This document shows positions 1 through 64,000 of a stretch of DNA of 64,000 nucleotides, in pieces; position 1 is the stretch's first letter; the number at the start of each line of letters is the position of its first letter. Location: the IMG/VR virus record IMGVR_UViG_3300018962_000001, positions 1 to 64,000 of that record. One strand, 5' to 3'. The notes beneath the pieces were generated by a model that ran no database searches, was not told where the DNA came from, and saw only the letters and a program-made list of their open reading frames with translations. The translations under genes were made by a program, and so were the position numbers.

Positions 1-35
1 CAAGGGGGTATAGCAGCGACCACGCAGGTCGTGTG

Positions 36-425
36 CTACGTGCCTGACCGCTCCGCCTCGGTTGCGTCGGTCACGGTGCCCTCGCCGCCGCAGCGGTTGC
101 AGATCGTCTCCTCACAATGGCAGGGATGCGACACCTCGCCCTGGTCACACCAGCAAGTCTCGCTATCGCAGGGTTCGTCACCGTCAACCGGATGAATCAC
201 CGTGCGGCCTGCGCAAGCCGGGCAGGGGATCGGGCCGTGGGCGGCTTCATGGGCGTGCGCGGCGGCCTTATCGATCGCCGCGTACTCCAGCCCCCAGACA
301 TCGGCAAAGGCGCGCAGATCGCGTACGATAGCCGCGACTGCCTCCGGCAGCGGCAGATCGCCATAGGCGGTATTCATCGCGGCTGCCGCGCGGTCGGCGG
401 CAGCTTGTAAGCGTGCATCAGGCAT
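36..425 (-). CDS. hypothetical protein with Cys-rich, DnaJ-like Zn finger
   Basis: CPACAG...CWCDQG...CNRCGGEG; RBS gaaagga and promoter at 450-477 upstream. Confidence 0.65.
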   Translation of the reverse strand: MPDARLQAAADRAAAAMNTAYGDLPLPEAVAAIVRDLRAFADVWGLEYAAIDKAAAHAHEAAHGPIPCPACAGRTVIHPVDGDEPCDSETCWCDQGEVSHPCHCEETICNRCGGEGTVTDATEAERSGT

Positions 426-449
426 GGCCGGTATCCTTTCGTTTCGTTC

Positions 450-477
450 AGCTTAGCAAAACCACCGGATATGTCAA
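450..477 (-). promoter_or_regulatory. sigma70-like promoter
   Basis: TTGACA-16-TAAGCT on minus strand. Confidence 0.65.
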
Positions 478-483
478 GGGGTT

Positions 484-741
484 TTAAGAGCGACCGTTCG
501 CACGTTCCGCACCGAAGCGTTCCGCTGCCAGGTTGTACAGGCGCGTGTAGGGATTCTGCGCCGAGAAGGTCACGAATGAACTGGTGACGGAGATCCCGTC
601 ATGGCGGCAGGCCGCTTCCCACACCGCCCGGTGCGTTTTGGACCAATTAATCCGGCTACCCGTCACGATCAACAAGGCTCCGAAGGATTCACGCTGGCGT
701 TTTGTAAGCGGTCGCGGCTGGCTCGTTGGAGTGTTCATCAT
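484..741 (-). CDS. hypothetical protein (paralogue of 17929-18228)
   Basis: RBS gaaagga before MMNTP; shared W..AC..DGI....V.FS..NP motif. Confidence 0.65.
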   Translation of the reverse strand: MMNTPTSQPRPLTKRQRESFGALLIVTGSRINWSKTHRAVWEAACRHDGISVTSSFVTFSAQNPYTRLYNLAAERFGAERANGRS

Positions 742-789
742 CAGATTCCTTTCGCGCTCGGCGATCCCGCCGGTGGTGTGCATGGATGC

Positions 790-818
790 AGCTTACAGGT
801 GGTCGGCTACGAAGTCAA
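790..818 (-). promoter_or_regulatory. sigma70-like promoter
   Basis: TTGACT-17-TAAGCT. Confidence 0.7.
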
Positions 819-973
819 GGGGTCACAATACTGTTGATGGCTCGGATGCGAGCCACCGCCGCATCCGAGCCGCGTCCAGGCGACAGGACCAGCACCCGTG
901 TCCATCTCCCCAAGCGCACGTACGGCCAACCAGCGATTCTGAGGCAACCGCAGCCCTGGTCGGTAATACCCCC

Positions 974-1002
974 TTGACAAGCGCTGTATCATGCGCTATG
1001 CT
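974..1002 (+). promoter_or_regulatory. sigma70-like promoter
   Basis: TTGACA-17-TATGCT with GCGC before the -10. Confidence 0.75.
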
Positions 1003-1026
1003 TGGCATAGCTGACAGGAGGACTCA

Positions 1027-1401
1027 ATGGCCCGTATAACCGCAGACATGAAGGCATTTAGCCATCATGGATCGTCCGTGTATCGCGATCGCGTGCCGAT
1101 CGCGGCAGCCGATGAGGTTCTTTTTGGCATTTATCGCCAGAGTTCCATTCACGAGATGGCAATCCGCTGGTATCGCCACGGACGTGAACCCCTGGTTGCC
1201 AGGCTGGAAGCCTTCGCCGATAGCTGGGTGATGTTGACCGAGCTGGCGGAGGTGTTTAGCGCACTCCAACACCTCGCCCACACCCCGATCACCCCGGAGC
1301 AGGTGTGTGATCTCCTCCGATCGCACGGATTTGTTGATCGCACGCCTCGGCAGGAAGCACGCCTCGCCTCAAAAGCTATGAAGGACATCGATCATGGATG
1401 A
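1027..1401 (+). CDS. hypothetical protein
   Basis: RBS aggagg, directly downstream of promoter. Confidence 0.75.
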   Translation: MARITADMKAFSHHGSSVYRDRVPIAAADEVLFGIYRQSSIHEMAIRWYRHGREPLVARLEAFADSWVMLTELAEVFSALQHLAHTPITPEQVCDLLRSHGFVDRTPRQEARLASKAMKDIDHG

Positions 1402-1915
1402 CAAGACGACCGACGCCGCGTTCGAGGACATTCTGCGCCGCGTGCGCGCACGCGATGTAGCGCACGAGCAGCAGATTCGCGATCCCTTCACTCAACTGGC
1501 GGTTGCCCTGGGGCAGTCGCAACATGGCCGTGGATCGCATCGCTACTTCTACCATACGACCAATCCCGACGCCGTGCTCGCGTATAGCCATTACAGCGAC
1601 CCACTGTTTAACCGGGAACGGGGAATTTGTATCTATGGAGCCGACGCGGGTAATCTGACGTGGGTCTATGCCGACCGGCTGCTGCATGCCGATCCTGACA
1701 AATCAGACGCGGCCTGGAAGCAGGCGGTCGAACAGCATGGCAAGGAGCGCACCGCTCGCCGGATCGAAACCTATCTCCGCCTCTACTTTGAGCGTTCCCT
1801 AACACTCGCGTGTATCATCAGTGGGACCCAACAGAGTAATGGGTATCCCTGGTATGCCTACGGCATCCGCTTCCTCAGCGACCAACCAACCCCGCCCGAT
1901 CCGCCCACGGACTAA
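1394..1915 (+). CDS. hypothetical protein
   Basis: RBS aagga; overlaps upstream stop by 8 nt. Confidence 0.7.
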   Translation: MDDKTTDAAFEDILRRVRARDVAHEQQIRDPFTQLAVALGQSQHGRGSHRYFYHTTNPDAVLAYSHYSDPLFNRERGICIYGADAGNLTWVYADRLLHADPDKSDAAWKQAVEQHGKERTARRIETYLRLYFERSLTLACIISGTQQSNGYPWYAYGIRFLSDQPTPPDPPTD

Positions 1916-1922
1916 CCCCACA

Positions 1923-1966
1923 TACGCGCAGATTCACGCAAACCTTTCTGCGTGAATCTGCGCGTA
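1923..1966. terminator. 18-bp perfect inverted repeat (terminator-like hairpin)
   Basis: tacgcgcagattcacgca-N8-tgcgtgaatctgcgcgta right after the 1915 stop; no U tract. Confidence 0.55.
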
Positions 1967-1998
1967 CGGCCCACCAGAGCATTGGAGGAATCCCGTTT

Positions 1999-2325
1999 AT
2001 GTTTGCCTACGAGCGGTCATCGAATCCCCTTGATCCCCAGAATCCCCCAACGTACCGCGTGTATGAGCTGGTCAATGGGCGGCAGATCTGGCTCTGCCGG
2101 TCGAATGAGGAGGGAAATGCCCAGCGAATCGTCCGGCTGCTTAACCTGATCGTCGAGGTGGCCCAGGTCGTACGGGCCTATGCTGACCGCGATCTTCCAT
2201 CTGAAGTCTGTCTCTCACTTATCCAGACTCTCGTGCGGACGGCCAACGATCCGGCGGCGGCGGCGGGATCGACACGCGCCCAAGCGCTGCCTGAAGATCC
2301 TCCGCCCGATAGTGCTCCAGCGTGA
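1999..2325 (+). CDS. hypothetical protein
   Basis: RBS ggagga. Confidence 0.6.
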   Translation: MFAYERSSNPLDPQNPPTYRVYELVNGRQIWLCRSNEEGNAQRIVRLLNLIVEVAQVVRAYADRDLPSEVCLSLIQTLVRTANDPAAAAGSTRAQALPEDPPPDSAPA

Positions 2326-2494
2326 CGGAATGCACCACGCGCCCATCGGCCACATTCACCGTGTCAAAGCGCAGGTTGGTATTCGGCATCTGCCAGACCT
2401 GGAGGCGGCGCTGCACCTCGTTGGCCCAGGCATCAAAGATCAACACCGCGCCGCCTGGGTCGCGATCTCCGATCGCACGCCACTGCATGGTCAT
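2219..2494 (-). CDS. hypothetical protein
   Basis: ATGA-coupled to 2491 ORF; convergent overlap with 1999-2325 lowers confidence. Confidence 0.45.
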   Translation of the reverse strand: MTMQWRAIGDRDPGGAVLIFDAWANEVQRRLQVWQMPNTNLRFDTVNVADGRVVHSVTLEHYRAEDLQAALGRVSIPPPPPDRWPSARESG

Positions 2495-2775
2495 GCGGAT
2501 TCCCCTTTCTGGCGGATCGGTGGTACGGCCAGTGGGCCATTCTCATGGAATCGCCGAGGTCGCCACTCGCGTACATGACGAAACCGAAGGTGCGGAGCTG
2601 CCTGCTGTATCGAGTCAAGATCATCAGGATGGCAGATCAGGAACTCCGGTCCAATGGTCGACTCTGGTATGATCAGCACCTTCCCTGGAATGGCGTGATC
2701 CCAGGTCGCATACCAGATCGTGACGAGATCGAGGAGGGTCCGGTAGGTGTCCAGAATCGAGTCAAGCGTTTGCAT
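2491..2775 (-). CDS. hypothetical protein
   Basis: RBS gaggag before MQTLDS. Confidence 0.6.
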   Translation of the reverse strand: MQTLDSILDTYRTLLDLVTIWYATWDHAIPGKVLIIPESTIGPEFLICHPDDLDSIQQAAPHLRFRHVREWRPRRFHENGPLAVPPIRQKGESA

Positions 2776-3010
2776 GCGGACCCTCCTCGATCGGACGAAT
2801 CGCCTCCAGCGCATCTTCGATCTCGCGCCAGGCATCGGTCATACGACACCCGATCGATCCATCCGGGTAGTGCGTACAGGTAAACATCTGCGGCCAGGTG
2901 GCGGCTCCATCGCCTTCCCAGAAGAAACACGTCTGACACAGGATAAAGTCTAGATCGCCATACTGGTCAATTCGCTTGGGCAGGGAGGTTCGACAGATCG
3001 CACAACGCAT
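2762..3010 (-). CDS. small Cys-rich hypothetical protein
   Basis: CAIC...CQTC; ATGA overlap with upstream ORF. Confidence 0.6.
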   Translation of the reverse strand: MRCAICRTSLPKRIDQYGDLDFILCQTCFFWEGDGAATWPQMFTCTHYPDGSIGCRMTDAWREIEDALEAIRPIEEGPHANA

Positions 3011-3471
3011 CACGCATCCTTCCCACAGACCGCACACCAATTACGGAAGCGGCCATATATTTTCATGCCGACACGATGCCCGCAGCGGAGCGTTGGCCCA
3101 GATCCATCCCAGCACTGGTCGAGCGTCTGAAGCACCTGCTTCGTTAAGTCGATGTGCCGCCGTTCCTCATCCGAAAGATCCTCAGGAATGGGGCGACGCC
3201 CTTCTGCCATTTCATAGAGTTCGTCTGCGCGATCGGTGGTGATGTCCATGTCGACTCCAGTCGGTGAATAGCGCACGACCCGCCGTGCGTGGAGCACCGC
3301 CGCGCGGGTCGAACATCCGGCGCGGCGAAAGATCGTCACGAGATCAAGATCGCCAAAGTCCCCCCGCGCAACGCGGGACGCCGTGAGCATCCCAACATAG
3401 GTGAGATGATCCAGTCGCCACGCCAGGTGTGCCCGCTGGTCTGTGGTCAGTTGGGAAAGATACCGATGCAT
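3010..3471 (-). CDS. hypothetical protein
   Basis: first gene after the minus-strand promoter at 3493-3521. Confidence 0.65.
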   Translation of the reverse strand: MHRYLSQLTTDQRAHLAWRLDHLTYVGMLTASRVARGDFGDLDLVTIFRRAGCSTRAAVLHARRVVRYSPTGVDMDITTDRADELYEMAEGRRPIPEDLSDEERRHIDLTKQVLQTLDQCWDGSGPTLRCGHRVGMKIYGRFRNWCAVCGKDA

Positions 3472-3492
3472 GGCGTTCTCGCTGTCGCGTTG

Positions 3493-3521
3493 ATCTTAGC
3501 GCATCATACCGCGCGTGTCAA
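3493..3521 (-). promoter_or_regulatory. sigma70-like promoter directly after terL stop
   Basis: TTGACA-17-TAAGAT, GCGC before the -10. Confidence 0.75.
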
Positions 3522-3524
3522 GGA

Positions 3525-4949
3525 CTAGAGTCCGACAAAATCTTGGAGGGCGTCGGCAATGTCCTCGTCCAGGGGATCAATGGATTGAGCATCACCATCG
3601 AGATAATTGCAGAGGTAGCGAGTCGTGTCCATCCCGTGGTCATTTTCCTTGATCGGTACTTCTCGCACGGGCCGCCCTTCTCGACCTTGTGGATACACAT
3701 AGAGATCGAATTCCTGGGTGGTTTCCCACGGATGGTTCTTTTTCTCAAGCTCATCATCTTTCTCGACCAGGGCATAATCAAGAAAAAAGAGCCGGGGGCG
3801 CTTATCGCCCGCAACGCGCAGACGACCCTGCACTTTTTGAATCCCGATCTCAATGCGTTTGTCAGCGGGAATATTGGGAATGCCCTCGGCCTCCAGGGTT
3901 TCCCGGCCTTCGCGATCCCAGTCGCAGATAGTGGTTTCAATCGACTCGCCCTCGCTGAGCGCCACAATCAACTTTGCGTGATCGGACACGAGCCGCTGGC
4001 TCATGTAGATCTCGCGGTAGCGGTACGCACGGCCATCCGGGTCAATCGCCCACCACTGACAGACGAATGGGTGCATGAACCCAAAGTCGATGACGCGGAT
4101 ACGTCGCCACTCACGCGGAATCGGGTAGTCGCTGGGCAAGGTGTGGACACCACGTTGAAACTCATACACCGCCCCTTCGGCAGCGACCCATCGCCCATAG
4201 CGCAGGCGATCTTTGCGCACGCCAGTCAACCGATCCAACCGGGCGATGTAGAGTTCTCCGTAGGGCGTCCAGTGCTCCTCGATCTGATTCCACAAGCGCG
4301 GATTGTCGGTGTGCTGTGCGGCGATCATCCGACAGTCTCCGCGATCGCAGCGTTGTTTCAACCAGTGCGTGGGCGGACCGGGGTTACAATCGGCCATGAT
4401 TTGCTGATAGTCCGCCATCCCGTTGCGCAACCGGGTAGTCAGCGACTCCCAATCCTCGGCGGTCAGCTCGGTGGCTTCCTGGACGTAAATAAAATCGTAC
4501 TCGGTCGACATGATCTTGGTGGATTTGTCGATGCCGCCGACATTAAGCATGGAGCCGTTCGGATAGCGATAGCTCTGGCGAATATTGCGCTGCCGGGTGC
4601 CAGCCAGGGGATGGCCGGGTCCCAGCACATGATCTTCAAAGGTTTGGAGCGCGGATTCAGACACGGATTCGCGCGTTTTACGGATGATCAGCCCGCGCGA
4701 TCGGGGATAGCGACGCCCCAGCAACCAGTGGAGCTTTTCCAGGGCCGCACGACTCTTGCCGGTGCCTGCCGGACCACTTAAGAGGACTTCGGGATCACGC
4801 GATTCTTTGAGATCCCACGCCGCGCCATACGGGTGATACTGGCGGTGCTGCGCGCCCTCTTTACGCTTCTGCTCCAGCGTGGCCCGCGCCACATTGCGCG
4901 GCGTCCACCGGGGCAGGGCCGGTTGTTTGGGAGATGATCCGATCGCCAC
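3525..4949 (-). CDS. terL: phage terminase large subunit (PBSX/Terminase_6-like)
   Basis: Walker A GPAGTGKS, Walker B YVQEATE, DCNPG motif, nuclease motifs IDFGFMHP and ENDHGMDTTRY. Confidence 0.95.
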   Translation of the reverse strand: MAIGSSPKQPALPRWTPRNVARATLEQKRKEGAQHRQYHPYGAAWDLKESRDPEVLLSGPAGTGKSRAALEKLHWLLGRRYPRSRGLIIRKTRESVSESALQTFEDHVLGPGHPLAGTRQRNIRQSYRYPNGSMLNVGGIDKSTKIMSTEYDFIYVQEATELTAEDWESLTTRLRNGMADYQQIMADCNPGPPTHWLKQRCDRGDCRMIAAQHTDNPRLWNQIEEHWTPYGELYIARLDRLTGVRKDRLRYGRWVAAEGAVYEFQRGVHTLPSDYPIPREWRRIRVIDFGFMHPFVCQWWAIDPDGRAYRYREIYMSQRLVSDHAKLIVALSEGESIETTICDWDREGRETLEAEGIPNIPADKRIEIGIQKVQGRLRVAGDKRPRLFFLDYALVEKDDELEKKNHPWETTQEFDLYVYPQGREGRPVREVPIKENDHGMDTTRYLCNYLDGDAQSIDPLDEDIADALQDFVGL

Positions 4950-4974
4950 AACGATTCATTCTTGGGGGGCGTGG

Positions 4975-5535
4975 TTAAGGAAGGCTCGGCTCGTCTGCCT
5001 GGTCCCACGTGGGAGCCATCGGATCAGACGACCAATCAACGTCAATAATGTCACCGGCCATCGCGCCCTCAATGTCGGGCGGCACCTGGCGGGTGCGTAA
5101 GTAGAACTGGATCTGTTCGGGAGTCCACGTCGAGAAGTCATACTCCACGGTGATCGCCTGCGGCAAGTTCAGGCCCATCAGTCGGGCACGTTGCTCCTCG
5201 ATCTTCAACACCCGATCGATCGCGCCCAATTCGCCTTTCTTGGCGCGGACATAGACCGCCTTAATCATCTCGTCGAACCGGGCATTGACCAGTTCGCGGA
5301 GGTCATCAACGGTTTCCGCGCGGCGCTCCTCCATAATGCGCTGATACAGCCGCCGTGGGCCGGACTCATCGGCATACCCTAGCTGCTGCGCGATCTGGCT
5401 GAAGTTATAGCCCATCTTCCGCATCTCAAAGATACGATTGATTCGCGCATGCACCTCTACTTCGGCGGCACCGCGTGGACGACCCGGCTGGGGCAGGTGC
5501 GGGGGGGGATGGAGATCGTCGCTCATCGCGTTCAC
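4975..5535 (-). CDS. terS: terminase small subunit (HTH)
   Basis: HTH RKMGYNFSQIAQQLGY; AIDRVLKIEEQRARLMGL; immediately upstream of terL. Confidence 0.8.
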   Translation of the reverse strand: MNAMSDDLHPPPHLPQPGRPRGAAEVEVHARINRIFEMRKMGYNFSQIAQQLGYADESGPRRLYQRIMEERRAETVDDLRELVNARFDEMIKAVYVRAKKGELGAIDRVLKIEEQRARLMGLNLPQAITVEYDFSTWTPEQIQFYLRTRQVPPDIEGAMAGDIIDVDWSSDPMAPTWDQADEPSLP

Positions 5536-5544
5536 CTTTAACGC

Positions 5545-5949
5545 TTAGTAGGCGGGCAACTGGCTCAGATCCCGATCGCCCGGTTCATTCCACAGCCCAG
5601 GCGCGGGAAGGACAAAGGGGGGCTTGAATCCTAACGCTTCCAATAAATCATCCACCGACCGCGCCACGATCACCAGATGCCCGCGCTGTCGGAGATCGCG
5701 ATGCATGGCAACCTGGGCTGGAGAAAGACGGCCTTTTTTATACTTACACTCAACCCACACGACGCGGCCATCCAACAGGACGGCCATCACATCAGGCGTT
5801 CCAGGGGGGCACAATTCCACGTGCATCCGTTGCCCGCGAAGGTCCGTCCCATCAATTGCCCCCGAGTTAAGCCGAAACACCAGGCAGCCGAGTGTTTGGA
5901 GCGCTTCGATGATCGCGCGTTGGACTGCCGTTTCTTTTCCTTTCGCCAC
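5545..5949 (-). CDS. VRR-NUC domain nuclease (PD-(D/E)xK)
   Basis: ETAVQRAI...GTPDVM...VWVECKYKKGRLSPAQ. Confidence 0.85.
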   Translation of the reverse strand: MAKGKETAVQRAIIEALQTLGCLVFRLNSGAIDGTDLRGQRMHVELCPPGTPDVMAVLLDGRVVWVECKYKKGRLSPAQVAMHRDLRQRGHLVIVARSVDDLLEALGFKPPFVLPAPGLWNEPGDRDLSQLPAY

Positions 5950-6045
5950 CGTGCCACCCTCTCCCGATTCCCGCCTGCGTGCTCAATGGGTTGACCTCAG
6001 CAGGTATCGTACCATATCCGACAAGGGTTGTCAGCCGGAGGGATT

Positions 6046-6270
6046 TCAATCGACAACATTTGGCTCGAACCGACCCTCGCGCCGCATCTGGATCTTCTCG
6101 CGAATCGTGCCCAGCATGATGGCTGCATGACGGTGTTTCTCGAACGCGATGCGATCTTCACGCGCCAGGAGGAGACGCGCACAGGTCATTTCCGCATCCT
6201 CCAGGGCGCGGATCTGCGCAAGACACGCATCCAATTCTCGAAGAATCAACTCATCAGCAACCGACAGCAT
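6046..6270 (-). CDS. hypothetical protein
   Basis: RBS gaaggagg before MLSVADE. Confidence 0.55.
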   Translation of the reverse strand: MLSVADELILRELDACLAQIRALEDAEMTCARLLLAREDRIAFEKHRHAAIMLGTIREKIQMRREGRFEPNVVD

Positions 6271-6322
6271 CACGATCCCTCCTTCAAACTGGCGCACATC
6301 TGCATCTTGATCGGGGTAAGCG

Positions 6323-6868
6323 CTACGGGGTCGATTCCATAAGCACCGGCCCGTTGCAATGCGTATCCAGATCGATCGCAAGCTGGACCACCATGTGCAG
6401 CCGGTCCAGCGGCTCCGGTTCGGCGGCGGCGGCGTTCAGTGCCCAATAGGCTCCAGTCGCGTAATCGCAGCCGCACCCGATCGCGGCAAACGGTCCCTTA
6501 AGCAGAACCACCGATCCGTTGCCATCGATTCGATACAACCGCCCATCACAGCCCAGGAGGACATTGCCGGGTCGTTGATTGCCCTCGGCCAATCCATCGC
6601 GCTCCTTCAGCGCGGCATGAATGGCCGGACTATAGGTGACGACCAGATATGAAAATACCGCGTCGGGATCAGCGGGCAGATCCAAGGGGACCACATAGCG
6701 CAGAAGCTGGTTCAGCAGGTAGGTGCCGCTCGATCCAACGACCGCCCGATCCATCCTCCAGATCTTCGGCATCGCGGTTTTATCCAGCTCCGATTGTCCC
6801 ACCACGCCATACGAATCGGCAGCGATCGTCACGCCGCCAGCATGCACTAATCCAGCAATAATCGTCAT
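6323..6868 (-). CDS. Ntn-hydrolase, HslV/proteasome beta-like peptidase
   Basis: N-terminal (M)T, AADS, PKIW, AIGCG: matches the Thr1/Asp17/Lys33/Ser129 pattern with Cys at the last position. Confidence 0.8.
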   Translation of the reverse strand: MTIIAGLVHAGGVTIAADSYGVVGQSELDKTAMPKIWRMDRAVVGSSGTYLLNQLLRYVVPLDLPADPDAVFSYLVVTYSPAIHAALKERDGLAEGNQRPGNVLLGCDGRLYRIDGNGSVVLLKGPFAAIGCGCDYATGAYWALNAAAAEPEPLDRLHMVVQLAIDLDTHCNGPVLMESTP

Positions 6869-6886
6869 CTCGTCATGTTCCTTGTG

Positions 6887-7249
6887 TTAGGCGCAGATCG
6901 CCTGCTCGATGGGGATTCCGCCAACATCGCGCAACGCTTCATCCACTGCGCCCTGCGCAACGAGCGGCAGACCCTGCCGTGATTGCGGATGCACGGCCCA
7001 CCCTCGCCCTGGAGCCGTTCCGGTCAGCAAATACACGCGATACAAGGTCACGGGCTGGCGGCGGCAGGACGGATCAGCCCAGGTTGCCAGGAGATACGTA
7101 TAGCCATCCCCCTGTGGTTCCCACTGCACAATCAGCAGCCATAACCGAGCGCCTGACGGGACTAAGGGTTCAAGATCCGTGAGCAACGGTCCACCTACTT
7201 CATAGGCAGCAGCTTCTGTTGCAACCATTGGATGCGGATCATGGAACAT
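6887..7249 (-). CDS. hypothetical protein
   Basis: ORF in operon orientation, RBS aaagga. Confidence 0.55.
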   Translation of the reverse strand: MFHDPHPMVATEAAAYEVGGPLLTDLEPLVPSGARLWLLIVQWEPQGDGYTYLLATWADPSCRRQPVTLYRVYLLTGTAPGRGWAVHPQSRQGLPLVAQGAVDEALRDVGGIPIEQAICA

Positions 7250-7333
7250 AGCAGATCCTTTCTGGATAGGATGGGGAGGAGCGGGGGGGGAAGGAGACGC
7301 GGCGTGCCGGGGGGAGCGACACGCCGCGTTCGA

Positions 7334-7609
7334 TTAAGACTCGCTGATCACGCGCTGCACTTCGTCAGCGACCGCCTTGGCGATCGTGCGCCGATCCTTG
7401 CCCGTGAGATCCGGGCTGAGCCGTCCGTGCATCTGGCGTGCGGCATCGATGGGGACGGCAATCTGATCGGCAAGCTCGCGCGTGACGCGCGTGCCTCCGG
7501 CCTGAATGGTATCGGCAACCCGCGTGAGATCGCCCTGCCGGGATTCCCGCGCGGCGTCGGCAGCCTCCGTCGATTCTTTCAACGTGTACTGGTGGGTAAT
7601 CGGAACCAT
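7334..7609 (-). CDS. hypothetical protein
   Basis: RBS aaggag before MVPITHQ. Confidence 0.6.
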   Translation of the reverse strand: MVPITHQYTLKESTEAADAARESRQGDLTRVADTIQAGGTRVTRELADQIAVPIDAARQMHGRLSPDLTGKDRRTIAKAVADEVQRVISES

Positions 7610-7624
7610 CGTGCGCTCCTTGCG

Positions 7625-7657
7625 GGTGTGCCCGGACGGGTTCCGTCCGGGCACACC
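7625..7657. terminator. 15-bp perfect hairpin
   Basis: ggtgtgcccggacgg-gtt-ccgtccgggcacacc between the 7662 stop and the next RBS. Confidence 0.5.
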
Positions 7658-7661
7658 ACGG

Positions 7662-7937
7662 TTAACTCGCTGCGCGTTGATCGGCCCGGCGCGGCTGGGA
7701 GTCACGGAGGATCTGCAAGCGCTGCTGCGTGCGCGCCGCCTGAACTTCCGCAACCTGCGTTTGCAGGTCCTGAAGGATCGACACCAGATCATCCGTATCA
7801 ACCACCGCCGTTGAGGCGGGACACCGAATTTCGGTGCGACCATCCTCGCGCATCAACACTTCCACTTTTCCAACCCCGCGAGACGACGGGTAGGTCGCCT
7901 CAAGCACCGCTCCATGTGCTGCAAACTGGTCCGCCAT
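7662..7937 (-). CDS. hypothetical protein
   Basis: RBS aaggag before MADQFAA. Confidence 0.6.
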   Translation of the reverse strand: MADQFAAHGAVLEATYPSSRGVGKVEVLMREDGRTEIRCPASTAVVDTDDLVSILQDLQTQVAEVQAARTQQRLQILRDSQPRRADQRAAS

Positions 7938-8004
7938 AGCGTCACTCCTTGCACAGATCAAGTAGAACAGATGTGCGTATTGTAGCACACCGTCAGTCAT
8001 CTGA

Positions 8005-8931
8005 TCAACCGATTCGGATACTCGGCGGCGGCTCGCGATAGGCAGCTTCGTACGCATCGGCATCGGTGCGGCTCGTTGCCACGCGACGGCCTGGACGCGG
8101 CAACTCGATCGCGGTGAGCGCTTCGCCCCAGCGATCTTGGGCCAGCAGCGGATTGAGAGCGGACGCCGCCATTTTGAATCGCCCACCCGCTCCCTTGCCA
8201 CGCTGCACACTGTTGCCATGAAATCCCCAGGAATCATCGCCCCAGCTATTCGTGCCAAACAGGATCGGCTCGGAATCAGTTCCGACTTTCCCAAGATCAA
8301 CCCCATCTAAACACACGCAGTGCCCACCGACCACCCGCCCCGTCGCATGCAGGAATCCTTCGGCGTCCGTTTCGAGCATCCCCTCGTACCAATCCACGCC
8401 GATAACGACGCAGCCGAGGCCACCAAGCAGATGGTCGATCACCGGCTGAATCTCCCAGGCCCAAGTATACTCGCCAACCAGGGGGATCGGCTCCTGGTGG
8501 CGTGGGGGAATAGCCCGCAGCACCTTCTGGCAGGCTTTCGCCGCTGCCAGCACCGACGTACCGAAATGCAGGTCACCCGCATCATTTTGCGGCCACACAT
8601 CATGTTTACACGACTCGGTATAGATAGCATAGGGATCTGGCCCGGTGGGGGTAAAGGCATACCATCGCCCGGTGCCCAGCATGAACGGGCCACAATCGAG
8701 CTTCCACCGCATCCCATGCCCAACGCAGGTCCCGCCGCGCTGGGTATAGGCGCGTGGAGGGCGTTGATAGTGACGACGACGGACGGCAAAGCGGGGGCGC
8801 TCCGTGCCAAAGGCTGCCGCAATCCGTCGCCGCATCGGAAACTGCTCCGATGCGGGATCGAATTCACGGACGCGCCCGAAGCGATCGACGAACTGCGGAT
8901 CAATCTGATAGGGCGCTGGCCGATCGGTCAT
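8005..8931 (-). CDS. papain-like cysteine peptidase (C1 family)
   Basis: Q-x5-C in QRGGTCVGHG, His in GGHCVCLDG, NSWG. Confidence 0.85.
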   Translation of the reverse strand: MTDRPAPYQIDPQFVDRFGRVREFDPASEQFPMRRRIAAAFGTERPRFAVRRRHYQRPPRAYTQRGGTCVGHGMRWKLDCGPFMLGTGRWYAFTPTGPDPYAIYTESCKHDVWPQNDAGDLHFGTSVLAAAKACQKVLRAIPPRHQEPIPLVGEYTWAWEIQPVIDHLLGGLGCVVIGVDWYEGMLETDAEGFLHATGRVVGGHCVCLDGVDLGKVGTDSEPILFGTNSWGDDSWGFHGNSVQRGKGAGGRFKMAASALNPLLAQDRWGEALTAIELPRPGRRVATSRTDADAYEAAYREPPPSIRIG

Positions 8932-9116
8932 CGTCGCCTCCCACCACTCGTCGGAGGTTTCACGGGTCGGGTATGGGACGGCTCCACGCCCGGATCGGGC
9001 CGGGTATTCCCGACACTATGGGGCGTTCGTGGTTCCTGTGGGCCGCGTTCGGCATTGCGCGGGGGAGTGCCACGGGGGGTCGGCACGCGCTGATTCGGAT
9101 TTTGTTGCTTTGCCAT
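8928..9116 (-). CDS. small Pro/Arg-rich protein
   Basis: RBS gggagg; ATGA-coupled to the peptidase. Confidence 0.55.
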   Translation of the reverse strand: MAKQQNPNQRVPTPRGTPPRNAERGPQEPRTPHSVGNTRPDPGVEPSHTRPVKPPTSGGRRR

Positions 9117-9153
9117 TGCATCCTCCCTCGGTAGGTAGAGATAGCATACCATG

Positions 9154-9624
9154 CTACAGGTCCAATGCGGTCAGGATCATGCGCGCGGGATCGTCCCGGA
9201 GATCCGATCCTGCCACCCGAACGACGCGATAGCCGTGGGATTCGAGATCGGCATCGCGCTGCTGATCGCGCCGCCGCTGGGTCAGCTGATGATGCTGCGA
9301 CCCATCGATCTCCAGGACCACCCGCCCCACCAGAAAATCAACACGGTAGGGACCAACTTGCGCCTGCCAGCGATAGGCGATCCCCGAACTGTTCAGCACT
9401 GCCGCTGTTAAGACTTCCCCGTGCGAAATCTTGCCGCGCGGATAGCCCTGCTGCCGCTGCTGTGCCGCGAGCTGCTGCCGGGCCGCGCGAATCACCAGCG
9501 CGCGGAGCGCCGTGCTGGACCATCCCCGCCGGATCTGATTCGCCATGCGCGTGACATCCTGGGCCGTCAGCGACCGACCACGATGTTTCCCGCAGCGGCA
9601 GTCAGGAGCGCAGTGCTGCGACAT
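9154..9624 (-). CDS. DUF559/Vsr-like endonuclease domain protein
   Basis: QAQVGPYRVDF..VLEIDGSQHH..RDADLESHGYRVVR; start position uncertain. Confidence 0.8.
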   Translation of the reverse strand: MSQHCAPDCRCGKHRGRSLTAQDVTRMANQIRRGWSSTALRALVIRAARQQLAAQQRQQGYPRGKISHGEVLTAAVLNSSGIAYRWQAQVGPYRVDFLVGRVVLEIDGSQHHQLTQRRRDQQRDADLESHGYRVVRVAGSDLRDDPARMILTALDL

Positions 9625-10129
9625 AGGCTGCAATCTCCGATTCCAGACGCTCCATCCCTGGCATAATCCCGCGTCGGAGATACAGGCGCATCCCTGGGAT
9701 AACCACCGGATCGTTTTCCGGCAGCAGCGGAATCCACTGGTCCGGCGGCGGCGGCGCAGAGTCAGGATGCACCTGGAGATAGGTTTCCACGAGAACACAG
9801 ATCGATAACAGGGAAAGATGAGGGACCTGCGTATGGATCTGCTCAGCGACCACGGGAATCCAGCCGTCGCTTCCAATCGGGGTCTGGAGGAGCCGCTCGT
9901 GCAGCGCCTGCATCTCCTGCATCAGCGCGTCGGGGGTCGTTGGGAGCATCATTGTTGTGCCTTTCACTAGCGGGTGCCAGCCGTCCTCGCCGACCCACCC
10001 GGCACAGGGGACGGACTGCCCATTGAACGTATCACCGGCCACCAGAAAGACCGGCAGGTGCTCACTCGGCGGAAGGGTCCAATGCATCACTGCCCAAGCA
10101 AGCTCGTCGTCGTCGGGACGATCACGCAT
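9602..10129 (-). CDS. hypothetical protein
   Basis: in operon, 3 nt after upstream stop. Confidence 0.6.
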   Translation of the reverse strand: MRDRPDDDELAWAVMHWTLPPSEHLPVFLVAGDTFNGQSVPCAGWVGEDGWHPLVKGTTMMLPTTPDALMQEMQALHERLLQTPIGSDGWIPVVAEQIHTQVPHLSLLSICVLVETYLQVHPDSAPPPPDQWIPLLPENDPVVIPGMRLYLRRGIMPGMERLESEIAAYVAALRS

Positions 10130-10132
10130 AGG

Positions 10133-11731
10133 TTACTCCGCAGCACCCTGCGCCGCCAGGCGCACCAGAATCTGTAACGGCCAGTGATCATCCACCATCG
10201 CCGTCTGTATCCAGACCGTTGATCCTGCCGCCCACGGATGCGTCGGCTCCAGGAGCACGGTCCAGTTCGAGGGTGGCGTGGTGTCCTGGACCTGAATGGC
10301 CTGCGAAAGAAGCTGCTGGAGAGTCGAGCTGCTAGGGGGATAGATCAACTGGGAGCGGACGAGGCGGGTCAGGAGTGGAAGAAACTGATCGGTTCCCGCG
10401 GGATGGCGGCGCAGTTGGGCGTCGAAATCCGCCACATTCGTCGCGAGGGACTCCTGAATACGATCGATAGTCTGACGTTCCAGGTGCCGCTGCATCGTGC
10501 GGTGGGTGTTCGCAATCGTGTGCTGGGTCCCCGCAAACGCCGATTGCCGAATTCGGACCTCCTTGCCTGCCGGAATCCAAGGGCTGCCCTCCGCGTCAAA
10601 CACCAGCCACGGATCGTTGGGATCGTCCGATGGCTCGATTTTGGCCGACACCCTGTACGGAGGCCGTTGAATCGTGGCAAACCCATACACCTGGCGAATC
10701 GTCTGCTCCTCGGCCCGCAGAATCGCCTTCTCAACTTCTTGCGCAACCTGCCGATCGCGGGCCGCATCCTCCTCGGTCCACTGCCGGAGGATATTGAAAT
10801 ACTCGGCTGATCCGGACGTGACTCCGGCGAGCTGCGCCTGGCGGTCCCGCACGCGGTCCAGGGCGATCCGCGCCCCGGAGGGATCGGCGGTGATTCGCAC
10901 CGCCGGTTGCGAGACGGTCTGCCCACCCCAGCGTTGCAATGGCCCTTTGCCGAGATTGGGGATCTCACTCGGCCCAGCAGGTAATGGGTTTGGAACAGTC
11001 CAGTGCCCCATACGCAGTGCTGCCCGTGTAATCGGCCCTGGAGCCGGGGGGGACTCATCGGGAAACGTATCAAGAATGAGCTGATGCAGGATCTGGATCG
11101 TATCCGCGATGACCAGGCGGGCGACCGGGCTATCCACACTCAACTTCGCATAGAAGCGCCCCGATCCATCGCCCTGATACCCAAACCGCAGGCCCAAGGG
11201 AAGATCAGGCAACCGACCTTCCAGATCTTTGGGCCGATCAACCACCGGGCCAAGATACGCAGTCGCAGGCTCCTCGCCGCCCGGCTGCCCCCCAGGGGAG
11301 CGAGACCACACTTCATTCTGAAATCCAATCCAGGTGGTATCGGTTCGGGCGAGGGCCGCGCGCTGGGCAATCGCGGTTGGGGCATCAACCAGGGCACGGG
11401 CGTTCATCGGATGGGTCGGATCGGGGGACACGTGCTTAACCGAAGCGGGAGCGACCTCCCACACGAGATCCTCACCAACGATTCGATACGTCAGCGGTGG
11501 AGAGGTCGCTTCAATGGCACTCCACCCCTCGCTCGTATCATCGACCGTCACGATACGCGCGGCAGGAACGAACGGAGCCAGGACATAGGGCACCGCTTGC
11601 GCATCCGGGCCAAAGATGATGGCCCGTGGTCCATCGTCGTGCTCGTTATACCCAATATACGGGTGCTGTCCGCTACAGATCCGGCACGTCCGGCGGGCAT
11701 TATTCCGAATGCGGTAAAAGGATTCTGCCAT
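10133..11731 (-). CDS. large hypothetical protein (532 aa)
   Basis: long ORF with RBS gagagg; no recognisable domain. Confidence 0.75.
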   Translation of the reverse strand: MAESFYRIRNNARRTCRICSGQHPYIGYNEHDDGPRAIIFGPDAQAVPYVLAPFVPAARIVTVDDTSEGWSAIEATSPPLTYRIVGEDLVWEVAPASVKHVSPDPTHPMNARALVDAPTAIAQRAALARTDTTWIGFQNEVWSRSPGGQPGGEEPATAYLGPVVDRPKDLEGRLPDLPLGLRFGYQGDGSGRFYAKLSVDSPVARLVIADTIQILHQLILDTFPDESPPAPGPITRAALRMGHWTVPNPLPAGPSEIPNLGKGPLQRWGGQTVSQPAVRITADPSGARIALDRVRDRQAQLAGVTSGSAEYFNILRQWTEEDAARDRQVAQEVEKAILRAEEQTIRQVYGFATIQRPPYRVSAKIEPSDDPNDPWLVFDAEGSPWIPAGKEVRIRQSAFAGTQHTIANTHRTMQRHLERQTIDRIQESLATNVADFDAQLRRHPAGTDQFLPLLTRLVRSQLIYPPSSSTLQQLLSQAIQVQDTTPPSNWTVLLEPTHPWAAGSTVWIQTAMVDDHWPLQILVRLAAQGAAE

Positions 11732-11746
11732 CGGACCCTCCTCTCG

Positions 11747-12079
11747 TTAAGCCGTCAGCGGCGTGGGGCGATCATCGGAAATGCCGTCAGGAAAAACCAT
11801 CTCGGCAACCTGGACCTGAAAGCGATTCATCGGTTGCGCATGCGGTCCCAGGGACGAATAACCTGCGGCAACGGCCATTGCCTGCCCAAGAAACCACCCG
11901 ATCTGGTGGAGATTACCGCGAAGGATCGTAATGCAAAATCGACGATCCAGCACCAGCTCGATCGCGGCAGAGTCTGCCTGATCCTGGGGATTGACAGGGT
12001 GGGCAGTCAGATACGGCACCCGATACCCATCCACAACCACATCATAGCCATCGGGTCGCGGGCCAATCAACTCAACCAT
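11747..12079 (-). CDS. hypothetical protein
   Basis: overlap-coupled in operon. Confidence 0.65.
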   Translation of the reverse strand: MVELIGPRPDGYDVVVDGYRVPYLTAHPVNPQDQADSAAIELVLDRRFCITILRGNLHQIGWFLGQAMAVAAGYSSLGPHAQPMNRFQVQVAEMVFPDGISDDRPTPLTA

Positions 12080-12704
12080 AGGTTCGTCCTTCCAGATCGT
12101 CGGTCAGGACTCCGGCCTGAAGAAATCCATGATACCGCTCGGTTAAGATACTCGGCTGGGCGGTGATCATCGGTGGGGTGCCTGATCGGGTCCACCCCGG
12201 ATCACCCGTGCGCGAGCTTGGCCCGTCAATGCTCCAGTCACGACCATCCGGCAAGCGAACCGTTAAACTCCGCCCATCGCTGCCCCGCCAGAACGACAGC
12301 CAGGGAGCATCCCACATCGCTCCTGGCGGGGCAGCGGGAGTCCCGTCCGGCGGTGCCTGAAAACGCAGGACATACCGACTCCCCGGAACGATCAAACATC
12401 CTGGGACAGTGGTGGTTACCACGAAGATCTGCTCGTGCCGGACCTGCCACTCGTCGTCGTCGGTAAAGACCACCCCACAGGCATCGCAGCTGGTGGGCCA
12501 GCGGGGATCATCATGCGGCCAGAGATCCCCGCTGGTTTGGATCAGGCCGGATGCATTGCGCGCCGCCCCGGCGTCGTCGATCCGTCGCTGGGCCTCATGT
12601 CCAGCCGATCCCACCGCACAGGGACGCTTCGATCCATACGTGAACCGCCGAAGCCATCGTTCGACCTGATCACCGGGTTCAAGCCAAAAACAGGGCGTTG
12701 GCAT
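12072..12704 (-). CDS. hypothetical protein, C-terminus DUF6527-like
   Basis: RBS ggagg; WTRSGTPPMITAQPSIL..YHGFLQAGVL resembles DUF6527. Confidence 0.55.
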   Translation of the reverse strand: MPTPCFWLEPGDQVERWLRRFTYGSKRPCAVGSAGHEAQRRIDDAGAARNASGLIQTSGDLWPHDDPRWPTSCDACGVVFTDDDEWQVRHEQIFVVTTTVPGCLIVPGSRYVLRFQAPPDGTPAAPPGAMWDAPWLSFWRGSDGRSLTVRLPDGRDWSIDGPSSRTGDPGWTRSGTPPMITAQPSILTERYHGFLQAGVLTDDLEGRTYG

Positions 12705-12715
12705 GCTTCCTCCGC

Positions 12716-13327
12716 TCACGCATCGTGCGCAAGATACAACGCATCTTGAATCGTGACCCGCTGCCATCCGGCGGCGGCGGCGGCTTCCAAACAGCGCACC
12801 CGCAGCCGCGTATCGGGAACGGTTAAACACAGCGCCGCTTCGGGAATGACGCGCGCGATCAGGCGGCTCCGCTCATAATCATCCGGCGTGCGCACGGTTA
12901 CCTGAATACTCCCCCGCGATGGACCATGTGCCAGCATGGCACGGACGGCCTGCGCCTGATCGATCACGCTGCCGGTCGTCCGTGGCACTGTGACCACTAA
13001 ATAGTCAAGCAGCCGGTGCCACGATTCGGAAGGAACCGGCGGCGATTCGAGGACCACCTGATCCTCGCGCTCATGGACGGCCTGGATAAACAAACGGATC
13101 GCACTTGGCTGATCCGTTTGGTTGTCGAGGAGCCGGATCAGCGTGGGGCCAGGCGCACGCGACCGCACCGATCGGAGGATCTCGCCGGGCAGGCAGGCGC
13201 TCCCGATCGACTTCGCAAGCCGAACCGTCACACAGACTCGGCCCTGAAGCACGCCGTGCGGCACGAGCATCGGCCCGTTGATTCCAGATACCGCGAGCGG
13301 TATCCCTGGCGGGGCATTCATAATCAT
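12716..13327 (-). CDS. hypothetical protein, probably leaderless
   Basis: ATG lies 6 nt after a TATACT -10; no SD. Confidence 0.55.
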   Translation of the reverse strand: MIMNAPPGIPLAVSGINGPMLVPHGVLQGRVCVTVRLAKSIGSACLPGEILRSVRSRAPGPTLIRLLDNQTDQPSAIRLFIQAVHEREDQVVLESPPVPSESWHRLLDYLVVTVPRTTGSVIDQAQAVRAMLAHGPSRGSIQVTVRTPDDYERSRLIARVIPEAALCLTVPDTRLRVRCLEAAAAAGWQRVTIQDALYLAHDA

Positions 13328-13333
13328 AGCCAT

Positions 13334-13362
13334 AGTATAGCGCAAAGATTCGCGCATGTCAC
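13334..13362 (-). promoter_or_regulatory. sigma70-like promoter (divergent pair with 13390)
   Basis: GTGACA-17-TATACT. Confidence 0.65.
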
Positions 13363-13389
13363 CTGGCGCAACAACCTTGCTCCATCCCC

Positions 13390-13418
13390 TTGACGTGCGC
13401 GCATAGTTGCGCTATACT
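13390..13418 (+). promoter_or_regulatory. sigma70-like promoter
   Basis: TTGACG-17-TATACT. Confidence 0.8.
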
Positions 13419-13443
13419 GGCACGGCAAAGGAAGGATAGGGGC

Positions 13444-13722
13444 ATGGGTACGCACGACGGTGTTCACCGCGGCATGATCGTCTTCAAATGGCACGACACC
13501 CGCGCCTTCGGCATGACCCAAATGTACGCCGAGGTGATCCGGGTCAATCGAGTCACCGTGACCGTTGAATGGCTCCGATCTGGGATACGGCAGCGCCTGC
13601 CGTTTGGCGACCTGCATCCTACGCATCCCGACGAACGGGCCGATATTCTGGCCGCTGAGGATCGGCGCATGCAGGTGATTGATCGGAACCCCTATGCCTA
13701 TGTGGAGATCGAAGATGCCTGA
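13444..13722 (+). CDS. hypothetical protein
   Basis: RBS aagga after promoter. Confidence 0.65.
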   Translation: MGTHDGVHRGMIVFKWHDTRAFGMTQMYAEVIRVNRVTVTVEWLRSGIRQRLPFGDLHPTHPDERADILAAEDRRMQVIDRNPYAYVEIEDA

Positions 13723-14146
13723 ACCATTGAAGGTCCACTACAGCGATTGTGATTCCATTCGTGGCGTCGGGCGCTGTAATTGTGGCGTACTCTGCCACGG
13801 GCGGGACTGTGACTGCTGCCCGATCCCCGAATCAGTCCCGGAAGGGACCGAGCACCCGGTGGAGCGCCCGATCGGTGAAACGTTCCTGGTTACGTTGCAG
13901 CGCGAGTGGGTTGTGCTGGACGGGACAACGCCCCCTGGACGGCGCGGCCATGCAACCATTCCTGCCGGAACGCATCGGATGGAGCGCATTCGACAACCCG
14001 GTGGGAAGGCGTATTGGTTGGTGCTGGAAGGCACGCTGACCGGCATGAGCGAAGGGGCCTGGCGGCAATGGGGCATGGATGACACGTGGGACCGGACTGA
14101 TCCCGCCTTTGTGCAGATTGATCCGCTCTCCCCGGAGGACGCATGA
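13715..14146 (+). CDS. Cys-rich hypothetical protein
   Basis: overlap-coupled; HYSDC..CNC..C..CDCC. Confidence 0.6.
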   Translation: MPEPLKVHYSDCDSIRGVGRCNCGVLCHGRDCDCCPIPESVPEGTEHPVERPIGETFLVTLQREWVVLDGTTPPGRRGHATIPAGTHRMERIRQPGGKAYWLVLEGTLTGMSEGAWRQWGMDDTWDRTDPAFVQIDPLSPEDA

Positions 14147-14850
14147 CCACATTTGATGATCTGGTGGAACGGCTGCGCCTCGCGCTGAATGAGGCCGATC
14201 AGTCCTTTAGCTGGAATCAGGACCCACGCTACCGGTCTAGCACCGTTGGTGTGCTCACCGATCGCGGAGGGGCGAGCCTCTTGATCCGTGCCGAAGGAAC
14301 GGGCGACGATCCACAAGCGCTGGTGGTGATCGGACGCTATAGCGACGCAGAGCGCCAGTTCCTCCAGCCGGACGAATATGACTTGGCGGCGGTTTCGGTG
14401 AGCGACCGCGCCCGGTCGCGACCGCACGGGTTTGCTCAGGCCATTCTCAGGCATCTCCTGCCGGTGTATCAGCCGCTGCTCGCTACTGTCAAGCTCCGCA
14501 TGCAGAACCAGAGCCAGGCCGGGGCAGGGAATGAGACTCCCCTGCCTAAGCATAAGCACGAATCCCCGACGCAGCTTGTTGCGCGCACCAGCTATGCGTA
14601 CGGACGATCCAACGGCTGGAGTCATGAAGACTCCCTCCGCGTGACAATCCGCGAGATTCGAGACCAAACCGCCTTGTCGCTCGACGACGCCCACAGGGTC
14701 GCGCTCATGACAGCGATTGACTGGATCGACGATCAGGATCGCCAGCTCCACGCGCTGCGATCCTCCTGCGTGGAAGCACTGATCACCCTACGTCGAGCCA
14801 GCCTGTCCATCCCGGCGGAATCCCCAGAACAACAAGAAGGAGAATCCTGA
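14143..14850 (+). CDS. hypothetical protein
   Basis: RBS ggagg, ATGA overlap. Confidence 0.7.
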   Translation: MTTFDDLVERLRLALNEADQSFSWNQDPRYRSSTVGVLTDRGGASLLIRAEGTGDDPQALVVIGRYSDAERQFLQPDEYDLAAVSVSDRARSRPHGFAQAILRHLLPVYQPLLATVKLRMQNQSQAGAGNETPLPKHKHESPTQLVARTSYAYGRSNGWSHEDSLRVTIREIRDQTALSLDDAHRVALMTAIDWIDDQDRQLHALRSSCVEALITLRRASLSIPAESPEQQEGES

Positions 14851-15065
14851 TGACGGATCGAGTCCATGTATTGACGGTTGCGCTGAAAGAACCGATGCGT
14901 ACCGATGATGTTGAAGCCCTAGTGAATGCCATCCGGCTGTTGCACAACGTCGCCTCCGTGACGACGGAGATCGTCACCCCCGATGCCTACTGGGCCGCCG
15001 AACGGGCACGTCAAGACTTAGCGAGTCAAATCTGGGCCGTCCTGCATCCAACAATGCGGCCATGA
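14850..15065 (+). CDS. hypothetical protein
   Basis: RBS aaggag, TGATG overlap. Confidence 0.65.
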   Translation: MTDRVHVLTVALKEPMRTDDVEALVNAIRLLHNVASVTTEIVTPDAYWAAERARQDLASQIWAVLHPTMRP

Positions 15066-15221
15066 CGTTTCGGGTTCCTCGGTGGGTATCCTGGCTCCTG
15101 GTTATCTGGGCGGCGATCTACACCATCAGCGTGTGTCCGATGGCCGCCTTCTGGATCGCGCTGGCCTGGCTGAGCTTTTGGACGCTGATCCTCGACTTCC
15201 CCCCCAACCCGTCACCACCCC

Positions 15222-15250
15222 TTGACGTATGCGCCAAACTGCGCTATACT
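15222..15250 (+). promoter_or_regulatory. sigma70-like promoter
   Basis: TTGACG-17-TATACT. Confidence 0.8.
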
Positions 15251-15299
15251 CTGAGCATGACGAACCGGCGATCCCGCCGAGCGAGAAAGGATACGACAC

Positions 15300-15701
15300 A
15301 TGGCTCAGATGACCGTCCGGGGGCAGAGCTTTGAAGCGGTGAGCGCCCAATGGGCCGGGATGACCGCCCACGCGCAAGCACGCTACGAGCGGCAGGCCCG
15401 GTTTGATCGCGAGATCGTTCCCCTGTGGGACTCGCTCACAGACGGCGAGCGCCGCGCCCACGATCTGTTTGCCGCCCAACGACGACGCGCCGAGATCTAC
15501 GGCTGGCACGAGGAACGCCGATGGGACGATGCGATTCAGGCGGCGGATCGGGCCGATATGGACCGGGCCATGCACTATAAGCTATTTCAACGCGATCAGG
15601 TTCCGCATACCAATGTCTGTCCACTCCACGCGGAGCACTACGACGGCGAGGACTTCGGTCCCTGTCCCATGTGTCTGCGGGGCATGGGAAGGGAACAGTA
15701 A
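15300..15701 (+). CDS. hypothetical protein
   Basis: RBS gaaagga. Confidence 0.7.
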   Translation: MAQMTVRGQSFEAVSAQWAGMTAHAQARYERQARFDREIVPLWDSLTDGERRAHDLFAAQRRRAEIYGWHEERRWDDAIQAADRADMDRAMHYKLFQRDQVPHTNVCPLHAEHYDGEDFGPCPMCLRGMGREQ

Positions 15702-16000
15702 TGCACGAGCAGTATGACGCGATCGGCACGCTGATCGCCAAAGACGGTTGGCGGAAACCGTCTCCGTACACCAGCACCGAGCGCTTCCGCACGGGTGATC
15801 GCATCCGGCTCAAATGGACCGGCGAGGCCGGGCTTCCCCACATCCACGACAATTCCCGTGCGGAGGTGCTGCGGGTGAACCGGAAACGCCTCCGCATCCG
15901 GGTGATCGGATGCAACACGATCCTCCATATCTATCCCAGCCAGGTACTGGAGATTTGTGAGCGTCCGGTGCCGGTGATGGAGCACACCCATGCAGGATAA
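15701..16000 (+). CDS. hypothetical protein (SH3/KOW-like beta barrel possible)
   Basis: TAATG overlap. Confidence 0.6.
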   Translation: MHEQYDAIGTLIAKDGWRKPSPYTSTERFRTGDRIRLKWTGEAGLPHIHDNSRAEVLRVNRKRLRIRVIGCNTILHIYPSQVLEICERPVPVMEHTHAG

Positions 16001-16472
16001 CCTGGAACGCGCCCTCCCGCGGGTTGAGTACGAGCGACGGCGCGATCTGATGGAACAGGTCAAAACCATTGATGGCGCGGACGCCCGCCTGGTCGGCCTG
16101 CGCTGCCGGTTCCCGATTATTCAGAATCGCGAAACCGGGGCGGAATACGAATATAGCTGGGAAACCGTGGCTCGGATCTGTGCCGCCGGAGGACACTTTC
16201 AGACCGGCGCGAAAGCGCGGCCCACCGGCCCGATCGATCTCGATACTCCACAAGGGTTTAAGTGGGCACTCCAGGCCGCCGTGGACCTGGCAATCGACGA
16301 CCATGCCACTGCTGAGCCGACACGAACCGCCAAGGACGTGCTCAGTGCGATCCAGGTCCGCGGCAGAGACGAAACGCGGCACCCCATCCGATCCCGGCAC
16401 GGCCATCTCCGCGCGCTGTTGGCAACCTATACAACAACGCGCCAGATGTTGAATGGATGGAATCCACTATGA
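15990..16472 (+). CDS. hypothetical protein
   Basis: overlap-coupled, RBS ggag. Confidence 0.65.
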   Translation: MQDNLERALPRVEYERRRDLMEQVKTIDGADARLVGLRCRFPIIQNRETGAEYEYSWETVARICAAGGHFQTGAKARPTGPIDLDTPQGFKWALQAAVDLAIDDHATAEPTRTAKDVLSAIQVRGRDETRHPIRSRHGHLRALLATYTTTRQMLNGWNPL

Positions 16473-16714
16473 CCTACTCGTATAAAGGAGCTACCGCGCA
16501 TACCGCAGCGGAGGTGGTAGGCACCGATACGGTCATCCAGGAGTTTCGCACCCGCCGCGACGCGCGCATCATGGCCGAGGCCGACATGGTTGGAGCGCTG
16601 GCCCGCTTGGCGTGGAAGCCGGTCAAAGTTGGCCGGTGGTGGCGCATTCAGGTCGAGGACGCTTTTTGGCTTGATAGTCATGGCTGGCTATGGGAAAAGG
16701 AGGCACCGGAATGA
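16469..16714 (+). CDS. hypothetical protein
   Basis: ATGA overlap. Confidence 0.6.
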   Translation: MTYSYKGATAHTAAEVVGTDTVIQEFRTRRDARIMAEADMVGALARLAWKPVKVGRWWRIQVEDAFWLDSHGWLWEKEAPE

Positions 16715-17172
16715 TCGACCCAGACGGAGCACCCGCACCCGATGATCGCCGCGATGCCCTGCGGGCACGGAAGCTGTCCACGCTCCTACCGTTAGCCCAA
16801 CGTGGGTATATTCGCCTGTGTGTCGCCGCCGATGCTCTGGTGGCCGTCCTGGACCGGCCTGGAGATGACCGGGAGCGCATCGCTGCCGAGCAACGACTGC
16901 TGGAAGCCAACGCGGACCAGAAGGCGATCCTGCTGTATCATCCGGTGGTCGATCCAGCAGCCGATCCGGCAGCCGTGGGATTGCGTCTGATCGCCGTGTG
17001 GGAAAGTCTCGATGAGCGGGGCAAGCAGCTCTATGCTGATCTGTGCGCGGCGACGGATCAGCACCATGTGGTTGCTGGCTACTCGTCCGACCATCCCGAT
17101 CGGCGGGCGACGGAAACGGCGGCGGCGGCGGCGTATCGGGCAATGGCGCAGTATTGGGAGGAAATGCCATGA
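16711..17172 (+). CDS. hypothetical protein
   Basis: RBS aggagg, ATGA overlap. Confidence 0.7.
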   Translation: MIDPDGAPAPDDRRDALRARKLSTLLPLAQRGYIRLCVAADALVAVLDRPGDDRERIAAEQRLLEANADQKAILLYHPVVDPAADPAAVGLRLIAVWESLDERGKQLYADLCAATDQHHVVAGYSSDHPDRRATETAAAAAYRAMAQYWEEMP

Positions 17173-17477
17173 GTTCCATACGGAAAACCGCCGATCTCGT
17201 TCGCCAATTGGCCCAGGAACATCTCGGTCCCTTGGCGGACCTTGATCCGGCGCTGGTCGCGCGGATTGATGCGATTCTTGATGACCAACCAACCGGGCGA
17301 CATGCCCGGTTGGCGATCGAGGCCGCCGGAATCACTATCAGTGACCGTCACCTCCGGGCACGCTGGAATGCGGCCATGCAGCGCCGACTTCGTTGGATGG
17401 TCGCAGCGGCGGCTGCGAATGGGGAAACACCGCTGATTCTCGCGCACGGGTGCGATCAGAAGGATCTGCCGAGATGA
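17169..17477 (+). CDS. hypothetical protein
   Basis: RBS ggagg, ATGA overlap. Confidence 0.65.
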   Translation: MSSIRKTADLVRQLAQEHLGPLADLDPALVARIDAILDDQPTGRHARLAIEAAGITISDRHLRARWNAAMQRRLRWMVAAAAANGETPLILAHGCDQKDLPR

Positions 17478-17713
17478 TCTTTCAAGCGTTGTCGCCGTGG
17501 CAAGCGGCCCATGTCGTGAAGCGGAGTCCCGATGCCATCCGCCGGGCGTATCGATCCGGCAAGCTCCCGGCCCGCAACCTGGGCACCGCAACCCGGCCCC
17601 AGTACGTTATTGATCGGGACGACCTGTTGCGGTGGCACGCGGCGAATCCGCCGCGTGCCACGCGCAGGCAACCCCAGGAGGCTCCTGATGTCTCAGAATC
17701 TTCCCGACCCTGA
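17474..17713 (+). CDS. excisionase-like HTH DNA-binding protein (HTH_17)
   Basis: LSPWQAAHVVKRSPDAIRRAYRSGKLPA...YVIDRDDL. Confidence 0.8.
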   Translation: MIFQALSPWQAAHVVKRSPDAIRRAYRSGKLPARNLGTATRPQYVIDRDDLLRWHAANPPRATRRQPQEAPDVSESSRP

Positions 17714-17942
17714 GTCCGATTTGGCAGAGTCCGTGCGCGAGCTTGCGGATCGGCTGCACGTCGTCGCACGGTACCCGTATCTCTTGGAAGGACAACTCCA
17801 GAAAACCGACCCCCTGATTCGAGCCGCGGTTCGTGCGTTTGTCGGCGAGATGGAGCAGTATCTTGCGGTCCACACCTTTGCGCTCACCCTGGCTGAAGCC
17901 ACTACGTCACCGCCTCCGGAGACTCCTGATGGATGCGGTTGA
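17688..17942 (+). CDS. hypothetical protein
   Basis: RBS aggagg. Confidence 0.6.
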   Translation: MSQNLPDPESDLAESVRELADRLHVVARYPYLLEGQLQKTDPLIRAAVRAFVGEMEQYLAVHTFALTLAEATTSPPPETPDGCG

Positions 17943-18228
17943 GCAGATCGATCGGATGGGGGATGCCACCGTGGCGGATTGGGCGGCCACGGTGCGGCAG
18001 TGTTGGGTCCGCGCGTGCGAAGCCGATGGGATTGATCCGGCGGCGGCGGCGGTCGTCTTTTCTGCCGACAACCCGGTGGTTCTCTACTTAAATCGGGCGA
18101 TCCAGTCGTACCAAGAAGCGCTGGCGAATCGTACCGCGTTCGGATACACCGGTCTCGTCATTACCGGGGGGAAGGCCAAGATTCCCCCACCAGTGAAAGG
18201 AACCCGTCGTGGAAAAAAGCCCGTGTGA
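17929..18228 (+). CDS. hypothetical protein (paralogue of 484-741)
   Basis: CWVRACEADGIDP..VVFSADNP. Confidence 0.65.
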   Translation: MDAVEQIDRMGDATVADWAATVRQCWVRACEADGIDPAAAAVVFSADNPVVLYLNRAIQSYQEALANRTAFGYTGLVITGGKAKIPPPVKGTRRGKKPV

Positions 18229-18736
18229 GGTTGGCACCCCGGCCAGCCGTGGCTACCAGGCCGCCGCTGCGATGTATGGAGTACGCAGGGAAATGGGGCA
18301 CGCCCATGAGGATGCTCTGCGGAGCGCCACGGCCATCACCATCTTGTACGTCCCCCCATCAGAGGCGCGGGAGATCGCCGCACGCGCGGCCCTGCTTTGG
18401 GCACGAAGCCATGAGCGGGATCACCTCGGTGCGCGACTCCACGCCTGGGGGGAAAGTCGCCGGGTTCCTGGCGTCCCTCGCCCCGCCGCCGATCGATCCG
18501 GCACATGGCGACTCACCTGCCTCATCGATGCGTGTTGTTTCCAAACATGCTCCTTGATCGCGATGCAGGAACATCAGATGGATGCGCATGGGATCTCGCG
18601 CCGCGATCTTATGCTGGCCGAACGCTGGCCCGTCGATGATGGTCTCGACCACTACCAGTGGAGCTTCCCAAGCCAGGACCAGCTCCCCAGTATGCACGCC
18701 GATCGAATTACCCGCCCCACCGAACAGCACCCCTAG
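18209..18736 (+). CDS. hypothetical protein
   Basis: overlap-coupled ORF ending just before a promoter. Confidence 0.5.
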   Translation: MEKSPCEVGTPASRGYQAAAAMYGVRREMGHAHEDALRSATAITILYVPPSEAREIAARAALLWARSHERDHLGARLHAWGESRRVPGVPRPAADRSGTWRLTCLIDACCFQTCSLIAMQEHQMDAHGISRRDLMLAERWPVDDGLDHYQWSFPSQDQLPSMHADRITRPTEQHP

Positions 18737-18811
18737 ACGTGGACCATGATCAGAGCGGCGACAGTGGGGCACGTCTGCCCGTCCAACCCTGTATGATCTC
18801 TGTATAACCCC

Positions 18812-18840
18812 TTGACGACCTCGGCCCGCTCCGGTAAGAT
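18812..18840 (+). promoter_or_regulatory. sigma70-like promoter
   Basis: TTGACG-17-TAAGAT. Confidence 0.75.
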
Positions 18841-18866
18841 GCGTGCGTAGCAGAAAGAGGAGCAAG

Positions 18867-19187
18867 ATGTTTCGACGACCACGCCGGGCCAGTGAGCCGG
18901 TTGATCCGCAGCTTGAACAGCGGATGCGTGAGCAGGACTGGGCCTTTACGGAAACGGATCTCCAGGCAATGGCGGCCCATGTTCGATCGACCAATAGCCG
19001 CACCCGGACCCTGACGGGTCGGGCCACACGCACGTTACCGGGACTGGGGCCAGTGAGCTTGATGGACAGCCCGAACGGCTGGATCTTACTTCGGGAACGC
19101 ACCGCTCTGGTAGTCGGGGATATGGCGACCATTAAGCGGTATATTCGACAGCAGCAAGGATTCCCTGATCCCCCGGAGGAAGCATGA
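18867..19187 (+). CDS. hypothetical protein
   Basis: RBS agagga. Confidence 0.65.
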   Translation: MFRRPRRASEPVDPQLEQRMREQDWAFTETDLQAMAAHVRSTNSRTRTLTGRATRTLPGLGPVSLMDSPNGWILLRERTALVVGDMATIKRYIRQQQGFPDPPEEA

Positions 19188-19325
19188 GGGGACGGACGCG
19201 CGCCTGGGCACGCTACCGGCTGGAATCGTGGGCACGGCTCATGGGGATCAGTTGGCGCATCCGGTGGCGCATGGCGCACCAATCGCTGACTCGGCGACGA
19301 TCAACACCATCTGTGGAGGCACCGC

Positions 19326-20141
19326 ATGCGGGCAAATGAATTTACGTATTATCGCTGGTTCAATCTGATCAGTCCTGAAGCACGGTTTCTGACCAATATT
19401 CTGGATCGCTATACGATCCAAACCATCATCGATCCGTGGAATCAATGGACGGAAGATCAGATTCCAGCAGCACGGGTCTTACCGTTTAACCTGGATGCCC
19501 ACGGCCACTATCTTAGGCCGGTGCTCATGGAGGCGTTGCACTGGATTGAATCACATCCGCGCCTGCGGAAACCGGAGAAGGGTCCCGTGCTCCGCTTAGT
19601 TGCCGCGTATCGTACGGGGATGCCCACGTCCACTGATCACGAGGGCGGGGGGTATCGGACCTGGGATGAGATCGCGGCAGCGATCGGGACATCATCGAAG
19701 TATGCGCAAACCCTGGGCGGGTGGGCGTTTCGGATCTTGCGCCATCGGAGTGATGGCAATCCGGTAGCGCCCATGTTAAATGTGTACCATCAAGCCCATG
19801 CATTATTGTTAGCCGATGGCGTGCCGGACTATCCTCCCCCCGGACTCTTCCGGTGCGCCCGGTGTTATCGTCCGTGGGCCGGGGATCTCCTGTTTCGGCC
19901 AGGGCCGCGCGACGAGGGTGGCGTGCCCAATCCCGGCCACTGGGATACGATGGAGTGCCCCGACCCGCAGTGCCGCGGAGCACTGCGCACTGTCATGCCA
20001 CCGTGGAACGAGCACGACTCCACCGTGTATCCGTTCCAACGAACGCGAGACGGCTATGCCGTGGTGCCGAACACGCCGGACGAGCTGCGCCAGCTGCGGG
20101 AGGGTGAGGATGCCCAAAAGGTGAAGGTGGTGGTGCGATGA
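19326..20141 (+). CDS. protein with sigma70 region 4-like HTH and C-terminal Zn finger
   Basis: VLRL..YRTG...RTWDEIAAAIGTSSKYAQTL...AFRILRH; CARC...CPDPQC. Confidence 0.6.
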   Translation: MRANEFTYYRWFNLISPEARFLTNILDRYTIQTIIDPWNQWTEDQIPAARVLPFNLDAHGHYLRPVLMEALHWIESHPRLRKPEKGPVLRLVAAYRTGMPTSTDHEGGGYRTWDEIAAAIGTSSKYAQTLGGWAFRILRHRSDGNPVAPMLNVYHQAHALLLADGVPDYPPPGLFRCARCYRPWAGDLLFRPGPRDEGGVPNPGHWDTMECPDPQCRGALRTVMPPWNEHDSTVYPFQRTRDGYAVVPNTPDELRQLREGEDAQKVKVVVR

Positions 20142-20683
20142 CGAGTGATCCCGACTATCCCTACAAACGCTTCCTTGATCTGGTTGCTGCCGCGCTGGAA
20201 CGTGGGGATACGACCAGCGCGGTGGCAATCATTCGTCCGTTTCTGGATAAAGTCGTCGATCGGGCACGGCACTTCCTGGCCTTGCCCCTGGACGACATCA
20301 TCGATGATGCCGCTGATGCGGCGTCGGAAACCGCAGATCTCCAACGCATTGCTGCGCGACGGGCGGTGCGCACCTGGCAAACCGGGCAGGAGTGGATTGC
20401 CGAGCAAGAAGCTGCCGGAGCTACCGCGATTCAGGCGCGGGTCGCGGCCCAGGGAGGACCGCCGCCGCCGCCGGAGTCCCCTGGTCCCGCCACGCCACCC
20501 GTTCCTCCACGAAATCGCGCCGTGCGTCGTCCCGGAGTAAGCCCACTCGCCGAAGTCGAGGATATTCCAATCCCGCCCCTCGCAACACGTGACTCCAACG
20601 ACCCATCGCCCGCGCTGCGCCAGGTTGATCCCGCCGAGGTCGAGCGGCTGCGCGCGGCGATGGACTCGGAAGATTATCTTTAA
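20138..20683 (+). CDS. hypothetical protein
   Basis: ATGA overlap. Confidence 0.65.
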   Translation: MTSDPDYPYKRFLDLVAAALERGDTTSAVAIIRPFLDKVVDRARHFLALPLDDIIDDAADAASETADLQRIAARRAVRTWQTGQEWIAEQEAAGATAIQARVAAQGGPPPPPESPGPATPPVPPRNRAVRRPGVSPLAEVEDIPIPPLATRDSNDPSPALRQVDPAEVERLRAAMDSEDYL

Positions 20684-20697
20684 CCCGATCTTACCCC

Positions 20698-20726
20698 TTG
20701 ACGTGCGCGTGCCTACGCGGTAAGCT
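20698..20726 (+). promoter_or_regulatory. sigma70-like promoter
   Basis: TTGACG-17-TAAGCT. Confidence 0.75.
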
Positions 20727-20758
20727 GTCCAGCAGACGAAGCACGAAAGGATACGAGG

Positions 20759-21433
20759 ATGATCGATACACAGACCTTCCGATTTAACCTGAAACAGATC
20801 GCTGCCCATGTTGATCACGCCAAAACGACGAGTTCCGACCCGCAGCTGTTGTTTGTCCATGATCAGGGCTGGTACCTGATGAGCAACGGCGATTATGCCT
20901 CCCGTCCGCCGGTCGTCTATGCCGCCGGATCAGGGCCGAACGACGGAGGGTATGGTGATGATTTTGCTGAGCCGTTGCCCATCGCCGACTTTGAAGCGGC
21001 CCTGGCCGGTGGCGGAACCAGCCTGACGATCAAGGTCAAGGATCTCGGACTCGATGAAGGAATCAGCTTTCAACTTGGTTATACCCAGATCATTCGCCCC
21101 GAAGATGTGACTCCCCGGATACGCGCGGAGGCCATGTTCAAAGGCGCAGCGGCAAAGGCCCGCAAGTGTCCCGGCGGGTGCCGGTTCACGATCCAGGACC
21201 GGCCCTGGCTCCTGCGGTTCATGGGAGGGCAGACCTATAGCATTGCCCCGCTGAGCAGCGCCGAACGACCGCAGCATGGAAGTCGTAAACAGATCATCAC
21301 GATCATGGAGCGGTTGTATCAGGATGGCTCACCCGCGCCCCACTCGACGCCTACGGCACCACCATCCTCCGCCGCGCAGCCTGCGCGTAGGCCCCGGCAA
21401 GGCACAACGCCGCTTGTGCCGCTTAAAAAGTAA
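20759..21433 (+). CDS. DUF3085-like protein
   Basis: LLFVHDQGWYLMSNG..VVYAAG..GDDFAEPL. Confidence 0.7.
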   Translation: MIDTQTFRFNLKQIAAHVDHAKTTSSDPQLLFVHDQGWYLMSNGDYASRPPVVYAAGSGPNDGGYGDDFAEPLPIADFEAALAGGGTSLTIKVKDLGLDEGISFQLGYTQIIRPEDVTPRIRAEAMFKGAAAKARKCPGGCRFTIQDRPWLLRFMGGQTYSIAPLSSAERPQHGSRKQIITIMERLYQDGSPAPHSTPTAPPSSAAQPARRPRQGTTPLVPLKK

Positions 21434-21438
21434 TACCT

Positions 21439-21690
21439 ATGCCGCCATCTTCTGAATCAGAACCCAGGAGCGTTCTCGCGGTCCTGGGCGACTTGCACCG
21501 AAAATGCCATGCCCACGGAAAGGCGTTTCAGCGGACCTTCGGGGTGCCAATCACCCCGTTTATCGACATCGGCTTTGATGTGGTCGCCTTCGATGCCTGG
21601 CTTGGGGTTCCCGACGATCGTTCTACCGAGGATGTGGTGCGCGAGCGGTTTGGTGACGACGCTGTTGCGCTAATCTATCGATTGATCTAA
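21439..21690 (+). CDS. hypothetical protein
   Basis: in operon. Confidence 0.6.
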   Translation: MPPSSESEPRSVLAVLGDLHRKCHAHGKAFQRTFGVPITPFIDIGFDVVAFDAWLGVPDDRSTEDVVRERFGDDAVALIYRLI

Positions 21691-21710
21691 GCCGCCGCAA
21701 GGAGTCACCC

Positions 21711-22025
21711 ATGCCGCCTCGGATTACCGATCAGGCAATGGCCGCGTTTATGGTCAGCCTGCCGTGGATGTCAATGATGAGCCACCCAACGCAGGCGGTC
21801 ATCTGCGGAGCCATGATTCATTTCGGCATTTCGGAGCGTGCGGCAGCGCGCTTGTATGGCCGCGTGACTGAGCGGGGGTTGGTCCAGCGTCAATGGGAGG
21901 ATCGGTGGAGCAAAACGCACCGAGATGGAGCGCTGAGTCCAGGCGGCTGGCTGGCGCTCACGCGGTATCAGCGGTGGACCTACCCTGACTCCCAACCCGG
22001 CCAGGTGGACGCCGAAACCCCTTGA
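21711..22025 (+). CDS. hypothetical protein
   Basis: RBS aaggag; stop codon lies in the next -35 box. Confidence 0.65.
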   Translation: MPPRITDQAMAAFMVSLPWMSMMSHPTQAVICGAMIHFGISERAAARLYGRVTERGLVQRQWEDRWSKTHRDGALSPGGWLALTRYQRWTYPDSQPGQVDAETP

Positions 22026-22050
22026 CATACGCTAGGTACTGCGCTAAGCT
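22022..22050 (+). promoter_or_regulatory. sigma70-like promoter
   Basis: TTGACA-17-TAAGCT. Confidence 0.8.
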
Positions 22051-22072
22051 TATAGCAATGAAGGAGGACACG

Positions 22073-22528
22073 ATGCCCATGCAGCCGAATGATGCCGCCG
22101 CGACGAAGATTCGACGTGACTATGAAACGCGCGTGTGGTTTGCCACAGCTCGGATTACGGAAGCCGCTGCGGTGTTTTGTTTTGACCTGTTGTATCACGG
22201 CTATCTGCCGGACTTCAACGACGTGCCAGGCAATATAGACGCGATCGAAGCGGCGGCGGCGGACTTTTACGAGATCGACGAGGGAGATGTCGAACTGGGC
22301 GACCCAGAACGCGCCGCCTACGGCATCTGGGAGCGTCTGGGGAAGCCCCTCGCCGACGACGCGGCCCGCACGCGCATTGCAACCGTCGAAGACCGGATCG
22401 CGATGGATGCCGAGGAGTGGGAGTCGTGGTTTCCCCCAATCCAGCCGTATTTCGAGGAGCGACGGATTCTGAGTCCGAAGCGCGAAAGCGAGACGATCGA
22501 TGGCCCTGCTTCCACGACACGAGGATAG
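22073..22528 (+). CDS. acidic hypothetical protein
   Basis: RBS aaggagg. Confidence 0.7.
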   Translation: MPMQPNDAAATKIRRDYETRVWFATARITEAAAVFCFDLLYHGYLPDFNDVPGNIDAIEAAAADFYEIDEGDVELGDPERAAYGIWERLGKPLADDAARTRIATVEDRIAMDAEEWESWFPPIQPYFEERRILSPKRESETIDGPASTTRG

Positions 22529-22679
22529 CTTTTTCTGGAACGGCAAGCTCAGTGCGGAGCGAAAGCAGCAGATTATCACGTTCCTTCAGCAGCTCCCGCC
22601 AGAGCAACAAGATCTCATCAAAGATCTGCTGGATGACCAACGTGCGGAGACGAAATGGGAATGCAGCGATCCCGATTAA
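22500..22679 (+). CDS. 59-aa hypothetical protein missing from the ORF track
   Basis: MALLPRHEDSFFWNGKLSAERKQQIITFLQQLPPEQQDLIKDLLDDQ...; fills the gap between neighbours. Confidence 0.5.
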   Translation: MALLPRHEDSFFWNGKLSAERKQQIITFLQQLPPEQQDLIKDLLDDQRAETKWECSDPD

Positions 22680-22702
22680 TGACCGATGAGCAAGGAGAAT
22701 CC

Positions 22703-22960
22703 ATGCGGTACCTCGTCACCGGCCTGCCCTACGCGCGGGCCATCCAATTACAGGCGGCGCTTAATAGCGCCGGGATCGATGCTGGAATCATCCCCAGCGC
22801 GCTGGGGATCTACCCGACCGAGGACCAAACCGCAACCATGCAGAGCATCTGCGCGCAGTTCGACACCGAGGCGGTCCAGGGTTATACCAACACCGAGGCG
22901 CGCATCGAAAGCCTCCGTCAATCCATGTATCCAGCTGACCACAACGAGAGTGCAGGGTAG
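22703..22960 (+). CDS. hypothetical protein
   Basis: RBS aaggag. Confidence 0.65.
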   Translation: MRYLVTGLPYARAIQLQAALNSAGIDAGIIPSALGIYPTEDQTATMQSICAQFDTEAVQGYTNTEARIESLRQSMYPADHNESAG

Positions 22961-22961
22961 T

Positions 22962-23255
22962 ATGGCCGAATCCATGCCCCCTGCGGCGATCGACGACTCG
23001 CCATCGCAGATGCGATCAGCCACCGAGATCGCGGATCAGATCGCCAAGCTTGAACGGCGCAGTCAGGAATTGCACGCACTCTTACTCCAACACTGCCGCG
23101 ATGTGGTCCATCCACAGCTTGTGGATGATCGACCAAGTTTCTGGCAGATTACTGAGACGATCGCGCGCTGGCGACGCGAGGCCGAACGAATCGATGATCA
23201 ACTCCGAGTCCTGAAGTGGGTGAGTGGCAAATACGAGGTGTTTCCGTGGCATTAG
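22962..23255 (+). CDS. coiled-coil hypothetical protein
   Basis: starts 1 nt after upstream stop. Confidence 0.6.
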   Translation: MAESMPPAAIDDSPSQMRSATEIADQIAKLERRSQELHALLLQHCRDVVHPQLVDDRPSFWQITETIARWRREAERIDDQLRVLKWVSGKYEVFPWH

Positions 23256-23276
23256 CCACCAGATGGGAGAACAGGG

Positions 23277-23582
23277 ATGGGACAACGATTTACCCCTAGT
23301 GAGCCGCCGAAGGCCGGGATCAGCTTGAAGCTTTGGATCTGGTTTACCAATCAAGCATTTCTGATTCCGCACCGCAGCCAGGAAAAACCGCAGGGCGTTC
23401 CTCCAGATGGCCTGTATGTGATTCGACCTGGGGCGGTGCAACGGAATCACGGTGCGGCCAGCTACGAGATTCGCTGGCAAGGGACCGCGTTTTTGGTCCA
23501 TGAAGCAACCGAAACCCTGAACCGCCCGTTACAGCTCAACATCGCCGACACGATTCATTCGATCTGTAGTTATTCCATTTAA
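23277..23582 (+). CDS. hypothetical protein
   Basis: RBS ggag/agg. Confidence 0.55.
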   Translation: MGQRFTPSEPPKAGISLKLWIWFTNQAFLIPHRSQEKPQGVPPDGLYVIRPGAVQRNHGAASYEIRWQGTAFLVHEATETLNRPLQLNIADTIHSICSYSI

Positions 23583-23596
23583 CAGGAGCCTGGATC

Positions 23597-23917
23597 ATGA
23601 CTCGGATGATGCGCCCGTGGGCAATCCTGCGTCCCCTGTTAGTCGCGCAGGGCGGAACCCACCTCATCCCGGCAGATCGCCGCCAGCCCGATCGCATGAT
23701 CGCGCAGGTCTATCGCACGCTGCCGGACGGGAAGATTCAAGTCCGTGAGCTGGAGCCGAGCCGCCGGGCCGACTATTGGCGACCCATCTATCGCTGGGTG
23801 ACCGTCGACTCAATTCCGAGCGCGGCGATCACGCTGGACACTGCCGCGAGTGGATTCGGGCAGGCGACCTGCCCAACCGAGCGCGCCGAGGAGATCGCGT
23901 ATGCCCAGGCCATCTGA
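23597..23917 (+). CDS. hypothetical protein
   Basis: RBS aggag. Confidence 0.65.
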   Translation: MTRMMRPWAILRPLLVAQGGTHLIPADRRQPDRMIAQVYRTLPDGKIQVRELEPSRRADYWRPIYRWVTVDSIPSAAITLDTAASGFGQATCPTERAEEIAYAQAI

Positions 23918-24464
23918 GCACGATCGCATCACCGCCGGGCTGCCGTACCTGATCGCCAGTGATCGGGCTGCTCACATTGCGGAGGAGGCCTATCGCGCGT
24001 TGCACCACCTCCGCAAGACCGCCATCCCGCAGCTTGCTGCGGCGATTCAGGCGGCGCAGGAGGCCAGCGACCATCTCGGCGACTTCAGTGAATCAGGATG
24101 GCGCACGGTGTATCGCTTTCTGTATGAGCAAACCATGCAGATCCCCCTGGTCCCTCGTGTCTCCACCGCAGGCGATCAGTTGGTCGTGGACACACGGGCC
24201 TCCTGTATCCAGGCATGCCGGGAACTGCACGCCTTGCTGGAACCGGCCCGCCGTCAGGCGATCGTCCACGCGGCGCAGAGCGCCTATCAGGCGGAGCTGC
24301 GCCCTCCGGTAGCGCAGCCCGGCGCGGATGACGCAGCGCGGCGCAGCGCGGCCCTCGATAGGCTCCAGCGCACGCTCACCCGTGCGGCGATTGATCAGCT
24401 CTCGACCGAGGAACTCGAAGCCTTGGTCGCCGACCTTCATCGTACCCTTCATCGTACCCGTTAA
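23901..24464 (+). CDS. hypothetical protein
   Basis: RBS gaggag. Confidence 0.65.
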   Translation: MPRPSEHDRITAGLPYLIASDRAAHIAEEAYRALHHLRKTAIPQLAAAIQAAQEASDHLGDFSESGWRTVYRFLYEQTMQIPLVPRVSTAGDQLVVDTRASCIQACRELHALLEPARRQAIVHAAQSAYQAELRPPVAQPGADDAARRSAALDRLQRTLTRAAIDQLSTEELEALVADLHRTLHRTR

Positions 24465-24476
24465 GGAGTCTCCGCT

Positions 24477-24752
24477 ATGTCTCACCCCATGATCGACCAT
24501 CCCGCCCAGCGCGCGGCCTGCGTTCCTGACTATTGGCACCTCCTCGAAACCAGGCTGCACGCAGGCTGTTTGACTCTGGTGTATGCGGTGCCCCAACCCG
24601 AAGCGCAGGCCGCGTATGCCGCGCTGGCGATCGATCTCGTGACGTTGAAGCAGGTCGCGAGCGTTGATCATGCCGCCTCGTTGGAACAGGCACGCGAGTC
24701 GATCGCCGCCGCCGCCGCCGCCCTCGACCTGGATAGGTATCATCGTCGTTGA
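24477..24752 (+). CDS. hypothetical protein
   Basis: RBS aaggag. Confidence 0.65.
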   Translation: MSHPMIDHPAQRAACVPDYWHLLETRLHAGCLTLVYAVPQPEAQAAYAALAIDLVTLKQVASVDHAASLEQARESIAAAAAALDLDRYHRR

Positions 24753-24763
24753 CAGTCGTACCC

Positions 24764-24792
24764 TTGATATACGCGCCGAACTGCGCTAAGCT
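24764..24792 (+). promoter_or_regulatory. sigma70-like promoter
   Basis: TTGATA-17-TAAGCT. Confidence 0.7.
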
Positions 24793-24829
24793 GATGCAGA
24801 GAGTCGCTGGCGATGAAAGGAGCGAGACC

Positions 24830-25177
24830 ATGCCGTTACGGATAACCGGCTATACCATTATGCAAGCTGCGCTGGGCGACTCGGTCGTCATCGCAGGCGC
24901 GGACGCCGAGAACGACGAGATCGGGACGGTCGTTGGATTTGACGTACTCCAGGACAGCGATCTCCTGGTGGCCGTCGTGTATTCTACAAATACCGGCGTG
25001 ATTCACTTTCTCCGGGAGCCATACGCCTATACCTATCCCGATCTTCCGTTCGTCAAGGTCTGGCGACGAGAAACCACGGTTGCCGGGATCATGGATGCCC
25101 TACGATCAAACGCCGCCCATTATCGCGACCACCGCACGGGGCCGGAATGGCGCTTCTTCCCCGTGGTGATCGGGTGA
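24830..25177 (+). CDS. hypothetical protein
   Basis: RBS aaggag. Confidence 0.65.
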   Translation: MPLRITGYTIMQAALGDSVVIAGADAENDEIGTVVGFDVLQDSDLLVAVVYSTNTGVIHFLREPYAYTYPDLPFVKVWRRETTVAGIMDALRSNAAHYRDHRTGPEWRFFPVVIG

Positions 25178-25185
25178 TCCAACTC

Positions 25186-25214
25186 TTGACATACGCATCA
25201 ATATACGATAGTAT
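25186..25214 (+). promoter_or_regulatory. sigma70-like promoter
   Basis: TTGACA-17-TAGTAT. Confidence 0.7.
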
Positions 25215-25252
25215 AGACAGGCAGCAGTATCCCATCCGACCACGCCCCCCAG

Positions 25253-25289
25253 TGCGGCGGTGACTCCTTTGAGTCACCGCCGCAGTTTT
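25253..25289 (+). terminator. intrinsic terminator-like hairpin in a 5' leader
   Basis: tgcggcggtgactc-cttt-gagtcaccgccgca then gtttt. Confidence 0.7.
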
Positions 25290-25307
25290 ATACAGGAGGA
25301 AAATCTC

Positions 25308-25487
25308 GTGAGTTCCAAAAAAACAACGTACACCTGGCTCTTTATTTTGACCCTCGGCCCAGTTCCAGCGCAGGATCAGGCCATGCATCGGCTGTTGGTG
25401 GCCTTAAGCGAGAGTTTACAGATTAAGCAGCGGATTGGTGCTAACGAGCAGGTGGACGTGTATCTTCGTGATTGCCTGGATTCCTAG
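25308..25487 (+). CDS. 59-aa small protein with hydrophobic N-terminus
   Basis: RBS aggagg, GTG start. Confidence 0.55.
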   Translation: MSSKKTTYTWLFILTLGPVPAQDQAMHRLLVALSESLQIKQRIGANEQVDVYLRDCLDS

Positions 25488-25936
25488 ATCGATCGCGCGG
25501 GAGCGGGACGCCAGACGGGACACAGGCGGGAATGATTCCACGGCGGGCGATTTGCCGGGTGCCCACAGTGCGGGCACAGATCGGGGATATTCGGCAGCGC
25601 CGGTGCCAGATCCTGGGGCGGATCGACGCTGGCAACATGGGCAAAGGCCGCATCCCACCGGCGGTCGGTCCGTGTGTAGGAGAGGGAATCGAGCCGACTC
25701 ACGCCGTCATCGCCAAGGGAATCGATCGACTCGGTAGCGCTCCACACCGATCCATCGGGATCGAGTCGATAGGCATGAGCGTCGGTGCCAAGGGCATACA
25801 CAGGGTGGCCGGTATGCCAGATCGCCTGCGCGCGCAGAACACCATCAAGAATCCAGCCCGTGGCCGAGTCAAAGAGAATGGGGGACCGACGCAAACCAAA
25901 GCGATCAGCAGGGTCCATCCGCTGGCTCCTCCCCAT
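25484..25936 (-). CDS. hypothetical protein with C-terminal CPHC...HSRLC motif
   Basis: part of the leftward cassette from promoter 26797-26825. Confidence 0.55.
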   Translation of the reverse strand: MGRSQRMDPADRFGLRRSPILFDSATGWILDGVLRAQAIWHTGHPVYALGTDAHAYRLDPDGSVWSATESIDSLGDDGVSRLDSLSYTRTDRRWDAAFAHVASVDPPQDLAPALPNIPDLCPHCGHPANRPPWNHSRLCPVWRPAPARSI

Positions 25937-26111
25937 CCGCAGCGGCCAACCCGTGCGCGGCCAGGCGGCGTTGTACCGATTGGGCCGCGCACGGCGGGAT
26001 CATGCCCTGCGCGACCAGCAACCGGCACGCATCACAAATCTGGCGATTCTGGGTTGGCACATTGCCACACCCAAAATCACAGAAGCGAACAACGTTGTTG
26101 ATCTGGGCCAT
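25905..26111 (-). CDS. small Zn-ribbon protein
   Basis: CDFGC...CDAC. Confidence 0.5.
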   Translation of the reverse strand: MAQINNVVRFCDFGCGNVPTQNRQICDACRLLVAQGMIPPCAAQSVQRRLAAHGLAAADGEEPADGPC

Positions 26112-26131
26112 CAGCTATCCTTCGGGGGGTG

Positions 26132-26524
26132 CTAGTCATCTGGTGCAAGGGCCGTCCACACCGCCGCATTCTCCGCAACAATCTGGTCAATGCGGGCACT
26201 GATCTCCGGTCGGACGCTGGACTCAGCAGCGGTTATCCGCCGGAAGGCTTCGGTGACATCGACGGATTCCAGGGTGTTCCAATCAAGATTATTAATCCGA
26301 TCGGCGTCGGTAGGTTCAAGCGTCGGACACTGCGGACAGAGATCGACGAGGTGACCATCTACATACGTGGTGCGGTACCCATAGTGGCGCGCAACATGGG
26401 CACGCGCACGCCGCACCTGGGCCGTTCCACCACCGGATTCCCAACTCCCACAATTATCACAAAAAACATCCACATAGGTCCGCGCTGCCATACGGCCTCC
26501 TACCGCCGAGGAATCGGCCCACAC
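26132..26524 (-). CDS. Cys-containing hypothetical protein
   Basis: CDNC...CPQC. Confidence 0.55.
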   Translation of the reverse strand: MWADSSAVGGRMAARTYVDVFCDNCGSWESGGGTAQVRRARAHVARHYGYRTTYVDGHLVDLCPQCPTLEPTDADRINNLDWNTLESVDVTEAFRRITAAESSVRPEISARIDQIVAENAAVWTALAPDD

Positions 26525-26763
26525 CGAATCGTGGAGCAGCGAGGCACGCGCGGACGAACCTCCTGATCCGCGACCGCCTCCACCGCCGTCAGATAATCCG
26601 CAAGCGCTTGATCGTAGCAGGCCCAGTCACCCTCGGTGGCGTCCATACAATTAAGCTGGGCGTGGGCCTGCGTGAGCCGCTCCCACAAGGTAAGGATTTC
26701 AGGATAAGCCATACTGCGCAACCAATCGGTATGCGCGATCGCACGATAGTTCAGCCCTGCCAT
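26500..26763 (-). CDS. hypothetical protein
   Basis: RBS aggag after promoter. Confidence 0.6.
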   Translation of the reverse strand: MAGLNYRAIAHTDWLRSMAYPEILTLWERLTQAHAQLNCMDATEGDWACYDQALADYLTAVEAVADQEVRPRVPRCSTIRCGPIPRR

Positions 26764-26796
26764 AGATTAGTGCTCCTGCTACTCATTGTTCCTGGC

Positions 26797-26825
26797 ATCT
26801 TAGCGCGCCTGCGTGCGCGTGTCAA
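26797..26825 (-). promoter_or_regulatory. sigma70-like promoter (divergent pair with 26847)
   Basis: TTGACA-17-TAAGAT. Confidence 0.75.
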
Positions 26826-26846
26826 GCCCATTGCCTCCAACACCCC

Positions 26847-26875
26847 TTGACTTTTGCGGTGCCGTGCGCTATGCT
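26847..26875 (+). promoter_or_regulatory. sigma70-like promoter
   Basis: TTGACT-17-TATGCT. Confidence 0.75.
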
Positions 26876-26906
26876 CCTGGTACATAGCAGGAAGCGAGGG
26901 ACCGTG

Positions 26907-27371
26907 ATGGCAGCAATGAGTCCGAACAATGCGGTTGGTACATCCCTGATCGAACGGGCGATCAAGATCGCCGTAGAGGCCCATGCCAGCCAGCGCGACA
27001 AGCAGGATAAACCCTATCTTCTGCATGTGTTTCGCGTTGCGATGGCCGGACGGACGGAGGAGGAACAGATCGTCGGATTCCTCCATGATGTCGTCGAGGA
27101 TACCAGCTACACCCTGGACGACCTGCGGGGATTCGGCTTTCCAGCCCCGATCGTGGATGCCGTAGATGCCCTGACTCGGCGGTCGGAAACAGGCGAAAGC
27201 TATACCGCGTTTATCGAGCGGGTTGCGACGAATGATCTGGCCCGGCGGGTCAAACTCCATGATCTCCGAGATAACCTCAGTCGGATTGGTGGTGTTCCTC
27301 CGGCGACGGCGGCGGGACTCGGCAAACGGTATGGGCTGGCTCTCGCGCGGCTGAGCCGCGAGGAAGGATAG
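26907..27371 (+). CDS. stand-alone RelA/SpoT-type HD hydrolase (SAH/Mesh1-like)
   Basis: AVEAHASQRDKQDKPYLLHVFRVA..GFLHDVVEDT..VDALT..VKLHDLRDN. Confidence 0.88.
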   Translation: MAAMSPNNAVGTSLIERAIKIAVEAHASQRDKQDKPYLLHVFRVAMAGRTEEEQIVGFLHDVVEDTSYTLDDLRGFGFPAPIVDAVDALTRRSETGESYTAFIERVATNDLARRVKLHDLRDNLSRIGGVPPATAAGLGKRYGLALARLSREEG

Positions 27372-27377
27372 CGCGAC

Positions 27378-27647
27378 ATGGGCGCTCGGAAAGCCTGCTT
27401 TTGCTGCGGGCGCTACCTCCGAAAACTCGCAGGACTCAAGGGAGGCCGAGCGTGTCCGGTGTGCGATCCCCGCTGCGGGAGCGGCTGTCCGGTCTGCAAA
27501 AACCAATGGCGCAAGCTGTGGAAAGATCAGGCCGCGCACGATCAGGCGGTCACACGCCGGGCGGCGACAGCAAAACCCCCGCCGAAGGTACTCCGGCAGG
27601 CGTTGTTAGAATTTGATCTCGCTATGATCCGCGACGGCGAGGATTAA
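27378..27647 (+). CDS. small Zn-finger protein
   Basis: CFCC, CPVC, CPVC. Confidence 0.55.
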   Translation: MGARKACFCCGRYLRKLAGLKGGRACPVCDPRCGSGCPVCKNQWRKLWKDQAAHDQAVTRRAATAKPPPKVLRQALLEFDLAMIRDGED

Positions 27648-27675
27648 TCGTGTAACGTGATCGGCTCACGATCGT

Positions 27676-28431
27676 ATGAATACGTATAAGGAGGCGAGTT
27701 CTATGCTGAAGATAAGATGGCGTGCGTGGGCGGGGATTATGGCCCTAGTGGTGCTAATCCTGACCGGCTGTGGATCAGTGGTGCAACCAAATGCGGAGGC
27801 CGCGATTGAAGCTGCTCCAGCGATCGGCAAAGAAAACTTCTTGGAGCGACAAATGATCAATCGCATCGAGTGGATCACGGACCAGCCAGGCGGGATCTAC
27901 TTCGTGTATTTTCTCGGACCGGATGGGGTATCCCCGCTCCAACTGGCCTGTATTGGTCGCCCAACCTCATCCACCGAGTCGCTGGAACCCAACGATGCGC
28001 AGTACGCCTATAAACACAGCGATGGCGATTATACGTTTAGGCCGTTTCTTTTCCCGCTCGGCGAGAATGCTGACGGGGTGGAAGTCATGGCTGGAACAAC
28101 GGAGCAAGCTGGTCGGGACGGGACCTATGGCGAACCCGTGGACTTCCGACAATGTGCAACGCCCACCAACGGTTATCGTGACTTTCCGGCAGGACAGGGA
28201 GCCTATCTGCCGATTGTCAGTAATGAACCGCTGAGCTTTAACAACGGTATTCAGGAGATCAACCGCGAGATGCTGGCAAAACAGCTGATCGCCGAGAAAG
28301 CCCTAATGGACGGCAAGTGCGTGGATGCAAATCTCGATGTCACCGAGTGTCCACGTATTATCCCAACCCCGGTACCAAGCGGGAATCCCGCTCCGGCGGT
28401 CACGCCAACCACGGTACCAATCCAACCCTAA
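27676..28431 (+). CDS. predicted lipoprotein
   Basis: signal peptide with lipobox LTGC; RBS aaggagg. Confidence 0.75.
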   Translation: MNTYKEASSMLKIRWRAWAGIMALVVLILTGCGSVVQPNAEAAIEAAPAIGKENFLERQMINRIEWITDQPGGIYFVYFLGPDGVSPLQLACIGRPTSSTESLEPNDAQYAYKHSDGDYTFRPFLFPLGENADGVEVMAGTTEQAGRDGTYGEPVDFRQCATPTNGYRDFPAGQGAYLPIVSNEPLSFNNGIQEINREMLAKQLIAEKALMDGKCVDANLDVTECPRIIPTPVPSGNPAPAVTPTTVPIQP

Positions 28432-28455
28432 CCAGAGGATCGAGCAGGAGATTCT

Positions 28456-28971
28456 ATGAGCTATTATGACGACGATGATCGGGTCCGTGATCGACGCGCG
28501 TTCCGGGCCGATGTCCGCGAGGGCAGCTATTTCTTCAGCGTGTTATTGGGCTACTGGTGGATCTGGCTGCTGGTCATCATGCTGCTGGCAACGGCAACCG
28601 GCATCATCGGTACCCGGCTGAACTGGTGGGCCGACTGGCAGAACGAGCCGTATGATCGGACCGGCGTTCAGAACGTCAAGCGCGAATACAGCTGGTTCTA
28701 TGAGAATCGACGCGGCCTGGAAGCAGCAGCGTCCAGCATCCAAGGAACGGATGCTAAAATCGCCAACCTCAAAGCGGTACATGGCGACGAGGTTGCTCAG
28801 TGGCCTGCTGCTGCAAAGATCGAATTCCAGTCGCTTTCCGATGCGCAACAATCGCAGATCCAGGGCTATAACAATCTGTGCGCAAGTTATCTGGCGCGCT
28901 GGGATAACGAGTTTCATAGCAGCGTTGCGCCGCCCGATCTGCCCCGATCCTGCGAGTACGCCAAACCTTAA
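28456..28971 (+). CDS. single-pass membrane protein with coiled-coil ectodomain
   Basis: TM WWIWLLVIMLLATATGIIG; RBS aggag. Confidence 0.7.
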   Translation: MSYYDDDDRVRDRRAFRADVREGSYFFSVLLGYWWIWLLVIMLLATATGIIGTRLNWWADWQNEPYDRTGVQNVKREYSWFYENRRGLEAAASSIQGTDAKIANLKAVHGDEVAQWPAAAKIEFQSLSDAQQSQIQGYNNLCASYLARWDNEFHSSVAPPDLPRSCEYAKP

Positions 28972-28991
28972 CAACCGCGCACCGGAAGCCG

Positions 28992-29027
28992 TATCAAGGG
29001 GGAGTGATGTATCACTCCCCCTTGATA
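28992..29027. terminator. 17-bp perfect inverted repeat overlapping a -35 box
   Basis: tatcaagggggagtgat-gt-atcactcccccttgata. Confidence 0.55.
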
Positions 29028-29050
29028 TATGCACTGATATGCGCTATACT
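29022..29050 (+). promoter_or_regulatory. sigma70-like promoter
   Basis: TTGATA-17-TATACT. Confidence 0.75.
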
Positions 29051-29077
29051 GAAGGCACAAGCAGGAGATGTGTCTGT

Positions 29078-29332
29078 ATGTTTATTGAACACCCGGAGCA
29101 GCGACGATCCTTTCTGGTCTATCAGGACGAGGATGATACCTACTATCTTAACTCGTACTGGCGTGATCCCGATGCCCAGTTGACCATGCGCACGACGATC
29201 GCCTCCGGCATACCGACCCAGGAGCTTGCGGAGCAGATTTGCCACACTTGGGAATCCTATGAAGCGGCGCGCTGGAAGGCGCACACGGCCTATGTCGATG
29301 CCCAGCAGGCGACGGGCATCTATAAGCACTAA
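29078..29332 (+). CDS. hypothetical protein
   Basis: RBS aggag. Confidence 0.6.
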   Translation: MFIEHPEQRRSFLVYQDEDDTYYLNSYWRDPDAQLTMRTTIASGIPTQELAEQICHTWESYEAARWKAHTAYVDAQQATGIYKH

Positions 29333-29341
29333 GGAGAACTG

Positions 29342-29857
29342 ATGAACGAGTCACCGGCGGGACTTCATTTCATATCGATCCCTCACTGGCTCCGGGAAGG
29401 CACAGTTCTAAACAATATCCCGACCGACGAGGAGATTGCGGCGGCGGCGGCGGCGTATGTAGCAGCGGCAATGGACGTGTTTCGATCGGTTCATGCGTCA
29501 CCGGAGACCTTAATGCGTCGCCTGGATGCTCATCATGCGTTATACGCGATGATGCAACGCTGTCCCTGGGTTGGCGCGCACTACCATATCATCGGAAGCG
29601 CAAGCGGAGAACGAATCGGGTGTTTATACGACGGGGCGAACTATCGAGATGTGCTTGCCGAGGAACCAGGGGCCAGCTTTGTTCTGGTTGATCCAACGAC
29701 CTGTATCTGCCGCACTGAGAATGCCGATGAAGAAGACGAGGCGGGGCAATACGAGTGTCACGAATGTGGATCAACTTATCACCCCACCAGCGAATGCCCA
29801 AACAAGCTGCCGCCCGATCGTGAAACGATCCCTGATGAAAATGAGGACCCTCGATGA
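29342..29857 (+). CDS. hypothetical protein with C-terminal CHECG..H..C
   Basis: RBS aaggag. Confidence 0.65.
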   Translation: MNESPAGLHFISIPHWLREGTVLNNIPTDEEIAAAAAAYVAAAMDVFRSVHASPETLMRRLDAHHALYAMMQRCPWVGAHYHIIGSASGERIGCLYDGANYRDVLAEEPGASFVLVDPTTCICRTENADEEDEAGQYECHECGSTYHPTSECPNKLPPDRETIPDENEDPR

Positions 29858-30240
29858 AACAGCGTCCGATGCACTTTGATCTGGTGCGGCCCTGCGCTGA
29901 TTGCCCATTCCGCACCGACCGAACGATGTATCTTGGCCGTGCGCGTCGCACGGAGATTAGTGACAGCTTGGCTGCCCACGACCAAATGTTCGAGTGTCAC
30001 AAAACTACGGGCGTCGGCGGCAAGCGTGCCAAAGTTGGGCAGCACTGCGCGGGAGCGCTGATCATGCTTGCAAAGGCTGGACAGCTCTGGAACAATTTTC
30101 GCCTCCGGTTGGCGGCGATGAAGGGCCTGTTCGATCCGAATCGCCTGGATTGCAGTGCGCCCGTGTATCCCTCGCCGGAGGCATTTATCCACGGCGAAGA
30201 CCGGGAAAGGACGAAGGATGATGCGCCGCATACCGAGTAG
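29854..30240 (+). CDS. Cys-rich phage protein (DUF6283-like)
   Basis: PCADCPFR..FECHKTT..QHCAGAL. Confidence 0.6.
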   Translation: MKQRPMHFDLVRPCADCPFRTDRTMYLGRARRTEISDSLAAHDQMFECHKTTGVGGKRAKVGQHCAGALIMLAKAGQLWNNFRLRLAAMKGLFDPNRLDCSAPVYPSPEAFIHGEDRERTKDDAPHTE

Positions 30241-30389
30241 ATTCGAGCATCATCATACGCAGCATTTCGAACTGGCCCCGTTCATGCAGGGGTTGATGCA
30301 TGCTTCCCGGCGGCGGCGGCGGGATCTGCATAGGTATCGCCGGTTCAGTCCGCTGCGCTACGTCCGCACCCCGTACTGTTGGAGGAATC

Positions 30390-30626
30390 ATGGGCAAAAG
30401 CGGGCCGTATCTGGTCTATGATCGTCAAACGACTAAGGACGAGGCTATCGCGATCTTGACGGCTACGGAAACGACAGAACTGTATCTCTGTGCCCGCTGC
30501 GTCTATCTGGCCGCGCGTGCGATTAGCACGTGGCGGTGGCAGGTACCGCCACGCATCTATGAAATAGCACTTAAGCTGTATATGGAACACCGCGATGATC
30601 CCCCAGTCCGACATACCCAACACTGA
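30390..30626 (+). CDS. hypothetical protein
   Basis: RBS ggagg. Confidence 0.55.
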   Translation: MGKSGPYLVYDRQTTKDEAIAILTATETTELYLCARCVYLAARAISTWRWQVPPRIYEIALKLYMEHRDDPPVRHTQH

Positions 30627-30882
30627 TACCGGCACCTGGGTATGCTGGTCCCTCGAACAAGAGGAACGATTCCGTAGCAGCATGGGCATGAACGGCTATA
30701 TTCTCGCGGTCCATCTGCAAGCTAGGGACTTCGGGGGTAAGGACGACCGGACTCTCTGCGGCATTGATACCAGCGGTGCGTGGACCTTTCTCTGGCATGC
30801 GTACCCACCCGATCAGTTTATTGGATGCCTCCGCTGTATGCGATCCTACCACGCCTGGAAACGTCGCCACGAAACCCCTTGA
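30595..30882 (+). CDS. hypothetical protein (H..TLCG..C..C)
   Basis: stop codon inside the next -35 box. Confidence 0.55.
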   Translation: MIPQSDIPNTDTGTWVCWSLEQEERFRSSMGMNGYILAVHLQARDFGGKDDRTLCGIDTSGAWTFLWHAYPPDQFIGCLRCMRSYHAWKRRHETP

Positions 30883-30907
30883 CAAGCGCGCATATGTACG
30901 CTATTGT
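30879..30907 (+). promoter_or_regulatory. sigma70-like promoter
   Basis: TTGACA-17-TATTGT. Confidence 0.7.
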
Positions 30908-30931
30908 ACTGACATCGCAAAGGAAAGTATT

Positions 30932-31474
30932 ATGCGCGACCAGCTTCTTATTCCATCGAGGATCGCAACTCCTGTTCTCGGCTGGCTCATTAACGTTGCT
31001 AGTGCCTATGAGCTTGAAACAGTCGAAAAAGGAGTCCTGGCGATTGTCCATGAGTCTCTCATTCCCGAACTCCGGGCTGCCATTCGGGCGGGAACTCGCT
31101 GGATCAGGTTGTGCAAATGGACGGACGATCCAAAACTTCAATATCTGGAGCGCTGGTTTGATCGCGAGGGTATTGTTCATCGCCGGAATGGACACAGCTT
31201 TCATGCTCCTATTTTGGAGGTAGCCGTCGAAGATTACAACGATGCGTATGACTTGTTGATTGGCATTTGGGATGGCGAAGAAGATGATGAAGGGAATCCG
31301 CAGCGATTCGACGATGTGCCCGATGATGCCGATTTCTTTGAGATGACCTACCAGGGAAGCTATCTCTCCTTCGATGCCGAAAGTGACCCGGATGATACAC
31401 TATTCCAGATCAGTTACCCCATCGCCTATTCGACGCTGCATCACCGAGCGACCAACCCAGACACCACCCCTTGA
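30932..31474 (+). CDS. acidic hypothetical protein
   Basis: RBS aagga; lower GC than neighbours by eye. Confidence 0.65.
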   Translation: MRDQLLIPSRIATPVLGWLINVASAYELETVEKGVLAIVHESLIPELRAAIRAGTRWIRLCKWTDDPKLQYLERWFDREGIVHRRNGHSFHAPILEVAVEDYNDAYDLLIGIWDGEEDDEGNPQRFDDVPDDADFFEMTYQGSYLSFDAESDPDDTLFQISYPIAYSTLHHRATNPDTTP

Positions 31475-31499
31475 CTTATGCTCAGTCATGCGCTAAGAT
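31471..31499 (+). promoter_or_regulatory. sigma70-like promoter
   Basis: TTGACT-17-TAAGAT. Confidence 0.75.
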
Positions 31500-31547
31500 A
31501 GCAGCACTGAGCCGTGGTGAGGATCACCGTACCGAAAGGATTCATCC

Positions 31548-32342
31548 ATGCCGGAATACAATTTACCGCTGGCGTATCTCCGACCCGTCCCGCGATTCGT
31601 GGTTGTCGCCGAGGAGCATCGGGCAACCAATACCCACACTTCAGGGCGGGACCGCGATGGGCTGGTGCTGGCAATCAACGGCGGCCACTTCAGCAAAGGC
31701 TGGCTATCCACCGGGATCGTCTCGTTTCAAACACCGTACGGGCAAGGCACCGGCCTGGGCGTACAAGCCACCGAAGTCCGCGACGCGACCTGGGATGAGA
31801 TTCGGAACGCTATCACGAGCGATCATGATCATGGCTGGCGCTTCCGCCCCAATTGCCGGGAAGCGGCGAACGCCTCCTTTCAACTCGTGATGTCCAAGGT
31901 CGTCGGCAACTGGACCACCGATGGTCCCTATGCCGGACATACCAAACCGATCCTGCCGGTCTCAACGCACCAGATCCTCTCCGCTGGAGAGCAGGCCGCC
32001 CAGCGCCACACCCAGATCCTGGGCGCGTGGACGATGCTCGTCGAGGCCCAACGCCGCGAGATCTTCACGGCCTATGGCGAACGGCTGGTCGTGGATCGCG
32101 ACTACCGGATCAAGCTGGCGCGGGATGCCTGGTTTGACCAGGGGACGATCCTGACCGAATCGAATATGTACGAGTTTCTTAACCTGATCCCCAATCTACT
32201 TGCGCCCTTTGGCGACCAGCAGTTTACGCTTTCGGACGAGTATGCCGCCAGCTTCGGATCATACGAAACCCGCTGCGCCGAGATCTTCCGCGAGCTGGAT
32301 CTGCCGATCGAGATCGATGCGTATGGCCGGAGGCGGGGATGA
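31548..32342 (+). CDS. hypothetical protein, tandem paralogue A
   Basis: VPRFV..VSFQTPYGQ..ATWDEI. Confidence 0.7.
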   Translation: MPEYNLPLAYLRPVPRFVVVAEEHRATNTHTSGRDRDGLVLAINGGHFSKGWLSTGIVSFQTPYGQGTGLGVQATEVRDATWDEIRNAITSDHDHGWRFRPNCREAANASFQLVMSKVVGNWTTDGPYAGHTKPILPVSTHQILSAGEQAAQRHTQILGAWTMLVEAQRREIFTAYGERLVVDRDYRIKLARDAWFDQGTILTESNMYEFLNLIPNLLAPFGDQQFTLSDEYAASFGSYETRCAEIFRELDLPIEIDAYGRRRG

Positions 32343-32971
32343 TTCACGATCTGATCGCCGTGTATAGCCTCGCGGTGCCCCGGTTTGTCACTGTTGATCC
32401 GGGGGTGCTTGGTCCCCCGGATCGCGTGTATGCGATCGTGGGGGTGCGACCGGGCGGATTCTATCTCCTGGGAGAAGTGAGCTTTCAAACGCCCTTTGGT
32501 CAAAGTCCCATCGTGACCATTCCGGCCAGCGCCTGCTGCGTCGCCACCTGGACCGAGATTCAGACGGCCCTGCTCCGGGATCATTCGAGTGCTTGGAGCT
32601 ATCGCCCGGCTGCTGATCCGTGGCAAGGCACGTTGTCGCAGGCAACGTGGGAGAAGATCCTCCGTGAGTGGGCGACACTTTGCGATCGGATGCGCCGGGT
32701 CATCTATGCCCACTACCATCAGTCTTACTATCTTTCCCGCCAAGCCTTGATTCACCGCCGCCTGCGCTTTGCCCAACGCAGGCAGAACATCCCGGCACTC
32801 GAAGAATTTGCGGTCGATCTCGCCATTGCCGTTCGCCGGACGCGCGATTGGTGCTTGGATCACGATTTCCCGCTGCCCGATCCCGGTTCACCAGAACTGA
32901 GTGTTGCCATGCAGGAGATCGAGTATCTCTTTCGGTATGACTCGCAGCAATATGCGGAGACGCTCGGATGA
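32339..32971 (+). CDS. hypothetical protein, tandem paralogue B
   Basis: VPRFV..VSFQTPFGQ..ATWTEI. Confidence 0.7.
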   Translation: MIHDLIAVYSLAVPRFVTVDPGVLGPPDRVYAIVGVRPGGFYLLGEVSFQTPFGQSPIVTIPASACCVATWTEIQTALLRDHSSAWSYRPAADPWQGTLSQATWEKILREWATLCDRMRRVIYAHYHQSYYLSRQALIHRRLRFAQRRQNIPALEEFAVDLAIAVRRTRDWCLDHDFPLPDPGSPELSVAMQEIEYLFRYDSQQYAETLG

Positions 32972-33447
32972 AACAGCTCACCACCTTAATCGACGTGCAT
33001 CGTATTCTCGCGACCGAGGTGTTGGGCTGGCGCTTGGTGCGTGGGATGAATCTGCCGGGGCCGGAGCAAACGGACGAGGTGTGGGTGTACATCCACCCGC
33101 ACGATGGAGTCCTCCGAGGGCAGCCCTATCGCGTCACAACGCGAACCGGCACGACGTTTCAGGATCACTCCTGGGAACGCTGGCAGCCGCAGACCAATCC
33201 TGCGGACGCGAAGGAGGTCCTCCGGGCAATGGCCCGCCACGGATTCCTCTGTGAGATAACATATCGCGACACTGGCGATGGGCCGCCGGATGCGTGGGTG
33301 ACCTTCACCCCGCGGAAGGTCAGCTTTCCCGAAGTGTACTACCGAGGCATGGCGGACGACATCGAACCGGCGATCTGTCTGGCTGCACTCCATTGGCGCG
33401 GCTATCAGGTTGATCCGGCATTACTGCGCGCTCCGCGCGCAGACTAA
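32968..33447 (+). CDS. phage ABA-sandwich-like protein
   Basis: LATEVLGW..WQPQTNPADAKEVLRAM..PAICLAAL. Confidence 0.65.
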   Translation: MKQLTTLIDVHRILATEVLGWRLVRGMNLPGPEQTDEVWVYIHPHDGVLRGQPYRVTTRTGTTFQDHSWERWQPQTNPADAKEVLRAMARHGFLCEITYRDTGDGPPDAWVTFTPRKVSFPEVYYRGMADDIEPAICLAALHWRGYQVDPALLRAPRAD

Positions 33448-33462
33448 GCGTGGGAGGAATCT

Positions 33463-34587
33463 ATGCCCGAACAGTTAGTGGACATCGTTATCAGCTTCGA
33501 CACGACCGGATCGATGTATCCGGCGCTGACGCAGGTGCGGCGGCGGGTGCGTGAACTGGTGGAGCGGCTCTTTCGGGACATCCCCGGAATCCGTATCGGA
33601 ATCACCGCGCACGGTGACTATTGTGACGCGCGCAGCGCCTATGTGACGCGCCACCTCCATCTTTCGGATGATCCCGCGCATATCGTGCGTTTTGTGCAGG
33701 ACGTAGCGGCCACGCACGGCGGCGACTCGCCCGAATGCTACGAGCTGGTGCTCCACGAGGCCCGGAGCTTCTTGTGGCGACCGGGAGCGACGCGCGTCCT
33801 GGTCTTAATCGGGGACGACGTGCCACATGGTCCCGCGCAGAACCCTTCACGTCTTAACTGGCGCGACGAGGTAACCGCGCTCACCGATCTTGGGGTAACC
33901 GTTTATGGTGTCCAGGCGCTGGGTCGTGGCTACGCTACCTCGTTTTACCGGGAACTGGCGGAACGGTCGGGCGGGTATCATCTGACGCTCGATCAATTTG
34001 CGACCTTAACCGACTTGCTGCTGGGCATCGGCTATCGCCAGGCGGGCGCGGATCAGCTAGGCCAGTACGTCACCGAAGTGCAAACCAGTGGCCGCATGAA
34101 TCGGGAGTTGGCACGGGCCTTTGGCACGATGACGGGCGCGACGATTTCGTTTACGGAGCCGCGTGCTCGTCGTGATCGTGGCGTGTCGTTGGATGCACTG
34201 CCGGTTGATCCCGCATCCCTGGTTCCGGTCCATCCGTCGCGCTTCCAGGTGCTGGAGGTGGATCACACCACCGATATTAAGACCTTTGTGACCGATCAAG
34301 GACTGGGCTTCCGGGTGGGACGGGGCTTCTACGAGTTTACCAAGCCCGAAACGATTCAGTCTCGCAAAGAGGTCGTGCTTCAGCGCAAAGATGGATCGGG
34401 AGAAATGTTTACCGGCCCAGCGGCACGATCGCTCATCGGGTTGCCCCACGGGACCAATGCCCGCCTGCGGCCCACGGCCCTGGAGGAATATCGCGTCTTT
34501 GTGCAATCCACCTCCGCCAATCGGAAGTTGATCGGCGGCACCGGATTTCTCTACGAGGTCGAGGATTGGGATCGGAGTGCGGCATGA
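33463..34587 (+). CDS. von Willebrand factor A domain protein
   Basis: DIVISFDTTGSM (MIDAS DxTxS), GDYCD, GGDSPECYE, LIGDDVPH. Confidence 0.88.
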   Translation: MPEQLVDIVISFDTTGSMYPALTQVRRRVRELVERLFRDIPGIRIGITAHGDYCDARSAYVTRHLHLSDDPAHIVRFVQDVAATHGGDSPECYELVLHEARSFLWRPGATRVLVLIGDDVPHGPAQNPSRLNWRDEVTALTDLGVTVYGVQALGRGYATSFYRELAERSGGYHLTLDQFATLTDLLLGIGYRQAGADQLGQYVTEVQTSGRMNRELARAFGTMTGATISFTEPRARRDRGVSLDALPVDPASLVPVHPSRFQVLEVDHTTDIKTFVTDQGLGFRVGRGFYEFTKPETIQSRKEVVLQRKDGSGEMFTGPAARSLIGLPHGTNARLRPTALEEYRVFVQSTSANRKLIGGTGFLYEVEDWDRSAA

Positions 34588-35039
34588 GCAGTGGCTGGAC
34601 CCGCGGCGATCCGACTACCCTTAACGACCTGAGTCCCGGATCGCTCTTTATGACCACAGACGGAACCTGGGCCGTGAAAACCGAGTATCGGTATCCAAAC
34701 GGCCAGTGCGAATGTGCTCTCCTTGCGAGTGGTGAGTATGCTCACTTTGCAGATGGAGATGCGACGCTCGTCTGGCCGATTCAGATTCACGAGAAAGTCC
34801 CGGTCGATCCACTCTGGGAGGCGTTGGAGATCCTTCGTGTCCAGTGGACAACCGACGATCCCGGTGAACCGTACAAGTGGGAGATCACCAGCTACCCCGA
34901 TGGCTGGCGGGCCGACATCGTATGGGATCATCACGATGGCCCGATTCATTGTTGGGGCGCTCCTGGAGCAACGCCCCAGGACGCGATTCGGGAGACTCTC
35001 GCGCAGTATTCGCAGCGCCACGATCACGATGACCCTTGA
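34584..35039 (+). CDS. hypothetical protein
   Basis: ATGA overlap. Confidence 0.6.
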   Translation: MSSGWTRGDPTTLNDLSPGSLFMTTDGTWAVKTEYRYPNGQCECALLASGEYAHFADGDATLVWPIQIHEKVPVDPLWEALEILRVQWTTDDPGEPYKWEITSYPDGWRADIVWDHHDGPIHCWGAPGATPQDAIRETLAQYSQRHDHDDP

Positions 35040-35064
35040 CAAGCGCAAGATGATGCCGTAAGCT
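35036..35064 (+). promoter_or_regulatory. sigma70-like promoter
   Basis: TTGACA-17-TAAGCT. Confidence 0.75.
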
Positions 35065-35094
35065 GTCCACGTAGCAGCACAAGGAGGCAGAGAC

Positions 35095-35400
35095 ATGCAG
35101 CAGGCAGAAGGGACGACGATGGATCAAACGCTGGAGGGAGTGCTCGCGGCGCGGCAGGCAATCTTAGTCGGCCTGATCGCCCAGCGCGATGATGGAACCA
35201 AGCCGCTGGCCGAGCGGATTGCAGCGGCGCGTGATGCCTTTGGGATTCTCAAGGGAGATTATTACCAGGGGCGCGTTTCATACGAAACGGCGGCGGCGGC
35301 GGCGCGCATCCACCTGGAACTCGGCAATCAGGCCCGGACGGCACGCGGCGCGCGGCCTGTCCGCATTACCCCACTGACGATTTCGATGCAGATGCGCTAG
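35095..35400 (+). CDS. hypothetical protein
   Basis: RBS aaggagg. Confidence 0.6.
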   Translation: MQQAEGTTMDQTLEGVLAARQAILVGLIAQRDDGTKPLAERIAAARDAFGILKGDYYQGRVSYETAAAAARIHLELGNQARTARGARPVRITPLTISMQMR

Positions 35401-36148
35401 ACAGGAGCGCACGACCCGCAGCGGTCGGCGAGGGACCGAGGACGTTCCAAAACAGGACGCGCCCGGCCCCTCGTCGTTGGCGGCAGATCTGCCAGGCTTT
35501 GCGGTCGTAATTGGGGCAGGAATCAAAGGGCACCGCGATCTTCAATTCTTTCTCAAACGGCAACGCATACTCGATTACCGTGGCGCGACCGGGATCATCC
35601 ACATGCCGTCCGACCTGCACGGCATAAAAGCGGGCAGCGGGCATACCGGCTTGCAGTCCCCGCGTTAACACCCCCGATCCCGCCGCCGACCAGACCTCAT
35701 CAAACGGGCCATAGGTCTCCCAGACCTGCCGCGCCGCCCGTGCAATCGCGGCGTGCGCCCCCGCTCCGGCCCCGCCGAACTCCATATAGTGCGCGCCCTG
35801 CTCCTTGCAGTAGAGCTGGCATTTGGCCTGCACATGACTCAAGTAGCCATGTGGAACCTGGAAGATCCGCGCGCCGAGGGCTTTGGCTTCGAGCGTGCGC
35901 GGATGTGGCTCCTTGCGCTTTGCCACAAAGATCGTCGCGCGGCGGCCTGTGATCCGCGCACAGGCCGCCAGCGCCAGCTGTGCGCCGCCATACGCGGGCG
36001 AGGCATAGGCCACTTCCGCGTAGCGGGTAAACAACTGGATGAGATACCGCCCTTTGGTTCCCCCCGGCAGGCGATCGTCGCGAACCACGGCAATGCCCTG
36101 ATGATCCTCGACGATCGGCACGGTCTCATAGATCGCAGCAGTGGTCAT
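35366..36148 (-). CDS. PLP-dependent enzyme, fold type II (ACC deaminase/cysteine synthase-like)
   Basis: VRDDRLPGGTKGR (candidate Schiff-base Lys), AAGSGVLTRG phosphate loop; ATGA-coupled to the MTase. Confidence 0.8.
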   Translation of the reverse strand: MTTAAIYETVPIVEDHQGIAVVRDDRLPGGTKGRYLIQLFTRYAEVAYASPAYGGAQLALAACARITGRRATIFVAKRKEPHPRTLEAKALGARIFQVPHGYLSHVQAKCQLYCKEQGAHYMEFGGAGAGAHAAIARAARQVWETYGPFDEVWSAAGSGVLTRGLQAGMPAARFYAVQVGRHVDDPGRATVIEYALPFEKELKIAVPFDSCPNYDRKAWQICRQRRGAGRVLFWNVLGPSPTAAGRALLSSASASKSSVG

Positions 36149-38277
36149 AATTCCTCGCCATAGCGTCCTTCCGGCACCACCGGCGCGGCATGCCACGCTC
36201 CGGCGGACTGAATCGCGGACGGAATCGGATCAGCCACCGTGGGATCGGCAGCGGAGTCATCATAGGTGCCGGTCGGCACCTCGGCTCCGGTTTCCTCATC
36301 CACTTCGGTATCGTCCTCAATGTCGCCAAACTCGACCGGCCCGACCCACTCGGTCGCCTTGCGCCAATCGCCCTTGATGAAAATGAGGACGTTCTGATGA
36401 CTCTTACCCAACTTCCTCGCTTTTTCAAACTGACGCCCCACGCGCACGGCCAGCGATCCGATCGGCGTGACAAAGATGGCCTCATTATACAAGCGTGCCC
36501 CGGCATCTTCAAACGCCTGGATCGTGTGGCTCACAAAGTTGTGGTAGTGGCCGTCTTTATCGCGGACATCGCCAACCACAAAACACGCAAAGCGATCGGG
36601 CCGCAGCCGGGCGACCGCATGCGCGATAATTTCTCGGTAGATCGTGTGAAAATCCGCATAACTCATATTAGAAATATCACGGGGATCGTCCGAATAGACC
36701 TCCAGATCGGCATAGGGCGGACAACTGAAAATCAGATCAGCCTCAAAGTCCGGCCCCACCAGATCCGGCAACGTCCGCGAGTCGCCGCAATGCCAGATCG
36801 GCGTCGGGTCATCCGGGCGCAGGATCGATTCGATCTGGGATCGATTCGCGGCAACCTGCTCCGGGCGTAAATCAATGCCGGTATAGTGACGGCCCAGGTA
36901 GCCTGCGACGATTCCACGCACCGATCCCCCGGCAAAGGGATCAAGAATCTGCCCACCTTCCGCACAGAACCAGCGATACGCCAGCTCGGTCAGCACCGGG
37001 TCGAAGACGGACGTGCCGGTTTGCGACAAGCCCTCACCGGTCTGTTGGTTTATGTAATGGTCCCTTTGGAATTCCTCGGTCGTGAGCGGGCGGCCCAACT
37101 CCCGCTCTTTTTCGCGCTTTTGCTTATAGTAGCTCGGATCACGGCCCGAATCCGAGGTAAACAGCACGCCCGATGTATCGCGGGGAGCCTGTTTGCCGCT
37201 GGTCTTCATCCAGGCAGAATTCGGGCCGCCGCCGCCGCCGGGCGTGATCGCCTTTTCGCGTCGCCGGGCCTCACGATCGGTCCCCTCGCCTTCGGCCATG
37301 CGTGCCGAAAGTCCTCCGCCCCCGGCAGCGAGGCGATTGGACCCAGAAATGCCCTTGCCGTTGCCAATCGTATGTTCGCCCTTCATCAGATCTTGCCCGA
37401 AGGTGCGGCCATAGGACCGGGCCGCCCGTGCGCCTTGGGGCGAGTGCGCGTCCTCCCCGTCGCTGTCCGGCGGCGCATCAGCCTCTGCGCCGTCATGGTC
37501 CAATCGAGCCGCATACGCCTTCCGATCCCGGCGATACAGCTCCGATTCGCCACTGAGATTCTGGAGATTCGGGCCGCGCCCCAGCTCGCTCTGGATACCG
37601 AGTTTTAGCCAGGCTTTCTTGCGATCCGACCAATATCCTTGGCGGGCGTCGAGCACCGAGAAGGGCGGTACGCCAAACCGATCCGCCAGGGTTGCGCGCG
37701 CGGCTTCGGTGCTGGGCGTCGGAGCGGTCGCTGAGGAATCCGATCCAGAGTCATCCTGCGATTCCAGGTGCTCCAGCATATCGATCAAGGCCCGATCTTC
37801 GGCGGCCAGCTGGTCGTACAGCTCGGTATATTGTTCCTCGTCGCGAACCGCCAACGCGGCGATCGGGTCGAACGTCATCAAGGCCAGACGTTCTTCTTCC
37901 TGGCTGAGATGGACATAGATGACATCGATGAGCGGCAACCGGCGGCGCTGCGCGAGACTGACCCGGAGATGGCCGTCCACGATAAAGCCGGTTACCTCAT
38001 TGACGATGATCGGGGCGATAATCCCGATCCGGTTCATAATTTCCGTGAGGGCATCTTGTTGAATGCGAGTATGGATGCGCCAGTTTTCCGGGTGATTCAG
38101 CAGCGTATCCGGCGGTACCTTGACGAGCTTCACGATCTTGCTTTCCCACAGGGCGGCAAAATCGTCCGGGTCCGCCTGTTGGTGGGCCAGAATCTCGTCG
38201 ACGCGCTCCTCGCTGAGATCATGGATCTCAATCACGGGATGATCCGTGTCGTCCGATTCGGGGGCATGCGTGGTCAT
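36145..38277 (-). CDS. ParB/Srx N-terminal domain fused to SAM-dependent amino-methyltransferase-fold domain
   Basis: HPENWRIH..IVDGHLRV (ParB-like); ILDPFAGGSVRG (motif I); FSCPPYADLE (motif IV); RBS aaggag. Confidence 0.88.
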   Translation of the reverse strand: MTTHAPESDDTDHPVIEIHDLSEERVDEILAHQQADPDDFAALWESKIVKLVKVPPDTLLNHPENWRIHTRIQQDALTEIMNRIGIIAPIIVNEVTGFIVDGHLRVSLAQRRRLPLIDVIYVHLSQEEERLALMTFDPIAALAVRDEEQYTELYDQLAAEDRALIDMLEHLESQDDSGSDSSATAPTPSTEAARATLADRFGVPPFSVLDARQGYWSDRKKAWLKLGIQSELGRGPNLQNLSGESELYRRDRKAYAARLDHDGAEADAPPDSDGEDAHSPQGARAARSYGRTFGQDLMKGEHTIGNGKGISGSNRLAAGGGGLSARMAEGEGTDREARRREKAITPGGGGGPNSAWMKTSGKQAPRDTSGVLFTSDSGRDPSYYKQKREKERELGRPLTTEEFQRDHYINQQTGEGLSQTGTSVFDPVLTELAYRWFCAEGGQILDPFAGGSVRGIVAGYLGRHYTGIDLRPEQVAANRSQIESILRPDDPTPIWHCGDSRTLPDLVGPDFEADLIFSCPPYADLEVYSDDPRDISNMSYADFHTIYREIIAHAVARLRPDRFACFVVGDVRDKDGHYHNFVSHTIQAFEDAGARLYNEAIFVTPIGSLAVRVGRQFEKARKLGKSHQNVLIFIKGDWRKATEWVGPVEFGDIEDDTEVDEETGAEVPTGTYDDSAADPTVADPIPSAIQSAGAWHAAPVVPEGRYGEEL

Positions 38278-38287
38278 GGAACACTCC

Positions 38288-38674
38288 TTAGCGATCGAAG
38301 GCAGGCAAGACACCGGGCGTCGTTGGCGAGTCTGGAGGAAAGCGTCGCAGAAGATCGGCCAGCATCCCCTGAGTCGCGGCAAGCTGCGCTCCCAGCTCGG
38401 TCAGCTGGTCCTGCATCGCATCATCACCATCTCGACTTTGGGGAGAATCTTTGAACCGAAACCACCGCGCCAGAACGATAAACGCGCCGACCTGATGATA
38501 TTCGGACGCGAGGTTTTCAAAGGTCGTGGTGAGAAAATCAAGCCACCAGGGGGCAAGGTGCGGTGGGTAGCCCTCCTGCTGCCAATAGGTCAACATCGCA
38601 TGGGTGGCCCAGGTCAGGAGCCACCCACCGAGATACATCCAGCCTAACGAGTACTCATGCCAGAGGCGTTTCAT
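38288..38674 (-). CDS. small membrane protein (DUF6766-like)
   Basis: TTFENLASEYHQVGAFIVLARWFRFKDSPQSRD; two TM segments. Confidence 0.65.
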   Translation of the reverse strand: MKRLWHEYSLGWMYLGGWLLTWATHAMLTYWQQEGYPPHLAPWWLDFLTTTFENLASEYHQVGAFIVLARWFRFKDSPQSRDGDDAMQDQLTELGAQLAATQGMLADLLRRFPPDSPTTPGVLPAFDR

Positions 38675-38918
38675 CAGCGGACTCCTCTCCGAGATCGATC
38701 TGCGCGGGATCGATGATGCCCGCGTGGGTCAGCGCGCTTGCGAGCAGGCTGATCCGGTGTTCGAGGCGTTCGAGGCGCAGGCGTACCTCGGCGACCGTCT
38801 CCGGAAGATGCTCCACGTCGATCGGCGAACCGCGGGGAGCGCGCGTAGGTCCAGGCGCGGCGCGTGTCATCATCGTCCTCCTCAGAATCATCGGCGAAGC
38901 GTACGGCATCGGGTTCAT
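38655..38918 (-). CDS. coiled-coil hypothetical protein
   Basis: overlap-coupled. Confidence 0.5.
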   Translation of the reverse strand: MNPMPYASPMILRRTMMTRAAPGPTRAPRGSPIDVEHLPETVAEVRLRLERLEHRISLLASALTHAGIIDPAQIDLGEESADETPLA

Positions 38919-38983
38919 CGGGGAAATCGGTCGCGCCGGTGGCGCGATGAGAGATCAAGGTCGTCAAGCACCCAACGCGGGGA

Positions 38984-39802
38984 TCAAGGGTCCGGTTCGG
39001 CACGTGGCTCCGGTCCTTTCTGGTCGGCAGAATCATCGGGAACCGGACGCACCGCCAGGCCCGGCGTCGCCCAGGCGCGCACTTCGTCCTCAACCGGCTC
39101 CCCACGGAGCCGAAGAATCCCGGTGAACTTCGCGCCATCCGTGGTGCGCAGCTGGGTAACGGTCAGCTCCAAGCGAATCTCGGCTCCGGCTTTGGTTAAT
39201 CCGACCACCGCGATGGGGCGGCCCAGAATAGCGCTTTCGCCCGTGAGTAGATACCGCCGAACCCCCCGCTCATGGGCTACACGATAGCGCTCCGGCATCA
39301 AGCAGGTTAGCGGCTCGCCGATCATCTCACGTGCGCTATAGCCAAACAAGAGTTCAGCCCCTGGCGACCAGGATCGGACTCGCCCCTCGCGGTCCATACT
39401 GATCACGCCATCCAGGGCCGGATCAACCGCGCCTTGGCGGCGGCGGCGGAGTTCTTGGAACAGGGCGACTCGTTCCAGACGATCCAGCAGGGTCGATGCG
39501 ATCATGGCGATGCCAATCAGGGTAAACCCAAACGCAATGAGGTAGCGCACCTCGATCGGCGACGGCGGCATAAACAAGAGCACTACGCCAATGACCAGGA
39601 CAATCAGGGTCACCGTGAAGCGGAACAGGACATTGCGGAGATTTCCGATCGCAACAATGCGCTTCCCGCCATTCACACGGGCGCGCTCAATCAAGAGGAA
39701 GTCCGTCACAGCGCACCACAACCCCCAAGCATTCAGTGCAACGCCCAGGATCGCAGCCACGATCTGGAGTACCTCCGGCCACGGGATCAGCTCAGGTCTC
39801 AT
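38984..39802 (-). CDS. 3-TM holin-like protein fused to a FixL-like PAS domain
   Basis: three hydrophobic segments then DGVISMDREGRVRSWSPGAELLFGYSAREMIG..LMPERYRVAH..FTGILR; RBS gaggag. Confidence 0.88.
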   Translation of the reverse strand: MRPELIPWPEVLQIVAAILGVALNAWGLWCAVTDFLLIERARVNGGKRIVAIGNLRNVLFRFTVTLIVLVIGVVLLFMPPSPIEVRYLIAFGFTLIGIAMIASTLLDRLERVALFQELRRRRQGAVDPALDGVISMDREGRVRSWSPGAELLFGYSAREMIGEPLTCLMPERYRVAHERGVRRYLLTGESAILGRPIAVVGLTKAGAEIRLELTVTQLRTTDGAKFTGILRLRGEPVEDEVRAWATPGLAVRPVPDDSADQKGPEPRAEPDP

Positions 39803-40001
39803 GATCGGACTCCTCATGGTACCGCGCGTGGAGGGCGACCTGGCGCTCCACTTCCAACGCTTCTAACCGCACGGCTTGTTCTTCTTGCTGCTGGCGAAGA
39901 CGGCGCTGGCTCCGCCAGGCATCGAGGGCTTGGGGATCGGCGTGCCGTGGGGTGATGGGCTGCCCCAAGATCCAGCCTAACAACCGTAGCAACCGTAACA
40001 T
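39792..40001 (-). CDS. small basic coiled-coil protein, copy 2
   Basis: resembles 40777-40989; overlaps the PAS gene start. Confidence 0.6.
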   Translation of the reverse strand: MLRLLRLLGWILGQPITPRHADPQALDAWRSQRRLRQQQEEQAVRLEALEVERQVALHARYHEESDHET

Positions 40002-40062
40002 GGGCGTTTCCCAATACCAGCGAGATTGCCGACTTTGCTTCAGGGCTGGTGGCGAAGCGGGT

Positions 40063-40341
40063 CTAATCTGTGCCACGGCGGCGCTCCTCGTGATTTGGGG
40101 GCGTGCTGTCACGGGGGACCGAGCGGGTGACGCGCTCGGCTAAGCCGAGCGCTTTATCTGCCGCAAGCGTCCCGTTCAAGGCGAGTTCGCGCCACTCGGT
40201 AAGTTGGGTCTGCAATTCGGTATATTGCCACCCAAAGACCCACCATTTTTTATGCCCACCGATGAGGATCAGCAGCGCAATGACCGGCAGGCCGCCCTGA
40301 GAAATAAGATTCCAAATGTCGGCAATGGTCATGTCCCCCAT
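40063..40341 (-). CDS. holin-like small membrane protein
   Basis: single TM GGLPVIALLILIGG then WWVFGWQY and a coiled coil. Confidence 0.7.
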   Translation of the reverse strand: MGDMTIADIWNLISQGGLPVIALLILIGGHKKWWVFGWQYTELQTQLTEWRELALNGTLAADKALGLAERVTRSVPRDSTPPNHEERRRGTD

Positions 40342-40802
40342 GATCCTTCATCTTTCTGGGATGGCCGACCCTGCGGGGGGTTTGCAGTCCCGGCCACGGG
40401 AGTTCGTCCCAGTTCTTCGCGGATCAACGCCCGCCGGTCGCGTCGATCCAATAGGGCATCGACCACAATCCAGATCTCGGCAAGCACCAATAACCAGCGA
40501 CTAATGGATTGAGTCAGCGATGCGTTGGTCCCAATCCGCGGAGGGACAAACATTTGAATCACCCCAATCGTCGCAAGGACGAGCAGAATCACCAGAAAGG
40601 AGCTTGCCTTGCGAAGATTGCTGTGAATGATAATCTTCACTGATCGGGCGATCGGAACCCCAGATTCTTCGGCGTCTGCAAGGGCATAGCGCCGATCACC
40701 CCAATAGTCAATCACTAAAAGCAGATTGATGCCCAGACCGAGCAGGGCGATCAAGGTCCAGAGTACCTCCAGAAAGTCAACGGTGCGGGTAAGTACGAGC
40801 AC
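40329..40802 (-). CDS. 3-TM holin-like protein without PAS (paralogue of 38984-39802 N-terminus)
   Basis: EVLW..LGINL / NLRK..MFVPP / LLDRRDRRAL; RBS aaggag, GTG start. Confidence 0.75.
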   Translation of the reverse strand: MLVLTRTVDFLEVLWTLIALLGLGINLLLVIDYWGDRRYALADAEESGVPIARSVKIIIHSNLRKASSFLVILLVLATIGVIQMFVPPRIGTNASLTQSISRWLLVLAEIWIVVDALLDRRDRRALIREELGRTPVAGTANPPQGRPSQKDEGSWGT

Positions 40803-40989
40803 GGGTCGAATCTCCTTTCCTCCGCGCCTGGAGGCGCGCTTCTTCAGCCAGAGCGGCTAACCGCGCGTCAATCATGCGTTGGCGTTCGCGCGCGCGTGCG
40901 CGCGCAAGATCATCTGGCGTCGGCCCTGAATCGGTGGGCGTAGGTCGGTGGAACAGCTGCCGCAGCCATGTCAGCACTACGTTGCGCAC
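40777..40989 (-). CDS. small basic coiled-coil protein, copy 1
   Basis: WLRQLF..ARLAALAEEARL; GTG start inferred. Confidence 0.55.
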   Translation of the reverse strand: MRNVVLTWLRQLFHRPTPTDSGPTPDDLARARARERQRMIDARLAALAEEARLQARRKGDSTRARTYPHR

Positions 40990-40990
40990 A

Positions 40991-41512
40991 TCACCCTCGA
41001 TCCGGGAGGCCGACGAGCGCACGCGCCTGAGCATAGCCAGCCGATCCTCGATACCATTCTCGATCTGGTGGAAACCCAAAGCCCCAGTTCTGGGTCGCTT
41101 CCTGAACCCCCCGCATGACCTGCACAACATCCATCAACGACTCCCAGGTCACGAGGGACGCCGGATCGGCGTGCACAGGCAGGGTGCGTACCTCGCCAAG
41201 CCAGCGGGTAAAGGTCCGCCGTTGCGGATCGCGATACGATCGCAGCACGGCAGGCGCTCCGACCGGCAGCACGCCGCGCAACATGGTTTGCGCGGCGCGA
41301 CCCGCCTCACGCTCGGCAGCGGTGCCCCGGCGGCTTTCGGGCGTTTGAAGTCCCAGCAACCGAATCTCGATGTCCAGGGCCACTTCAAACCCCGGCCCGC
41401 CCAGAACATACACGGAGTCGCCATCGACGACCTCGGTGATCACCACGCGATAGATGGGCCAGGGCGCGACGGCTTTCAACGCAGCGGGAAACAGATCAAA
41501 CGGTCGAGGCAT
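40991..41512 (-). CDS. thermonuclease (SNase-like) protein
   Basis: VVDGDS, IRLLGLQTPE, TRWLG; RBS aaggagg. Confidence 0.8.
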   Translation of the reverse strand: MPRPFDLFPAALKAVAPWPIYRVVITEVVDGDSVYVLGGPGFEVALDIEIRLLGLQTPESRRGTAAEREAGRAAQTMLRGVLPVGAPAVLRSYRDPQRRTFTRWLGEVRTLPVHADPASLVTWESLMDVVQVMRGVQEATQNWGFGFPPDREWYRGSAGYAQARALVGLPDRG

Positions 41513-41529
41513 GCTATGCCTCCTTTCGG

Positions 41530-42585
41530 CTAAGGAATCTCCTGCGCGGGGGGGAGGGCAGGAACAGTGATCGGCGGACTGGCCGGAGCCTGTTCGAGTC
41601 GATGATGGACCACGGCGCGGCACCAGCGCTGGTAGAACAGGTCAAACAGTTCGCGCGCGTCCGGCGCATACGCCTTGGATCGATCGAGCCAGGTACGGAG
41701 CGTCGCACGGGCCTGCGTGCGGGCGATCTCGACCATCTGGCCGCGGAGCGTGTCGACAATCTGGGCGGCGATCAGATCGGGAGTACGGGCAGCAAGGTCG
41801 GCTAACGCTTGCTCAATCCGCGCACGCAAGTCATCGGGAAACACCGGACTCGTCTGACCGCCGGTATGCGCGCGGTACCGATCGATCCACCACGGGTTCC
41901 CAAACTGCCACAGGGCATCAGGAAACTTCGCCCACAGCACGCCCGCAATATGATCGTCGCTCACCGGCGACACCGCCGGAAGCTGGGCAATGCGAGTCTG
42001 TGCGTCGGCGGCGAGATCCTTGGCATAGTTGGCCCGCTCCACGGCATAGCTGGCCTGCTTCGCGGCGTCCGTTGCCAGCGTTCGGGCAGTGGTGGCAAGC
42101 CCCCGCGCCTCGGCGTCAATCGCCGGGCCAGGCGCGGGGGCTGACCCTCCTCCGCCCCCGATAGCCTCAACAAAGTGCGGCACCGACTCAAAATGACGAG
42201 CCCCAGCGGGATCGGTAAAGGCCATCTGGAGTCCCCAACCAGGCTGGTACGAAAGTTGGCCGCTTTCTTGGCGCGGGGTGACAAACTGTGCCCCCGCAGC
42301 ACTTTGACGCACCACATACCAGCCAAACTGGTTGTTGTCTTTCGGCGCATGGGCCTGGAAGAAAAACCCACTCCAAAAGATCGCGCCATCTGCCGATCGG
42401 TATGCGGCCTGCTGGTGCCCATACGTGGCATAGGAGGATGGTGATCCAATTCCCGCCTGCGCCGGACGCGGACGGTCGCCGTGGATCGCCTGAAGCTCCT
42501 CGGCAAAGCGGAGCATGGCATACTCCGCGGGATCGATCGCGGTAAATCCCGCTGGGGTATCTAACTGGAGGGTTGGAGCACTCAT
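41530..42585 (-). CDS. hypothetical protein in lysis operon
   Basis: ATGA-coupled to endolysin; Gly/Ala/Pro linker. Confidence 0.7.
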   Translation of the reverse strand: MSAPTLQLDTPAGFTAIDPAEYAMLRFAEELQAIHGDRPRPAQAGIGSPSSYATYGHQQAAYRSADGAIFWSGFFFQAHAPKDNNQFGWYVVRQSAAGAQFVTPRQESGQLSYQPGWGLQMAFTDPAGARHFESVPHFVEAIGGGGGSAPAPGPAIDAEARGLATTARTLATDAAKQASYAVERANYAKDLAADAQTRIAQLPAVSPVSDDHIAGVLWAKFPDALWQFGNPWWIDRYRAHTGGQTSPVFPDDLRARIEQALADLAARTPDLIAAQIVDTLRGQMVEIARTQARATLRTWLDRSKAYAPDARELFDLFYQRWCRAVVHHRLEQAPASPPITVPALPPAQEIP

Positions 42586-43745
42586 GATCCACCTTCCGGC
42601 CAGAAAACGCGCGCACCCGTCGCTGCGGTCCAGGCAATAATGCAGTGTGCAAAGACCTGATAGGTGGTCGAATCAATCAGGACTTCCGGGGCGGTTGCCG
42701 GGCCGGGATTGCGTCCGGCATCGACCAGCTCGCGCCACAAGCTCGCAATCCCCCACTCGGCAATATACGGAGCCTCCGTGCCCCACAGGCCGTGATAATC
42801 AGCCATATCATCGCTCCAATCGGTAATCCAGCGGCGCATGGTCAGGGCATCGGCGAATGGATTATTGGCCCCATCGCCGACCGGACTCCAGATGCACCGC
42901 ACGGTCGCAAGTTCATCATTGCCACTTGGGAAGTAGTCAGGTTTCTGCTCCAACCGATCCAGCACATCGTCCAGCGAATCCAGCCAGGAGTGAAAGACCG
43001 GCCAGCCCTCGACGGTGGCACGGACTCGACCGGGATTCATCGGCGTGCGCACATTTCCCCAATTCAGGGTGCGCGTCGCCACTCCCTCGGTGCCAAACGA
43101 CGATTCCTTCCCAATCAACGCCAGGATCGGACCCGGTTTGATTTTGCGCCGGAGAACGCGCGCGTAGCCATCCTGCGCATCCTCTGGCGACAGGATGGGC
43201 CGGAGCGCCCGAACCCACGGACTCAGGGGAATGTCGGGTGGCCCCCGAAGCTCATAGGGCGTCTGAAAACACAGATCGCGGAAGCTTGCCCAAAATGGGA
43301 AGTCGGTCGGATCGGTACGCGGCCCATTCAGCGAGGCAGGGCGACCCGCGGCGATGTCTTGGTGGCGCAGCAATCGCGGAAGCCGCAACGTTTGGCAGTC
43401 TCCCCGAATGACCTGGAGGCAGCGGGCGAGGTGTTCCGGGGACCAGCGTTCCCCCTTGCGATGCCCGATTTCCCAACCGACCCACTGGCTATTCCAGTGA
43501 TTACTCCAGGAATCAGACGCCGCGAGGCGTCCCCACCCCGCATGGTAGGCCACATGGCTCAGGGGGACCATCTCATACACGATGCCCTTGCGGCGCGGGA
43601 TGTACTTATGAATGCTGACGTTGGTGGTCAGGGCGGCGAGATCGCCCGGCTCGTGGCCCTCGGTGGTATGCACAATCCCACCGAGGGTGACCTTGCGCGG
43701 CCCACTGGTCGGTCCCCGTTTCGAGGTATTCACGCGGTAGTTCAT
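42582..43745 (-). CDS. endolysin: Amidase_2 + glucosaminidase/lysozyme-like domain + LGFP-like C-terminus
   Basis: IVHTTEG, SIHKYI, AYHAG, VGWEI (Zn amidase); GKESSFG..NWGNVR..VFHSWLDS. Confidence 0.88.
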   Translation of the reverse strand: MNYRVNTSKRGPTSGPRKVTLGGIVHTTEGHEPGDLAALTTNVSIHKYIPRRKGIVYEMVPLSHVAYHAGWGRLAASDSWSNHWNSQWVGWEIGHRKGERWSPEHLARCLQVIRGDCQTLRLPRLLRHQDIAAGRPASLNGPRTDPTDFPFWASFRDLCFQTPYELRGPPDIPLSPWVRALRPILSPEDAQDGYARVLRRKIKPGPILALIGKESSFGTEGVATRTLNWGNVRTPMNPGRVRATVEGWPVFHSWLDSLDDVLDRLEQKPDYFPSGNDELATVRCIWSPVGDGANNPFADALTMRRWITDWSDDMADYHGLWGTEAPYIAEWGIASLWRELVDAGRNPGPATAPEVLIDSTTYQVFAHCIIAWTAATGARVFWPEGGS

Positions 43746-43748
43746 CGC

Positions 43749-44126
43749 TTAGCCCTCCGGGATCGGATCATCCGACCTGGATTCAGTGGTGGACTCAGGA
43801 GCCGGGCGGCGGCGGCGGCGGTTTTGACGGCCTGCCGCCGCCTGGCTGGTGCTATTGAGTCCCGTCGCCGTGAGCCAGGCGCTGATGCTGGTAATCCCGA
43901 TCTGTGCCCAGGTTTGCCGAGTCCACGGATCGTCCACGGGCAGGGTTGCGGCAGCGAGAATGATCGTGAGCAGGATAGAGAGGCCCAAACCACCAAAAAA
44001 GGCGACCCAGCCCGGTCGTTCGGGCCAGTACATCGTTAACCCATTAATGGTGGCGAAAATAACCGCCGCGATCGACGATGCAAAAAGACCGATCTCGCCA
44101 GCCGTTTGAATTAAAGAACTATCCAT
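43749..44126 (-). CDS. putative holin (3 TM)
   Basis: three hydrophobic helices, basic C-terminal tail; directly upstream of endolysin; RBS ggagga. Confidence 0.75.
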   Translation of the reverse strand: MDSSLIQTAGEIGLFASSIAAVIFATINGLTMYWPERPGWVAFFGGLGLSILLTIILAAATLPVDDPWTRQTWAQIGITSISAWLTATGLNSTSQAAAGRQNRRRRRPAPESTTESRSDDPIPEG

Positions 44127-44290
44127 ACCATTCCTCCGCACGGTTGGCGGGGCATGCGCGAGGTGCGCCGGTGGGGGCTGGGCACAACACCTCTGGGGGG
44201 CGCGGCAGTCACCGCAGGTTGTGTTCTTGCAAGTGTACCACAGCCAAGCAGCATGTTGCACGCCACGAGCGAATTGATGGCGGTGCTGTA

Positions 44291-44319
44291 TTGACATGGG
44301 CAGATCAGCGCGCTATACT
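44291..44319 (+). promoter_or_regulatory. sigma70-like promoter
   Basis: TTGACA-17-TATACT. Confidence 0.8.
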
Positions 44320-44370
44320 ATACAGCAAACTCGGTGTATGCCGACACATGTCTAGTGAGGATGAACCACA

Positions 44371-44766
44371 ATGGCAACAGGCAGTAGCCCGCGGACGACC
44401 CGGACGATCCGGGCACGCGGACGCTTAATTACTTTCCCAGAAAAGCTCAAAGCGCTGGGACCCAATGATCAAGCGCGCGGCCAGGCGCTCGGCTTGTCGC
44501 GGCGCTGTGTCCAGGCATACTCGCAAGGCGAGTTTCCGCACGGGTTAGAACAATTGATGTTATCGCCCGACTTGCTGCGCGCCTTGGCCGATGATGCCGA
44601 CCGTATCCTGCTCGAAAATGCGGAACAGATCGCCGACCAGGCCAATCCAGAGTCGAACGCTGATAGCACGACCAGCGACTCCGCGCAGGACGGCAGCCTC
44701 ACCGAGTCCCCGGAGACCGAGCAGCCCGTGCTCGCGGTCCAGGACTCCCCGGTCGATCCTACGTAG
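44371..44766 (+). CDS. Cro-like HTH protein with acidic tail
   Basis: DQARGQALGLSRRCVQAYSQG. Confidence 0.6.
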   Translation: MATGSSPRTTRTIRARGRLITFPEKLKALGPNDQARGQALGLSRRCVQAYSQGEFPHGLEQLMLSPDLLRALADDADRILLENAEQIADQANPESNADSTTSDSAQDGSLTESPETEQPVLAVQDSPVDPT

Positions 44767-44767
44767 C

Positions 44768-44794
44768 CATCCCCGGTCACCCTGACCGGGGATG
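44768..44794 (+). terminator. 12-bp perfect hairpin
   Basis: catccccggtca-ccc-tgaccggggatg just after stop. Confidence 0.55.
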
Positions 44795-44859
44795 TGATTC
44801 CCCGCCGATCGTCCAGGGCGGTGCGCTCCCACCGCCGGATTCGGAGTCACCCCAACCTC

Positions 44860-44888
44860 TTGACATAGGCACGTTCTTGCGCTATCCT
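44860..44888 (+). promoter_or_regulatory. sigma70-like promoter of replication operon
   Basis: TTGACA-17-TATCCT. Confidence 0.75.
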
Positions 44889-44906
44889 TGAGCCGAAGAA
44901 GGAGGC

Positions 44907-45377
44907 GTGATGACGACACCACCCCTGCCCCACCGCAATCGCACGACGGCGGGCCGCACCAAGATCCCGGATGATGCCGTGCTCGTTCCCGGCGAGCTGG
45001 TGATTTGGGGCAATGGATCGCCGACCAATGCCCTGCCCATGCGCGTTGTTCGCGTGGTCGGTCAGCACCACGATCTCGATCGTGAGATTTTCTGCGATGA
45101 TGATCCCAAGATCTGCTACGACATCTCGGCGCTCTATTACCCGACCGACGAGGAGAAGGACGCATACTATGCGTGGGAGTCCCGTGCGCCGATTCAGATG
45201 ATCCATGCCGCGCTGTGGAAACATGGCATGACTCTATTCCGAGTCCATTCCCACCAAATCCCGACCCATGATTGGTGTAGTATTAACGGCGCGGCCCTTT
45301 TGGGAGTCGAGTGGATTGGAAAGCACGCGCTGGATGTCGATCGCCGCCGCCTGGCGCAAAACGATGCGCTATGGTAA
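44907..45377 (+). CDS. hypothetical protein
   Basis: RBS aaggagg. Confidence 0.65.
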   Translation: MMTTPPLPHRNRTTAGRTKIPDDAVLVPGELVIWGNGSPTNALPMRVVRVVGQHHDLDREIFCDDDPKICYDISALYYPTDEEKDAYYAWESRAPIQMIHAALWKHGMTLFRVHSHQIPTHDWCSINGAALLGVEWIGKHALDVDRRRLAQNDALW

Positions 45378-45583
45378 GATAGCACGGACGCCCCCCGGCG
45401 AAAGGCTCTGGCAGGCCGAACGATGTGGAGCACCAATACGCGAGTCCGAGTGGCACCTGCCCTGCGGGCTGGTCTTTGACATTCCCTGCATCGGGAATTG
45501 CCAGATGTCAAAGCCCGGCCCAGAGGGCAGGTGTCTTGCTATCGTGAAAAGAAGCCCTGACCTGAAACATGGAAGGAGCACGT

Positions 45584-46498
45584 ATGCCCCCAGCGAAAAT
45601 ACATGACCGGCGACGATGGGGCTTTGGACAGGTTGATGAGGAAGTCGTGAAAGTGCATGGTCCCCAGATCGGCGCGATCGGGATTGCCATTTACACGGCG
45701 CTCGCAACCTATGCCCACGGGAAAGACGAATGCGATCCCAGTATCGGGACGATCGCCGAGCATCTTGATGTCACCAAACCCACCGTCCGCAAATATCTCA
45801 ATAAGCTCCGGGCCGCTGGACTCGTCGATTGGCCCGATCCCCCGGAACGAATCAAAGGAACCCCTGGTGATCCACGGCTGTACCGCTTATTACCCGTTGA
45901 TAAAGCCGATCCCCTGAAGGTGAATGCGCGGTACTACCGCCAACTCGCGGCCCAAACCCCGCATCAGAACGTAGGAAACGACGTTGACTACCCGCAGGGG
46001 GTAGGAAACGACGTTGACCACGGGGGTCAATCTCCTTTACCACCCCAGGAAACGACGTTGACTACCCCTGGTCAAACAGCTATACCACCCGTAGTAAATG
46101 ACGTTGACCCGAATAAGAGATCCGGCGAAAGAGTCTTAGATCGGCGGCGGCGTGAGTCGGATGCGCCGGAGGATCGCGTTCAGGCTGTGCGCAAAGTGCT
46201 GGCTGAAATGAATATGTTTCGGTCGCAGATCGAGAAATGTTTACGGGGCCGACCGGATCTCACGGTCGAGGAGCTGACGACCTATGCGCCGAAGTTTCTG
46301 GCGGCCAAGAAACGGGAGGGCAAGTTCAAGCCGATCGTCTTTTTAGTCGAGTTATTCGAGAACGGGGGAAGTTTGATTCCGGCCACGCGCGAGGACGATT
46401 CTCCGGCGGCGGCGGCGGAAACCCAGGCCGATGAGATTCGGCGGCGTGCCTTGGAACGCAACCGTCGATCCGATCCGACCTATCCCGGAGACCGCTAA
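45584..46498 (+). CDS. phage replication initiator (winged HTH)
   Basis: AIYTALATYA..PSIGTIAEHLDVTKPTVRKYLNKLRAAGLV; internal iterons; abuts dnaB. Confidence 0.85.
   Translation: MPPAKIHDRRRWGFGQVDEEVVKVHGPQIGAIGIAIYTALATYAHGKDECDPSIGTIAEHLDVTKPTVRKYLNKLRAAGLVDWPDPPERIKGTPGDPRLYRLLPVDKADPLKVNARYYRQLAAQTPHQNVGNDVDYPQGVGNDVDHGGQSPLPPQETTLTTPGQTAIPPVVNDVDPNKRSGERVLDRRRRESDAPEDRVQAVRKVLAEMNMFRSQIEKCLRGRPDLTVEELTTYAPKFLAAKKREGKFKPIVFLVELFENGGSLIPATREDDSPAAAAETQADEIRRRALERNRRSDPTYPGDR
45971..46108 (+). repeat. four iteron-like direct repeats (candidate replication origin)
   Basis: gtaggaaacgacgttgac at 45971 and 46001, aggaaacgacgttgac at 46047, gtagtaaatgacgttgac at 46091. Confidence 0.8.
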
Positions 46499-47860
46499 AT
46501 GGAAAAAGCACTACCGCACAATGAAAGCGCGGAACGGGCCACGCTCGGCGCAATCCTCCTGGATCGCGATGCCATCATCCCCGTCGCTTCCTGGTTGGAC
46601 GAGTCACATTTTTATGTCGAAAAGCATGGGTGGGTGTACGCGGCGCAGGTAGCCTGCCTTAAGCGCCATGTGCCACCGGATCTCGTCAATGTTGCCGAGG
46701 AGTTACGCACGCGCGGGCAGTTAGATCAGATTGGTGGCGTTCCCTTCCTCGTCGATCTCTCCAATAGCGCACCGACCTCCGTTCATGTGGAGTATTATGC
46801 GCACGCGGTTTGGAAAACCGCGAGGAATCGTCGCGGGATCGCGGCTGGTGGGCAGATCGCCGCGCTCTATTACGAGGAAGATCGCGACTCCGAGGAGCTT
46901 GACCAGGAAGCGCGGCGGCTGCTCCACGCCGCCCAGTCGGAACAACTCGACACCGATCTTCAAACGATCGCACAGGTTGTTGCCGAGCGCGAAGCGCAGT
47001 TTAACAAGCCTGTGGAACCGGCGATCTCGACGGGGTTGATCGATCTGGACCGGCTGCTGAATGGTGGCTATCACAAGGACGATCAGATCATCATTGCCGC
47101 GCGGCCCGGTATCGGCAAAAGCTCGCTGATGGGGCATACCATGCGCCATAACCTGTTTTTGCCAGCGCCGCCGCGCATCCATACGTGCGAACTGGAAATG
47201 CGCAATCTGAACCTGCTCGACCGCATGCTCGCGTCCGATACCGGCCTGGATCTGTCCTTGTTTCGGCGCAATGACTTTACCGATGAGCAACTCGTCATGG
47301 TCATGGAGGCCATGTATCGGTACGAGGGCGTGCCGCTCTCACTCGATCAACGCATGAGCGTGGATATTGATGGCCTGTGGAAACGGATTGAGCTTCAGGC
47401 CAGTCGCGTTGGCAAGCCGGATCTCTTGTTCGTTGATTATCTCCAACTCGTCGGCGGCGGCTTTGTGAAAAAGGGTCGATCGGCAGCGAACCGCCAGGAA
47501 GAAGTGGCGTATGTGTCGGCACGACTCAAAGCGCTGGCACGCGAGTTAAATATCCCCGTGGTGGCGTTGGCGCAATTATCGCGGGAGATCGAGAAACGGG
47601 GCGGCCCGCCCATGCTCGCCGACTTACGCGAATCCGGCGCGATCGAGCAGAACGCCGATATAGTGATTCTGGCCTGGCGTCCCGATCTGGAAGAAGAAAC
47701 GCAGGAGGAGCGGACCGAACGGCAACGGTTAAAAATTCCGGTTCGCGTCGAACTGATTGTGGCAAAACATCGCAACGGACCAACCGGCGCGGTGAACGTG
47801 CTGGTGCAGGATTGGGATGGGGTCTGGTTAAACGCATCCGATCGGGTTGATCAGTACTAA
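46499..47860 (+). CDS. dnaB: DnaB-like replicative helicase
   Basis: LPHNESAERATLG, AARPGIGKS, VDYLQL, LAQLSR, LADLRESGAIEQNAD, AKHRNGPTG. Confidence 0.96.
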   Translation: MEKALPHNESAERATLGAILLDRDAIIPVASWLDESHFYVEKHGWVYAAQVACLKRHVPPDLVNVAEELRTRGQLDQIGGVPFLVDLSNSAPTSVHVEYYAHAVWKTARNRRGIAAGGQIAALYYEEDRDSEELDQEARRLLHAAQSEQLDTDLQTIAQVVAEREAQFNKPVEPAISTGLIDLDRLLNGGYHKDDQIIIAARPGIGKSSLMGHTMRHNLFLPAPPRIHTCELEMRNLNLLDRMLASDTGLDLSLFRRNDFTDEQLVMVMEAMYRYEGVPLSLDQRMSVDIDGLWKRIELQASRVGKPDLLFVDYLQLVGGGFVKKGRSAANRQEEVAYVSARLKALARELNIPVVALAQLSREIEKRGGPPMLADLRESGAIEQNADIVILAWRPDLEEETQEERTERQRLKIPVRVELIVAKHRNGPTGAVNVLVQDWDGVWLNASDRVDQY

Positions 47861-47874
47861 GGAGGAGACGAAGC

Positions 47875-48435
47875 ATGAGCCAGAGGAACCCAAGCTTATT
47901 CGATCCGCCCCCACCGGAGGCGACCGGCCTGCGCGTGGTCTGCCGAAAATGCGGCACCATTGTCACGGAGGGCGTGCCGCCGAATCAGGTGGTGGACACC
48001 TGTGGGTCGTGTCGATCAACGCCACGCGCTGCTCCGGTTGCGGCGGCCATTCGCCCGCCGCGCTATTTTGGGATGGTTCGCATGCTGCCCTTAGATGCGG
48101 CGACCTACACGTTCCCACCGCAAGGACCGGAGGCGGAACCGGCAGCGATTCGCCTCCTGTATGACCAATCGCGCCGGACCAGTACCCGGCGGGTGGCGGA
48201 GAATCTGCGCAAAATGCGCGTGAGTCTCCATTGCTGGCGGGGATGGGTGTTTCTTACGCTGGCGCGCAAAGAACGACGCATCAGTGACACCGAGATCTTA
48301 AATGCCCGTACGGTATTCGGCATTCCCGGCGGTGCCGTGCGGTGTCCGCCCACCGGGTTGCAATCGACGATCATCAGCGGCAGTGTTTGGTATGACGTGT
48401 GCTATGCTTGGTGGGAACCACAGGAGAGTCGCTAA
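47875..48435 (+). CDS. hypothetical protein with Zn ribbon
   Basis: CRKC..CGSC; RBS aggag. Confidence 0.6.
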   Translation: MSQRNPSLFDPPPPEATGLRVVCRKCGTIVTEGVPPNQVVDTCGSCRSTPRAAPVAAAIRPPRYFGMVRMLPLDAATYTFPPQGPEAEPAAIRLLYDQSRRTSTRRVAENLRKMRVSLHCWRGWVFLTLARKERRISDTEILNARTVFGIPGGAVRCPPTGLQSTIISGSVWYDVCYAWWEPQESR

Positions 48436-48459
48436 CCATTGAGCAGCGTGGAGGCTTTG

Positions 48460-50355
48460 ATGAAGTGTTTGGTTCTTCGTTCCCTGATGCTGGTCAGCGT
48501 GCTGGCCCTACTGATCAGCATCTCGTCCACCCACCCCCCAATCGCCCGCGCGGCATCCGCGAATTTACTCTGGAAGCCGTATTTACAACAACTGACCGAT
48601 ACCGGCGTGGTCGTCCGGTGGACGACCAAAACAGGAACGACCTCGGTGGTCCGCTATCGAACCGGGAGCGACGCGCTCGCCTCGGCATCGGGCACGCCAC
48701 GGACGATTGCCGCCTTGGGCGCGCAGATGCATCGCGTTGCGTTAACCGGCCTGCGTCCGAACACGACCTATACGTATGAGATCGTCACCGATGGAGAAAC
48801 GTTGTGGCCGGACGGCGTGATGTCCTTCCGCACCGCTCCCGCGCGCGGGAGCGGCACGCCGGTCACATTTGCCGCGTTTGGGGACATGGGCAAAGGCACG
48901 ACGAGTCAACGCCTCCTGCGGGATCAGATGGCTGCCGACTCGTTGTCGTTCGTGCTGTCCACGGGCGACAACGCCTATGATGCCGGAACGTATGCGGAGT
49001 TTGACACAAAGGTCTTCCAGATCTACGGCGACGTGTTCTCCAGGGCAGCGTTCTTTCCGACTCTGGGCAATCATGACTATGCAACCAGCAGTGGTGCCCC
49101 GTATCTCGATCTCGTCAGCCTGCCGTACCAGGCGCTGCGCGCGAGTGATCACGAACGGTATTACTCGTTTGACTATGGCAATGTGCATGTCGTCGCTCTC
49201 GATACGAATGCTCCCTTGAATGTGACCGATAGCGCCGCGACCGATGATATGTTTGACTGGCTGCGGGCGGATCTCGGGGCGACGCAGCAGCCCTGGATTA
49301 TTGCGGTCACGCATCATGCGCCGTACTCGACGGGATCGCATGGGTCGGACGCGCGCGTGCGATCCAAGTTGGTCCCGATCTTTGAGCAGTACGGCGTCGA
49401 TCTGGTGTTAAGCGGCCATGATCATATTTATCAACGGAGCAAGCCGCTGCGCGGCGGCGTGGTGACTCCGATTGCGCAGGGCGGCATTCCCTATATTGTC
49501 ACGGGCGCGGGTGACGCCGCATTGTATGCCTGCGGGACCGCCGAGTGGGTTGTCGTTTCGTATTGCGCGAAGCCGTATGGAATCTATAACCGTATCCGCG
49601 TGGCAGGCGATCAGCTGGTGATTGAGGCGATTGATAATACCGGCGTGCTACGGGATTCCTATACGATGGGAGAGGCAACGCCGCCGCCGGGCATTCCCGT
49701 GCCCGGTACGATCCAGGCCGAGGACTATCGTGTTGGTGGGCCACAGGTAGGCTACGCGGATAGTACCGCAGGGAATAGTGGCGGTGTGTATCGCACGGAT
49801 GACGTGGACATCCAGGCAACCAACGATCCGGCGGGTGGTGGCTACAATATCGGGTGGATGACCGCCGGGGAATGGCTGGCGTATGACATCGAGGTGACCA
49901 CGCCGGGAATGTATCAGCCGTCGCTTCGCATCGCGACACCGCATAGTGCCCGGCAGGTGAGTCTGGTCGTTGATGAAGTCAGCTCGCCCCCCGTGATCCT
50001 CCCCACGACGGGTGACTGGCAAACCTGGACCACCGTTCGCGCCGATCCGATCAGCCTTACGGCTGGGCGGCATACGCTCCGCATGGTGGTCGATACCCCC
50101 AGCCAGAACATAAACTGGATTCGCCTTGATCTGGTCCCGCCAACCCCGACTCCCGCGCCAACCCAGACCGCAACGGCGACGACCGTTGCCACGGAGACCG
50201 TGGAGCCAACGGCCACGGCGACGGTGACCGCTTCCCCGACGAGGACGCCCACTCCTACGGTCGCGCCAACTTCGACCCCTGTGGTCTTGCGGTTCCCACT
50301 GGTGACCGATCCCTACCCGCGTCCTGAGGAGCCACCCCCGTATCCCGCCCCGTAG
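48460..50355 (+). CDS. secreted purple acid phosphatase-family metallophosphoesterase with FN3-like N-domain and CBM6
   Basis: signal peptide; GDMG, GDNAY, GNHD, GHDH; QAEDY..IGWMTAGEWLAY; Pro/Thr-rich tail. Confidence 0.92.
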   Translation: MKCLVLRSLMLVSVLALLISISSTHPPIARAASANLLWKPYLQQLTDTGVVVRWTTKTGTTSVVRYRTGSDALASASGTPRTIAALGAQMHRVALTGLRPNTTYTYEIVTDGETLWPDGVMSFRTAPARGSGTPVTFAAFGDMGKGTTSQRLLRDQMAADSLSFVLSTGDNAYDAGTYAEFDTKVFQIYGDVFSRAAFFPTLGNHDYATSSGAPYLDLVSLPYQALRASDHERYYSFDYGNVHVVALDTNAPLNVTDSAATDDMFDWLRADLGATQQPWIIAVTHHAPYSTGSHGSDARVRSKLVPIFEQYGVDLVLSGHDHIYQRSKPLRGGVVTPIAQGGIPYIVTGAGDAALYACGTAEWVVVSYCAKPYGIYNRIRVAGDQLVIEAIDNTGVLRDSYTMGEATPPPGIPVPGTIQAEDYRVGGPQVGYADSTAGNSGGVYRTDDVDIQATNDPAGGGYNIGWMTAGEWLAYDIEVTTPGMYQPSLRIATPHSARQVSLVVDEVSSPPVILPTTGDWQTWTTVRADPISLTAGRHTLRMVVDTPSQNINWIRLDLVPPTPTPAPTQTATATTVATETVEPTATATVTASPTRTPTPTVAPTSTPVVLRFPLVTDPYPRPEEPPPYPAP

Positions 50356-50394
50356 TTATGTCAAACGGTCGGACGTTCCACAGGTTGACCATAA

Positions 50395-50427
50395 ACCAAC
50401 CCGCGCTCACTGTGAGCGCGGGTTGGT
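50395..50427. terminator. 16-bp perfect inverted repeat
   Basis: accaacccgcgctcac-t-gtgagcgcgggttggt immediately before a promoter. Confidence 0.6.
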
Positions 50428-50429
50428 CC

Positions 50430-50458
50430 TAGACAAGCGCATCAATATGCGCTATACT
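50430..50458 (+). promoter_or_regulatory. sigma70-like promoter
   Basis: TAGACA-17-TATACT. Confidence 0.75.
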
Positions 50459-50486
50459 GGACAGGAATACGAGGAGGTACAGGCAC

Positions 50487-51518
50487 ATGAGTATCGTTCC
50501 CGCCCCGAATAGTGGCGTATCGATCGAGACGTTCAACTCCGATATGCTGATGCCTGCATTTAGTGTGCAGGAAGCCGCCCGGCGGCATAAAGCGATCATC
50601 GACTATGTTTCGAAGCTCCTGGTTCCCGGTCAGGATTATGGCATCGTCCCTGGGACCAGTCGCAAAGATCCGCAGACCGGCGAAGAGTTGGCGAAGAACA
50701 CGTTATACCTACCGGGCGCACAAAAGCTCTGCTCCTTTTTTGCCCTTACGCCGATCTTCGAGGTCGAGGACAAAGAGAAAGACTGGACGGGCGAACGCCA
50801 CCGGGATAAGAACGGCAATCCCGAACCGTTCTTTGCCTTCGACATTAAGTGTAAGTTGTATCGGGGATCATATCTGGTCGCCGAAGGCAACGGCCACTGC
50901 AATAGCTGGGAGAAGAAGTATCGGTATCGAGAAGCGAAGCGACTCTGCCCGGAGTGCCAACAGCCAACCCTGAACAAATCCAAGAAACGACCCGATGGCA
51001 GTGGCGGCAAAGGCTATTACTGCTGGCAAAAGATCGGGGGCTGTGGGCAACAGTTTGATTCTCCTGACCTGATTGCCGAGATCGAGCGGCAGGAGGTCGG
51101 CCAGATCCCGAATCCCGATATTGCCGATGTCGTGAACACGGTGCGGAAGATTGCCGACAAACGCGCGTTTGTCGCTGCGATCTTGACAGCCACCGGAGCC
51201 TCGCAGTTCTTTACCCAGGATCTCGAAGATCTGTATATGGATCGGTTATCTCAGGTGCTTCCCGCTCCCCCACGTATCGCCTCCGTCGAGGAAGCCGAGG
51301 ATCGGTTCTGGCAGAAGTTCGCGGGGATCGTTGGCGGTGCGGAATGGGAAGCCGTCCAACTGTATCTCAACGATCGACAGCGCATGAAGCCAACTACCAT
51401 CGACGGGTGGATCGAGGCCGGGAAGTTCCTCAATGACGCGGTGCTTGCGAAGGCCGCCTTGCAGCAGCATCTGGGGCCGCTGGCCGAGGATATGGCGGGC
51501 CAGGAGGTAGCTCCGTGA
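50487..51518 (+). CDS. conserved phage protein, possible recombination/ssDNA-annealing factor
   Basis: LYLPGAQKL, EGNGHCNSWEKKY, NTVRKIADKRAFVAAILTATGASQFFTQDLED; function not established. Confidence 0.55.
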   Translation: MSIVPAPNSGVSIETFNSDMLMPAFSVQEAARRHKAIIDYVSKLLVPGQDYGIVPGTSRKDPQTGEELAKNTLYLPGAQKLCSFFALTPIFEVEDKEKDWTGERHRDKNGNPEPFFAFDIKCKLYRGSYLVAEGNGHCNSWEKKYRYREAKRLCPECQQPTLNKSKKRPDGSGGKGYYCWQKIGGCGQQFDSPDLIAEIERQEVGQIPNPDIADVVNTVRKIADKRAFVAAILTATGASQFFTQDLEDLYMDRLSQVLPAPPRIASVEEAEDRFWQKFAGIVGGAEWEAVQLYLNDRQRMKPTTIDGWIEAGKFLNDAVLAKAALQQHLGPLAEDMAGQEVAP

Positions 51519-52066
51519 ACCTTGATCCCGATCGCCTTGCGGATCTGATCCATGCGCTCGACCAATGGGGGAGGCCCACGCCACCTCCCCCAGCTCCGGG
51601 TGATCCAGTCCCGGTGGACCCTGAGAAGCTGCGGCACGCGCTGCGCTATTTCGACCGCATGGACTCGGTGCTTTCGGATGTCGCGCGTGCCGCCGCGCAT
51701 GAACTCAGCCCCCAGGATGATATGCCGGAACTGCTGGCGGCGGCGGCGGCGGCGCGGGCGCTCGTGGGTGAAATGATCTATCCCATGAACTGGCCGCAGG
51801 AGGTTCGTCGCCTGTCCGAGCAGCAGGCCGCGTTGGAGCGAACACTCCCACTTGTGCTCGTCGCCGCGATTCGGGGCCGCCCCATGCCCGATCTACCACT
51901 GACGATTCTGGATGTTCGCGCCGATCACCGGACTCAGACGCTGCATCTCCGGCTGACCGATGGCCCAAACCATTACGAGGCCATTCTTGAGACGCGCCAT
52001 ACCCTCGGCTTCGCGATCCCCCAAAAAGGAGAGTCTGATGGATCAGTCCCCCCGGCCAACGAATAG
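51515..52066 (+). CDS. hypothetical protein
   Basis: GTGA overlap, RBS ggagg. Confidence 0.6.
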   Translation: MNLDPDRLADLIHALDQWGRPTPPPPAPGDPVPVDPEKLRHALRYFDRMDSVLSDVARAAAHELSPQDDMPELLAAAAAARALVGEMIYPMNWPQEVRRLSEQQAALERTLPLVLVAAIRGRPMPDLPLTILDVRADHRTQTLHLRLTDGPNHYEAILETRHTLGFAIPQKGESDGSVPPANE

Positions 52067-52802
52067 CGCCGAAGATCACTATGGGGTCTTCGTCCTGGCG
52101 CGGCTTGATGGGCAGGCACTTCCCACGGACGGACGCTATTTTGTCCTGAACTATGCCCATGACCCCCTCGCGCGGCGCGCGTTGTGGTCGTATATGCAGG
52201 CGGCAAAGGCGGCAGGATCGACGGCGCTGGCGGACGATCTGCGGATCGAGTTGACCCGGACGGAGTACCGCGCAACCGGCGAGAGTCCGAGTGGCCTGGC
52301 CGTCGCCAATCGTCCGCCCGCGTTGGAAGAACATCTGCGCGCCACGGAAATCGCCCTGTACTATTTTCTGAAGGATAGTACGGGCATGCCCGCGCCATAC
52401 CGCGCGCAGCTTGATGAAATCTATAGCGCGATCGCCATCGCCGCCCAGGTACCGGAACGCCCCTTGCCCCCCCCACGTCAGGCCGAGTGGGAGGCGCAGG
52501 TGGATGCGATGATCGCCCTCCATCAGATCCTCGGTGGTTCACTGGATAGCCCGATCGACGAGACCGATGTGATTCAGCGCGCGATCGACCGGATTAAGGC
52601 TGATAGGGCATACAGTGCTGCCCTGGAACAGAAATGTCGGTCCCGCCTTGATCGCGGAGATGCGTACCGGGTGGCGGAAACGGAACTCCACGCGACTCTG
52701 GTTGCCCGTGGCGCGATTGGCCCGGATGCCGATCCCACCCGTGTCTTGTTGGTCGCCGATCGGCTCCTGGCCGACACCGCCGAGGTGCGCGATGACTCGT
52801 GA
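52038..52802 (+). CDS. hypothetical protein
   Basis: YFVLNYAHDPLARRAL motif; RBS aaggag. Confidence 0.65.
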   Translation: MDQSPRPTNSAEDHYGVFVLARLDGQALPTDGRYFVLNYAHDPLARRALWSYMQAAKAAGSTALADDLRIELTRTEYRATGESPSGLAVANRPPALEEHLRATEIALYYFLKDSTGMPAPYRAQLDEIYSAIAIAAQVPERPLPPPRQAEWEAQVDAMIALHQILGGSLDSPIDETDVIQRAIDRIKADRAYSAALEQKCRSRLDRGDAYRVAETELHATLVARGAIGPDADPTRVLLVADRLLADTAEVRDDS

Positions 52803-53214
52803 GCGCGATCTGGATGCGGCGATCAGTCTGGTGCAGGCCCATCTCACTGATCAGCGTCCGATGACTCTCGATTCGCTGGCAGAAATGCAGCACTTCCTTG
52901 CCAATATCGCCGCCGCCGGGGAAACGACCCTGGTTGGATGTCATAGCTGTGGGCGGGGCGTACGGCCCCGTGATGCGGTGTTGGGTCGTTGTGCGGCCTG
53001 TGCGGCAGCGTGTTTAACCGGCCAGATCGATGACGCGCTCCGGCTGGCCCAGGAGTTTCTCGCGGGCTATTTTGCCATTATTCCCTTCGAGGATTTGGGC
53101 GACGCCCAGGGGATGGGCCTCGATCACCTGCGGACCACGCTACGGACCACGCGGAGACTCATCCGGGAGGAATATCCGAGCGCGCCAGCGCCTTCCCTAG
53201 AGTCGTCCCCTTAA
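52792..53214 (+). CDS. hypothetical protein with CHSC..CAAC
   Basis: overlap-coupled. Confidence 0.55.
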   Translation: MTRERDLDAAISLVQAHLTDQRPMTLDSLAEMQHFLANIAAAGETTLVGCHSCGRGVRPRDAVLGRCAACAAACLTGQIDDALRLAQEFLAGYFAIIPFEDLGDAQGMGLDHLRTTLRTTRRLIREEYPSAPAPSLESSP

Positions 53215-53220
53215 TACCTC

Positions 53221-53249
53221 TTGACATATGCGTATATCTGCGCTACACT
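53221..53249 (+). promoter_or_regulatory. sigma70-like promoter
   Basis: TTGACA-17-TACACT. Confidence 0.75.
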
Positions 53250-53282
53250 CCTGATACGATCCCCTATCAGGAGTGTTTGTCT

Positions 53283-53546
53283 ATGAGACGAGTCTGGTTG
53301 GAGGGCGAAGGCTGGGTGGAAGAATATGACCTTGCCGACCTCGTGCCGCTTCCGGCGATATGCCCACGGTGTCGGCGTGCGTTCGTTGGCCGGGAGGCAA
53401 TTCTCGCGCCGAGCCTCGCTAATGTCTGTTGCTTTTGGTGTGGGCCAAGTCGAGCCATCCGGCTCCAGCCCCATCCCGACTATCCGGGCGTGGTGGATGC
53501 CCGCACACGGGCGCATGCCGCCGGATGGCAGGAGTCCTTGCTATGA
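53283..53546 (+). CDS. small Zn-ribbon protein
   Basis: CPRC..CFWC; RBS aggag. Confidence 0.6.
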   Translation: MRRVWLEGEGWVEEYDLADLVPLPAICPRCRRAFVGREAILAPSLANVCCFWCGPSRAIRLQPHPDYPGVVDARTRAHAAGWQESLL

Positions 53547-53848
53547 CCTGTGTTGATTGTGGGGTCCCACTTGATGTGTATTACGGCGACACAACTGCGC
53601 CGCGCTGCCTGGAGGACTGGATTATCTCCTATTACGAGGTCACTCCGGCGGAACGCGCCACGATCGATCAGCAGATCACGCTCTACCGGGAGTTAGGAAA
53701 ATCCGAGGAGTTCCTAGCGTCCCTGCGCCGCCGCCGGTTGTGTCAGATTGCGGCCAGTCGGTCCCGTGCGGTCTTTGCGGAGCCAGTGGCCGCGAATCCG
53801 CGAGACGCGGCCACCATGCCACCGGAGGAACCACGCGATGCCGCTTGA
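53543..53848 (+). CDS. hypothetical protein
   Basis: ATGA overlap. Confidence 0.6.
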   Translation: MTCVDCGVPLDVYYGDTTAPRCLEDWIISYYEVTPAERATIDQQITLYRELGKSEEFLASLRRRRLCQIAASRSRAVFAEPVAANPRDAATMPPEEPRDAA

Positions 53849-54380
53849 AATCATTGTGGTGATTGACCGGGTGCGTCGTCCGACTGGGGCGACGGAGCTG
53901 CGTTTGCGCGGCGCGTTCTCGGCTGCGTGGCTGGCACAGATCGCGGAGACGCTTGACTTTGATCATTGGTTGGACGAGGGTGAAGTCCTGATCGGGCGAG
54001 TCCAGCAGATCGTGTATGTCGATGTTCGCGACTCGACTCGCCTGCTGCTTGACGACTCACTCGGTCCTCAGGGCCAGCCGCATCCCCTGCTCCTCCCTTC
54101 GGAGGATCGGCTCACGCTGGCCTTGCTGGTTGCCGAGTATGGCTGTGATCGGTGTCATACCAGCCAGGACGACCCTTCGTGGCGCTGGAATGGTACGCGC
54201 TGGGAGCACAAGTGTCGACTCGATCATCCGCAATGTGGCTATGACGTGATGCTGCCCCTGCCGCTGGAGATGACCGATCGTGGGGCCATTCAGTATCTTC
54301 GTCCCTATGCCATTCAGAATCGTTATGGTCAAACAGTCGAACGTTCGACCACGGAGCCGGACGACGATGCCGATCGCTGA
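53838..54380 (+). CDS. hypothetical protein
   Basis: RBS ggagg. Confidence 0.6.
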   Translation: MPLEIIVVIDRVRRPTGATELRLRGAFSAAWLAQIAETLDFDHWLDEGEVLIGRVQQIVYVDVRDSTRLLLDDSLGPQGQPHPLLLPSEDRLTLALLVAEYGCDRCHTSQDDPSWRWNGTRWEHKCRLDHPQCGYDVMLPLPLEMTDRGAIQYLRPYAIQNRYGQTVERSTTEPDDDADR

Positions 54381-54657
54381 ACGCTGTGAAAACCACTACG
54401 ATCCCGATCCTTGTGTGACCTGTCGGGGTGTCGGCGGCAAGAGTGAACGGGACTATCAGGGTGTTGCTCCCTGGGGGGAGCAGGTGGCCTATTTTGATCC
54501 CTGCGCCGATTGTTGGGATAAAGGCGTGTGTCCCGGCTGTGGCGAACCGATCGACACCCGTGTTGGCATGGATGACGCTGGCTGCGAGTCGTGCGGCTGG
54601 ATCTATGACCCGGATCGTGAGACCGTGGTGTGGGAGGACCCCGAACCGTGGGATTAA
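54367..54657 (+). CDS. DnaJ-like Cys-rich Zn-finger protein
   Basis: CVTCRG, CADCWDKG, CPGCG, CESCG. Confidence 0.6.
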   Translation: MPIAERCENHYDPDPCVTCRGVGGKSERDYQGVAPWGEQVAYFDPCADCWDKGVCPGCGEPIDTRVGMDDAGCESCGWIYDPDRETVVWEDPEPWD

Positions 54658-54808
54658 GACGGCAACACCGACCATCCCGATCCTATCCGATCGGGTATCT
54701 GACGGACTGGAGGCGCGGGATTCGGGCGCTCCGCACGCTCAATCCGCGCACAGGCCGGTGGTATCGAGCGCGGGTGTATGAGCGTGTTCTTTTTGTCGAG
54801 AGGTGGAT

Positions 54809-55165
54809 ATGATCTGTTCGCTGTGCCAGGATCGCGGATGTCTCGCCTGTCCCCAGGCGCGGGTGCGGTATCTGAAACGACTCACCGAACCGGCCTTTGT
54901 CGCGCGAACCCCGGAGGATCTCGATCTGCTGAAGCAGGCGGTTGGCGCGGAGGAACTCCAGCGGATTCACGCGGCGACCGGCGGTGATCCGCAACGGATG
55001 GCAGCGGAAATCACCTATAACCTCGGCGTTGCCCAGTTTATTCAGGGGATGCACGCCCTCCAGAACAAGCCGCCCCGGCGGGCACGGATCTATAAGATCC
55101 CAACGCCGGTGCAAGAATCGCCCGACTGGATGCAGCCCCAATTCCCGAAACGGCGGCGGCGATGA
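54809..55165 (+). CDS. hypothetical protein
   Basis: CSLC..CLAC; RBS gagg. Confidence 0.55.
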   Translation: MICSLCQDRGCLACPQARVRYLKRLTEPAFVARTPEDLDLLKQAVGAEELQRIHAATGGDPQRMAAEITYNLGVAQFIQGMHALQNKPPRRARIYKIPTPVQESPDWMQPQFPKRRRR

Positions 55166-55416
55166 CACCCGAACGACAACGGGGACGACGGCAGGTGATC
55201 TGGACGGAGGTTCAGGACAACGGGATCTGGTGTACCCTCGACTGCGGGCACCACACCCTGGTTCGTCGTCAGAACTTTGTGAAAGCGCTCTCCCGTGGCG
55301 TGTTCCTGCGCCCACAGCGTATCCCTGAACGATTAAACTGTCCGCTGTGTGATAGTCCGGCCATGCGCATCGCCCAAGCTGCCGCAGGCGATGCCCCGAC
55401 CAACGACGTGGGATGA
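55162..55416 (+). CDS. small Zn-ribbon protein
   Basis: LDCGH..CPLC; ATGA overlap. Confidence 0.55.
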   Translation: MTPERQRGRRQVIWTEVQDNGIWCTLDCGHHTLVRRQNFVKALSRGVFLRPQRIPERLNCPLCDSPAMRIAQAAAGDAPTNDVG

Positions 55417-55420
55417 TCCG

Positions 55421-55735
55421 ATGCGCCAATGGATTGTGCCAAACCAAAGCTGGTGGACGCTTGATCGCATAGAACGATTTGCTCACTTGACGGGGATGCA
55501 AACGATTGAGCGTCCGGTTACGGGCGAGGCCTTTGGCTGTGCTACCTTTGAGACGGACGCGATCGTGTTCCTTGCCGCCCTCAAGAGTCCGCAGACCGTG
55601 CTCGCGGCGGTGTCAGAGGGACACCAAAAGCAGACGGATTGGGCAACGCGATTCAAAGATACGAACGGAACAAGCATTGTTGGCACCATGTGGGATCGCA
55701 TGGTGCGCCCGTTCCCCATTGATCAGGAAGGATAG
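55421..55735 (+). CDS. hypothetical protein
   Basis: in operon. Confidence 0.55.
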   Translation: MRQWIVPNQSWWTLDRIERFAHLTGMQTIERPVTGEAFGCATFETDAIVFLAALKSPQTVLAAVSEGHQKQTDWATRFKDTNGTSIVGTMWDRMVRPFPIDQEG

Positions 55736-55740
55736 TCAAC

Positions 55741-56673
55741 ATGGGGAAAACTAAGATTGAATGGTGTACCTATCAGCGCCCAGATGGGTCGTGGGTGCCC
55801 GGTTATACGTGGAATCCCTGGTGGGGCTGTACCAAGGTGTCGCCCGGCTGTACGCATTGCTATGCCGACAGCCTCTCGACTCGGTGGGGCTACGACATCT
55901 GGGGGCCGAAGGCCGACCGCCGATTCTTTAAGCCCGACCATTGGAAGGAACCGCTGATCTGGCAAGCCGAGGCCGCCGCCGCCGGGGAGTATCGCTATGT
56001 CTTTTGTGCCTCGATGGCCGATCTGTTTGAGTTTCATCGCCTGGGTGCCGTGCGCCGTAAGCAAGATGAAGCGCGTCAGCGAACGTGGGATCTGATCGCC
56101 ACCACCCCGAATCTTATCTGGCTGCTCCTCACCAAGCGACCCGAACAGATTCGCTACATGGTCCCCAATACCTGGCTTCAACACTGGCCGATTCATGTAT
56201 ACACCGGCACCTCCCTGGAAACGCAGGAGGAGCAAGTGCGCGTCGATGATCTGCTGCGGGTGCCGGGCACCCACTTCTTGTCCTGTGAGCCGCTGCTCGG
56301 CCCGATCGATCTGCATGATCTGGTCATCCCGCAGGTGGTTGGCGATCATCATCTCTCCTGTCTGGAAGTGGATGTGGCTGTCGAGGATGATGGCGACTAT
56401 CACGGCAGTGTGGTGAACTGGGTGATTGCCGGTGGTGAGTCCGGAGGTGGCGCACGGGCAATGGACCCGGAGTGGGCACGCGATCTGCGCGATCAATGTG
56501 CGATCTCCACGCCTCCCCCTGGAACCGCCTTCTTTATGAAGCAGATGGGGTCGATCTGGGCACGCCAGCACGGACTCAAGGGAAAGGCCGATGATCTGCA
56601 TGAGTTGCCCGAAGACCTGCGTATCCGCCAGTTCCCGCCGCTCCCGGCGCTGCCGCAGGAGGTGGTGCGATGA
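55741..56673 (+). CDS. phage Gp37/Gp68 (DUF5131) family protein
   Basis: TKIEW..TWNPWWGCTKVSPGCTHCYA, VFCASMADLF, LLTKRP, FLSCEPLLGP, WVIAGGESG, FFMKQMG. Confidence 0.92.
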   Translation: MGKTKIEWCTYQRPDGSWVPGYTWNPWWGCTKVSPGCTHCYADSLSTRWGYDIWGPKADRRFFKPDHWKEPLIWQAEAAAAGEYRYVFCASMADLFEFHRLGAVRRKQDEARQRTWDLIATTPNLIWLLLTKRPEQIRYMVPNTWLQHWPIHVYTGTSLETQEEQVRVDDLLRVPGTHFLSCEPLLGPIDLHDLVIPQVVGDHHLSCLEVDVAVEDDGDYHGSVVNWVIAGGESGGGARAMDPEWARDLRDQCAISTPPPGTAFFMKQMGSIWARQHGLKGKADDLHELPEDLRIRQFPPLPALPQEVVR

Positions 56674-56891
56674 GTAACGTCGGCCCGGCGGATACCTGTG
56701 ATCGATCGCCTGGAGCGCGGATTCGGGCTTGGTGCCAGGAGCGGTCATTTGCGGACGACAATTACTTTGTTCGGAATCTCCGTCAGTTTCTGCCCGACGA
56801 GCAGATTATCTTGGTGCTGGATCTTCTGGATTTAACCTGCTCCTGCTGTTTTGATTCCGATCGTGCGTGTCAGTGCTGGAATGACGACTAG
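56670..56891 (+). CDS. small hypothetical protein
   Basis: ATGA overlap. Confidence 0.55.
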   Translation: MSNVGPADTCDRSPGARIRAWCQERSFADDNYFVRNLRQFLPDEQIILVLDLLDLTCSCCFDSDRACQCWNDD

Positions 56892-56896
56892 GAGGA

Positions 56897-57172
56897 ATGA
56901 TGCCTGATCCCCAAGATGAGGTCCAGATTGTTGATTCGTTAATCCTCCTCCATCTCGTCGATGGACGGACGCTCCGGCTCGATCTGCATGACGGCGCGTG
57001 GGCTACCCTGATTACCTATGGCTTGGTGGACGATCGCGGGAAGTCCTCCACCTGGCATGGCCTGACGCTGCGGTTTCCTGAAGGCCGCAGCGAGGTAAGC
57101 ATCCATGCGCCGGTGCGGGAGGTAGTCCTCCCCGTCGATTTCCAGAACCCGTTTCAGGAATCCGGCGAGTGA
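56897..57172 (+). CDS. hypothetical protein, tandem paralogue A
   Basis: IVDSLILLHLVDGRTL..FQNPF. Confidence 0.65.
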   Translation: MMPDPQDEVQIVDSLILLHLVDGRTLRLDLHDGAWATLITYGLVDDRGKSSTWHGLTLRFPEGRSEVSIHAPVREVVLPVDFQNPFQESGE

Positions 57173-57477
57173 CGACGATGAGTACCTTTCGGATTGTTGA
57201 TAGTTTGATCATTCTGCACCTTGATGATGGCCGGACCTTAAAGGTCGATCTGCCCGAAGGAGCCTGGGCCGATCTTCTGGCGCAGTACCCCGACATGGAG
57301 CTGATGGATGAGTATGGACCCTTTCGGTATCATCGGCCCCAGGTTGAGCATCAGCTGATCGTACGATTCGGAGCGGGAACACTCACGATCTATGACGCGG
57401 CACCGATCGGTGCGGACACGACTCCGTTTCAGAATCCCTTTGACTCCGATCCTCCAGGCAGTGGGAGCAGTGGGTGA
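57169..57477 (+). CDS. hypothetical protein, tandem paralogue B
   Basis: IVDSLIILHLDDGRTL..FQNPF. Confidence 0.65.
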   Translation: MTTMSTFRIVDSLIILHLDDGRTLKVDLPEGAWADLLAQYPDMELMDEYGPFRYHRPQVEHQLIVRFGAGTLTIYDAAPIGADTTPFQNPFDSDPPGSGSSG

Positions 57478-57485
57478 TATGGGTC

Positions 57486-57514
57486 TTACCGAGCGCACAT
57501 AATTGCGCTATACT
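57486..57514 (+). promoter_or_regulatory. promoter with degenerate -35
   Basis: TTACCG-17-TATACT with TGCGC extension. Confidence 0.6.
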
Positions 57515-57547
57515 AGACCGGACGTACCGTGATTCAAGGAGGGCTGT

Positions 57548-58207
57548 ATGCCTGAACAAGATCCTGAATTTTCGATTGCCGAGGACGGACGGCGGATCGC
57601 TGAGGAACTGATCCCACAGTTTCACGCCGATCTGGTCGATGTTCCCATTCTGTATATCTATACGTACAAGGAAAAGAAAAAGAGCGGCAAGCGAATATTG
57701 GGCACGCTCAAAAAAGCCAGCGGCCTGACGCGCTGGTTGTCGCGCGGCTATTGCAGCGCGGATTCGGAGGACATGCGCGAGGCCGAGTACATCATGACTC
57801 TCGACTGGGGCTTCTGGCATAACGAGGCCACCAATGCCCAACGATATGCCCTGGTCGATCACGAACTCTGTCACGCCGAGGTCACGTTTGATGATGAGAC
57901 CGATGAGCCAAACTACGGTCTGAAGGGGCATGACATCGAAGAGTTTGGGATCATCGTGGAGCGGCACGGACTCTATCTGCTCGATCTTCAGGTCTTCGCC
58001 GATAAGATTGAGCAATTGCGACTGCCTGGCATGGAGCGCCGGGTGCCCCGCGGCCCGGCGTCCAGTGGGCGGTGGCACGATGGGCCGGTCCAGCCAGATC
58101 GCACGACCGAGACTCCAGAGGTAGAGCTTCGCGGACGGTTGTTGGGGCAGGACATCAACTGGTCGGGCAGCGCGGAGGATCTCAGCCGCCTGGCCGACGA
58201 TCGCTAG
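57548..58207 (+). CDS. putative phage metallopeptidase
   Basis: ALVDHELCH (HExxH)..HDIEEFGIIVERHG. Confidence 0.85.
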   Translation: MPEQDPEFSIAEDGRRIAEELIPQFHADLVDVPILYIYTYKEKKKSGKRILGTLKKASGLTRWLSRGYCSADSEDMREAEYIMTLDWGFWHNEATNAQRYALVDHELCHAEVTFDDETDEPNYGLKGHDIEEFGIIVERHGLYLLDLQVFADKIEQLRLPGMERRVPRGPASSGRWHDGPVQPDRTTETPEVELRGRLLGQDINWSGSAEDLSRLADDR

Positions 58208-58254
58208 ACCGGATCGGCGCGGCGATCGTCAGAGTCATACAAAGGAGCCGGAGC

Positions 58255-58815
58255 ATGATTGCCGCGCTGTACACCGATGGGGGACTCATCCTGGGAAATC
58301 CCAGCCCCTTCGGTGGCACCTGGGCCTATTGCCAGGTGGATGAACACAATGAACGGATCGAATCGGGATCGGCCTGGGGCATGGTGTATCTCCATCAATT
58401 TCCAGGCTGGCCGATGACGAACAACGTAACGGAGATGGCTGCGGTGATTCGCGGCCTGGAATCCCTGCCGCTGCGGTGGCAGGGAACCATCTATTGTGAT
58501 TCCAAGATCACCATTGAGCGGGTCAGTGAAGGCGCGTCGATGGAGGGGATTCCCGACGCCATGATCCAGCGCCTGGCCTTGGCGTGTCGGCGGGTCTGCA
58601 TGCCCCGCATCCAGTGGATTCATGTTGCCGGTCATCCAACGCGCGCCGAACTCGCCGCCGGGGTGAGTGTGGAGGGTGTCCCGGTCAGTCGGCACAATGT
58701 CTGGTGCGATACGCAGTGCAAGGCCGTCGCGACCCGCTGGAAGGCCAAGCATCCTGAAGAAGTCGCGCGCTGGCAGGCGCAGCGACGGCGACGGCAGGAG
58801 GAGGTGGCCGCATGA
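58255..58815 (+). CDS. ribonuclease HI-like protein
   Basis: YTDGG, TNNVTEMAA, IYCDS, HVAGH, NVWCD. Confidence 0.85.
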   Translation: MIAALYTDGGLILGNPSPFGGTWAYCQVDEHNERIESGSAWGMVYLHQFPGWPMTNNVTEMAAVIRGLESLPLRWQGTIYCDSKITIERVSEGASMEGIPDAMIQRLALACRRVCMPRIQWIHVAGHPTRAELAAGVSVEGVPVSRHNVWCDTQCKAVATRWKAKHPEEVARWQAQRRRRQEEVAA

Positions 58816-59129
58816 TCTTCGAAGCCGTATGGGAGAGTGCCCAACGAGGTGAATTAATCCTTGTCGATGGCGGGATGGTCCGCTTTCACGTCCGGCGAGA
58901 CGGTCAGCTTACCATCCATGAGCTGATCGTGCTCACGCCACGGCAGGGCATTGGGACGCGCCTCCTGGACCGCTTGAAACAGGTGCCGGGCGTGGTCCGG
59001 ATCGCCGCGCGTTGCCCCGCCGATCTGGCGGCGAATTCCTGGTATCAGGCGCGGGGCTTTCAGTTTGGCGGGTCGGCCCTCACGCGATCAAACCGACGAA
59101 TCAACACATGGTATCTCCCCCTCGCTTAA
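58812..59129 (+). CDS. GNAT-family acetyltransferase
   Basis: RQGIGTRLL (acetyl-CoA loop), ANSWYQARGF. Confidence 0.75.
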   Translation: MIFEAVWESAQRGELILVDGGMVRFHVRRDGQLTIHELIVLTPRQGIGTRLLDRLKQVPGVVRIAARCPADLAANSWYQARGFQFGGSALTRSNRRINTWYLPLA

Positions 59130-59887
59130 TCTTCTGTGCGGGCGGCAACGCGGGCTTCTACGAGATCGCCGCCGCCGCCGGATTTGCCTACGGATCGCAG
59201 CTTCCTGAGACGGTCTATGGCCCGCTGCTGTTTGCCGACCAGGATTTCAAGCGTCCCAATCGCGCGGCCTATATGGCCGCGCTCGCGCACCATCGCCCCC
59301 AGATGGCAACCGTCCTGGATTTGGAGCAGGCAGCCCAATGCACGACTGTGTTGGACTGGGCCGCCGAGGCTGCGCACTATGTCGCCCAGGTGATTATCAT
59401 TCCGAAATATCCAGGCGCGATTCAGCGCCTCCCTCGATCGATCGGACCGGCAGAGGTGGTCCTTGGGTACAGTATCCCCACTCGCTATGGCGGTGCGCCG
59501 CCGGAGCTTGATCTGGCCGAGTTTGCTGGGTTTCCTGTCCATCTCCTGGGCGGGTCGCCGCATCACCAAATCGCGTTTTATTGTGCGTTTACGGGTCGCC
59601 CCGCCCCGCGGTGGATGGGACCGCGCCTGCGCCACTTTCTCGCTCGATATGCAACCTTTGGCCCCATCGCCGAGGTCCGCAGCGTTGACGGCAATATGAT
59701 GCAGCTCCAGGCAAACCGGCGTTGTGCCTTTTGGCGACAGGAAGTCGGGGCACGTGGGCATTGGGTGCAGCTGTCGGAGGTTGGAGCCGGTGGCTTTGGC
59801 CGGGACAGCCACCGTGAGGCCTTTCGGCGATCCTGTCGAAACATTATTCAGGCGTGGAGCGATCTCCATGCCAGGGAGGACGAATGA
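59108..59887 (+). CDS. TIM-barrel protein with TGT/DpdA-like motifs (DUF6610-like)
   Basis: FADQDF, ATVLD, IIIPK, GYSIPTRYGG, PVHLLGG, SVDGN. Confidence 0.55.
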   Translation: MVSPPRLIFCAGGNAGFYEIAAAAGFAYGSQLPETVYGPLLFADQDFKRPNRAAYMAALAHHRPQMATVLDLEQAAQCTTVLDWAAEAAHYVAQVIIIPKYPGAIQRLPRSIGPAEVVLGYSIPTRYGGAPPELDLAEFAGFPVHLLGGSPHHQIAFYCAFTGRPAPRWMGPRLRHFLARYATFGPIAEVRSVDGNMMQLQANRRCAFWRQEVGARGHWVQLSEVGAGGFGRDSHREAFRRSCRNIIQAWSDLHAREDE

Positions 59888-60726
59888 CTCATCCTGACAT
59901 CCCCCGGAGCATCCGGCGTTGGCTGGAAGAACGTGGCTGGTATGGGTCCGTGAGGAATCTGAATCGCAATCAGCTCGATCTGGTCAAAGGGTCGATCCTG
60001 CGGCATGGCCGACTCTCGCTCCATGCGCCCCACTCCCGTGCGCTTTATGTCGAATGGTATGGGCCGGACCCACGGATCGGTGGGCGCATACGCTGGAGTG
60101 AAAATCTCCACCTGTCGGTGCATGCAGGCCTCGTCCATCTGCACCTTTCTGTCCAGGGACTCCTGCGGGAACCACGTGACCCCCGGACACCACGACTCTG
60201 GCGGGGCGAGAAGCGCTACTACGGGGATCGTGAGTTGAGTGTCCAGCTCGCCTACGATCGTGATTGCATCACGCCCCTTGGCGTGTACTACACCCTCTGG
60301 ACCGCTGATGACGACCTGTGGGAGCAACGACCGCGCTGGCGGCACGGCGTGATCTGGCCCTTTGAGACTCTGTTTGGGGCAATGGATGTGCAGTGGCGTG
60401 ATGTGCGCCGAACAACGCTGGCAATCCCGCTGCCGGAGCGCACATACACGGCGACTGCGGTGTATCGCGAGGGGATCTGGACCTGGCGGCGGTTGCCCTT
60501 CTATCGCAAACGCCTGGTGCGAGTCGAGGTGACCCCCGATCTCCCGATCCCGTATCCAGGGAAAGGCGAAAATAGCTGGGATGGCGGCGAACGGGGCATG
60601 GAGGACTTTTCTGGACCCTACCAGACCGATCATGAGGCGGTGGGGGCAATCGTGCAAACGATCCTGCGCGATCGCATGCGCTACGGAGGAGCGGACTGGC
60701 AACCCGCAGAGTTTACCGAGTCGTAA
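59884..60726 (+). CDS. hypothetical protein
   Basis: RBS ggagg, ATGA overlap. Confidence 0.65.
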   Translation: MTHPDIPRSIRRWLEERGWYGSVRNLNRNQLDLVKGSILRHGRLSLHAPHSRALYVEWYGPDPRIGGRIRWSENLHLSVHAGLVHLHLSVQGLLREPRDPRTPRLWRGEKRYYGDRELSVQLAYDRDCITPLGVYYTLWTADDDLWEQRPRWRHGVIWPFETLFGAMDVQWRDVRRTTLAIPLPERTYTATAVYREGIWTWRRLPFYRKRLVRVEVTPDLPIPYPGKGENSWDGGERGMEDFSGPYQTDHEAVGAIVQTILRDRMRYGGADWQPAEFTES

Positions 60727-60727
60727 G

Positions 60728-60749
60728 CGGGTATGAGCGCTCATACCCG
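60728..60749. repeat. 22-bp perfect palindrome directly before a promoter
   Basis: cgggtatgagcgctcatacccg. Confidence 0.65.
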
Positions 60750-60752
60750 TCC

Positions 60753-60781
60753 TTGACATATGCGCCATCTTGCGCTACACT
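60753..60781 (+). promoter_or_regulatory. sigma70-like promoter
   Basis: TTGACA-17-TACACT. Confidence 0.75.
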
Positions 60782-60809
60782 GGCCGCGATCACGGAGGTG
60801 TGTGTAACG

Positions 60810-61625
60810 ATGGCAGGAACATGGCGACCCACAGATAAAGAGTTGTTCGAGTTGACGCGCAGCGAGCTGGCCGCTCGTACCGGGCACTCAACCCGGCAGA
60901 TCGGGCGATGGCGGGGAGCTGCGCGTCAACGGCTACGGGTCCCTGCGGACATGGACCCCATCTTTGACTCCCAGGGCCGGGTCACGGGTACCCGTCCGAC
61001 GCGGATCGAACAGCGTCCTCAGGAACCGATCCCCTACGTCCCACCCCTTCGTCCTGAGCCATTTGTGCCGCCGCCGCCGGTCATTTCTGGCGGACGTGCC
61101 CCCCAATCGCCCCCAGACACCCTCCGTACCGGAGGCGGATCACCATCCGTCGATCGTGAGTCCGCGACTCAGCCGATCACCTTGGACGATCTCTTAGCCG
61201 CTGATCCCGGCCCGTCCAGGCCAGCAACCCCCCCAGCAACGTCCCCGGCAGCACCCGGTCGTCCCCCCCGGACAGGCCCACCAGCAGCCCCCCGGACACG
61301 TCCTATGGACCAACTCCCGGACACCGCCCGGTTTTCGAGCCAGAGCCAGGACCAACCCCTGCTGGCACCCCTGCTTGGCCGGTTGGCGGCTCGCGTGCAA
61401 CGACCGACCAGGCGGGCCACCCCGCCTGATCCGTTGGTGAGGGTGCTGGTGACACGAGGCCGATCGTTCGTGATTGCGGTCGGGTGGCTCGCGGTGGTGC
61501 TGGTGCAGGGGCTTGGGCTTGGAGCCAGCCGGGGGTGGTTTCTCTGGCAGGGCTGGGGGGATCGGAAGTGGTTAGTCCTGGCAATGCTGGTGACCTTGAT
61601 TCTGTGTAGCGTCTGGATCTTTTAG
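60810..61625 (+). CDS. N-terminal HTH, Pro-rich linker, two C-terminal TM helices
   Basis: TRSELAARTGHSTRQIGRWR; VIAVGWLAVVLVQGLGLG; WLVLAMLVTLILCSVWIF. Confidence 0.7.
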   Translation: MAGTWRPTDKELFELTRSELAARTGHSTRQIGRWRGAARQRLRVPADMDPIFDSQGRVTGTRPTRIEQRPQEPIPYVPPLRPEPFVPPPPVISGGRAPQSPPDTLRTGGGSPSVDRESATQPITLDDLLAADPGPSRPATPPATSPAAPGRPPRTGPPAAPRTRPMDQLPDTARFSSQSQDQPLLAPLLGRLAARVQRPTRRATPPDPLVRVLVTRGRSFVIAVGWLAVVLVQGLGLGASRGWFLWQGWGDRKWLVLAMLVTLILCSVWIF

Positions 61626-61634
61626 GAGGGGCTG

Positions 61635-61916
61635 ATGGCGATTGGCGATCCGGCATGGATCAAACAGACCGAGGTGTGGCGCAGGCGGTTTCAAACCCTC
61701 GCCGATGCGCTGTCCGCCGAGCTTGCGGACGTGCCCCATGATGTGCTGCTCCGGGCCGAGCGTGATGGCTGCCAATCGATGGCAGATGATCTCCAAGCGC
61801 AGCTTGACTCGGCGCGGGCATCCCAAGAAGGAATCATACATGATCTCACGCCGAATGATGCTCAAGTTCCTCGCGAGTCTCGTTCCCAGCCTGGCGCTGG
61901 GAACGAAGCAGGCTGA
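61635..61916 (+). CDS. hypothetical protein
   Basis: RBS ggagg. Confidence 0.55.
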   Translation: MAIGDPAWIKQTEVWRRRFQTLADALSAELADVPHDVLLRAERDGCQSMADDLQAQLDSARASQEGIIHDLTPNDAQVPRESRSQPGAGNEAG

Positions 61917-62256
61917 GGCGAAGCCAACGCGCCCGGTCGTCCGGCCCGGCTTTGCCGCCCATTACCGGCCCGGCAAGATGGAACAGGTCGCGAAAAACCG
62001 GGGCTTGCCGCGGGTAAAACATATGGCCGCCAGTCCGCACCATGCGATCGGAACCTGGGTGACGGCAGAACACCCGACGAAAGGCATCCGCATTAAGGTG
62101 TTGATCGTGGACTGTCCCCAGCCGCAGCATTGGCAGCGGATCGTGAACAAGGGGATCGTCTTAGAGTTCGACTTCAAAACCGCCCAAATGCTGTATAACA
62201 TTAAGCGGGTCAATCAAAAGGCTCCCCGCGACTGTCCGATCGTGGTGTACGGATAG
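61840..62256 (+). CDS. exported RlpA-like double-psi beta-barrel protein
   Basis: SRR Tat-like leader; GFAAHY..AASP..GTWVT..KVLIVDC. Confidence 0.6.
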   Translation: MISRRMMLKFLASLVPSLALGTKQAEAKPTRPVVRPGFAAHYRPGKMEQVAKNRGLPRVKHMAASPHHAIGTWVTAEHPTKGIRIKVLIVDCPQPQHWQRIVNKGIVLEFDFKTAQMLYNIKRVNQKAPRDCPIVVYG

Positions 62257-62262
62257 AAAGAG

Positions 62263-62934
62263 ATGGGCGTGACCGATCAGGCAACGCAGGAGCGCTGGCT
62301 CTATGGTGGTGATCCCGACGCCGTTCCGACGCAGGATGACATCACGCATGAGCATTTTCGCACGCCGCTGTGGGTGATTGATGCGGCCATCCGCTTAATC
62401 ACCTGGATTCCCTCCGATTGCCCGCTCCGCATCTTGGATGCTGGAGCGGGCAATGATGCCCGCTGGGGCGTGGGAGCCAAGACTCGCTGGCCGTCCTCGC
62501 AGCTCACGGCAGTCGAGGCCCGTGCGGTTCCGGCGGCGGCGGCGGTGGATCGGTGGGTCCATGCCAGCCTCTTTGATTCCTGGGACCCGGAACCGTACGA
62601 TCTGATCGTGACCAATCCGCCGTTTAGCCGGTCTCTCGATTGGGCACAGTGGTGTATCGCGCACTGTGCCCCCGGTGGAACGATCCTGCTGTATATGCGC
62701 AACGCATTCGGGCACGGCTGGCGACGCTATTCGCAACTGCATCGCCAGCAGCCGTTTGCAATCGAGGGGAAGCTGGTGCAACGCCCCGTGCATGAACATG
62801 GCTCGTCCGACCGCGCGCAGGAATATAGTTGCTACTACTGGCGTGATCCCTGGCCCAACGCCACCCCCGATCCAATCATTAAATGGCTCAGTCGCGTGGA
62901 TCTGCCCCCCGAACAACAACAATCCTTTCTATAG
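62263..62934 (+). CDS. DNA N6-adenine methyltransferase-like protein
   Basis: HFRTP, ILDAGAG (motif I), IVTNPPFS (motif IV). Confidence 0.8.
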   Translation: MGVTDQATQERWLYGGDPDAVPTQDDITHEHFRTPLWVIDAAIRLITWIPSDCPLRILDAGAGNDARWGVGAKTRWPSSQLTAVEARAVPAAAAVDRWVHASLFDSWDPEPYDLIVTNPPFSRSLDWAQWCIAHCAPGGTILLYMRNAFGHGWRRYSQLHRQQPFAIEGKLVQRPVHEHGSSDRAQEYSCYYWRDPWPNATPDPIIKWLSRVDLPPEQQQSFL

Positions 62935-62945
62935 CCTGGGATGCC

Positions 62946-62974
62946 TTGACGTATGCACTATTGTGCGCTATACT
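62946..62974 (+). promoter_or_regulatory. sigma70-like promoter
   Basis: TTGACG-17-TATACT. Confidence 0.8.
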
Positions 62975-63009
62975 CTGCCTGTGGAACTGCACGAATCAAG
63001 CGAGGCGCT

Positions 63010-63228
63010 ATGGATGGCCCAGTAGAAATTGTTTGTCCAACCTGCCGCACCCCCGTCCGCGATAAGTGGTGGTTCAGCCACTTCCGCCAGGGATCAACTG
63101 AGCTGCCCTGCCTGGATGGGTGTGGGCAATCGTTTCTCGTGATCCGTACGGGCGCGGAGATCACCACTACTGCCATTCACACCGTGGAACCGGCGAGCCA
63201 GGTGTGGATCGGGCCACCCGGAGAGTAG
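63010..63228 (+). CDS. small Zn-ribbon protein
   Basis: CPTC..CLDGC; RBS gagg. Confidence 0.55.
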   Translation: MDGPVEIVCPTCRTPVRDKWWFSHFRQGSTELPCLDGCGQSFLVIRTGAEITTTAIHTVEPASQVWIGPPGE

Positions 63229-63265
63229 ATCGTGTCCACTGGACACTGCCCGAAAGGAGACTCGG

Positions 63266-63508
63266 ATGGTCCCAGAATACATCACCTTTGCCTGTCCGGT
63301 CGGCGAGCCATTTGTGTTGATGAACGGAGAGATGATCGCGCTCCGTGAGCTGTCTGGACAAACCTGCGGCTGCTGGTTTGTTGGGTGGGCTTCCGGGCGG
63401 GAGTATCCAATCTTTCCAGCCCAGGACACGCCCACGATTACCCTGTGGGCCGAAGCGTGCGCGCCGTGGATGCCGCAGCGCCCTGATCAGGAGATGACCC
63501 CTGTATGA
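63266..63508 (+). CDS. hypothetical protein
   Basis: RBS aaggag. Confidence 0.55.
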   Translation: MVPEYITFACPVGEPFVLMNGEMIALRELSGQTCGCWFVGWASGREYPIFPAQDTPTITLWAEACAPWMPQRPDQEMTPV

Positions 63509-64000
63509 GCGACCTTAAACACGGTCGGTGGTATTACTTTGAAACCGGACGTGAGTTTCCAGACAAGGAATCCGCCGCGCGTGCCTGGAACCATGCCGTT
63601 GTGCCTTCGGCCATCGGCTGGACCGACTATATCCAGGGCACGGCGGTTGCCGAAGGTGGGGAGTGCCTCCTTCCGCCGGAGCGCTGCCGGTGTAATCGAG
63701 TCTGGACCTATTGGCAGACCGAGAATCAAACGCCCGCCCGCCCGATTCATTCCCTGGTGTTTGAAGCGGCGCGCGACTCGCTTGGTATCTATCCTCAATC
63801 GATCAGGCGTGCTGGGGTTCAGGTCGAGCGCACTCCGTGGCAGGATGGCTGGAATGCCGCGATCTTCGCTATGCTGGAGGCGAGTGCCGTCCTCCATGCC
63901 TGGTATGCCGAGTTAACCCCTGAACAGGCGGATGCCTTGCTGGTGCTCTTGCGGGCAGATGCCGCCTTTTTCTCCCTGAATGCCGCGACCATTAAGTGCT
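63505..64000 (+). CDS. hypothetical protein, runs off the window
   Basis: ATGA overlap; MSDLKHGRWYYFETG... with no stop seen before the window end. Confidence 0.55.
   Translation, partial: MSDLKHGRWYYFETGREFPDKESAARAWNHAVVPSAIGWTDYIQGTAVAEGGECLLPPERCRCNRVWTYWQTENQTPARPIHSLVFEAARDSLGIYPQSIRRAGVQVERTPWQDGWNAAIFAMLEASAVLHAWYAELTPEQADALLVLLRADAAFFSLNAATIKC

What the first reader, a model, noticed from the sequence alone, without database searches (positions are those of the whole stretch)
58812..59887. Overlapping GNAT + TGT/DpdA-like barrel gene pair: second candidate base-modification system
Seen: a minimal GNAT (105 aa) overlaps by 22 nt a 259-aa protein with PVHLLGG and SVDGN motifs near its C-terminus and an N-terminal FAD.DF motif. 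This layout recalls tRNA-guanine transglycosylase-like barrels. Established: the TGT paralogue DpdA exchanges guanine for 7-deazaguanines in phage DNA. No folE/queD/queE/queC is visible here. Inference: the barrel could swap or label a base using a host-supplied precursor, and the GNAT could acylate an amine on it. The neighbours (RNase H, DUF5131, adenine MTase) fit a nucleic-acid-processing block.
Basis: partly seen in the sequence, partly recalled or inferred. Interest (0 to 1): 0.7.

Follow-up and report, generated by a model that had tools for sequence, protein, structure and literature searches.

The report
GNAT plus DpdA4-like DNA base-swapping module
A 205-kb phage from a soil-crust metagenome carries a conserved two-gene module: a small acetyltransferase-fold protein and a stripped-down relative of the enzymes that swap guanine for 7-deazaguanine in DNA. 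The module probably writes a modified, perhaps acylated, base into the phage genome, and the partnership does not appear in the papers I could search.

Summary
ORF 58812-59129 (105 aa) overlaps ORF 59108-59887 (259 aa) by 22 nt, and all three motifs are present.

**The 259-aa protein**
- It is a clear member of Pfam DUF6610 (E 9e-31). Cui/Hutinet 2023 named the archaeal-virus members of this family DpdA4, a distant TGT/DpdA homologue.
- It hits the prototype HVTV-1 gp69 directly (E 1e-6).
- Three Asp (D44, D71, D194) are invariant in 94 diverse relatives.
- A profile alignment places D71 and D194 on the base-recognition and nucleophile Asp of TGT.

**Relatives in viral contigs**
- They sit next to YhhQ-type preQ0/preQ1 transporters or QueF/C/D/E/FolE.
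- Some are fused to ParB_N or to a DNA methylase.

**The GNAT partner**
- The mini-GNAT lies directly upstream in 34 of 49 close relatives.
- It is fused to the barrel in both orders in at least 21 of the 150 best cluster representatives.

The 204,685-bp genome has no que genes, so the precursor must come from the host.

Verdict: this is a real DpdA4-like module in a bacterial-type phage with an undescribed GNAT partner. The acyl chemistry is inferred, not shown.

The parts
58812..59129 (+). Mini-GNAT, 105 aa. It has a GNAT-fold core with AcCoA motif A (RQGIG, aa 44-48) and motif B (NSWYQARGF). The N-terminal arm is shortened.
   Evidence: ORF. Pfam Acetyltransf_7 E 2e-4, below cut-off. 120 homologues. 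Alignment A3 invariant residues: E14, H26, R28, Q32, T34, G48, N75, F83, W100. AF2 pLDDT 94.3. Foldseek matches to RimI, Ard1, NatC and the mini-GNAT AcrVA5.
59108..59887 (+). DUF6610 / DpdA4-like minimal TGT-fold barrel, 259 aa. Invariant residues are D44 (FADQD), D71 (VLDLE), P99-K100, S122, H145-L-L-G-G149, Q154, and D194-G-N196.
59108..59129 (+). 22-nt overlap between the GNAT 3' end and the barrel 5' end. No Shine-Dalgarno sequence is visible before the second ATG, so translational coupling is likely.
   Evidence: Sequence. The same 22-nt overlap occurs in L008. Overlaps or gaps of 60 nt or less occur in 28 of 49 close relatives.
58796..58804 (+). Shine-Dalgarno AGGAGGAGG, 7 nt upstream of the GNAT ATG.
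   Evidence: Read directly from the sequence.
58072..58815 (+). Upstream RNase H gene. Its TGA stop overlaps the GNAT ATG (ATGA at 58812-58815). It is in the same operon but is not a conserved partner.
   Evidence: Pfam RNase_H E 6e-7 and phrog_531. Sequence. No homologue in related loci.

Best explanation
The two overlapping genes form one functional module.

**The barrel.** The 259-aa protein is a minimal TGT-fold (beta/alpha)8 barrel of the DUF6610/DpdA4 family. It most likely acts after replication as a DNA-guanine transglycosylase. D194 would attack C1' and displace guanine as the nucleophile. D44 would act as general acid/base. D71, with the HLLGG strand, would hold the base. A 7-deazaguanine then replaces guanine.

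**The precursor.** The phage encodes no FolE, QueD, QueE, QueC, QueF or transporter. The incoming base (preQ0 or preQ1) would therefore come from the host's queuosine pathway.

**The GNAT.** The co-translated 105-aa mini-GNAT works on the same pathway. My preferred guess is that it uses acyl-CoA to acylate the side-chain amine of preQ1, before or after insertion. That would give an N-acyl analogue of the known formyl- and methyl-dPreQ1 bases. The result would be phage DNA resistant to host restriction.

**Shown:** family membership, fold, invariant residues, genomic association with 7-deazaguanine genes, and the GNAT-barrel linkage including fusions.

**Inferred:** DNA as the substrate in this phage, the identity of the base, and the acyl acceptor.

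**Approximate odds:** barrel is a 7-deazaguanine DNA transglycosylase, 0.7. GNAT acts in the same pathway, 0.7. GNAT acylates the deazaguanine side chain, 0.3.
For: **Family**
- PF20314 at E 9e-31.
- Direct tblastn hit to the DpdA4 prototype HVTV-1 gp69, which sits next to FolE, QueE, QueD, QueC and QueF.
- The paper reports HHpred 92.5% for that protein against TGT, and 30% preQ1 in HVTV-1 DNA.

**Fold**
- pLDDT 96.2.
- Among viral models, after the DUF6610 proteins come phage DpdA / queuine ribosyltransferases.

**Active site**
- D44, D71, K100, H145, L147, G148, G149, Q154, D194 and N196 are invariant in at least 91 of 94 diverse members, all at the C-terminal ends of barrel strands.
- hhalign against 59 TGT/arcTGT gives P 0.0029 over 130 columns. 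It matches VLD71 to the TGT 'LDEC' Asp, PVHLLGGSP to arcTGT PVHLFGAGHP, and D194 to the 'LFD' nucleophile Asp.
- The known homologue pair DpdA versus TGT scores worse (P 0.023) in the same set-up.
- The roles of the Asp residues in DpdA come from PMC10164549.

**Context (79 viral loci)**
- 19 of 37 distant-clade members lie beside a Vut_1/YhhQ-type transporter or QueF/C/D/E/FolE.
- GNAT-clade loci L006, L022, L026, L049, L090 and L164 also carry such genes.

**DNA-directed fusions**
- ParB_N-DUF6610 and DUF6610-N6_N4_Mtase.

**GNAT link**
- GNAT lies upstream within 700 bp in 34 of 49 close relatives, and within 60 bp in 28.
- 3 of 3 GNAT homologues picked on long contigs sit directly upstream of DUF6610.
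- Single-ORF fusions occur GNAT-first (L064, L096, L087, L036, L045, L047) and GNAT-last (L037, L040, L043, L053).
- At least 21 of the 150 best cluster representatives are such fusions.

**Precedent for acylating preQ1 in DNA**
- DpdN (formyl) and DpdM (methyl).
Against: - No biochemical data exist for any DUF6610 protein. The 2023 authors could not get DpdA4 to work in E. coli.
- The Pfam TGT and PADLOC DpdA models do not hit the protein.
- The placement of D44 on the general acid/base rests only on colinearity. Profile alignment did not recover it.
- The structural Zn site CxCxxC of TGT and bDpdA is absent in 0 of 94 sequences. It is also absent in 18 mycobacteriophage-type DpdAs.
- This genome has no que genes or transporter, and the host is unknown. 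Precursor supply is therefore assumed.
- Only 6 of 51 close-clade loci show any que or Vut_1 gene within +/-10 kb.
- L049 couples the pair to a preQ0-only pathway, with no QueF in the 20.6 kb fetched, and preQ0 has no amine to acylate.
- Some phages carry DUF6610 alongside a separate DpdA (Rinkes) or a second DUF6610 (L006, L049, L055). The two barrels may therefore have different jobs.
Confidence: 0.5

Rival explanations
1. The barrel is the sole DNA modifier. The mini-GNAT acetylates a protein: either the barrel itself as a regulator, or a host defence protein as the 92-aa anti-CRISPR AcrVA5 does. It does not touch the base.
For: The closest solved GNATs are protein N-acetyltransferases (RimI, Ard1, NatC, HP0935). 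AcrVA5, another phage mini-GNAT, matches at 24% identity. Locus L049 links the pair to a preQ0-only pathway that lacks an acylatable amine.
Against: An anti-defence acetyltransferase has no reason to be fused to the barrel in both orders, or to track it across 31-60% identity. Self-acetylation or regulation of the barrel is not excluded by any result.
Confidence: 0.2
2. The module acts on tRNA, not DNA. It would remodel position 34 of GUN-anticodon tRNAs, phage-encoded or host, as canonical TGT does.
For: tRNA is the ancestral TGT substrate, and the best structural match is a tRNA enzyme. This phage carries about 38 tRNA genes, including Tyr-GTA, Asn-GTT, His-GTG and Asp-GTC. It has no que genes, so it would share the host preQ1 pool.
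Against: DUF6610 is fused to ParB_N and to a DNA N6/N4 methylase. In HVTV-1 it is the only TGT-like gene, and the DNA carries preQ1. The barrel lacks the Zn subdomain and any PUA or C-terminal tRNA-binding domain.
Confidence: 0.12
3. The barrel is a TIM-barrel enzyme with other chemistry, not a 7-deazaguanine transglycosylase. It could exchange or excise a different base, or act on a sugar phosphate, and the GNAT would act on that product.
For: Foldseek E-values to TGT are no better than to aldolases or PdxJ. Pfam TGT gives no hit. Most close-clade loci, and this genome, lack any que gene.
Against: The family-wide association with YhhQ-type transporters and que operons. The TGT-like motif order and spacing. 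The same invariant residues in the HVTV-1 prototype and in this clade.
Confidence: 0.12
4. The module is a Cap10-like protein modifier. The TGT-like barrel would conjugate a deazaguanine-type base to a protein, as in type IV CBASS, with the GNAT as accessory.
Against: There is no Cap9/QueC-like or CD-NTase partner in the genome. There is no PADLOC hit. The known fusions are DNA-directed.
Confidence: 0.03

Closest known systems
DpdA4 (HVTV1_69 of Halovirus HVTV-1; Pfam DUF6610), Cui/Hutinet et al., NAR 2023 (PMC10516641)
   Same: Same Pfam family, with direct sequence similarity (E 1e-6, 24% identity over 73% of the query). The same invariant D, D, K, HLLGG, Q and D.N residues. Predicted to be the DNA 7-deazaguanine insertase.
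   Different: The prototype is 386 aa with an extra N-terminal region of about 134 aa. It sits inside a full preQ1 operon in an archaeal virus, and the subfamily was described as specific to archaeal viruses. Here the protein is a 259-aa stand-alone barrel in a phage with a peptidoglycan amidase (Amidase_2). Its relatives lie in Chloroflexota, Thermodesulfobacteriota, Ignavibacteria and Peribacteria MAGs. It has no que genes but has a dedicated GNAT partner.
Bacterial DpdA/DpdB of the Salmonella Montevideo dpd system (PDB 7UI4; PMC10164549)
   Same: TIM-barrel DNA-guanine transglycosylase with three invariant Asp residues. Needs a ParB-fold partner (DpdB). Many DUF6610 proteins carry a fused ParB_N-like domain.
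Archaeosine tRNA-guanine transglycosylase and bacterial TGT (PF01702; 1IQ8, 3UNT)
   Same: Best structural neighbours. The strand-end motifs are colinear, for example arcTGT PVHLFGAGHP against PVHLLGGSP, and the 'LFD' nucleophile Asp against VDGN.
   Different: No Pfam TGT match, no Zn subdomain, no N-terminal lid, no C-terminal tRNA-binding domains. About 100 residues shorter.
DpdN (dPreQ1 formyltransferase) and DpdM (dPreQ1 methyltransferase) of phages (PMC10516641)
   Same: Accessory enzymes that decorate the aminomethyl group of preQ1 in phage DNA and are encoded beside a DpdA. This is the role proposed here for the GNAT.
   Different: Unrelated folds and cofactors. No acetyl or acyl derivative of dPreQ1 appears in the papers searched here. 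The GNAT's substrate is untested.
AcrVA5, a 92-aa phage mini-GNAT (PDB 6IUF)
   Same: Similar size and a truncated GNAT core (24% identity, TM by target 0.66). It shows that a GNAT this small can be catalytically active.
   Different: AcrVA5 acetylates Cas12a and has no TGT-like partner. The family here is syntenic with, and fused to, DUF6610.

Membership tests
Pfam DUF6610 / DpdA4 | Match to PF20314 above the gathering score | tested here: met
   107.5 bits against a cut-off of 27, E 9e-31. Also 7e-32 on the genome.
Pfam DUF6610 / DpdA4 | Sequence similarity to the named prototype HVTV1_69 | tested here: met
   tblastn E 1e-6, 24% identity over aa 20-209. The prototype's DUF6610 domain lies at aa 135-372. 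Foldseek E 1e-12 to the HCTV-1 homologue.
Pfam DUF6610 / DpdA4 | Encoded with preQ0/preQ1 synthesis genes | tested here: not met
   No QueC, PTPS, GTP_cyclohydroI, QueF, TGT or Vut_1 in 204,685 bp. The paper also notes singleton dpdA4 genes in some viruses. Relatives do carry these genes.
Pfam DUF6610 / DpdA4 | Restricted to archaeal viruses (distribution as published) | tested here: not met
   Amidase_2 and DnaB in the window. Relatives in bacterial MAGs. Mycobacteriophage members. Atlas clusters are viral, bacterial and archaeal.
Pfam DUF6610 / DpdA4 | 7-deazaguanine present in virion DNA | not testable with these tools
   Only assembled contigs of a biocrust metagenome are available.
TGT/DpdA superfamily | (beta/alpha)8 barrel closest to TGT structures | tested here: met
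TGT/DpdA superfamily | Match to the Pfam TGT (PF01702) or PADLOC DpdA profile | tested here: not met
   No match at E<=1 or at E<=10.
TGT/DpdA superfamily | Nucleophile Asp and base-recognition Asp (DpdA D256 and D130) | tested here: met
   D194 and D71 are invariant in 93/94 and 92/94 sequences. hhalign places them on the TGT 'LFD' and 'LDEC' Asp, P 0.0029.
TGT/DpdA superfamily | General acid/base Asp (DpdA D95) | tested here: inconclusive
   D44 is invariant (92/94) at a strand end. It is colinear with the strand-D, helix, strand-LD pattern of DpdA. No profile alignment placed it on the corresponding Asp.
TGT/DpdA superfamily | Structural Zn site CxCxxC...H | tested here: not met
   Present in 0 of 94 DUF6610 sequences, 59 of 59 TGTs, and 0 of 18 mycobacteriophage-type DpdAs.
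GNAT acetyltransferases (the 105-aa protein) | Pfam GNAT profile above the gathering score | tested here: inconclusive
   Acetyltransf_7 scores 22.1 bits against a cut-off of 27. Several family members and the fused forms pass.
GNAT acetyltransferases (the 105-aa protein) | GNAT fold with AcCoA motif A (Q/R-x-x-G-x-G/A) | tested here: met
   TMq 0.7-0.83 to solved GNATs. RQGIG has G46 nearly invariant and G48 invariant, and longer relatives read QKQGIG.
GNAT acetyltransferases (the 105-aa protein) | Full N-terminal substrate arm (alpha1-alpha2) | tested here: not met
   Only one short helix (aa 4-11) precedes the sheet. C-terminally fused versions have a longer arm.
GNAT acetyltransferases (the 105-aa protein) | Acyl-CoA-dependent acyl transfer | not testable with these tools
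   Needs an assay.

The most novel reading that the evidence does not exclude
GNAT-DpdA4 modules, whether separate genes or fusions, are widespread in bacterial viruses. They would write a previously unknown N-acyl 7-deazaguanine, such as 7-(acetylamino)methyl-7-deazaguanine, into phage DNA using preQ1 salvaged from the host. This would add a new member to the family of hypermodified guanines, made by a two-gene cassette that needs no biosynthetic operon.
Probability: 0.25. Interest if true: 0.8.

Novelty: new variant of a known kind. Interest (0 to 1): 0.62.

Why it matters
7-Deazaguanine DNA modifications are a major phage counter-defence against restriction. DpdA-family genes are used as their signature.

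This finding shows three things:
- The least-studied subfamily (DpdA4/DUF6610) is not confined to archaeal viruses. It gives 754 cluster representatives at 50% identity in the exhaustive protein library.
- Its largest clade among the loci sampled here is tied to a dedicated mini-GNAT, by synteny and by repeated fusions.
- That clade usually travels without any precursor pathway.

If the prediction holds, a two-gene cassette of about 1.1 kb would be enough to hypermodify DNA from host metabolites. The GNAT would then define a new acylated deazaguanine. That matters for annotating phage genomes, for predicting restriction and nanopore-basecalling behaviour, and as a compact DNA-labelling tool.

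It also flags mis-annotation. Mycobacteriophage gene 1 is annotated 'ParB-like nuclease domain protein' but contains this barrel.

Tried and rejected
- **Complex prediction, barrel plus GNAT**. No verdict (score 0.00). This is not evidence either way.
- **phmmer and profile search of the barrel against PDB sequences**. Nothing meaningful.
- **hhalign of the shallow alignment A1 against 18 phage DpdAs or 4 TGTs**. Not significant (P 0.02-0.3). A known-homologue control was equally weak, so I enlarged both profiles, which gave P 0.0029.
- **Foldseek against PDB and Swiss-Prot**. Only generic TIM-barrel ranking. The exhaustive VIA-align and the viral library were more discriminating.
- **NCBIfam and PADLOC**. 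No hits.
- **megablast of the region against phages**. No match.
- **DnaB tblastn for host inference**. Best hits are only about 33% identical and spread across many host genera, so the host is unresolved.
- **Supplements of the 2023 paper**. Not held.
- **Sequencing runs**. Only assembled contigs of a biocrust metagenome, so I attempted no read-level test of modification.
- **DUF6610 as a DpdB-like accessory rather than an enzyme.** I considered this because of the mycobacteriophage ParB fusion next to a separate DpdA. I rejected it for two reasons. DpdB's C-terminal domain is alpha-helical. The ParB-fused members keep all the invariant barrel residues.
- **RNase H, the 290-aa downstream ORF, the metallopeptidase and the methyltransferase as conserved parts of the module.** Rejected.
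Full report
**What is there.** The window is the first 64 kb of a 204,685-bp virus record. CheckV rates it 100% complete, its GC content is 60.8%, and it comes from a biocrust metagenome. On the + strand a run of overlapping genes reads as follows:
- RNase H (58072-58815).
- A 105-aa ORF (58812-59129). Its ATG overlaps the RNase H stop as ATGA, and a strong AGGAGGAGG Shine-Dalgarno sequence precedes it.
- A 259-aa ORF (59108-59887) that overlaps the 105-aa ORF by 22 nt.

**The 259-aa protein: family.**
- It matches Pfam DUF6610 (PF20314) at E 9e-31.
- Only one work in the searchable library mentions this family, held both as a bioRxiv preprint and as PMC10516641 (Cui, Hutinet et al., NAR 2023). 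There, HVTV1_69 of Halovirus HVTV-1 matched DUF6610 at 100% and TGT (PF01702) at 92.5% by HHpred. It was named DpdA4, 'specific to archaeal viruses', and proposed as the enzyme that puts preQ1 into 30% of the G positions of that virus.
- My tblastn finds HVTV1_69 directly (E 1e-6). It sits immediately downstream of GTP cyclohydrolase, in the same gene cluster as QueE, QueD, QueC and QueF.
- The same search finds gene 1 of Mycobacterium phages Rinkes, Knocker and Funsized (E 1e-11, about 40% identity). That gene is annotated only as 'ParB-like nuclease domain protein' and lies directly upstream of a GTP cyclohydrolase gene, dpdA, queC, queD, queE and folE.

**Fold.**
- With a 45-sequence alignment, AlphaFold2 gives pLDDT 96.2 and pTM 0.92. 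The model is a compact eight-stranded barrel.
- Foldseek against PDB and Swiss-Prot returns generic TIM barrels, with TGT among them.
- Those TGT-superfamily matches have the longest aligned lengths, 213-225 residues against about 180 for other barrels. PdxJ (13.7) shows that the margin is modest.
- In the viral structure library the order is: a ParB-DUF6610 fusion (6e-19), the HCTV-1 DpdA4 homologue (1e-12), then phage DpdA / 'queuine tRNA-ribosyltransferase' proteins.

**Active site.**
- In 94 diverse family members, including the halovirus type and the ParB-fused type, these residues are invariant in at least 91 of 94: D44, D71, P99-K100, S122, H145, L147, G148, G149, Q154, D194 and N196. 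All sit at the C-terminal ends of barrel strands in the model.
- For bacterial DpdA, the three essential Asp residues are D95 (general acid/base), D130 (base recognition) and D256 (nucleophile) (PMC10164549).
- A profile-profile comparison of the 94-sequence alignment with 59 bacterial and archaeal TGTs gives P 0.0029 over 130 columns. It pairs VLD71 with the TGT 'LDEC' Asp. It pairs IIPK with 'VQG', and YSVPT.yGG with 'Y.IGG'. It pairs PVHLLGGSP with arcTGT PVHLFGAGHP, and D194 with the 'LFD' nucleophile Asp.
- In the same set-up the accepted homologues DpdA and TGT reach only P 0.023.
- D44 fits the general acid/base position by colinearity (strand-D, helix, strand-LD) but was not aligned by the program.
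- The Zn motif CxCxxC is absent from all 94 sequences and present in all 59 TGTs. It is also absent from 18 mycobacteriophage-type DpdAs, so its absence does not disqualify the protein.

**Genomic context across the family.** I fetched 79 viral loci and 14 loci from prokaryote assemblies. A tree splits the non-archaeal members into two groups.
- *Clade 1 (30 members).* Most have an N-terminal extension of about 140-215 aa. This is ParB_N-like where it is detectable.
  - Across the 37 lower-scoring relatives, which include this clade, 19 lie beside a Vut_1/YhhQ-type transporter or QueF-QueC-QueD-QueE-FolE.
  - To my knowledge, YhhQ is the E. coli preQ0/preQ1 importer.
- *Clade 2 (55 members).* These are stand-alone barrels, and the window protein belongs here.
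  - Que genes are rarer but present. L006 has QueF, Vut_1 and a second DUF6610 fused to an N6_N4 DNA methylase.
  - L022, L026, L090 and L164 have GNAT, DUF6610 and Vut_1 in one cluster. L049 has QueC, QueD, QueE and FolE.

The association with 7-deazaguanine metabolism, together with the DNA-directed fusion partners, is the strongest functional evidence. Relatives in Chloroflexota, Thermodesulfobacteriota, Ignavibacteria, Peribacteria and Actinomycetota assemblies show that the family is not confined to archaeal viruses. So do the mycobacteriophage members and a peptidoglycan amidase in this window.

**The 105-aa protein.**
- Pfam's GNAT models score just under threshold.
- The protein has 120 homologues of about 102 aa.
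- It has a confident GNAT-core model: pLDDT 94.3, with TMq 0.7-0.83 to RimI, Ard1 and NatC, and 24% identity to the 92-aa mini-GNAT AcrVA5.
- The AcCoA motifs are conserved.

Its tie to the barrel is strong:
- It lies upstream within 700 bp in 34 of 49 eligible close relatives, and within 60 bp or overlapping in 28.
- All three GNAT homologues that I picked on long contigs, without reference to the barrel, sit immediately upstream of a DUF6610 gene.
- The two domains occur as single ORFs in both orders. GNAT-first fusions are L064, L096, L087, L036, L045 and L047. GNAT-last fusions are L037/L039, L040, L043 and L053.
- Well-supported branches of the tree require at least two origins of these fusions, and the fusions occur in both domain orders.
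- Among the 150 best cluster representatives from an exhaustive search of 1.84 billion proteins, at least 21 are such fusions.
- A complex prediction gave no verdict.

**How it most likely works.**
- The barrel is a post-replicative DNA-guanine transglycosylase of the DpdA4 kind.
- The whole genome lacks FolE, QueD, QueE, QueC, QueF, TGT and a Vut_1 transporter. The incoming base must therefore come from the host queuosine pathway.
- The GNAT acts in the same pathway. My preferred reading is acyl-CoA-dependent acylation of the preQ1 aminomethyl group, analogous to the formyl (DpdN) and methyl (DpdM) derivatives already known.
- This last step is inference. L049, with a preQ0-only operon in the stretch retrieved, argues mildly against it.
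- The alternatives are protein acetylation, a tRNA target, other barrel chemistry, and Cap10-like protein conjugation. They are listed with their odds.
- The tRNA rival gains some weight from the roughly 38 tRNA genes of this phage, which include all four GUN-anticodon species.

**Comparison and novelty.**
- The protein is a member of DUF6610/DpdA4 by sequence.
- It works like, and is a remote relative of, TGT/DpdA. It fails two formal TGT criteria: the Pfam model and the Zn site.
- Three features are new relative to the one paper on this family:
  - the distribution in bacterial viruses;
  - the minimal stand-alone architecture without a biosynthetic operon;
  - the dedicated GNAT partner with recurrent fusions.

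No paper in the library links a GNAT to DpdA. I rate this a new variant of a known kind, of solid interest to the DNA-modification field and readily testable.

Noticed in passing
G000:C1:99684-128987 (outside the window): The phage genome carries about 38 tRNA genes in one array. They include all four queuosine-family GUN anticodons (Tyr-GTA, Asn-GTT, His-GTG, Asp-GTC). This is relevant to the tRNA-target rival.
   Followed up: partly
L002:1-1302 (Mycobacterium phage Rinkes gene 1; also Knocker and Funsized): Gene 1 is annotated only as 'ParB-like nuclease domain protein'. It contains a DUF6610 barrel (aa 199-384, E 2e-33) with all invariant residues. It lies directly upstream of a GTP cyclohydrolase gene, a separate dpdA, queC, queD, queE and folE. 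These phages therefore carry two TGT-like barrels.
   Followed up: partly
L049:15290-16051 (-) and L049:12891-15515 (-): The GNAT-DUF6610 pair in this locus is accompanied on the other strand by QueC, QueD, QueE and FolE. There is also a second, very divergent DUF6610-like ORF (E 0.004) next to a DNA polymerase A fused to a uracil-DNA-glycosylase domain.
   Followed up: partly
L006:11469-12681: A second DUF6610 domain fused to an N6_N4 DNA methylase. It lies immediately after QueF and a Vut_1 transporter, in the same phage as a GNAT-DUF6610 pair.
   Followed up: no
window 55741-56673 (+): DUF5131 (phage Gp37/Gp68 family) protein, E 3e-57. A homologue lies directly downstream of DUF6610 in L038 only.
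   Followed up: partly
window 62263-62934 (+) and 36145-38382 (-): Two DNA methyltransferase candidates. One is a 223-aa protein with an NPPF motif (phrog_799). The other is a 745-aa protein with an N6_N4_Mtase domain.
   Followed up: no
window 48439-50355 (+): A 638-aa protein combining a purple-acid-phosphatase-like N-domain, a calcineurin-like phosphoesterase and a CBM6/CBM35 carbohydrate-binding module. It lies between DnaB (46499-47860) and unannotated ORFs, which is unusual inside a replication block.
   Followed up: no
window 59108-59887, aa ~160-186: The window protein has an insertion of about 24 residues (a helix at aa 172-180) between the HLLGG strand and the DGN strand. Most homologues lack it, but a few share it (P0014, P0087).
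   Followed up: no
window 59854-60726 (+): A 290-aa ORF overlaps the 3' end of the barrel gene by 34 nt. It matches phrog_20814 of unknown function and is not found in any related locus.
   Followed up: partly
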